A stretch of 32,000 bases of DNA from Candidatus Heimdallarchaeota archaeon. GTDB taxonomy: Archaea; Asgardarchaeota; Heimdallarchaeia; JABLTI01. The notes below the pieces were generated by a model. The model made no database searches. It worked only from the letters and a program-made list of their open reading frames with translations, and had not been told where the DNA came from. Location: assembly GCA_030614005.1 (NCBI GenBank), contig JAUWKS010000002.1, positions 1 through 32,000 on the forward strand, given 5' to 3'. Both the position numbers and the translations under genes were made by a program. Numbering within the stretch: the stretch's first letter is position 1; every line of letters begins with the position of its first letter. Below are positions 1-32,000 of this stretch, piece by piece.

Positions 1-536
1 AAAGTATTGTTATTAGAAACAGCAAATAAAAAGATTAATTGTTTTAACTAGGCAATTCCTTTGAATATGTAAATTTAATTGAAGTATCTATTTGTATAAC
101 ATTTTGCTTTAATACAAAAAAGCAACCTCTAGAGATAAAACAATAAAAAAAGTAAAAACGGGAATCTCATTAGAACGCTTTTCCCAGAAATCACCTTTTA
201 CACTTTTGAAAAAACGTTGCATAAAAATAGCTTAATAATGGCTATTTTTTAGAGAATTTTATATGTTCTTTATCTTTTGAAAAAAAATATTCTAAACTGA
301 CTGATAATATCGAGAATTAAATCAATATTTGGGTACTCATAAATAAAAGAAACGGAATTAATCTAGTGATTAATATGATTTGTAAAATAATGCCAATGAT
401 TTTAATACTCTCGACACCCTTGGATCCAAAGTCAATTACCTTTTCCTAAATACATGACTACTTAAAATAGATTATTCAGATATTAGCTTGCTTAAATAGT
501 TTTGACAAGGAAGTAATTCTTTAAAGTAAAATTACG

Positions 537-1385
537 GTGTTAACATTGCTGGGGTCAATAGATTGCCGCAAGATTGTTGTGCTAGGCAATCCAAATGTTG
601 GAAAAACGAGTATTATACAACGGTATGTTCACAATCAATTTAAAACCAAATATTACGCCACTCTTGGTTTTAATATTTATACTCGATATATTGATATTGC
701 TGATAAAAAAGTTGGATTATCAATATGGGATGTCGGCGGACAAGAAGCTTTCAAGCAATTTGCTTTTCGATATTTGATTGAAGCAGATGCAGCTATTTTC
801 GTTGCTGATGTTTCTAGACCTGAAACCATTGAGAGTCTTTCTACTTGGAATGAGCAATTAGCTCAAGTCACCAATAGAAAAATACCTAAAATTATCCTTT
901 TCAATAAAATTGATTTGAATTATGATATGAATGTCATATCTGACGAAGTGATTAAATCCGAAGTCCGTAAAGAATTCAATGGAATTGTTTTTGCTAGTGC
1001 TAAAACTGGTCAGAATGTTATCGACATTTTTTCAATGATTGCAAAGATGCTCACTACGTGGGATGAAGAATTTGGTGTCCCTAGTAAAAGGAAAGTTCTC
1101 TTCAATAGCGCTTTTGAGGAAAAAACGTTACCTGTGATGTTCTTTTCAGGACCTAATTGTGATTTTTGTGAACCTGTTTTTAATAGATTAACAAACATTT
1201 CTTCAGAATATCCTATGAATATTGAAGTCGTAGATGTTGAAGCAGACAAAAATGCTGCAACTGAACACGGCATTCTTTCAATACCAACAACAATCATTGG
1301 AACTAAAATCATTGTTGGAGAATCTAATGAACAAATATTACGAACAATTGTTAGTGATGAATATATTCAGCTTTTTGGTAAATAG
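537..1385 (+). CDS. Rab-like small GTPase fused to a C-terminal thioredoxin/glutaredoxin-like domain
   Basis: G1 GNPNVGKT, G2 YATLG, G3 WDVGGQE, G4 NKID, G5 SAKTG; last ~85 aa FFSGPNCDFC (CxxC) ... GILSIPT (cis-Pro motif). GTG start; exact start uncertain. Confidence 0.88.
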   Translation: MLTLLGSIDCRKIVVLGNPNVGKTSIIQRYVHNQFKTKYYATLGFNIYTRYIDIADKKVGLSIWDVGGQEAFKQFAFRYLIEADAAIFVADVSRPETIESLSTWNEQLAQVTNRKIPKIILFNKIDLNYDMNVISDEVIKSEVRKEFNGIVFASAKTGQNVIDIFSMIAKMLTTWDEEFGVPSKRKVLFNSAFEEKTLPVMFFSGPNCDFCEPVFNRLTNISSEYPMNIEVVDVEADKNAATEHGILSIPTTIIGTKIIVGESNEQILRTIVSDEYIQLFGK

Positions 1386-1486
1386 GTTCACAAGCAAAAG
1401 TTTTTGAGATGTTTTTTTCTTTTGGTATGATAGCAATACCTTATAATTACTAATTCAAAAGCTAATGAAAGATTGGTGAATTTACT

Positions 1487-2269
1487 TTGAAAATCAAAGA
1501 GGGCGATTTGATAATAATATCTATTTCTGGTGTTAAGAAATGGATGGTAAAAGTTGAAGCAGGAAAAGAATTCCATACTCATAAAGGACCTGTCGTTTTA
1601 GATGAGCTCATTGGTTTAGAATATGGTTCTAGCATTGTTAATTCTAAAGATGCTACGTTCTTTCTTTGGAAACCTTCTCCTTATGATTATCGTGATGCAA
1701 TCACTCATTCTACTCAAGTAATTTACCAAACAGATATCGCTCAAATCATCTTTACTGCTGGTATTTGTAGTGGCGTAAGGGTTATTGAAGCTGGGACAGG
1801 TAGCGGGAGTCTAACTTCAGCTTTAGCTCGTTATGTTACACCAGGTGGGAAAGTCTTTTCTTATGATTTCAAGGAAAAGCATCAAAAAGTTGCTCGTAAA
1901 AACATTGAGAAACTCGGATTATCCGAAGCCGTTGATTTTAAAATCAAAGATGTCACAACTGGTTTTGATGAAAAAGATGTTGAGGCAGTTATCTTGGATA
2001 TGCCCAATCCTTGGGACGTAATTGAACATGCTCGTGATGCTTTAATGGGCGGTGGTAAATTAGTAATATTCGTACCAACATATACACAAGTAGATCAATC
2101 ACTAGCAAAACTGGTAGAAAACAATTTTTATCAAATTGAAGCCTTTGAAGTAATTCGCAGAGATCTTACTACACGTATTGGTGCAATACGACCGGCAACA
2201 CGTATGATAGGTTTTACCGCTTTTTTGGTTGTTGCTAGGAAAGGATTCTCTCTATCTGAAGAGCGCTAA
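1487..2269 (+). CDS. trmI: tRNA (adenine-N1)-methyltransferase, TrmI/Trm61 (GCD14) family
   Basis: FHTHKG N-terminal motif, TQVIYQTD, SAM-binding EAGTGSGSLT, LDMPNPW, FVPTYTQV, RPATRMIGFTAFL. Confidence 0.95.
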   Translation: MKIKEGDLIIISISGVKKWMVKVEAGKEFHTHKGPVVLDELIGLEYGSSIVNSKDATFFLWKPSPYDYRDAITHSTQVIYQTDIAQIIFTAGICSGVRVIEAGTGSGSLTSALARYVTPGGKVFSYDFKEKHQKVARKNIEKLGLSEAVDFKIKDVTTGFDEKDVEAVILDMPNPWDVIEHARDALMGGGKLVIFVPTYTQVDQSLAKLVENNFYQIEAFEVIRRDLTTRIGAIRPATRMIGFTAFLVVARKGFSLSEER

Positions 2270-2370
2270 ATTAGAAAAGGCTATTATTTTCATCTTTTTT
2301 GCTCTTTTTATTTTATAAAAAGAACAATCTTAAGAAAAAGATTTAAGTTAGATTTTTTCTATTCTCGTCT

Positions 2371-3801
2371 ATGAAGCTTCCAGAAAAAGAAACTGAATTC
2401 CTTAAATGGTATTCTGAAGTAATTAGTTATGCTAATATTGTGGATAATCGTTCTCCCGTTAAAGGTGCTAATGTTCTTATGCCCTATGGATACTCTATTT
2501 GGGAGTCGATTAGAAATAAACTTGATGCTGAATTAAAGAAGACCGGCCATAAGAATGCTTATTTTCCTTTATTCATTCCTGAAGATTATTTAAAGCGCGA
2601 ATCTGAGCACTTTAAAGGGTTTATTCCAGAAGTTGCTTGGGTCACACATGCAGGTGACCGCAAACTTGATAGAAAGCTCGCTCTGCGTCCCACTTCTGAA
2701 ACTATTATGTATGAAATGTTTCATCTTTGGATTCGCAGTCATGTAGACCTTCCCTTTAAAATTAATCAATTCTGTAATATAATTCGTTTTGATACGAAAG
2801 AAACTAAACCTTTGCTCCGCGACCGAGAATTTCTCTGGTCAGAGGGGCACACTTGCCATGCAACGGCAGAAGAAGCAGAAGAACAAGTTAAAGAGTCAAT
2901 GGTTATTTACGAAAACGTTTATCGAGAAGCGTGTATGTCATTTTTGATTTTACGAAGACCAAAATATGACACTTTTGCTGGTGCAATTTATTCTATTGCT
3001 TATGATTCCCCTCTTCCAGATGGTCGTACTTTACAAATAGGAACTACTCATAATCTTGGCCAAGGTTTCAGCAAAGCTTTCGATATTACTTTCCAAGATA
3101 AGGACAAACAAAATAGGAATGTCCATCAAACATGTTATGGTCTTTCCACACGTCTTGTTGCAGCAATTATCGGATTACATGGTGATGAGAAAGGATTAAT
3201 CATTCCACCATTCATTGCACCTATTCAAATTGTTATTATTCCAATATATAAAAAAGACAACAAAGACGAAGTTATCGAAGCAGCAGAACAGATACTTAAA
3301 GTCTTACAAAAAGCAGGATTACGTGTTGAATTAGACAAAAGGGAAGGATATACACCTGGCTGGAAGTTTAATGAATGGGAAGTTCGGGGTGTACCTATTC
3401 GCTTAGAAATTGGCCCTAAAGACATTCAAAAAGAGCAAGTTGTTCTCGTTCGTCGTGATAACCGCGAAAAAGCATTTGTTCCTATGAAGGATGCTGCTAA
3501 AAAATCGAAAACTATTTTGAAGAACATGCATAAATCCCTCCAAAAACGTGCAGATAAATTGCTTAAAGATAGTATCAGTCATCCAAAAGATTACGAAGAG
3601 CTTAAAGAAATACAGAAAACCAAACGAGGTTTTTGCCGTGCTAATTGGTGTGGCGATGAAGCTTGTGGTGAAAAAGTCAAAGATGATACTGGCGCTGATA
3701 TCCGAGGAACACGTGAAGATATCAAAGAAGAACCAGATGGCAACTGTATTATTTGTGGCAAGAAAGCTAAAGAAATGGTTTACATTGCTCCAGCCTATTA
3801 G
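2371..3801 (+). CDS. proS: Prolyl-tRNA synthetase, archaeal/eukaryotic type
   Basis: LRPTSETIMY, QFCNIIRFD, REFLWSEGHT, QIGTTHNLGQ, GLSTRL; anticodon domain PGWKFNEWEVRGVPIRLEIGP; C-terminal Zn Cys cluster and terminal APAY. Confidence 0.98.
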   Translation: MKLPEKETEFLKWYSEVISYANIVDNRSPVKGANVLMPYGYSIWESIRNKLDAELKKTGHKNAYFPLFIPEDYLKRESEHFKGFIPEVAWVTHAGDRKLDRKLALRPTSETIMYEMFHLWIRSHVDLPFKINQFCNIIRFDTKETKPLLRDREFLWSEGHTCHATAEEAEEQVKESMVIYENVYREACMSFLILRRPKYDTFAGAIYSIAYDSPLPDGRTLQIGTTHNLGQGFSKAFDITFQDKDKQNRNVHQTCYGLSTRLVAAIIGLHGDEKGLIIPPFIAPIQIVIIPIYKKDNKDEVIEAAEQILKVLQKAGLRVELDKREGYTPGWKFNEWEVRGVPIRLEIGPKDIQKEQVVLVRRDNREKAFVPMKDAAKKSKTILKNMHKSLQKRADKLLKDSISHPKDYEELKEIQKTKRGFCRANWCGDEACGEKVKDDTGADIRGTREDIKEEPDGNCIICGKKAKEMVYIAPAY

Positions 3802-3898
3802 GAGCAATTTTCGTTTTCTTTTTCTCAAATAGTAATATATAAGAACATTAGAAGCTCACAATAAATTAGATTAGAATTCTCAGAAGGGAAAACGTATT

Positions 3899-4312
3899 AT
3901 GGCTGAAGATCCCGAAGTTCAAAGAAAAATCTATCAACTTCTCCGAGAAATTGGTGAATATACTGATTTGGAGGCGTTAGCTGTCGTTAATCGTGAAGGT
4001 ATGAAAATTTCCTTCTTTGCAAAGCAAGATGCCAATGCCGATCTTATCTCAGCTATTTCTGCAGCAATACTGTCAACTGGTGAACAAGCTGTTTCTATTA
4101 ATGAGCATGGTGAATTGCTTGAAGTGCTTGTGAGAGGAGAACATGGATTTACCATATTAACGAATGCTGGTGATTATATCCTAATTGGAACATCTTTAGA
4201 GCTTAATGCTATGGGTTTAACAATTAGGGTTTTACGCAAATATGCCACTAAATTGAAAGACATCATCGGTGGGGAATGTCAGGATGATTTAGGGCCCATT
4301 AGTTTAGAATGA
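3899..4312 (+). CDS. Roadblock/LC7 (MglB-like) domain protein
   Basis: ALAVVNREG ... DLISAISAAILSTGEQAV ... GELLEVLVRGEHGFTILTNAG ... MGLTIRVLRKYATKL: typical roadblock pattern and size. Confidence 0.9.
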   Translation: MAEDPEVQRKIYQLLREIGEYTDLEALAVVNREGMKISFFAKQDANADLISAISAAILSTGEQAVSINEHGELLEVLVRGEHGFTILTNAGDYILIGTSLELNAMGLTIRVLRKYATKLKDIIGGECQDDLGPISLE

Positions 4313-4337
4313 AAATTTAAAGTGGTTCGAGAAAAAC

Positions 4338-5615
4338 ATGACTGTTCCGTTTGAGCTTCAAATGATTCATAGACTTTCGGGAGTACAGCTTTTTTCCCAT
4401 CGTTTTAGAGAAGACATTAAGCTTGAACCTACACTAATCTCTGGTTTTATATCTGCAGTAATTACTTTTGCAGAGGAGTTGAAACCTTCTGATGGAAAGG
4501 AAATCATCACATTTATTGATAGAGGTGATTTTGTTTTACAAGTAGAACCCGGTGAGCGTGTCATTGGGCTCCTCATCTTAAGTTGTAAAGATTCATCATT
4601 TAAAGAAAAGTTGAGAATCCTTGTTGAAGAATTTGAAAACCGTTATCATGCTCTAATTGTAGATTGGAGTGGTATTTCTTCAGGATTTGATGATTTTGAA
4701 GATGATGTTAAACAACTTATTTCCCGTAAACCTATTAGTCCGTATCATATTCCAAAATTAGTTGATACTGATCGAGCACCAAAGAAACTAGATGATATGA
4801 AATGGGCTATTATTACTCGTATAAATGGTAAAAATGATATTACTACAATCAGTGAGGAATTAGAAATAAGCATTGATGTTGTTCAAAGTATCATTTCGTA
4901 TTTTGAAGAGTCAGGGTTAGTAAAAACCTATTTTGAAATCAGTGATGAGAGCATGTTAGAACTTACTAAAAAAGGGTTAAATGCTCTTGAAGTAGGATCA
5001 GATGGCTATAATGAAATTAATCATTTGATAGGTGAATATGGCATCAAAATATTGTCACTCATTGGCACAGAAAGATCATTACTAGACATTAAGAAGAAAG
5101 TAAAATTATCTCATGAACGAGTTTGTGAATTAGTTGAAAAACTTGTATCCGAACGTTTTCTAGAAGTGCTTCCTAAATGGAAAGTTGTTCTCGATAAGAA
5201 CGCATTTCAATTCACACGTTCCCTTGAGTTTATTGACGATCTCTTCCAACTTATTTATGATGAATCAGATAGTTGGTTAGATGTACGAGCACTTACACGT
5301 ATGAAAAGAAATACTGCCGCTCTTCTGCTCATCAAAGATGAAGAACTCGCCCGTTTAATTAGTGATAGTAATGAATACTTAATCGATCGAAACAATCTGA
5401 AGAAAGTCCTCAGTTCTGAGGTAAATCTTAAGTCTATTGCTGAGCGATTAGAAACGCTTTTCAAAGTTTTACAAAACAATATCGAACGTGAGATCGGGTC
5501 AAATCTTACACGAGGTATTATGTGTAAAGTTTACAAACGGTTGAATTCAGATTATACTGAATTAATTAAACAACAAACAGAACTTGATATTATGATAAAT
5601 TGGTTAAATCAATAA
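4338..5615 (+). CDS. Longin-like domain + tandem winged-helix protein (NPRL2-like architecture)
   Basis: N-terminal SGVQLFS...TLISGFISAVITFAEEL...FENRY...W.G..F..F longin pattern; PYHIPKL then RINGKNDITTISEELEISIDVVQSIISYFEESGLV (wHTH); second wHTH around SLLDIKKKVKLSHERVCELVEKLVSERFL. 25 nt after the roadblock gene. Confidence 0.7.
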   Translation: MTVPFELQMIHRLSGVQLFSHRFREDIKLEPTLISGFISAVITFAEELKPSDGKEIITFIDRGDFVLQVEPGERVIGLLILSCKDSSFKEKLRILVEEFENRYHALIVDWSGISSGFDDFEDDVKQLISRKPISPYHIPKLVDTDRAPKKLDDMKWAIITRINGKNDITTISEELEISIDVVQSIISYFEESGLVKTYFEISDESMLELTKKGLNALEVGSDGYNEINHLIGEYGIKILSLIGTERSLLDIKKKVKLSHERVCELVEKLVSERFLEVLPKWKVVLDKNAFQFTRSLEFIDDLFQLIYDESDSWLDVRALTRMKRNTAALLLIKDEELARLISDSNEYLIDRNNLKKVLSSEVNLKSIAERLETLFKVLQNNIEREIGSNLTRGIMCKVYKRLNSDYTELIKQQTELDIMINWLNQ

Positions 5616-5627
5616 AAGAAAAAGAGG

Positions 5628-5661
5628 GAAGAATAATAGTTTGTAAATATCTATTATCTTC
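5628..5661. terminator. Stem-loop between convergent genes
   Basis: GAAGAATAATAG-N11-CTATTATCTTC (11 bp, one bulge) between the stops at 5615 and 5666. Confidence 0.4.
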
Positions 5662-5665
5662 TTAG

Positions 5666-6880
5666 CTATATTTTTTTCATGAATCTTTCAAGTCGATCCA
5701 TAGCATCACTGATTATTTCTTCTTGGGAAAGGAATACTAATCTGAAATAACCGCTACCATATGTCGGATCAAATCCGCTTCCAAATACTCCAACCACTCC
5801 TTCTTCCTTTAATAGTGCAAGAATGAATTCCTTATCGTTTTTGTATTTTCCAAGGTTCTCAATTTTAGGAAAGATATAGAAAGCCGCTTCTGGTTTTTGA
5901 GTTGAAATACCATCAATTTCATTTAATCGCTTGTAGATAATATCTCTACGTTTTCTTAATTTTTCAACTGTTTCTTTGATGTGATCTTGTGGACCTGTTA
6001 AAGCCTCAGTACATCCATATTGAGCTGGTGTGTTGACACATAACCTCAATCGGCCCAGTTTAATTATTCCATCATAGACTTCTCTGAGTTTATCTTCTGG
6101 GTCTTGGAGGTAACAATACCCAACACGCCATCCCGGCATTAAATAGACTTTAGAGAAACCATTCATCATAAACAATGGAACATCCTTTGCAACCGAAGGC
6201 ATGCCAATGAATTTCTGATCAAACGACAATCGATCATAGATTTCATCTGCAATTATTGGCAAATCATGTTCACCTGCAATATCTACAATATGTTTCAATT
6301 CTTTTTCTCGATATACTGCACCAGTAGGATTATTTGGATTAATAATCAGAATTGCTTTTGTTTTATCAGTTATTTTACTTCTAATATCATCTTCATCAGG
6401 TTGCCAATTATCAGTACTAACAGTGCGATAAGTGACACTTTTAGCATCATAAAATTTTGGAAATGCCATATAGGACGGATAGGCAGGACCTGGAATTAAA
6501 ATCTCATCCCCAGGACTTAAAAGAGAAGCAAAAAGAAACATTATTCCTTCTGAAATCCCAGCTGTGACATGTATATCGTCAATTGAGAGGTTCTTTGCTC
6601 CATTTATTTTCGTCTCTTTTTCAACAATTGCTTCACGCAACGAAACAATACCTTGTGATTCTGAATAGAAACTCTTGTTTTCACGTGCAGCTTTTACAAA
6701 AGCATCAACAATATTTTTCGGTGTTTCGAAATCGTATTTATTTGGATCACCAATATTTAACCAAATTAAATCCTTTCCTTGAGCAGATAGTTTCCTCGCT
6801 TCAGCACTGATATCTCGAATAGCATATTCCAACCCTCTCACTCTTGGGGCTTGAATTAATTCTCTGGATGCATCAACCAT
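5666..6880 (-). CDS. PLP-dependent class I/II aminotransferase (alanine/aspartate aminotransferase-like)
   Basis: WLNIGDP, YSESQG, NPNNPTG, DEIY, FSKVYLMPGWRVGY (PLP lysine), AAFYIFP; GGTGA SD-like motif upstream on the minus strand. Confidence 0.95.
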   Translation of the reverse strand: MVDASRELIQAPRVRGLEYAIRDISAEARKLSAQGKDLIWLNIGDPNKYDFETPKNIVDAFVKAARENKSFYSESQGIVSLREAIVEKETKINGAKNLSIDDIHVTAGISEGIMFLFASLLSPGDEILIPGPAYPSYMAFPKFYDAKSVTYRTVSTDNWQPDEDDIRSKITDKTKAILIINPNNPTGAVYREKELKHIVDIAGEHDLPIIADEIYDRLSFDQKFIGMPSVAKDVPLFMMNGFSKVYLMPGWRVGYCYLQDPEDKLREVYDGIIKLGRLRLCVNTPAQYGCTEALTGPQDHIKETVEKLRKRRDIIYKRLNEIDGISTQKPEAAFYIFPKIENLGKYKNDKEFILALLKEEGVVGVFGSGFDPTYGSGYFRLVFLSQEEIISDAMDRLERFMKKI

Positions 6881-6911
6881 TTTTTATTTCACCTGTACGA
6901 CAGCTTTTTTC

Positions 6912-6930
6912 GGTTGATTACACATCAACC
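6912..6930. promoter_or_regulatory. Perfect inverted repeat (candidate operator or leader hairpin)
   Basis: GGTTGAT-TACAC-ATCAACC, 32-50 nt upstream of the aminotransferase start, in a divergent intergenic region. Confidence 0.35.
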
Positions 6931-7125
6931 AAATCATAATTGAGAAAAAAACTTTGTTAAAACATTTTTGGAACAACTGAAAAAATTGTTATCAGTTATT
7001 TTTTACCAATAAAAACGCAAATGATTGCTGTTTTAAAGCAGATATTTGGAGCTCGCGTCAAAATATTTTTAATTATGAGAATTGATTTTGGAAACAGCTC
7101 GCTTATCTAAGGAGGAGCAAGTGAA

Positions 7126-7752
7126 TTGTCTGCTGAAGAAGAAAGAATTAACCAAATGGTCGAGGATATAATTAGCAATGCTAAGAATGAAGCACGTAAG
7201 TATACTAAAGAAGCAAAACAGCAAACACAAGAAATCCTAGAAAAAGGAAAAGCAGTTGCTGAACAAGAAAAAGAAGAAATCATTGAGATGAAATCCAAAA
7301 CTATATCAGAATTGGAAAAACAACAAATTGCTTCTATTAACTTACAAGCACGTCGAGAAATCTTGCAAAAGAAAGAAGAAGAAATTTCTAAGGCTTTCAC
7401 TTCAGCTGAAGATGAGTTAAAGAAATTTTCCTCAAAACCAGCCTACACAAAAGTACTTGCATCACTTATTGTAGAAGCAGGAATTGCAATTGGTGGAGGA
7501 AATCTCTTAGTAAAAACTCGAAAAGCAGATAAATCTAAATTAAAAGAACTTGCAAATTTAGCCAAGGAAATTACCAAGAAGAGCGGTACTAAATCCTCAC
7601 TTAAATTAGTCACAGAAACAATTGATTCCATTGGTGGAGTAATTGTTTTATTAGATGATGAATCAATCACTGTAGATAATACTTTTGAAGCACGTCTAGA
7701 ACAAAAATACCGTTCTATTAGAACAGATGTCGCAAAATCATTATTCGTCTAA
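7126..7752 (+). CDS. atpE: A/V-type ATP synthase subunit E
   Basis: Long N-terminal charged helix (I..AK.EA), C-terminal GGVIVLLDDESITVDNTFEARL hallmark; AGGAGG SD about 10 nt before the TTG. Confidence 0.9.
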   Translation: MSAEEERINQMVEDIISNAKNEARKYTKEAKQQTQEILEKGKAVAEQEKEEIIEMKSKTISELEKQQIASINLQARREILQKKEEEISKAFTSAEDELKKFSSKPAYTKVLASLIVEAGIAIGGGNLLVKTRKADKSKLKELANLAKEITKKSGTKSSLKLVTETIDSIGGVIVLLDDESITVDNTFEARLEQKYRSIRTDVAKSLFV

Positions 7753-7886
7753 CTAGGGTGTAAAATTTCATCCAAAACTAGCTTGAAGAAATGTTTAAAA
7801 GTATCCAATGAACGAAAACAAAATAGAGTTTCGATTAAAGTTGAATATTGATATTAAGTTTTAACAACCAAAGAAGTGTAATCCTC

Positions 7887-8492
7887 ATGAACAAAAAGAC
7901 TGCTTATGTTATTTTTATAATCACTTGCTTACTTTCTCTGTCAATGGTTTTCCAACCACAACACTTAAACCAAGTTTCTGGAGCAAATGGAGACTTAGTT
8001 TTTTATGATCTTATCTCCCCAGATGGAGATGTTTATCAATATGATGATTATCTCTTTGGTGGCACAATTTTCAATAACCGCTCAGATGATACATATAGAG
8101 TGAGTCAACTGAGAGTAGATTTTGAATACACACATGAAAATGGAACCATTGAGACTACAAGAGTTTCATCAGAACAATTTGCAGAAAATGACCCACGCTA
8201 TTGGATTGCTCCTTTTGAAGCTAAAACAATCTATTTCCAAACAGCCATGAATCTTACTATTGGTAGAAGTTACAATCTTTCAGTGAAAATTTTGTTCATT
8301 GATGTTGAAAGCGTAGTTGAAACTCCTTTTGTGCGACCAATCAGTGAAAATGCAACGATTACAGTACAATACAAAAGACCACCCTCCCCAGGGTATATTT
8401 GGATTGTTCTAGTATTACTTTCAGTTGGAATTCTATCTTTCATTATTCTAGGAATTGTTGGTTGGGTAAAAGATCGCCGAGCTAAAAAGTAA
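7887..8492 (+). CDS. Predicted surface glycoprotein (signal/TM, beta-rich ectodomain, C-terminal TM)
   Basis: MNKKTAYVIFIITCLLSLSMVF signal-like N-terminus (ATG 7887 preferred over TTG 7848); five N-x-S/T sequons (NRS, NGT, NLT, NLS, NAT); C-terminal hydrophobic helix followed by KDRRAKK. Confidence 0.75.
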   Translation: MNKKTAYVIFIITCLLSLSMVFQPQHLNQVSGANGDLVFYDLISPDGDVYQYDDYLFGGTIFNNRSDDTYRVSQLRVDFEYTHENGTIETTRVSSEQFAENDPRYWIAPFEAKTIYFQTAMNLTIGRSYNLSVKILFIDVESVVETPFVRPISENATITVQYKRPPSPGYIWIVLVLLSVGILSFIILGIVGWVKDRRAKK

Positions 8493-8503
8493 AAGAAAGA
8501 ATT

Positions 8504-8529
8504 AAATCACTTGTTTTCGCAAGTGATTT
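8504..8529. terminator. Perfect hairpin between convergent genes (candidate bidirectional terminator)
   Basis: AAATCACTTG-TTTTCG-CAAGTGATTT, 10-bp stem, A-rich on the left and T-rich on the right. Confidence 0.6.
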
Positions 8530-8559
8530 CGGTTTTAATTTTATTTATTTACTTATTTC

Positions 8560-9549
8560 TCAAATTGCAAGAATTGTGAGTGCGGGAACAACAATATAGA
8601 ATCGCTTCTCATTTGCTAATTTATAATTTATTATTGTTCTAGGAAGATATAATTCTCCTTTTCTCACTGGTTTTAATCTAAAAGTTTCAACAATAGTAGT
8701 TTCATAATTCAATTGATCGATTATTCGATGAGGATACATCGAAGATAATTTAAAATCTAACCCTGGGTTAAAATTAAGGTCAACAGACCATGCAACTCCC
8801 ATGCCAGTATTTGATATTCGTATTTGAATATAGCAATCTTCTTTCGCTTTTATCAAATCACTGACAATATACTCCCCTTCTAATACTGGTTTAGCACTTT
8901 GCTCGGAAGGCAATAGTTGTTTTGCTTTTAGTGCTGCCAATTGTGGTGGAGCGATTCCTTCGAGCGCATATAACGCAGAAAGTTCTTCATGTGAGATAGT
9001 ATCTGAGAAGCCTCGCGTAATTCCTTGTTCTTCTAAAAACTTAGTGAGAAGGTCAGGGTACATAGCTGTGGTTTCTATTTGAATGTCCAGCTCACGATAT
9101 TCCCGTCCTCTATGTTCGTCATCCATATATACTTGGTATCCGTGAATTCCCGGTTCTATTGAAGTTATTTTTGTTGGATCGCAAACTAAAGCAATTGCAT
9201 TTTCAAAGAGGCTTTGTTGATACCGTTGTGTTCTGATATCAACTCCAGATAGGAAAAAACCAAATGAGGGATGACTGTGGAACCAACCAACAATGACTGC
9301 ATTGATACTTTCTGCTTCCTCTGCAATTTTTGGTATAATAGTATAATCAGACATTTCAACAAAAATAGAACTTCCGCTTGTCATCGGGATAGCTTTGACT
9401 ACTGTTACTGTCTCTCCTTCTACTGTACCAACAAGCCAGCCAATCACTTCCCTCCATTGTCTATATGGTCTTTCAGGATTAGCAAATTCAATGACATATT
9501 TGAACATTTGTTGATATGCTTCATCATTTATTATAACCGATTGAATCAT
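8560..9549 (-). CDS. Rpn11/CSN5-like JAMM (MPN+) metalloprotease with C-terminal Ig-like beta-sandwich
   Basis: REVIGWLVG (catalytic Glu), VVGWFHSHPSFGFFLSGVDIRTQ (H-x-H-x7-S-x2-D); C-terminus IQIRISNTGMGVAWSVDL...F.LKPVRKGEL.LP..IINY is beta-sandwich-like. Confidence 0.88.
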   Translation of the reverse strand: MIQSVIINDEAYQQMFKYVIEFANPERPYRQWREVIGWLVGTVEGETVTVVKAIPMTSGSSIFVEMSDYTIIPKIAEEAESINAVIVGWFHSHPSFGFFLSGVDIRTQRYQQSLFENAIALVCDPTKITSIEPGIHGYQVYMDDEHRGREYRELDIQIETTAMYPDLLTKFLEEQGITRGFSDTISHEELSALYALEGIAPPQLAALKAKQLLPSEQSAKPVLEGEYIVSDLIKAKEDCYIQIRISNTGMGVAWSVDLNFNPGLDFKLSSMYPHRIIDQLNYETTIVETFRLKPVRKGELYLPRTIINYKLANEKRFYIVVPALTILAI

Positions 9550-9636
9550 TTTTACTCATCTTTTCTATTTGGTTGAAAGTTCTAATATCGTATCTAATTA
9601 CTAAAAGTAAAACTTGCCTATAAAGACTTTTGAATT

Positions 9637-18600: not shown

Positions 18601-19870
18601 CAGTTATGCCAAATCATTAAGAAAAGTATATCGGGCAAGATTTTCAGAGTTTGCTAAGAAGGTATTTGTACCTTTAGGAGAATTCATTGATGAAATGACT
18701 GTTATGGATGATGCACTAAACCTTTCTGTAAAACTCCTAAAAGATCGAATTGAAAACCCCTCAATTCGAATTGACAATATAGTGCTCAAACTTTACGATT
18801 ATGGAATTATTGCACGAAAAATCGAATTTGCTAATAAAGGTACTCTACAAACTGCCAGTGGAGATTTAGTAGATTATTATTATTTGAAAATGCCTTCCGG
18901 AAGACAAAAACAATTAATTTACGACCTTGTATCTGATTTTTTGGATTCAGAAGAACTTCCAATTCAATTAATATTTGTTTCAGCGTGGGCTAGAACTGGA
19001 TGGGATGTACGAACACCAGATATTCTTATCGATGCTACAGCAACTCGAGACGTTACAGCGTGGCAACAATTACGTGGACGAGCTATGAGAGCTTTAGAGA
19101 GCTGGACAATAGACTGCTATAAAACAATTGCAGTATTGCTCGGAAAAGCTGGGACAGCTAATCAAATTTTTGAAAGATTACCACTTGAAATGCAACAAAA
19201 TTTTCAAAAGATTCGGAAAGAATTTACTCCTAAAAAAGAGTTAACGTCAGAGATGATTGATTTACTTGATGTTTCTATAGATGAATCCAAACTTCCTTCT
19301 GAAGAAAAAGTAGTTCTAAAAGCAAAAGTAAATGAGGGATCATTAGATAAACTTTCTACAAATGAACGTATGAAATTAATCATTTATCTAATGCTCTCTA
19401 AAAACAAAGTTGCGCATATTTTCGAGATGGTAAAAGCATCTGGTTCAACAAAACAAGTTGAATTTAATAAAAAAGATGGTCTCTGGCGCAGAAAAGCAGC
19501 AATAGCTAAGAAGCATAGAGATGAACCTATTTTACCTGTACCTGGAGCTGAACGACGACGTGGAAAATATATTGCCCCACTTGTTTACTCAAAAGATCCT
19601 ACAATGGATACACCAGCAGAAGTAAAAACTACCTTAAAAAATCTATTACAAGGATTAGATGAAGATTTACTTGATAATTGGGTTCTATCCTTAGTAGAAG
19701 AAAACGTTGCAGATGAAAGTGTAACTGCAAATTCTGAAGTAGATCAAGAACGGAAAAAACTCGAAGAGCTAGCTCTCCGAGAGGAGAGAATGAAAAAAGT
19801 AGAAGTTGATGGAGTATCTGAAGATATATTAAGGGAGTTCCTAAGTGGAATTGATTCAATAGAATTCTAA
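15644..19870 (+). CDS. Large SF2 (DEAH, ResIII/XPB-like) helicase with long N-terminal extension and insertions
   Basis: Q-motif PRPYQ, motif I SPTGSGKT (~aa 461), Ia LVLVPT, II DEAH (~577), III SGT (~613), V TGWDV (~1118), VI QQLRGRAMR (~1141). Likely start ATG 15653. Confidence 0.9.
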   Translation: MQNMFKRFFGWIKKVFRKVKIEPETPIEDISTTEEDEVVDETIYMEEYSPDIFAVTEGDQPLFDEEKDLERQVIELKKTKEVTQSVDDILNQISSEEDIFQVLGADDFWNATGYCTTVQEKFSKVLQENDVEQQLKYFWRTNKMYMRSVEAYRDALAQNDMLRGRVMLLNIRMLYDVLIEMRRLNSKVIPKPQTIDMEMRKEYVKDVLVEILEKSNIPLSIKEILEEVQKGEEKFVLELLRAESIQFYLETLVEEEFIKRIERVIDLAPPPLPYIPAEITAAIPDTIFEYTFAPDVKMYRREDIGREELSALFPPEIYKGLQENGFYRIEDVYGKLDELQKILLEKLHFEPDMTTISIGILRERIGREEARPKKVDLDEQKSLISKRLKDKELQKKSEKTTPEDVEIKEKVATATKVKKPKSNILKIPHQDIINSPIPRPYQLEAYYMFKGEKYNGNIIDSPTGSGKTLMGMMCIQDWIRKLRFNESILVLVPTQNYQSQWVDSICFNEIGLQISPSFVFSGTITQLENFIQKTREIPPIIILTYTSLAQVLGAKTKKEKELRQLINWLGIRHVIFDEAHKIVEQEGSATNEVAKRLVKIFKGAHIENLIGFSGTAKAYEKDFKKLKLKLIYIVPEKELIIHGFVAPIAELGVTFAYSGREKAIRELHNELKMNMKQLWNYFGDNNLRREFQKIPMNDRLFICKELLGMYQSYRRDMVNEKLKSKFLDWAPNREKGPLSLIDTNLVQAVQIYNGWSDISLAYNSQHTNAAREIVEETEQLVMRLEKLIRIPSLQKMIKSEKYGKRMPKRKTFYDIRKESKDRRETSKKVRNIMCSSMVGIYKALDTWARTKIGEGRVGTFQSIINAEEEIRDVKGVVIFDTGRTIKVEDDTGIGSPGFSGVGGSFAQSLSTNILRYNPIAVQSSEMYISFNPDLEKPLHVMMAEYVRNEVIVGKLTERIFMELIFELPFQEQLSNFMYLTFKELMSSYAKSLRKVYRARFSEFAKKVFVPLGEFIDEMTVMDDALNLSVKLLKDRIENPSIRIDNIVLKLYDYGIIARKIEFANKGTLQTASGDLVDYYYLKMPSGRQKQLIYDLVSDFLDSEELPIQLIFVSAWARTGWDVRTPDILIDATATRDVTAWQQLRGRAMRALESWTIDCYKTIAVLLGKAGTANQIFERLPLEMQQNFQKIRKEFTPKKELTSEMIDLLDVSIDESKLPSEEKVVLKAKVNEGSLDKLSTNERMKLIIYLMLSKNKVAHIFEMVKASGSTKQVEFNKKDGLWRRKAAIAKKHRDEPILPVPGAERRRGKYIAPLVYSKDPTMDTPAEVKTTLKNLLQGLDEDLLDNWVLSLVEENVADESVTANSEVDQERKKLEELALREERMKKVEVDGVSEDILREFLSGIDSIEF

Positions 19871-19913
19871 GAACGACTTTCTATTTTCCTTTTCAAAATT
19901 GAAAATCAGTTTG

Positions 19914-20282
19914 TTAGTCTTTGATTGCAAATAGTATTTTTGGACGTCCTCGTTTGTTTGTTCTAATTGGTTTTTTCTCAATATGTCCTTTCATAATCAT
20001 TTTCGATAATACATCATACAAAGTTGTTCGGGGGATATTTGTTAAAGAAACTAAAGTACCTCTAGTGATTGGACCTTTGTTTTCGAGTATGTCAAGAAGA
20101 AATTCTTCGATAGGAATTTGCTTATTTGCTTCCTCTTCTTCTCCATAAACAAATGCCGTTCTTTGACTATAAACAATCATATCCTTAGAAATTTCAGTTT
20201 CCTCTAGGCTCTTTCGTATCAATTTACTTATATCGTCGCTTATATGTAAGTCCCTGCTGCTCAATGATATAACAACCCACAA
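19914..20282 (-). CDS. TrmB-like winged-helix DNA-binding protein
   Basis: GPITRGTLVSLTNIPRTTLYDVLSKMIMKGHIEK...RGRPKILF. Start uncertain. Confidence 0.75.
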   Translation of the reverse strand: MWVVISLSSRDLHISDDISKLIRKSLEETEISKDMIVYSQRTAFVYGEEEEANKQIPIEEFLLDILENKGPITRGTLVSLTNIPRTTLYDVLSKMIMKGHIEKKPIRTNKRGRPKILFAIKD

Positions 20283-20538
20283 TGATTTTTTATAAAAGTA
20301 CCATAAAGTTAGTTAGTAATAAACCTTATGTGACCAGTCGATAATTAACTGATAAGATAGGTTTTGACATCAAATAAAAAGGTATACAAATTATACAGAC
20401 AAAAAAATCATCCTTTAAATAGGATAAACTGAAGTTCTCAATGAATATCAAACAAGAGCAATTGTAAAAGGTTTTAAACAAAGTATACTCACTAATTGCA
20501 TAGACAATCGACATATTAATAGTAGCAATCACTTCACG

Positions 20539-20892
20539 GTGAGAAATATGAACACGAAAAGTGGAAGTTCAGAAAAAATGTTTGGAGAATATATTGATTT
20601 TGTTACTTCTAAAGCAGATTCTAGTACTGCAACTGATAGTACGAAAATAACAGGTAAAGCACTGAATTTCACTTTAAATAATATTGGACGGTGGTCTCTT
20701 GAAGAGAAAAAAGCAGCTGTTTGTATGATTTGTAAGCTTTACTTGAAATCAAATCAGAATGCTACACAATGCCCTATGTGTGAATCAATGTTTCATCACA
20801 AACATATTACAGATTGGCTTAGGGTAAAGGGAAAATGCCCTGTCTGTCAACAGAATCTTCGAATAGAAAGTCTGCAAAGAGTTAATCTTTAA
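20539..20892 (+). CDS. RING-finger protein (putative E3 ligase-like)
   Basis: C-x2-C-x12-C-x2-C-x4-H-x2-H-x3-W-x6-CPVC at the C-terminus. Confidence 0.85.
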   Translation: MRNMNTKSGSSEKMFGEYIDFVTSKADSSTATDSTKITGKALNFTLNNIGRWSLEEKKAAVCMICKLYLKSNQNATQCPMCESMFHHKHITDWLRVKGKCPVCQQNLRIESLQRVNL

Positions 20893-20921
20893 AGATTATT
20901 TGAATTTAACGAATCAAAGAG

Positions 20922-21545
20922 TTGGTCATAAAAATGAATAATAGTTCCAAAAAGAAACAGGAATTTAAAATTGATACTATCAAAACTCCAAAAGGAAATG
21001 TTCCAACTGTAGAAAGTTTCCATAAAGTAATAGATGGGTTATTCGGTGAGGTATTGGATACAAGAAAAGATATTGCTAAACTTATACCCAATCTTGAAAA
21101 GGAATTACAAAATCTTAAAGAAATTCTAGCTCAACAAATGGTGCTTTCCGAAATAATCAATGATAACATCAATAAAATTGAGAGAGTATTGAAGAATCAA
21201 GGAAAGGAAATTGCTAAAGTGCATCAAGCAACAGAACTAGCTGGCAGCGGAAATCTTACTGAAGTAGGCTTATCCAATGAATCAATCCGAGCAGTTAGAA
21301 AACTAATTCAAACTGAGTTAGTAAAAGGAGTAAAACCAATTAATGATTCTTTGAAACAACTTGATAGAGAAATTACTAGTGCAAATAGAGAGATAATGAA
21401 AACAGTTGAAAGAAGTTTGGAAAATATTAAGGATCAAATAGACGATTTATCATCCAAAACTGAACTACAGATGCTGGAAATCGTAGAAAGCTTAAATCAG
21501 ACTCCTGCTAAGACATCAAAAACAAAGAAGAAACTAACATCATAA
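20922..21545 (+). CDS. Hypothetical coiled-coil protein
   Basis: Two heptad-rich helical segments separated by a Gly-containing linker; 29 nt after the RING gene. Confidence 0.7.
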   Translation: MVIKMNNSSKKKQEFKIDTIKTPKGNVPTVESFHKVIDGLFGEVLDTRKDIAKLIPNLEKELQNLKEILAQQMVLSEIINDNINKIERVLKNQGKEIAKVHQATELAGSGNLTEVGLSNESIRAVRKLIQTELVKGVKPINDSLKQLDREITSANREIMKTVERSLENIKDQIDDLSSKTELQMLEIVESLNQTPAKTSKTKKKLTS

Positions 21546-21614
21546 TTAGAATGATAAAAAGAAAAGAAAAATATAACTGGATTTTTTTACTTGGGTAGGA
21601 TAAATGATAAAGAT

Positions 21615-21634
21615 AGGGTTAAAGAAATAACCCT
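21615..21634. terminator. Short hairpin between convergent genes
   Basis: AGGGTTA-AAGAAA-TAACCCT, 7-bp stem abutting the minus-strand stop. Confidence 0.3.
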
Positions 21635-22056
21635 TATGGTATCTCTAAAACAGAGATATCAACTTTCGATACACCATCTATGTCAGTTAACTCTTCTTTG
21701 ATAGTTTCCATATTGACATTCTTGAATTCTTTCGAGTCAATATAACCTTCATAGACACAGCTTTCTTGAGTAAAGCATAATCCAGTGGAATATAATGTTT
21801 TTATACCCGCTTTCATGAAAAGAGAGCCCATTTTCTTCAAAAAGTCAGGACTTAATTTTCCGATCTCGATTCCTACTTTGTACACTTTGTCACTAGTTGT
21901 AGGAATTATTCTAATAATTTTCGTACTAGGGGCGAGAATCATAACCGCATAATTTCCTTCTTCAGGCTTCAACGCATCTAAGAAAGTCTGGGGAAGTTGA
22001 ATGGGTTGCCCTACTTCAAGCTTACACATCTTTGCTACAGTTACTTCAGTTGTCAT
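21634..22056 (-). CDS. AbrB-like swapped-hairpin + ACT-like domain protein
   Basis: GQPIQLPQTFLDALKPEEG (AbrB-like); C-terminal ...LYSTGLCFTQESCVYEGY...IKEELTDIDGVSKVDI (ACT-like); AAGGAG SD upstream on the minus strand. Confidence 0.6.
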   Translation of the reverse strand: MTTEVTVAKMCKLEVGQPIQLPQTFLDALKPEEGNYAVMILAPSTKIIRIIPTTSDKVYKVGIEIGKLSPDFLKKMGSLFMKAGIKTLYSTGLCFTQESCVYEGYIDSKEFKNVNMETIKEELTDIDGVSKVDISVLEIP

Positions 22057-22360
22057 TACTGCCTCTCCTTCAAGAGAATTTTAAATTAATTGCTTTATTA
22101 AAAATATCCTTTGCTTGCTTATTAGTTTTACCTTTGTATACTATCTTATACACTTTTTCTTTTAAAAACTTAATCGAAAGCGCATGGTTTTAATGGTTTT
22201 TTAAGGAATTTTGTGATAAAAAAGGCCAATTTCTTGGTATCTCTCTTTTATCATATCCCTAATAGTTACTAAAAAAAAGAACAGAACTGATTATTAAAGG
22301 AGAATATTATGTGGATAATTTGATACTTTAAATTGGTCACCTAAAGATATAAGTATTATA

Positions 22361-23161
22361 GTGCGTTATAAACTTGTTAAAGGACGTATAAGAGATTATA
22401 ACGACAATCAATATAGGAGTTTGAATGCTCTGTCTGGCAGTAAAAAATATCGTGAAAAACGATTATCGCTTCTAATGCATCCTCTTCGAAGAGAGATTTA
22501 TCAACTAGTCTGTGAGACCCCAGGATCCTATTTTTATGAAATTGTTTGTGCTTTAGCAGCACCTCAGGGAACATTATCTTGGCATCTCCGAATGCTTGAA
22601 AAAGATGGTTTCATCAAATCGGATAAATTTGGTGGAAAGAGATTATTTTTCCCAAAAATGCTTCGTTCAGAATCAGCAGAACGTGCTTTTGCGATACTAA
22701 AAAATAATACTGCAGCAAAAGTTTTCGATCAAATAGTGAATAATTCCGGTTGTTACCAATCTGAAATAGCAGAAAAATTAGGTATTCATCATGACACAGT
22801 TCGTCATCATATTAATCGATTAGCAGAAGCAGAATTAATCGAAGTCATTCGAGATGGTAGGATGGTAAAGTATTTTCCAGGAGAGTTAGGTAAAGAGCTA
22901 ATAGCTGGAAGTCTCAATGTTCTTACAGAAAGATACGTCCAGTTTCTAATTGAAAAATTAGAAGAGGGATGTATGACTCCTGAAATAGTTGAAAGATCTC
23001 AACATACTATGTCTCTACGTATTGAATGTCCCAATTCAGAGGATATTTTTATGAAAATTGAACTCGGTCCTTGGGAAACCAAAACTGTTGGTGATGATGA
23101 AGAGGATGATGAAGACGAAGAAGATAATTACAAAGAAGAAAAGAATGATCAAGAAAACTAA
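22361..23161 (+). CDS. Tandem winged-helix (ArsR/MarR-like) transcriptional regulator with acidic tail
   Basis: RREIYQLVCETPG...GTLSWHLRMLEKDGFI and IVNNSGCYQSEIAEKLGIHHDTVRHHINRLAEAELI; D/E-rich C-terminus. N-terminus uncertain. Confidence 0.85.
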   Translation: MRYKLVKGRIRDYNDNQYRSLNALSGSKKYREKRLSLLMHPLRREIYQLVCETPGSYFYEIVCALAAPQGTLSWHLRMLEKDGFIKSDKFGGKRLFFPKMLRSESAERAFAILKNNTAAKVFDQIVNNSGCYQSEIAEKLGIHHDTVRHHINRLAEAELIEVIRDGRMVKYFPGELGKELIAGSLNVLTERYVQFLIEKLEEGCMTPEIVERSQHTMSLRIECPNSEDIFMKIELGPWETKTVGDDEEDDEDEEDNYKEEKNDQEN

Positions 23162-23217
23162 ATTACCAAATCCAAAAATTATTTCTTTTATAGTAAAAAA
23201 AGTAAAAGATTAGAAAA

Positions 23218-23997
23218 TTATTTCAATTTTCTAAGTGTCTTTTTCAATTCCTCATATGCAGCTTCCCAATTCTTAATTTCTTCCGAAAGTTCTACCTTTT
23301 CATCGTCATATTCTTCTTCAGAAAGCTCACCTGTTGATTTCCGAACAAATAATGTTTCCAGAAACTCTCTTTTCTCGCCAAGTTCTTTTTTAAGTTGATC
23401 TTTCCAGCGTTCCATTTTGATTAATTCAGTAGTGATTTGTTTGTCTGAATCAGAGATAGTGGCTTTATATTCACGCTTCATTTTCTCGTAAGTTTTCTGA
23501 CTAATGCTTTTCTCTTTCTTCAAACCTTCAAGCTTGGATAAATGGTCTTCACTATCATCTTTTTTCTTCATTAACTCGAAAATAGGTATTTGAGTACTCC
23601 CTTTCGCAATCTTTTTCTTATCAAGTCTGATTTCTACAAAGCGCATATTGAGTTCAGTTACTCGCTCTTTTGCATCTTCTTTTGGAATGAGACCAACTTT
23701 TACTCGTTCTTCAAGATTCTCAATTTCTTCTAGAATTTCTTCCATTTCCTTATCTATGATTATTAATCGACCTTTAATAGATAAAGCATGGACAATCTCT
23801 TGATCAATGAGAATTTCTTCTGATGATTCGTCATCCTCTGAACCATAACTCATAGAAGACGAATGCATTTCTTTTTGAGTTTGGGATGCTTTTCTCTGCT
23901 GGAAAAGATCTTTCGACAATCTTGCACCACATGATTTGCAGAATGTAAAATTCGGCAAAACGGGTTTACCACAAACTGGACATCTATATTCTACCAT
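23218..23997 (-). CDS. Double Zn-ribbon + CdvA-like/SHOCT-repeat coiled-coil protein
   Basis: CPVC-x9-CKSC; three repeats: VKVGLIPKEDA, KEKSISQKTY, STGELSEEEY, within coiled coil. Confidence 0.65.
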   Translation of the reverse strand: MVEYRCPVCGKPVLPNFTFCKSCGARLSKDLFQQRKASQTQKEMHSSSMSYGSEDDESSEEILIDQEIVHALSIKGRLIIIDKEMEEILEEIENLEERVKVGLIPKEDAKERVTELNMRFVEIRLDKKKIAKGSTQIPIFELMKKKDDSEDHLSKLEGLKKEKSISQKTYEKMKREYKATISDSDKQITTELIKMERWKDQLKKELGEKREFLETLFVRKSTGELSEEEYDDEKVELSEEIKNWEAAYEELKKTLRKLK

Positions 23998-24249
23998 TTT
24001 TTTCTACCTTTAGTTATTTATATAGAATCATTTAACAACTAACTAAAAAAAGAATTGCTTTTAGGATTATTTACTTTTTTTCATATCTTTCATCAAATAC
24101 AAGTACTTTCCAAGCAGTTTATAATAGCAAATTATTAAAATTGCTCTTTTATTTACTAGCGAATAACAAGATTTTTATCATTATTTACTCGAAAAATGAC
24201 AAACTTTAAATGACACTTCATCTCGTGAAGTAGTTGTGAGTTGATACAC

Positions 24250-24795
24250 ATGGCAAGAAGACCCGCTCGTTGTTATACTAAAATTACAGGACCACCCTAT
24301 ACTCGAAAAAAATATGTTCGAAGTATTCCAGTTTCTAAAATCACTAGTTTTGAAGCTGGAAACAAAACTGGCACATTTCCAATTTCTGTTTCCCTTTATT
24401 CCAAGGAAGCATGCCAAGTTCGACATGTTGCTTTAGATGCAGTAAGAATGATGACCAATCGACATATGGGAAAGAAAGCAGGTGCAGAAAACTACCACCT
24501 TGTAATTAGAATATATCCCCACCATATCTTGCGTGAAAATAAAATGATGGCTTTTGCCGGTGCAGATAGGTTACAGGATGGTATGCGACGTTCTTTTGGT
24601 AAGCCAATGGATCTTGCAGCAAGAATAAGAGCAAATCAAGCATTAGTAACAATCCATACTTTTCCACAATTTGTAGAGAATGCTTATAGAGCATTAAAAA
24701 TGGGTGGAGATAAATTACCTACTCCATATTCATTAAAAATTGATGTCGGAGAAGAAATATATAAAAAACATAAAATGACAAAAGAAAAAGCTTAG
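24250..24795 (+). CDS. rpl10e: Large-subunit ribosomal protein L10e (uL16)
   Basis: MARRPARCY, YPHHILRENKMMAFAGADRLQDGMRRSFGKP, ALKMGGDKLP; ATG 24250 preferred over TTG 24241; T-tract after the stop. Confidence 0.97.
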   Translation: MARRPARCYTKITGPPYTRKKYVRSIPVSKITSFEAGNKTGTFPISVSLYSKEACQVRHVALDAVRMMTNRHMGKKAGAENYHLVIRIYPHHILRENKMMAFAGADRLQDGMRRSFGKPMDLAARIRANQALVTIHTFPQFVENAYRALKMGGDKLPTPYSLKIDVGEEIYKKHKMTKEKA

Positions 24796-24985
24796 TTCTT
24801 TTTCCTTTTTTTTATTTCTAAATTATTTATTCCTCACAATTTTCGATTTTACCTTGATTTCAAGATAATATCCATATATGCTTTTGATAATCTCAACTTA
24901 CATTTTATTAAACATACTACTCTCAAATGAGGATTGGATACTTAATACTAGAAAAAACAGCTGCATAACCCTCAGGAAAACTATC

Positions 24986-25387
24986 ATGGAATTTATCTGT
25001 GCAAAATGTAATGCTAATCTCGAAAAAAATGCTGATTTGCTTGTTGTTGGTTGCTCAAAGTGTGGTTCAAAAGTATTTAAAACCATCACAACAAATATTG
25101 AAAAACCTGCTGTAATAAAAACAATTCCAAAAGTTTTACGTGAAACAATCGAAGATTATTCAGTAACTAAATATGAAATTATTCCAAAACTGATAAGAGA
25201 GGATGCAGAAGAAGAAAGAACAAGGGAATTAGAGGCTGATAATATACCAGCAATAAAACTAAGGAAAAAGGGAATTTATGATGTTAATCTAGATTCGCTC
25301 TTTAGAGATAAAAAAACAGATCCAATTGTTTTAAGTGGAAAGCAAGGAATATATCGAATAGAAATGATTCCTGCTAAAGAAAAATAG
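24986..25387 (+). CDS. OapC/DUF2072-like Zn-ribbon protein
   Basis: CAKC...LVVGCSKCGSKVF and C-terminal IKLRKKGIYDVNLDSLF...GIYRIEM; ATG 24986 preferred. Confidence 0.75.
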   Translation: MEFICAKCNANLEKNADLLVVGCSKCGSKVFKTITTNIEKPAVIKTIPKVLRETIEDYSVTKYEIIPKLIREDAEEERTRELEADNIPAIKLRKKGIYDVNLDSLFRDKKTDPIVLSGKQGIYRIEMIPAKEK

Positions 25388-25410
25388 AATAAGGAATTTT
25401 GGAAAAACCC

Positions 25411-25887
25411 TCAGTTTTTCGGATTTAACAAATATAATTCCATTTCTTTATCTTTTGTACGGAAAATTGCTGGTCGAGTTTCAACTAAGTATATTTCTAA
25501 TGTAACTGAAACAATTCCTTCCACAAGATGTCCACCAACAGCTTTACCGTCTTTTTCACCAACAATGATGTGAATATGAGCAATAGGTTCTTTTGTGTCT
25601 TTATTAATTGCAATATTTCCAGTACAAGCTATAACCTCAACTTCATCAAAAGGAGTATTAAGGTATTTCTTCTTACCAACATCAAAATAACCATACTTGC
25701 CTTTTTCAAGAGCACCAATTGCTGTTAGAAAACCACCTGTTATTTTTTGTTCTTTAACATAGTGAATAATACTTGAAAGTACTTCATCGCCTTTTTCCAG
25801 CTTGATCATATGAACCTTTTGTTGTTCCATTATCATAGTTTTCATTTTCATCAACCTTTGAATTGTATATACTATTAAAAATTTCAA
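25411..25887 (-). CDS. PPC domain (DUF296) protein
   Basis: IKLEKGDEVL, AIGAL, GNIA, HIHIIVG...GGHL; true start probably a downstream Met. Confidence 0.92.
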   Translation of the reverse strand: MKFLIVYTIQRLMKMKTMIMEQQKVHMIKLEKGDEVLSSIIHYVKEQKITGGFLTAIGALEKGKYGYFDVGKKKYLNTPFDEVEVIACTGNIAINKDTKEPIAHIHIIVGEKDGKAVGGHLVEGIVSVTLEIYLVETRPAIFRTKDKEMELYLLNPKN

Positions 25888-25916
25888 TCTTTTTGTTATT
25901 CATTAAAAACTCAATT

Positions 25917-27125
25917 CTAAGAAGTCAGCTGTTCTCTAAGAGTAGAAATTTGTTTTCTAATAGTTACTAGTTCTTTATTTATAAGTTGGATATTCTCATC
26001 GAATTCCAATTTGCTTTTTAATCCTTCTTGAAATTCAGTTTCATTTTTTTCAATTGCTTTCTCTAAACGATATTTTTCCGCCTCAAGAGTGAGAAGGTGC
26101 ATATATGGATCGCCCCCAGCAGTTGGTTGGGAACTGACAATAGAGTTTTGTTGCTTTAAAATCTCAGAAGGTTTCACCAATGAATCCTTTTCAGCTAATT
26201 TTTGTGTATCAAGTGATTCTTCAGATTGAATAGGTACTTCTTCTATTGAAGTTTCTTCAGAAATAATTGGTAGAACAATTTCAGCTTCAGCATTCGATTG
26301 CGAACGCTCTTCTTGAGATAATTGCTTTACAAAAGAAGAAATTTGTTTTTTTGTTTCTTCCTCTGCTTCGGTAATTATGGACCTCATTTGAGATAGCACA
26401 GTTTCTGGAGCACTCTCTGGAGTTCTCTTCTCAGAGAGTTTCTGAATTGTTGCTGTTGCTTGGAATGATGAATCCTCTTCTTGCTCTTGAACTGAAACAT
26501 TTTCTTTTACCAAGGATTTAATCACAGGGGGAAGAACCTCTTCCTCTTCTAAGTCTTCTTTTGTCTGCTGAAGGTCATGTTCAATAGGAAGCATTACAGG
26601 AGGATCAATTGTTTTATCTTGGTCTTCTTCTATTTCTTTCACAATTGGTTCGGTTTGTTGTACAATGACCGAATCTTTTCTCTCCTCTGTATCATGGGAA
26701 TCTGAAACAGCAGGTTTTTCTTTTACCAAAGTGCTCATTAGTGAACGTAAATCAGTTAATTCGGATTTTAGAGCAGCTAATTCATCTTTTATTTGGGATG
26801 CATCAGAAGAATCAGTTCTTGTAAATACTACACTCTTAGATTGCACAATAACTTTGATTACAGTATCATTTAGTTGCTTTTGATGTCTAAACCACTGTTT
26901 ATGTGGATTCCAATCAAGTACCTTATCCCTTGTAGAAGTTAGAAGTTCAATGAATTCGCTATTTGTTTCTTTCTCACCAATTAATGAAGCTTCTAAAGAA
27001 GAGATAATATCAATAATGGCTATACGTAATTCTGCTTCTTGGCTGGAGTGAGATTCTCCTTTAACTAAAATAGCATGCATTTCTTCTAAACTAGTGACGT
27101 TTTTTTGGAAAACTTCCTCTGTCAA
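25917..27125 (-). CDS. Hypothetical protein: helical N-domain, acidic disordered middle, C-terminal coiled coil
   Basis: 402-aa ORF, TTG start with AGGTG SD-like motif; E/S/P-rich centre; C-terminus LTLEAEKYRLEKAI...EFQEGLKSKLEF. Confidence 0.75.
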   Translation of the reverse strand: MTEEVFQKNVTSLEEMHAILVKGESHSSQEAELRIAIIDIISSLEASLIGEKETNSEFIELLTSTRDKVLDWNPHKQWFRHQKQLNDTVIKVIVQSKSVVFTRTDSSDASQIKDELAALKSELTDLRSLMSTLVKEKPAVSDSHDTEERKDSVIVQQTEPIVKEIEEDQDKTIDPPVMLPIEHDLQQTKEDLEEEEVLPPVIKSLVKENVSVQEQEEDSSFQATATIQKLSEKRTPESAPETVLSQMRSIITEAEEETKKQISSFVKQLSQEERSQSNAEAEIVLPIISEETSIEEVPIQSEESLDTQKLAEKDSLVKPSEILKQQNSIVSSQPTAGGDPYMHLLTLEAEKYRLEKAIEKNETEFQEGLKSKLEFDENIQLINKELVTIRKQISTLREQLTS

Positions 27126-27255
27126 AGGTAAAACACCTGGCGTTATTAATTATCTATGTCTTCTTGTTATTTCTAGCTTTGTATATGAATATATGAGTTT
27201 TGATAGAATAAAATAAAGAAAGAAAAATAAGAAAAACATCTTGTTTTTTGAATGG

Positions 27256-28266
27256 TTATTCTAAACCGAGATGTATTTCTCTTCGTTTTTGATAGTCATC
27301 TGGCCAATGATTTTGTATAAAGATTTGCTTGAATTTTACCTCTTTTTTAAGGTCATCAATTAAAGGTAAAATAGATTCATCTTCAACACCCCACAAGAAA
27401 AGATTAACTTCATGTTTAGTTCTATCTTGATATTTCTTAACGAAATCTAAATTATTTTTCAAGAGTTGAAAATCATCGGTAGGAAATGGAGTCCAAGCAG
27501 ACAAATGAATCGTTGGAATACCATAATTTCCTATAACATTTATATCTTGACCGAAATGTTTCAAAGCACCAATTGGTCCTTCTAAGGTGGGGTCTATATC
27601 CATCGTTATGGAAACGGTTAGGTCTTTTTTCAGGGTTATCGTCTGTGAAAGTTCTCGCAAAATAGTTTCAATTCTATTTTTACGCCAATTAAGCCATTCC
27701 GCTCCTAATTTGGGATCTCTTTGAATATCTCCTAATGAAAACATTCGTTCAATCCCATATGCACTAGAAAATGAGCGTCTACATCGTTCACAGAAACTAT
27801 ATTCCTCACGAGGAAAACGAATGTTATCAAGGAGTATTCCTTGAATTGGATGATTGCTTACCTCATCAATAATCGATTTCAGGTAAGTAGTATATGAATC
27901 TTTAAAGGGGTCAACAAAACTATTGTTTGGATTTCCACCATCTTTAATCGCAGAATAACTTGGATTTTTACCAAAGAAGTTATCCGCTAATCCATTGACC
28001 ACAGCATATACTTTAATGCCAATTGAATCAGCAATAGTTGAAAATGTTGAAAAGAATTCATTTGTATTTTTATTGGTTGGAGCTGTTGCACTCCGAAAGT
28101 GTACAAATCCAGAAGTGGATTTACCAACTACTGCAACTTCACTTAGAAAACCTCCGTTCTCCGCGAGAAATTCATCGGGACTTTGACGAAGATTAGTTGG
28201 ATCAATAATTGGGATTAAATTCTGGCTTGAAATACTGCGTATATCCATTGTTTCGTACCCACTCAC
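27256..28266 (-). CDS. Putative GHL10/DUF187-like TIM-barrel glycoside hydrolase-like protein
   Basis: GIKVYAV, FVDPF...YLKSIIDEV, IQGILLDNIRFP, FCERCRRSF, WLNWRKNRI. Confidence 0.7.
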   Translation of the reverse strand: MSGYETMDIRSISSQNLIPIIDPTNLRQSPDEFLAENGGFLSEVAVVGKSTSGFVHFRSATAPTNKNTNEFFSTFSTIADSIGIKVYAVVNGLADNFFGKNPSYSAIKDGGNPNNSFVDPFKDSYTTYLKSIIDEVSNHPIQGILLDNIRFPREEYSFCERCRRSFSSAYGIERMFSLGDIQRDPKLGAEWLNWRKNRIETILRELSQTITLKKDLTVSITMDIDPTLEGPIGALKHFGQDINVIGNYGIPTIHLSAWTPFPTDDFQLLKNNLDFVKKYQDRTKHEVNLFLWGVEDESILPLIDDLKKEVKFKQIFIQNHWPDDYQKRREIHLGLE

Positions 28267-28420
28267 AACAAAGATAGGATGCTAGACAAAAAAAGGTTTT
28301 TATTAAATATATCATTTGCTATTGAGCACTTTAGTGGCATTTTAGCTAAAAAATAAATAAAAAGAAAAAAATGGATACTAATAACAAGAAAAATGGAAAA
28401 AAGAAAAGGATATATAATCC

Positions 28421-28711
28421 TTACTTCTCTGCTTTTTCCTCAGTCTCTTCAACACTTTCAAAATCTTCAAGGTCTATTGGTGCAGGAGGAGGAGTTCTTG
28501 CCATTGTCCATCCTATCCAAGCTGCTATAGCAAGAATTACAAGCAATCCTAAGAGGATAGGAGCGGCAATCAAAATAATCGTAATTTGATTGGTGAGAAA
28601 TGATGTTTCTGAGTTCCAATCAACAAGTCCCCATACTGTAAAGGTCCAATATGCACCTAAAACTGCCAGTGAGGATAGAAATATAGAGTAACCAGCTATT
28701 TTGTCTTTCAT
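28421..28711 (-). CDS. Small two-TM membrane protein with acidic tail (DPM2-like pattern)
   Basis: Two hydrophobic helices, WIGWTMARTPPP motif, acidic C-terminus. Confidence 0.75.
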   Translation of the reverse strand: MKDKIAGYSIFLSSLAVLGAYWTFTVWGLVDWNSETSFLTNQITIILIAAPILLGLLVILAIAAWIGWTMARTPPPAPIDLEDFESVEETEEKAEK

Positions 28712-28832
28712 ATGTTCCAGGTTCCTTTCAAAGTTCCGTGTTCGCTATGAGCGATAAATCAACTATTCTTATGAAGGTTTCGATTAAATTATGTTTATAG
28801 AATAGATAGTTTAAGAAAAAAATTAGTATATT

Positions 28833-28878
28833 AAAAAAAAGAGTTGTTTCTCGAATTTCCTTTTACTGGAATTCGAGA
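28833..28878 (-). terminator. Hairpin + T8 tract after the P0 gene
   Basis: Minus strand TCTCGAATTCC-AGTAAAA-GGAAATTCGAGA (11 bp, one bulge), then 8 nt and TTTTTTTT. Confidence 0.6.
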
Positions 28879-28900
28879 GTTAGGTAACATATTTGGCAAA

Positions 28901-29911
28901 CTAACCAAATAATGAACCCATACCAGAGTCTTCTTCTTCCTCTTCTTCTTCTGGTTCAGGAGGAGTACTTGGTTCAGGAGTGGTTGTAGTGGCTGCAACA
29001 GTTTGAGTGGCTGCAAGTAATTCAGGAGGAATAATACTTGGGTCTTGGGTAGCAATTGCTTTTGCGAGAATCATTGCTTCTAATTGTGTCTTTGCGAGTA
29101 TAGTTCCTGCAGTTTCGGGAGTAATGAATTTGGTTTCAGTGGCTAAGGAGAGAGCTTCTCTACGAGTTTTACCAAGGAGTTGATCAATATTTTCCTTCGT
29201 TGGAATGTTAGCACCGAGGGACAATGCAAAAGCGTCTTGATGAGCTTTTACGAGGTTATTCATGATTTCATCGAAATCAACAATAAGATCATCATGGAGC
29301 ATTAAATTACCAGTACTATAAATTACATCAACAGATAAACCGGCATCAAAGGGTTCAATGCCTAAACGATTAAGAACATTGGTCAAGGTTTTGGACACTT
29401 TGTCTCCAGCTTTGCAAACAACTGCATCTTCAGTTATCTTAACAGTTCCACCTTCAATTCTAGTTGATAAACCAACAGATTGAAGCTCACCTATAACGGG
29501 TCCAGGAGCAAAACCGGTATCCCGTGCAGAGATATGAATATCTTTTGGAGCGATTTGTCCTTCTTTTGCTGCTGTTGGGATTTTCTTTTTCTCAAGATAG
29601 TTTGCTACTTTGAATGGATTGCCATTTGTGAAAATGAATGCACAAGAGCCTTGAATATAATCCTGTAATTTACTTAATCCTTTATCTTTTTTAGCAGCTT
29701 CAGTAAGAGCTAAACGCATCAAAGTATTCTTAGCTATTTTTAGAATAGTTTCCCCACGCATATCGTGACGAATACGTTGAATGGTCTTAGAGGCAATGTT
29801 TTCAACCTTAGTTATACCAATATTATTGTAAGAACCAATAATTTCAACTAATTCTTTCAGTTGACGTTTATTACCAGGATTGGGTTCATGGCGATATATG
29901 GCTTTGCTCAT
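28901..29911 (-). CDS. rplP0: Ribosomal stalk protein P0 (uL10)
   Basis: IAKNTLMRLAL, FIFTNGNPF, DTGFAPGPVIGELQSVG, C-terminal EEEEEEEDSGMGSLFG. Confidence 0.97.
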   Translation of the reverse strand: MSKAIYRHEPNPGNKRQLKELVEIIGSYNNIGITKVENIASKTIQRIRHDMRGETILKIAKNTLMRLALTEAAKKDKGLSKLQDYIQGSCAFIFTNGNPFKVANYLEKKKIPTAAKEGQIAPKDIHISARDTGFAPGPVIGELQSVGLSTRIEGGTVKITEDAVVCKAGDKVSKTLTNVLNRLGIEPFDAGLSVDVIYSTGNLMLHDDLIVDFDEIMNNLVKAHQDAFALSLGANIPTKENIDQLLGKTRREALSLATETKFITPETAGTILAKTQLEAMILAKAIATQDPSIIPPELLAATQTVAATTTTPEPSTPPEPEEEEEEEDSGMGSLFG

Positions 29912-29912
29912 T

Positions 29913-30569
29913 TTAGTGCACCTCTATTTTAACCGACTTACCCATAGTGGTTTTAATATTAGCAGAACGAATATTCATCATGCCTTTCACTAAGCGCCCT
30001 TCTAGAGTATGAATAATTGCTGCAATGTTATCAGCTATTGCTTTATTATCCATTTTAACGGTTCCTACTTTTGTAATCACAACAGGATTTTCCTTAATAC
30101 GTAATCTTGATGTTCGAGTAAAACGTTCAAGAAGAGCAGGAATATCTACATTTGGTGCAATTGGTTGAGGCATCTTCCCTCGAGGAGCCAAATATTTACC
30201 GAGAAATCGGGCAATCATAGGCATTAAAGAAGGTTCGGCGAGAAAGAAGTCATGCTCTCTTGCTAACTTTCTAATTTCTTTAGGAAGTTTTCCTAAAGCT
30301 TCAAGTTCAGTTTTTCCTAAGACAGTCTTGACACCTGCATTGCGAGCATTCACAGCAATTTCACCTGAAGCAAAAATAGCTACTTGTGGTTTCTTGCGAA
30401 TAGCATGAGGTAAGGTTGTCTGGAAATTAAAACGGTTACTAGGTACTTTAAGATCTAAATCCTTAAAGTTTACAGCAATATCAATGCTTTCAATAAACTT
30501 TCGCTTTTTAGATGCTTTTTTAAGTGCAGCAACAGCTTCTGTCGTTTTGTTTATATCCATATTAATCAC
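29913..30569 (-). CDS. rpl1: Large-subunit ribosomal protein uL1
   Basis: RKFIESIDIAVNFKDLDLK, LGKYLAPRGKMPQP, NIRSANIKTTMGK; start GTG 30569 or ATG 30560; 1 nt from the P0 start. Confidence 0.97.
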   Translation of the reverse strand: MINMDINKTTEAVAALKKASKKRKFIESIDIAVNFKDLDLKVPSNRFNFQTTLPHAIRKKPQVAIFASGEIAVNARNAGVKTVLGKTELEALGKLPKEIRKLAREHDFFLAEPSLMPMIARFLGKYLAPRGKMPQPIAPNVDIPALLERFTRTSRLRIKENPVVITKVGTVKMDNKAIADNIAAIIHTLEGRLVKGMMNIRSANIKTTMGKSVKIEVH

Positions 30570-30721
30570 TTACTAGTGTATTGTATTCAGCACATCAATA
30601 ACGATAAAAGGTTGTTAAAGAGCACGGTGACAGTCACACGCGATTGCGATATCTCCAAACATCAACGTACTGATTAAAAAGATTGTGTTGAGTTGGGGGA
30701 ATTACTTTTTATTAGTTTATT

Positions 30722-31573
30722 TTATGGAAGGAGTTCTAAAAGTGAGCTGAAATCCAAAATACCCTCATAATCTACTGGAAAGAATTTCCAACCTTGACCG
30801 AAAATGATCTTTCCATAGTTTTCTTGAAATTCATTAATTTTTACCAAAGTTATCAACCCTTCAGGTTCATCTGTATATTCCTTCGAAAAGAAATGTAAAA
30901 GAGAACGTAATTGTTTTTGTTCTAATTCCAAGGATGACTGATCATTGTCATTAAGATTGACAGTTATAGCTATTTCAGATATATTTTGGATTTTATCTTT
31001 GATCCGTTTCTTTGTATTTTTGATATCTATACTTATCCAACCTTTAGGAAGAATTGCAAGGAAATCAGTTAAAAATGAAAAAAGTGCTTTCTTTTCAAAG
31101 AAATGATTAATCAAAAATTTAGCTGTTGTTTGATAATAAACATCCTTTGCTGTTACAATTTTAAATATTTGAGAAGCTACTTCAACAATACTTTTTGGCA
31201 CTCTGTTTTTTATCTGATTAAGAAAATCTTGAGCTGAAAGAAGTTCAATATTAAAATCACTATCAGATAGGAGAAGGCTAATACGTTTCAAAGTATTTTG
31301 TGAATTTTGAAGTAAGGTTATCTGTTGAGATGAAGTAAAATAGCAAGTCAATAATAATTCAAAATCAGTTTTAGAAGTCTTATTAAAAATAATTGAATAT
31401 CTACTAAGATTTTCAGCAAGGAGAAGAAAAAGTGGTCTGTTAAGATTTATTTTAGAACTATCATTTTTTTGTACTGTGCTTCTAGTGATTTTCAATGGAA
31501 CAATTAAGGAAATTTTCTTTGAATCAGTAAGTAATATTCCATGTTTAGTTACTTTTGCAGTATTGAGAGACAC
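30722..31573 (-). CDS. Hypothetical protein, closely coupled to nob1
   Basis: 283-aa ORF starting 4 nt after the nob1 stop; no family recognised. Confidence 0.7.
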   Translation of the reverse strand: MSLNTAKVTKHGILLTDSKKISLIVPLKITRSTVQKNDSSKINLNRPLFLLLAENLSRYSIIFNKTSKTDFELLLTCYFTSSQQITLLQNSQNTLKRISLLLSDSDFNIELLSAQDFLNQIKNRVPKSIVEVASQIFKIVTAKDVYYQTTAKFLINHFFEKKALFSFLTDFLAILPKGWISIDIKNTKKRIKDKIQNISEIAITVNLNDNDQSSLELEQKQLRSLLHFFSKEYTDEPEGLITLVKINEFQENYGKIIFGQGWKFFPVDYEGILDFSSLLELLP

Positions 31574-31577
31574 GTTA

Positions 31578-32000
31578 TTAGCTCCTTTTTTTCTTTCTTT
31601 GAACTTTTTTCTTCATAGTGGAACCACATTCGAAACAAGAATTCATTTGTTTTTTACTTTTAAATCCACAACCGGTACAGACCCATGAATACACATGTAT
31701 CTGAGTTATGCCCTTCCAATATATTCCTTTGTAAGGGATGCCCATATAATTTGCTAGATTTTGGATATCATAATCATCAGTAATAATTTCTACTAAATTA
31801 TTCTTTGATTGCAATTCAAAAGCTACTGCAACAACACTCATATCACATTCTGAAAGCTCTGCAATATCCCCTGTTTCATTTGCTTGGTGGTTCACTTCAG
31901 TAAAAGCTGTTTTATCAGGGATAGTAACGATTACATCTTTCTTTACAGCAATTTCCTCTAAAAGCGCCTCTCCTCGATGCATTCCTTCGATTTCATAGGT
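31578..32000 (-). CDS. nob1: Nob1-like PIN endonuclease with Zn ribbon (5' end beyond the window)
   Basis: ETGDIAELSECD, IITDDYDIQN, C-terminal CTGC...CFECGS; the frame stays open to position 32000. Confidence 0.9.
   Translation of the reverse strand, partial: TYEIEGMHRGEALLEEIAVKKDVIVTIPDKTAFTEVNHQANETGDIAELSECDMSVVAVAFELQSKNNLVEIITDDYDIQNLANYMGIPYKGIYWKGITQIHVYSWVCTGCGFKSKKQMNSCFECGSTMKKKVQRKKKRS

What the first reader, a model, noticed from the sequence alone, without database searches (positions are those of the whole stretch)
537..1385. Rab-like GTPase fused to a CxxC thioredoxin domain
A single ORF holds all five G motifs, a ~25-aa linker, then a thioredoxin/glutaredoxin-like domain with intact CDFC and the IPT cis-Pro motif. 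The redox domain sits where eukaryotic Rabs carry their prenylated Cys tail. Inference: a redox-gated GTPase switch, or a GTP-regulated disulfide reductase.
Basis: partly seen in the sequence, partly recalled or inferred. Interest (0 to 1): 0.7.

Follow-up and report, generated by a model that had tools for sequence, protein, structure and literature searches.

The report
Rab-like GTPase fused to thioredoxin
One family of Heimdall-group (Asgard) archaea from marine sediments has a conserved gene that joins a Rab-like GTP switch to a small CxxC thioredoxin domain; I found no description of this combination, and it may link GTP signalling to thiol redox chemistry, but its function is untested.

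Summary
Window 537-1385 (+) is one ORF of 282 aa, or 279 aa if the TTG at 546 is the start. It has a complete Rab-like G domain, a sequence-conserved 25-residue connector, and an MJ0307/MTH895-type thioredoxin fold with CDFC and Ile-Pro-Thr.

The fusion is not an assembly artefact. Contigs from three independent studies bridge the junction. About 50 full-length protein clusters (58-90% identity) share the architecture, as do all 12 sampled genomes of this Heimdallarchaeia family. It was not found in 388 other Asgard genomes, nor among 1.84 billion representative proteins outside its own cluster. No intact split form turned up.

New findings:
- Each genome also has a paralogue with the same two-domain plan but D-x-W-S in place of CxxC.
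- Two family members lack the first Cys.
- The CxxC dipeptide varies between members.
- Complex prediction docks the thioredoxin edge strand onto G-domain strand β6 (score 0.77, best control 0.00). The switch regions and the CxxC were not among the confident contacts.

Most likely (about 0.4) this is a GTP switch carrying its own thioredoxin effector. A redox-sensor reading (0.25) and a non-redox adaptor reading (0.2) remain open. It is a new variant of a known kind, of moderate interest.

The parts
537..1385 (+). Whole ORF, 282 aa from GTG 537 (279 aa if the TTG at 546 is the start), stop TAG 1383-1385: Rab-like GTPase-thioredoxin fusion
   Evidence: full-length homologues
441..536 (+). Conserved upstream region with a TATA-like TTAAATA (492-498) and GGTG (535-538); probable own promoter and ribosome-binding site (inferred)
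   Evidence: Alignment with the same-genus genome G081 is conserved from about 440 to the start codon and breaks down further upstream; sequence read
570..1052 (+). G domain (residues 12-172), Ras superfamily, Rab-like
   Evidence: Pfam Ras 9.3e-34; PDB Rab7/Ypt7 2e-23; Foldseek top hit Rab7 3law, E 7e-14
585..608 (+). G1/P-loop GNPNVGKT, with an invariant Pro at the position of Ras Gly12
729..743 (+). G3 DVGGQ with the catalytic-type Gln69
903..914 (+). G4 NKID (no Cys, unlike the redox-sensitive NKCD of Ras)
   Evidence: invariant in 40/40
975..1004 (+). Strand beta6 (residues 147-153) followed by G5 SAK (154-156); beta6 is the predicted docking strand for the thioredoxin domain
   Evidence: G149, V151, F152, A153, S154, A155 and K156 are invariant; the lowest-error contacts are 148-153 with 256-261
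1053..1127 (+). Connector, residues 173-197 (TTWDEEFGVPSKRKVLFNSAFEEKT); conserved in sequence but modelled with low confidence
   Evidence: W175 and others; pLDDT below 50
1128..1382 (+). Thioredoxin-fold domain, residues 198-282, of the small archaeal MJ0307/MTH895 (Thioredoxin_3) type
1158..1169 (+). CxxC motif C208-D-F-C211
   Evidence: C211 in 40/40 and C208 in 38/40 homologues, dipeptide variable
1284..1289 (+). cis-Pro motif P250-T251
   Evidence: invariant; aligned to the VP/IP of 1NHO and 1FO5
1302..1319 (+). Thioredoxin edge strand, residues 256-261 (TKIIVG), predicted to pair with G-domain beta6
   Evidence: K257, V260 and G261 are 95-100% conserved

Best explanation
This is a genuine two-domain protein specific to one Heimdallarchaeia family. 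A Rab-like GTP/GDP switch has its beta-sheet extended by a rigidly docked, small CxxC thioredoxin domain. I read the thioredoxin domain as the switch's built-in effector. The very conserved switch I/II face, which the interface prediction does not place in contact with the tail, would bind regulators and a partner according to the nucleotide state. That binding would bring the attached thiol-disulfide site to its client protein, or the client to the partner, much as Rab-like RJL proteins carry a J domain.

Shown: one ORF; all GTPase motifs; a thioredoxin fold with CxxC and cis-Pro; conservation of the fusion; its restriction to one family; and the Cys-less paralogue.

Predicted only: the beta6-to-beta4 docking.

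Inferred: GTP binding and hydrolysis, disulfide exchange, the existence of a client, and the direction of control.
For: (1) The fusion is real and under selection.
- Full-length homologues of 278-291 aa at 58-90% identity form about 50 clusters.
- It is present in 12 of 12 genomes of the family.
- Its identity to same-family orthologues (61-64%) is not far below that of the neighbouring TrmI (68-72%).
- Contigs from three studies bridge the junction without indels.

(2) The G domain looks like a working switch with partners. G1-G5 and Gln69 are invariant, and the switch I/interswitch and switch II residues are the most conserved part of the protein. Mean conservation is 0.82 for the G domain against 0.64 for the thioredoxin domain.

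(3) The thioredoxin domain keeps both Cys in 38 of 40 members and the cis-Pro-Thr in 40 of 40. It has the fold of solved thioredoxins.

(4) The complex prediction of residues 1-176 against 184-282 supports binding.
- Score 0.77, best of 3 controls 0.00. That mark was reached by 58 of 80 solved complexes and 2 of 110 mismatched pairs; these counts hold only roughly because my own alignment was used.
- The runs agree in at least 95% of contacts, and partner pLDDT is at least 81.
- Foldseek found no solved chain matching both domains, so the pass is unlikely to come from memory of a solved complex.
- The interface is beta6/alpha4/alpha5 with thioredoxin beta4/alpha3 and the loop before cis-Pro. 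Neither the switch regions nor CxxC are among the confident contacts.
- Thioredoxin interface residues are more conserved than the rest of that domain (0.72 against 0.62).

(5) The genome has two thioredoxin-reductase-like genes (333 and 314 bits against TIGR01292, just under its cut-off of 343), so a reductant supply is plausible.

(6) The Cys-less paralogue keeps the former active-site positions invariant as D-x-W-S. This fits a client-binding site that can work with or without thiol chemistry.
Against: - There is no biochemical or expression evidence of any kind.
- The CxxC dipeptide is unusually variable (TW, DW, LW, DF, EF, SL, AS, RS, TN), unlike catalytic thioredoxin families.
- Two members lack the nucleophilic first Cys while the second Cys is invariant, which is odd for a reductase.
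- A whole paralogous subfamily works without either Cys.
- The full-length AF2 model is only moderate (mean pLDDT 69; switch I and the connector below 50).
- No client or partner was identified. The downstream Roadblock gene has orthologues throughout the class, so it does not co-occur specifically with the fusion.
Confidence: 0.4

Rival explanations
1. Redox-gated GTPase. The CxxC acts as a thiol-disulfide sensor, and its state is passed through the docked interface to the adjacent guanine-base-binding loops (G5 SAK directly follows beta6; G4 NKID follows beta5). This would change nucleotide exchange or hydrolysis. The Cys-less paralogue would then be a redox-blind version of the same switch.
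For: - The predicted interface uses beta6, which leads straight into G5, and includes the loop just before the cis-Pro of the active site (residues 242-248 and 251).
- The variable CxxC dipeptide with conserved Cys positions fits a switch better than a tuned catalyst.
- The second Cys is invariant.
- From established knowledge: thiol modification next to the G4 motif (Ras Cys118 in NKCD) is known to change nucleotide exchange in eukaryotic Ras-family GTPases.
Against: - Redox changes in thioredoxin folds are structurally small and local (general knowledge).
- CxxC itself is not in the predicted interface, and the interface is far from switch I/II.
- The eukaryote-type redox-sensitive Cys positions are absent: G4 is NKID and the P-loop is GKTS.
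- No terminal oxidase was found in this 90%-complete genome, so an oxygen signal is not obviously relevant.
Confidence: 0.25
2. Non-redox adaptor. The thioredoxin fold is a protein-binding or structural module of the GTPase, as in redox-inactive thioredoxin-fold proteins. The two Cys would be a structural disulfide, a metal ligand pair or an evolutionary remnant, and no catalytic thiol chemistry would be involved.
For: - The paralogous subfamily has the same architecture with invariant D201-x-W203-S204 and a retained cis-Pro. It is even more conserved than the CxxC subfamily (82% against 71% mean column identity).
- P0047 (A..C) and P0049 (S..C) lack the first Cys.
- The thioredoxin Pfam score is only marginal (25.0 against 24.8 bits).
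Against: Both Cys are kept in 38 of 40 members across sequences as low as about 60% identical, within a domain whose mean conservation is only 0.64. The cis-Pro-Thr typical of active thioredoxins is invariant.
Confidence: 0.2
3. A function tied to the translation and tRNA-processing neighbourhood, for example control of RNase P, TrmI or ProRS, because the gene always sits between Rpr2 and TrmI-ProRS.
For: The order PDCD5-like / S19e / Rpr2 / Ras-Trx / TrmI / ProRS is conserved in every family genome examined and in metagenome contigs.
Against: - At least 10 kb around the gene is syntenic within this one family, so the adjacency carries little information.
- In sister families TrmI lies in a different context with no GTPase beside it.
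- Intergenic gaps of 84-125 nt and a conserved TATA-like element upstream suggest the gene is transcribed on its own.
Confidence: 0.08
4. Assembly or gene-calling artefact: two separate genes joined by a chimeric contig or a missed stop.
For: The window's first 440 nt are not supported by other assemblies, so this contig end is imperfect.
Against: - The frame is open with no stop.
- Contigs from runs X1, X2, X3 and X6 (three studies) span nt 1015-1199 without indels.
- The fusion is present in 12 of 12 family genomes and about 50 independent clusters.
- The apparent short forms are cut at contig ends (P0123, P0051) or diverge about 100 nt before a contig end (P0050).
Confidence: 0.01

Closest known systems
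Asgard/archaeal Rab-like small GTPases (e.g. Thorarchaeota Rab, PDB 7EZB; Lokiarchaeal Rab-like proteins of Surkont & Pereira-Leal 2016, PMC4915359) and eukaryotic Rab7/Ypt7
   Same: The G-domain fold and all nucleotide-binding motifs match. The best solved matches are Rab7/Ypt7 (E 2e-23), and Thor-Rab scores 1.5e-19. The nearest unfused relatives (33-40% identity) are annotated Rab family GTPases of Asgard archaea. As in those proteins, there is no prenylatable C-terminal Cys.
   Different: It carries an 85-residue thioredoxin domain and a conserved connector after helix alpha5. RabF motifs are only partly kept: LGFNI against IGADF, GLSIW against TMQIW, YLIEA against FYRGA (alignment). The G domain sits on a long branch of its own in a quick tree. 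Pro is invariant at the Ras Gly12 position.
Small archaeal thioredoxins MJ0307 (PDB 1FO5) and MTH895 (PDB 1NHO); Pfam Thioredoxin_3
   Same: It has the minimal thioredoxin/glutaredoxin-like fold of about 85 aa. CxxC lies at the start of helix 1 and the cis-Pro before strand 3, both aligned residue for residue.
   Different: Those are free-standing proteins with CPYC/CPHC motifs. Here the domain is the C-terminus of a GTPase, and the dipeptide is variable (mostly x-W). The score against the MJ0307 equivalog model is 28 bits against a cut-off of 92.75, so it is not an orthologue.
RJL/Rbj (DNAJC27): Rab-like GTPase with a C-terminal J domain (PDB 6JMG)
   Same: A Rab-like G domain is followed by a small C-terminal domain from the protein-folding and quality-control toolbox, acting as a built-in effector. 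6JMG appears among the Foldseek hits of the full model through its G domain.
   Different: The appended domain is a J domain rather than a thioredoxin fold. RJL is eukaryotic. There is no evidence of common descent of the architecture; this is an analogy only.
Redox-sensitive Ras-superfamily GTPases (Ras Cys118 in NKCD; Rho GxxxxGK(S/T)C) - from established knowledge
   Same: The idea that thiol chemistry near the guanine-binding loops can modulate a small GTPase.
   Different: The sensitive cysteines are absent here (NKID; GKTS followed by I). Any redox input would have to come from the appended domain.

Membership tests
Ras superfamily small GTPase | G1 GxxxxGK[ST], G2 Thr, G3 DxxG, G4 NKxD, G5 SAK and a Rossmann-like G-domain fold | tested here: met
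   Pfam Ras E 9.3e-34 and TIGR00231 E 8e-25. The motifs are invariant in 40 homologues. Foldseek against Rab structures gives TMt 0.73-0.83.
Ras superfamily small GTPase | GTP binding and hydrolysis | not testable with these tools
Rab family sensu stricto | Five RabF motifs (Pereira-Leal & Seabra, as used in PMC4915359) | tested here: not met
   The alignment to Rab7 shows only partial matches: LGFNI/IGADF, GLSIW/TMQIW, AFKQFA/RFQSLG, YLIEA/FYRGA, FVADVS/LVYDVN. The protein is therefore 'Rab-like', not a Rab.
Rab family sensu stricto | C-terminal hypervariable tail ending in prenylatable Cys | tested here: not met
   The protein ends ...YIQLFGK with no C-terminal Cys; a folded thioredoxin domain occupies that position.
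Thioredoxin-fold thiol-disulfide oxidoreductase (Pfam Thioredoxin_3 / MJ0307-like) | beta-alpha-beta-alpha-beta-beta-alpha thioredoxin fold | tested here: met
   The AF2 domain model has pLDDT 87-93 with that topology. Foldseek top hits are thioredoxins, TM 0.63-0.69, rmsd 1.5-2.5 A over about 86 residues. Pfam Thioredoxin_3 scores 25.0 bits against a cut-off of 24.8.
Thioredoxin-fold thiol-disulfide oxidoreductase (Pfam Thioredoxin_3 / MJ0307-like) | CxxC at the N-terminus of helix 1 and a cis-Pro loop | tested here: met
   C208-D-F-C211 and I249-P250-T251, aligned to those of 1NHO and 1FO5. In the family, CxxC is in 38/40, the second Cys in 40/40 and P-T in 40/40.
Thioredoxin-fold thiol-disulfide oxidoreductase (Pfam Thioredoxin_3 / MJ0307-like) | Disulfide reductase activity, reduced by a thioredoxin reductase | not testable with these tools
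   Two TrxR-like genes exist in the genome (332.8 and 314.2 bits, cut-off 343.45); activity is unknown.
MJ0307 family thioredoxin (NCBIfam TIGR00411, equivalog) | Score above the curated equivalog cut-off | tested here: not met
   28.3 bits against a cut-off of 92.75.
Redox-sensitive Ras/Rho-type GTPases | Cys in NKCD (G4) or directly after GK[ST] (P-loop) | tested here: not met
   G4 is NKID in 40/40; the P-loop is ...VGKTS followed by I/V.

The most novel reading that the evidence does not exclude
The protein is a self-contained redox-to-GTPase transducer. The dithiol/disulfide state of the docked thioredoxin domain would allosterically set the nucleotide state of a Rab-like switch, or the reverse. 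It would come with a Cys-less paralogue as a redox-blind counterpart. To my knowledge this would be the first small GTPase with a built-in thiol-disulfide module, and it occurs in the archaeal group closest to eukaryotes.
Probability: 0.25. Interest if true: 0.7.

Novelty: new variant of a known kind. Interest (0 to 1): 0.45.

Why it matters
Asgard archaea carry large, poorly understood sets of Ras-superfamily GTPases; 33 places in this genome match the query. Almost nothing is known about what these proteins control. Here the output or input module is attached to the switch itself, which gives a concrete handle: the chemistry (thiol-disulfide exchange) can be assayed in vitro alongside GTPase activity. 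The natural Cys-less paralogue is a ready-made control.

If coupling is shown, it would add a regulatory principle, built-in redox control or redox output, to small-GTPase biology. It would also show how Asgard lineages invent GTPase effectors by domain shuffling.

If the activities prove independent, the gene remains a well-documented lineage-specific fusion of modest interest. It has no eukaryotic counterpart, so it says little directly about eukaryogenesis.

Tried and rejected
- Other Ras+thioredoxin fusions. A phmmer search with residues 176-282 against 1.84 billion representatives gave only the family's own cluster as a close hit. The rest were stand-alone or multi-thioredoxin proteins, none with a Ras domain among those I scanned. 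A divergent thioredoxin fused to a GTPase elsewhere would be missed.
- ESM Atlas. Searches by features and by shape found only plain small GTPases.
- The 521-aa Roadblock-Ras-X proteins of another Asgard family (G250/G251) matched the profile to position 218. Their C-terminal 186 residues show no thioredoxin similarity (hhalign probability 0.4%; no Pfam hit), so this lead was rejected.
- Origin of the fusion from synteny. Sister families have TrmI in a different context with neither a GTPase nor a thioredoxin beside it, so this was uninformative.
- Partner by co-occurrence. The downstream Roadblock gene has orthologues (41-53% identity) in all 51 class genomes sampled. The longin-wHTH gene has only weak relatives outside the family. 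No specific link could be made.
- Short 'split' forms. P0123 and P0051 are cut by contig ends. The P0050 contig diverges about 100 nt before its end.
- G-domain tree. Each subfamily is a well-supported clade on a long branch, but their sister relationship is unresolved. This was a quick tree because the careful search did not finish.
- Expression. No RNA holder was listed among the public runs.
- The runs laid were contigs, not raw reads, so this was a contig-level rather than read-level junction check.
- Literature. Five full-text searches and three papers on Asgard or archaeal small GTPases gave no mention of a GTPase-thioredoxin fusion. The library lacks most subscription journals.
- Earlier notes of this scan hold no look-alike sequence. 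The word search returned only unrelated CobW-type GTPase systems.
- Terminal oxidases (COX1, cytochrome bd) were not found in this 90%-complete genome.

Full report
**What is there**

Window 537-1385 (+) is one uninterrupted ORF of 282 aa with a GTG start and a TAG stop. The TTG at 546 is the more likely start. It gives MLGSIDCRK, the N-terminus of most homologues, and it lies 7 nt after GGTG.

Residues 12-172 are a Ras-superfamily G domain: Pfam Ras 9.3e-34, Roc 1.7e-26, TIGR00231 8e-25. The best solved relatives are Rab7/Ypt7 (2e-23), and a Thorarchaeota Rab scores 1.5e-19. The full-length AF2 model matches GTP-bound Rab structures (Foldseek E 7e-14, TM by target 0.73-0.83).

Residues 198-282 are a small thioredoxin fold.
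- Pfam Thioredoxin_3 scores 25.0 bits, just over its cut-off of 24.8.
- The tail alone hits the archaeal thioredoxins MTH895 (1NHO, 1.8e-5) and MJ0307 (1FO5, 7.4e-5), with CxxC and cis-Pro aligned.
- A separate AF2 model of the tail has pLDDT 87-93 over the domain and the beta-alpha-beta-alpha-beta-beta-alpha order.
- Its top 50 Foldseek hits in the PDB are almost all thioredoxins.

**Is the fusion real?**

Yes.
- A search of 5.8 billion proteins returned about 50 clusters of 278-291 aa covering 95-100% of the query at 58-90% identity. Where named, they are labelled Heimdallarchaeota or Asgard group.
- In GTDB representative genomes, the profile hits all 11 other genomes of the window's own family (two genera) plus the window's genome. 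It hits none of 388 other genomes of the phylum with this architecture at E <= 1e-40.
- Logan contigs of four public runs from three studies (marine sediment, cold seep) lie across the domain junction (nt 1015-1199) with no insertion or deletion.
- The three short relatives are not natural split forms. Two are cut by contig ends, and the third contig diverges into unrelated sequence about 100 nt before its end.

**Conservation pattern**

In 40 aligned members, all G motifs are invariant: P-loop G-x-P-x-VGKTS, T42, D-[VI]-GGQ, NKID and SAK. The switch I/interswitch and switch II residues are also invariant or nearly so. Pro is invariant at the position of Ras Gly12.

The G domain is more conserved than the thioredoxin domain (0.82 against 0.64 mean column conservation).

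In the thioredoxin domain:
- The second Cys is invariant.
- The first Cys is present in 38 of 40 members. P0047 has Ala and P0049 has Ser.
- P250-T251 are invariant.
- The dipeptide between the cysteines varies widely (TW, DW, LW, DF, EF, SL, SW, EW, AS, RS, TN).

The only other recurrent Cys is C10, in 32 of 40 members. The 'linker' carries invariant or near-invariant W175, F179, G180, P182, K184, F193, L198 and P199. Even so, it is modelled without confidence.

**A second subfamily**

Eleven of the 12 family genomes gave a second hit to the profile; none passed the threshold in G081. In this genome it lies at G000:C73:30676-31476(-) and encodes 273 aa. It is a complete Ras-type G domain followed by a tail that aligns to the thioredoxin domain. 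At the CxxC positions the tail has D-A-W-S, and it keeps the Pro-Thr.

This subfamily is a tight clade of its own (67-94% identity). D201, W203, S204, P243 and T244 are invariant.

A profile-profile comparison aligns the two subfamilies over 252 columns covering both domains (probability 100%, E 1.2e-45). The simplest history is one fusion followed by duplication and loss of the cysteines in one copy. A quick G-domain tree supports each subfamily as a clade but does not resolve whether they are sisters, so this history remains an inference.

**How the domains sit**

I sent residues 1-176 and 184-282 as two chains to the complex predictor, each with its family alignment.
- The model supports binding: score 0.77, best of 3 controls 0.00.
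- That mark was reached by 58 of 80 solved complexes and 2 of 110 mismatched pairs. These counts hold only roughly because my own alignment was used.
- The three runs share at least 95% of contacts, and partner pLDDT is at least 81.
- No solved chain in the Foldseek search matched both domains, so the pass is unlikely to be memory of a known complex.

The lowest-error contacts pair G-domain strand beta6 (148-153) with thioredoxin strand 256-261. This gives one continuous sheet. Helices alpha4 and alpha5 pack on the last thioredoxin helix and on the loop 242-248 that precedes the cis-Pro.

Beta6 runs directly into the G5 SAK loop. Switch I/II and the CxxC are not among the confident contacts. 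The interface residues of the thioredoxin domain are somewhat more conserved than the rest of it (0.72 against 0.62). This is a prediction, not a measurement.

**Context**

Within the family the gene always lies in this order: PDCD5-like and S19e (opposite strand), then Rpr2, then Ras-Trx, TrmI, ProRS, Roadblock and a longin-wHTH protein.

At least 10 kb is syntenic in all these close relatives. In sister families TrmI sits elsewhere with no GTPase beside it. The neighbourhood therefore says little about function.

Intergenic gaps of 84-125 nt and a conserved upstream stretch with a TATA-like TTAAATA (492-498) suggest a separate transcription unit.

The Roadblock gene has orthologues in all 51 class genomes sampled, so it is not specifically linked to the fusion.

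The genome encodes two thioredoxin-reductase-like proteins. No terminal oxidase was found at 90% completeness. Public runs that hold the sequence are marine-sediment and cold-seep metagenomes.

**Interpretation**

The data support a rigid two-domain protein in which a working GTP switch and a thioredoxin-type site act as a unit. I favour a switch with a built-in effector (0.4).
- The highly conserved switch face, which the interface prediction does not place in contact with the tail, would bind regulators and a partner in a nucleotide-dependent way.
- That would position the attached thiol-disulfide site on its client.
- This needs no long-range allostery.
- It matches how Rab-type proteins work and how RJL proteins carry a J domain.
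- It also explains a Cys-less paralogue that keeps the site invariant.

The redox-sensor alternative (0.25) draws on three points: the closeness of the interface to G5, the variable dipeptide, and the invariant second Cys.

The non-redox adaptor alternative (0.2) draws on the Cys-less subfamily and the two members without the first Cys.

A role tied to the tRNA and ribosome genes nearby (0.08) and an artefact (0.01) are unlikely.

**Comparison and novelty**

The G domain is Rab-like but fails the strict Rab tests. RabF motifs are only partly kept, and there is no prenylatable tail, as in the archaeal Rab-like proteins described in PMC4915359.

The tail is a Thioredoxin_3/MJ0307-like domain but not an MJ0307 orthologue (28 bits against a cut-off of 92.75).

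The redox-sensitive cysteines of eukaryotic Ras and Rho are absent.

Papers on Asgard small GTPases list fusions with roadblock and longin domains and note extensive lineage-specific domain shuffling. They do not mention a thioredoxin fusion (PMC10933270; bioRxiv 10.1101/2020.10.19.343400). Full-text searches found none either. Earlier notes of this scan contain no look-alike.

I class it as a new variant of a known kind, a small GTPase with a new accessory domain. It is restricted to one Heimdallarchaeia family and is of moderate interest.

Noticed in passing
window 1-440: The first 440 nt of the window (the start of contig C9) hold no ORF. Contigs of runs X1 and X6, from different studies, leave the window at position 441 with a shared different sequence. 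Similarity to the same-genus genome G081 also ends there. In all relatives an Rpr2 (RNase P) gene lies at this place, and no confident Rpr2 match exists anywhere in this assembly. This is probably a mis-joined or strain-specific contig end.
   Followed up: partly
G000:C73:29176-32976 (L029; paralogue at L029:1486-2307, - strand): Cys-less Ras + thioredoxin-like paralogue (273 aa, D-A-W-S in place of CxxC). Its 3' end faces that of a conserved 258-aa helical protein of unknown family. A further 176-aa small GTPase lies upstream of that helical gene. The same arrangement is seen in five other genomes of the family.
   Followed up: partly
L023 (G250:C108:1-3405), ORFs 841-2406 and 3-713, - strand: Another Asgard family carries tandem genes for proteins of about 520 aa: an N-terminal roadblock-like region by sequence, then a Ras domain, then a 186-aa C-terminal region with no Pfam match and no thioredoxin similarity.
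   Followed up: partly
window 585-608 and homologues: The P-loop has an invariant Pro at the position of Ras Gly12 (G-x-P-x-VGKT) in both fused subfamilies. From memory, G12P is the one Ras Gly12 substitution that is not activating. I did not explore this further.
   Followed up: no
G000:C60:1188-1919 (- strand) versus window 1487-2269: The genome has two TrmI/GCD14 tRNA methyltransferase genes, 48% identical. The TrmI of sister families is about as similar to the window copy (42-47%) as the second copy is. The copy next to the Ras-Trx gene may therefore be a lineage-specific duplicate.
   Followed up: no
whole genome G000: 33 places in this 3.6-Mb genome match the query at E <= 0.001. Most are small Ras-type GTPase domains, and several lie in open frames of 250-560 aa, which suggests other fusions. 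One match (C123:51679-51870, query 198-259) is to the thioredoxin part only.
   Followed up: no
window 3899-5615: The Roadblock/LC7 gene and the adjacent 425-aa longin-like + wHTH gene are syntenic with the fusion throughout the family. The Roadblock has orthologues across the whole class. The 425-aa protein has only weak relatives outside the family.
   Followed up: partly

What the first reader, a model, noticed from the sequence alone, without database searches (positions are those of the whole stretch)
3899..5615. Roadblock + longin-wHTH pair resembling Rag/Ragulator-GATOR1 (NPRL2) building blocks
The two genes are 25 nt apart. The second has a longin domain followed by IPKL...I..I(N/D)G...I..IS.E...(I)..V, matching my recollection of the post-longin winged-helix segment of eukaryotic NPRL2/NPRL3. 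Roadblock folds make up Ragulator and the Rag C-termini. Roadblock and longin proteins are known in Asgard archaea; an NPRL2-like gene coupled to a roadblock gene would hint at an ancestral nutrient-signalling GAP module, and it directly follows proS.
Basis: partly seen in the sequence, partly recalled or inferred. Interest (0 to 1): 0.68.

Follow-up and report, generated by a model that had tools for sequence, protein, structure and literature searches.

The report
Asgard NPRL2-like adaptor beside roadblock gene
This Asgard archaeon has a real relative of the eukaryotic nutrient-signalling proteins NPRL2/NPRL3, but the family is already known, this copy lacks the catalytic motifs, and it sits next to the roadblock gene in only one lineage, so it is probably an ordinary GTPase-pathway adaptor and not an ancestral GATOR1–Ragulator module.

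Summary
Both genes are real, on the same strand and 25 nt apart. The genome is a Heimdallarchaeia archaeon.

The NPRL2 resemblance holds. A family profile of residues 131-278 finds human NPRL2 171-325 as its best natural PDB hit (E 3.4e-6; MarR 5e-4), and all 13 significant Foldseek hits are GATOR1/SEA chains. The architecture is longin, two winged helices and an extra all-helical domain.

The GAP-module reading is not supported. The longin lacks the GP motif and the long Arg-finger loop, the winged helices are acidic, and other genes in the genome do carry GP plus Arg, one beside a Rag-like GTPase.

The pairing is confined to one family and sits inside a conserved ~10-gene block. The roadblock is a pan-Asgard ortholog whose partners elsewhere are proS, a gelsolin-like gene or the aminotransferase. 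Asgard NPRL2-like proteins were reported by Liu et al. (bioRxiv 2020.10.19.343400). This scan noted the same pair in three other genomes.

Verdict: a new member of a known family, most likely a non-catalytic adaptor.

The parts
2371..3801 (+). Prolyl-tRNA synthetase (proS), an older neighbour of the roadblock gene; context, not part of a module
   Evidence: Pfam; proS-roadblock adjacency also in G012, G016, G026, G030, G032 and G082, none followed by the longin gene where the contig extends
3899..4312 (+). Roadblock/LC7 (MglB-like) protein, 137 aa; conserved Asgard ortholog group
   Evidence: PF03259 E 4e-10; PDB hits MK-D1 Roadblock3 9jue E 8e-12 and Thor RB 7f8m E 3e-11; orthologs 41-53% identical across Heimdallarchaeia and related copies phylum-wide
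4313..4337 (+). 25-nt intergenic gap (23-40 nt in most relatives, but 131 and 161 nt in two)
4338..4727 (+). Longin domain (aa 1-130); no GP motif (SGVQ at the beta1-beta2 loop)
4521..4523 (+). Arg62 of the DRGDF beta3-beta4 hairpin: the only invariant Arg of the close family; by topology at the opposite end of the sheet from the GAP finger
   Evidence: 33/33 close homologs and 11/49 distant ones; topology is inferred from the strand order
4545..4562 (+). Tight beta4-beta5 turn (EPGERV), where GAP longins have a long Arg-finger loop; R74 is not conserved
   Evidence: column 74 is Leu in 18/33; loop longer than 7 residues in only 2/129 family rows
4728..5171 (+). Linker plus two tandem winged helices (aa 131-278), homologous to NPRL2 166-327; acidic
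5172..5615 (+). C-terminal all-alpha domain (aa 279-425), not aligned to NPRL2/3; fold unassigned
   Evidence: model pLDDT 90.7, pTM 0.84
5666..6880 (-). Convergent class I/II aminotransferase, as conserved next to the pair as the roadblock is; its ortholog lies beside the roadblock ortholog in Thorarchaeota-like genomes
   Evidence: (L151-L153)

Best explanation
The 425-aa protein is one lineage-specific paralog of the widespread Asgard longin + tandem winged-helix family, the archaeal relatives of NPRL2/NPRL3. It most likely works as a non-catalytic adaptor in small-GTPase signalling, functionally closer to NPRL3 than to NPRL2. Shown: the architecture, the homology of the winged-helix part to NPRL2, the absence of the GP motif and Arg-finger loop, and acidic winged helices. 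Inferred from longin biology: the longin dimerises (with itself or another longin) into a platform that holds a small GTPase, while the winged helices and helical tail bind other proteins and not DNA; any catalytic Arg would come from a partner. The roadblock is a separate, older, MglB-like homodimeric GTPase regulator. The NPRL2-like gene appears to have landed between it and the aminotransferase in the ancestor of this one family, so the adjacency is mostly inherited synteny, possibly with co-transcription.
For: Homology to NPRL2/Npr2. Family present in 104 of 151 Asgard genomes, up to 8 copies, with a second paralog in this genome (C34:58623-59885). GP in 1/129 rows and a long beta4-beta5 loop in 2/129; GP and Arg finger mark the catalytic GAP longins and are absent from NPRL3 and FNIP2 (PMC12290439). 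Recognition helices net -3. Distant members sit in same-strand runs with small GTPases: L194 directly before two Ras/Arf-family genes; L138 in a run with a longin-Arf-like GTPase. Roadblock orthologs outside the family have no longin neighbour and keep proS, gelsolin-like or aminotransferase neighbours. About 10 unrelated genes around the pair are equally conserved.
Against: No binding partner or GTPase has been shown. Most family members examined (29 loci, about 1.5 kb flanks) have no small GTPase or roadblock neighbour. The pair is same-strand with a 23-40 nt gap in most relatives, and a chance roadblock neighbour for one of two such paralogs is only about 1% (11 roadblock ORFs among 4440 ORFs of 80 aa or more; rough estimate). 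A second Asgard lineage (Thorarchaeota-like and G155) also keeps a roadblock near such genes, although convergent and from different paralogs.
Confidence: 0.55

Rival explanations
1. Cognate two-gene module: the roadblock and the NPRL2-like protein are co-expressed and act together on one small GTPase, like the actinobacterial conservon, where a roadblock GAP (MfpD/CvnB) and an HTH-domain DUF742 GEF (MfpC/CvnC) serve one GTPase.
For: Adjacent and same-strand in every testable member of the family, including the most divergent. DUF742 is hit by 4 of 82 family members (best E 9.7e-5), and MfpC is a reported GEF (PMC11343762). A Rab-like GTPase-thioredoxin gene lies three genes upstream of the roadblock on the same strand (537-1385). 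An independent roadblock neighbourhood exists in Thorarchaeota-like genomes.
Against: The adjacency is absent in every other Asgard lineage examined. The gap reaches 131-161 nt in two relatives, and one relative lacks the upstream Rab gene. Unrelated flanking genes are equally conserved. Asgard GTPases are generally not in operons with their regulators (PMC10933270).
Confidence: 0.22
2. True arginine-finger GAP: a catalytic NPRL2 equivalent in a proto-GATOR1, acting on a Rag-like GTPase in amino-acid sensing.
For: The best sequence and fold matches are GATOR1/SEACIT chains. R62 is invariant in the close family. The genome encodes a Rag-like GTPase-roadblock protein (C4:40601-41560, Gtr1_RagA E 5e-15).
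Against: No GP motif and no Arg-bearing long loop. The longin profile does not hit NPRL2, and its fold is closer to Sec22b and TRAPP longins. R62 is on the beta3-beta4 hairpin and kept in only 11/49 distant members. Pfam NPR2 finds nothing in this genome. Better GAP candidates with GP plus Arg exist elsewhere in the genome.
Confidence: 0.07
3. One-component transcription regulator: the longin is a sensor or dimerisation domain and the winged helices bind DNA.
For: Weak Pfam wHTH hits (HTH_45 E 1.4e-4), MarR/Lrp hits in PDB, and automatic 'predicted transcriptional regulator' labels.
Against: Both recognition helices are acidic (net about -3 across 33 homologs) and both wHTH domains are net negative on average. 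NPRL2, not known as a DNA binder (own knowledge), outscores MarR by two orders of magnitude and covers both helices plus the linker.
Confidence: 0.1

Closest known systems
Asgard 'NPRL2-like' proteins (Liu et al., bioRxiv 10.1101/2020.10.19.343400, Fig. 5c)
   Same: Longin plus NPRL2-type C-terminal segment. The family profile built here recovers multi-copy homologs across Asgard, including Thorarchaeota.
   Different: That paper names most Thor and a few Loki MAGs. This is a Heimdallarchaeia clade (SH-aLRT 100) with a roughly 147-aa helical tail and a roadblock neighbour. I could not check the asCOG assignment.
NPRL2 / NPRL3 (yeast Npr2 / Npr3), longin subunits of GATOR1/SEACIT
   Same: N-terminal longin followed by linker and tandem winged helices; 131-278 aligns with NPRL2 166-327.
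   Different: No GP motif and no Arg78-type loop; longin sequence not detectably similar; helical C-terminal domain not aligned to NPRL2/3; no evidence for a DEPDC5-like or NPRL3-like partner.
FLCN/SMCR8-type Asgard GAP longins (PMC12290439)
   Same: Longin fold in Heimdallarchaeia.
   Different: They carry GP plus the Arg finger and this protein does not. The genome's own candidates are C74:33055-34308 and C4:41611-42672.
MglB / Asgard roadblock homodimers (Thor-RB 7f8m, MK-D1 Roadblock3 9jue) and Ragulator LAMTOR2/3
   Same: Roadblock fold; clear sequence match to the two Asgard structures.
   Different: No sequence hit to Ragulator chains; a single roadblock gene with no LAMTOR1-like scaffold or second roadblock beside it.
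Actinobacterial conservon (Cvn/Mfp: histidine kinase, roadblock, DUF742, Ras-like GTPase)
   Same: Roadblock gene next to an HTH-containing gene.
   Different: No histidine kinase, no directly adjacent GTPase, and the HTH protein is a longin fusion.

Membership tests
Asgard NPRL2-like family (Liu et al.) | Longin domain followed by NPRL2-type C-terminal segment | tested here: met
   Model and fold search; profile hit to NPRL2
Asgard NPRL2-like family (Liu et al.) | Assignment to the same asCOG | not testable with these tools
   asCOG tables not consulted; homologs named Thorarchaeota recovered
NPRL2/NPRL3 (GATOR1) | N-terminal longin fold | tested here: met
NPRL2/NPRL3 (GATOR1) | Tandem winged-helix segment homologous to NPRL2 166-327 | tested here: met
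NPRL2/NPRL3 (GATOR1) | Match to Pfam NPR2 (PF06218) or HTH_NPRL3 (PF24064) above cut-off | tested here: not met
   No such hit for this protein; two distant relatives hit PF24064 weakly, best E 4.5e-5
Catalytic GAP longins (NPRL2, FLCN, SMCR8) | GP motif at the beta1-beta2 loop | tested here: not met
   SGVQ in this family; GP in 1/129 rows; definition from PMC12290439
Catalytic GAP longins (NPRL2, FLCN, SMCR8) | Conserved Arg finger on the longin loop next to the GP motif (beta4-beta5; that placement is from own knowledge and topology) | tested here: not met
   Tight turn, R74 not conserved; a residue-level superposition on NPRL2 Arg78 was not available
GATOR1 | Longin heterodimer with a paralog, plus DEPDC5 | not tested
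   A second paralog exists (C34:58623-59885); the dimer was not modelled and DEPDC5 was not searched
GATOR1 | GAP activity on a Rag GTPase | not testable with these tools
   Needs biochemistry
Roadblock/LC7 (MglB-like) | PF03259 above cut-off and match to solved roadblocks | tested here: met
Ragulator | Two roadblock heterodimers on a LAMTOR1 scaffold, binding Rag C-domains | tested here: inconclusive
   Single roadblock gene with no second roadblock within 1.5 kb and no LAMTOR hit by sequence; complexes formed in trans were not tested
Ancestral roadblock + NPRL2-like module | Pairing conserved beyond one lineage | tested here: not met
   Present only in family f1; absent beside roadblock orthologs in about 35 other Heimdallarchaeia (a few loci end at contig edges) and 21 other Asgard genomes, and beside the nearest longin-wHTH relatives

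The most novel reading that the evidence does not exclude
The roadblock and the NPRL2-like protein form a real, lineage-specific GTPase-regulating complex in a Heimdallarchaeia family close to eukaryotes. The protein would serve as a non-catalytic NPRL3-like subunit, with the Arg supplied by a GP/Arg longin of the same genome such as C4:41611-42672, acting on the Rag-like GTPase encoded beside that gene. That would be a proto-GATOR1/Rag circuit assembled from genes at two loci.
Probability: 0.1. Interest if true: 0.75.

Novelty: new member of a known kind. Interest (0 to 1): 0.3.

Why it matters
It confirms with profile and structure evidence that the longin + tandem winged-helix architecture of NPRL2/NPRL3 exists in Heimdallarchaeia, which extends a family first reported mainly from Thor and Loki. 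In this genome, NPRL2's two hallmarks appear on different proteins: the winged-helix segment here, and the GP/Arg catalytic longin elsewhere. That helps choose which Asgard proteins to assay as GATOR1 precursors. The roadblock pairing adds little unless a complex is shown.

Tried and rejected
Co-fold of longin (1-135) with roadblock (1-126), both with alignments: verdict 'no answer', score 0.00 against a mark of 0.32, controls not folded; not counted for or against binding.

Single-sequence PDB and Pfam searches gave no NPRL2 hit, and the shallow 34-sequence profile gave only E 0.07. The longin-only profile hit nothing meaningful in PDB. Pfam NPR2 found nothing in this genome and only two sub-threshold hits in 200 Asgard genomes, both longin-wHTH proteins.

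No eukaryotic NPRL2 sequence could be fetched, so no tree with NPRL2 and no residue-level Arg78 superposition was possible; I did not type sequences from memory. Two papers on the finger's position were not held.

Rejected readings: R74 as a finger (not conserved); proS linkage as evidence of amino-acid sensing by the longin gene (the link belongs to the roadblock and predates the pair); the Thorarchaeota tandem paralog pair as the NPRL2/NPRL3 duplication (the two copies are sister clades within that lineage). The side candidate C4:41611 gave no informative PDB hit and no profile match to this family.

Full report
OBSERVATION. The window is contig C9:1-32000 of a 3.6-Mb, 90%-complete genome. 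Its close homologs are labelled Heimdallarchaeota or Asgard; from memory of those assemblies it is probably Gerdarchaeales, which I did not test. ORF 3899-4312 (137 aa) is a Roadblock/LC7 protein (PF03259, E 4e-10). ORF 4338-5615 (425 aa) follows after 25 nt, proS precedes, and an aminotransferase converges from the other side.

CATALYTIC MOTIFS. The catalytic GAP longins (NPRL2, FLCN, SMCR8) have a GP motif at the beta1-beta2 loop next to an Arg finger; NPRL3 and FNIP2 lack GP (PMC12290439). Arg78 of NPRL2 is on a longin loop (PMC8534245). That this is the beta4-beta5 loop is my own knowledge and fits the topology. Here the beta1-beta2 loop reads SGVQ and beta4-beta5 is a tight EPGERV turn whose Arg74 is Leu in 18 of 33 close homologs. 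Across 129 distinct family members, GP occurs once and a long loop twice. The one invariant Arg, R62 (DRGDF), sits on the beta3-beta4 hairpin at the other end of the sheet and is kept in 11 of 49 distant members. The same genome has longins that do carry GP plus Arg. C74:33055-34308 matches Pfam Folliculin above cut-off. C4:41611-42672 has invariant FDSxxGP and DPNxxRKKRQFG motifs and directly follows a Rag-like GTPase-roadblock gene in the relatives whose contigs extend far enough. Both recognition helices of the window's protein have net charge near -3 across the family, which argues against DNA binding.

IS THE PAIR CONSERVED? Within the family, yes. Nine same-genus genomes show proS-roadblock-longin (one split over two contigs), as do three more divergent contigs. 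But the convergent aminotransferase is equally constant, and in two contigs about ten unrelated genes keep the window's order. The gap grows to 131 and 161 nt in two of them. Outside the family the pair dissolves. The roadblock has 41-53% identical orthologs across Heimdallarchaeia and related copies across Asgard. None of their loci holds a longin gene: about 35 Heimdallarchaeia genomes, a few cut by contig ends, and 21 others. Their recurring neighbours are proS (six genomes), a gelsolin-like gene (ten loci by sequence likeness, one confirmed by Pfam) and the ortholog of the window's aminotransferase (L151-L153). The simplest history, inferred, is that the NPRL2-like gene entered an older proS-roadblock-aminotransferase neighbourhood in this family's ancestor. 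The nearest relatives of the longin gene have no roadblock neighbour, nor does the second paralog in this genome.

THE WIDER FAMILY. The profile finds longin-wHTH genes in 104 of 151 Asgard genomes, up to 8 per genome. The window's clade is well supported (100) but unplaced among the subfamilies. A few independent members sit with small GTPases (L194, L138). A Thorarchaeota-like tandem pair converges on an operon containing a different roadblock. Most members have no such neighbour. This is suggestive of a role in GTPase signalling but does not prove it.

MECHANISM. Most likely (0.55) the protein is a non-catalytic adaptor. The longin would dimerise into a GTPase-binding platform, as longin and roadblock dimers do generally (PMC10933270), and the acidic winged helices and helical tail would bind proteins; these steps are inferred. 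The roadblock is most likely an MglB-like homodimer. The rivals are a cognate roadblock + wHTH regulator pair as in actinobacterial conservons (0.22), a DNA-binding regulator (0.10), and a true Arg-finger GAP (0.07).

COMPARISON AND NOVELTY. Liu et al. (bioRxiv 10.1101/2020.10.19.343400) already reported an Asgard family with longin plus the NPRL2-type C-terminal domain. PMC12290439 reported GP/Arg longins in Heimdallarchaeia. The protein is built like NPRL2/3 but fails the catalytic membership tests. I found no paper on this roadblock pairing. Earlier AI notes of this scan flagged the same pair in three other genomes and NPRL2-like proteins in at least 22; they are not independent support.

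VERDICT. This is a new member of a known kind; interest 0.3. The Rag-like GTPase + GP/Arg longin pair on contig C4 is the better lead for a GATOR1- or folliculin-like GAP.

Noticed in passing
G000 C4:40601-42672 (L172:3602-5673, L177-L188): Rag-like GTPase-roadblock gene (Gtr1_RagA E 5e-15) directly followed by a 353-aa protein with invariant GP and DPNxxRKKRQFG motifs. It is found in all 12 family genomes and the pair is kept where contigs extend. A better GAP-Rag candidate than the finding; fold not predicted.
   Followed up: partly
G000 C74:33055-34308 (L173:5056-6309, -): FLCN-like protein (PF11704 E 1.6e-5, above cut-off) with GP and ARGG motifs, flanked by response-regulator-like genes and near a small GTPase gene.
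   Followed up: partly
G000 C49:17731-21396 (L176): Same-strand run: Arf-like GTPase, P-loop plus longin protein, GP-motif longin-like protein, Rab-like GTPase.
   Followed up: no
G000 C123:58009-59247 (L174:4010-5248): 412-aa protein with a GP-type N-terminus and a C-terminal winged helix that matches the family wHTH profile (E 9e-4).
   Followed up: partly
G000 C34:58623-59885 (L089:6624-7886): Second longin + two-wHTH paralog, overlapping an ODP-family (oxygen-binding di-iron) gene; no roadblock neighbour.
   Followed up: partly
L123-L134 (e.g. L123:4798-6476), L137: Thorarchaeota-like genomes carry a tandem pair of longin-2xwHTH genes converging on an operon of coiled-coil gene, 334-aa gene, roadblock and radical SAM gene. 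In G155 a single copy converges directly on the roadblock.
   Followed up: partly
L194:1225-3366: Distant homolog (347 aa) directly upstream of two small GTPase genes on the same strand, the first degenerate at the P-loop.
   Followed up: partly
L147-L149, L151-L155, L158, L160: Across several Asgard lineages the roadblock ortholog follows a gelsolin-like gene (Pfam Gelsolin E 1.4e-4 in L155 only): a deeper conserved pairing than the one in the finding.
   Followed up: partly
window 537-1385 (+): Rab-like GTPase fused to a C-terminal thioredoxin domain, in the same strand run as trm61, proS and the pair; missing in one relative (L193).
   Followed up: partly
window 8560-10269 (-): JAB/MPN domain protein with a TRAP-beta-like C-terminal part next to a second Rab-like GTPase; the arrangement is kept in L192 and L193.
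   Followed up: no
window 11833-15499 (+): Actin-like (ALP_N/MreB-like) gene followed by two unknown genes and a degenerate Arf/Ras-like gene, then a 1408-aa SF2 helicase-like gene (15644-19870).
   Followed up: no
window 20539-20892 (+): Small RING-finger protein (zf-RING_2, E 1e-6).
   Followed up: no
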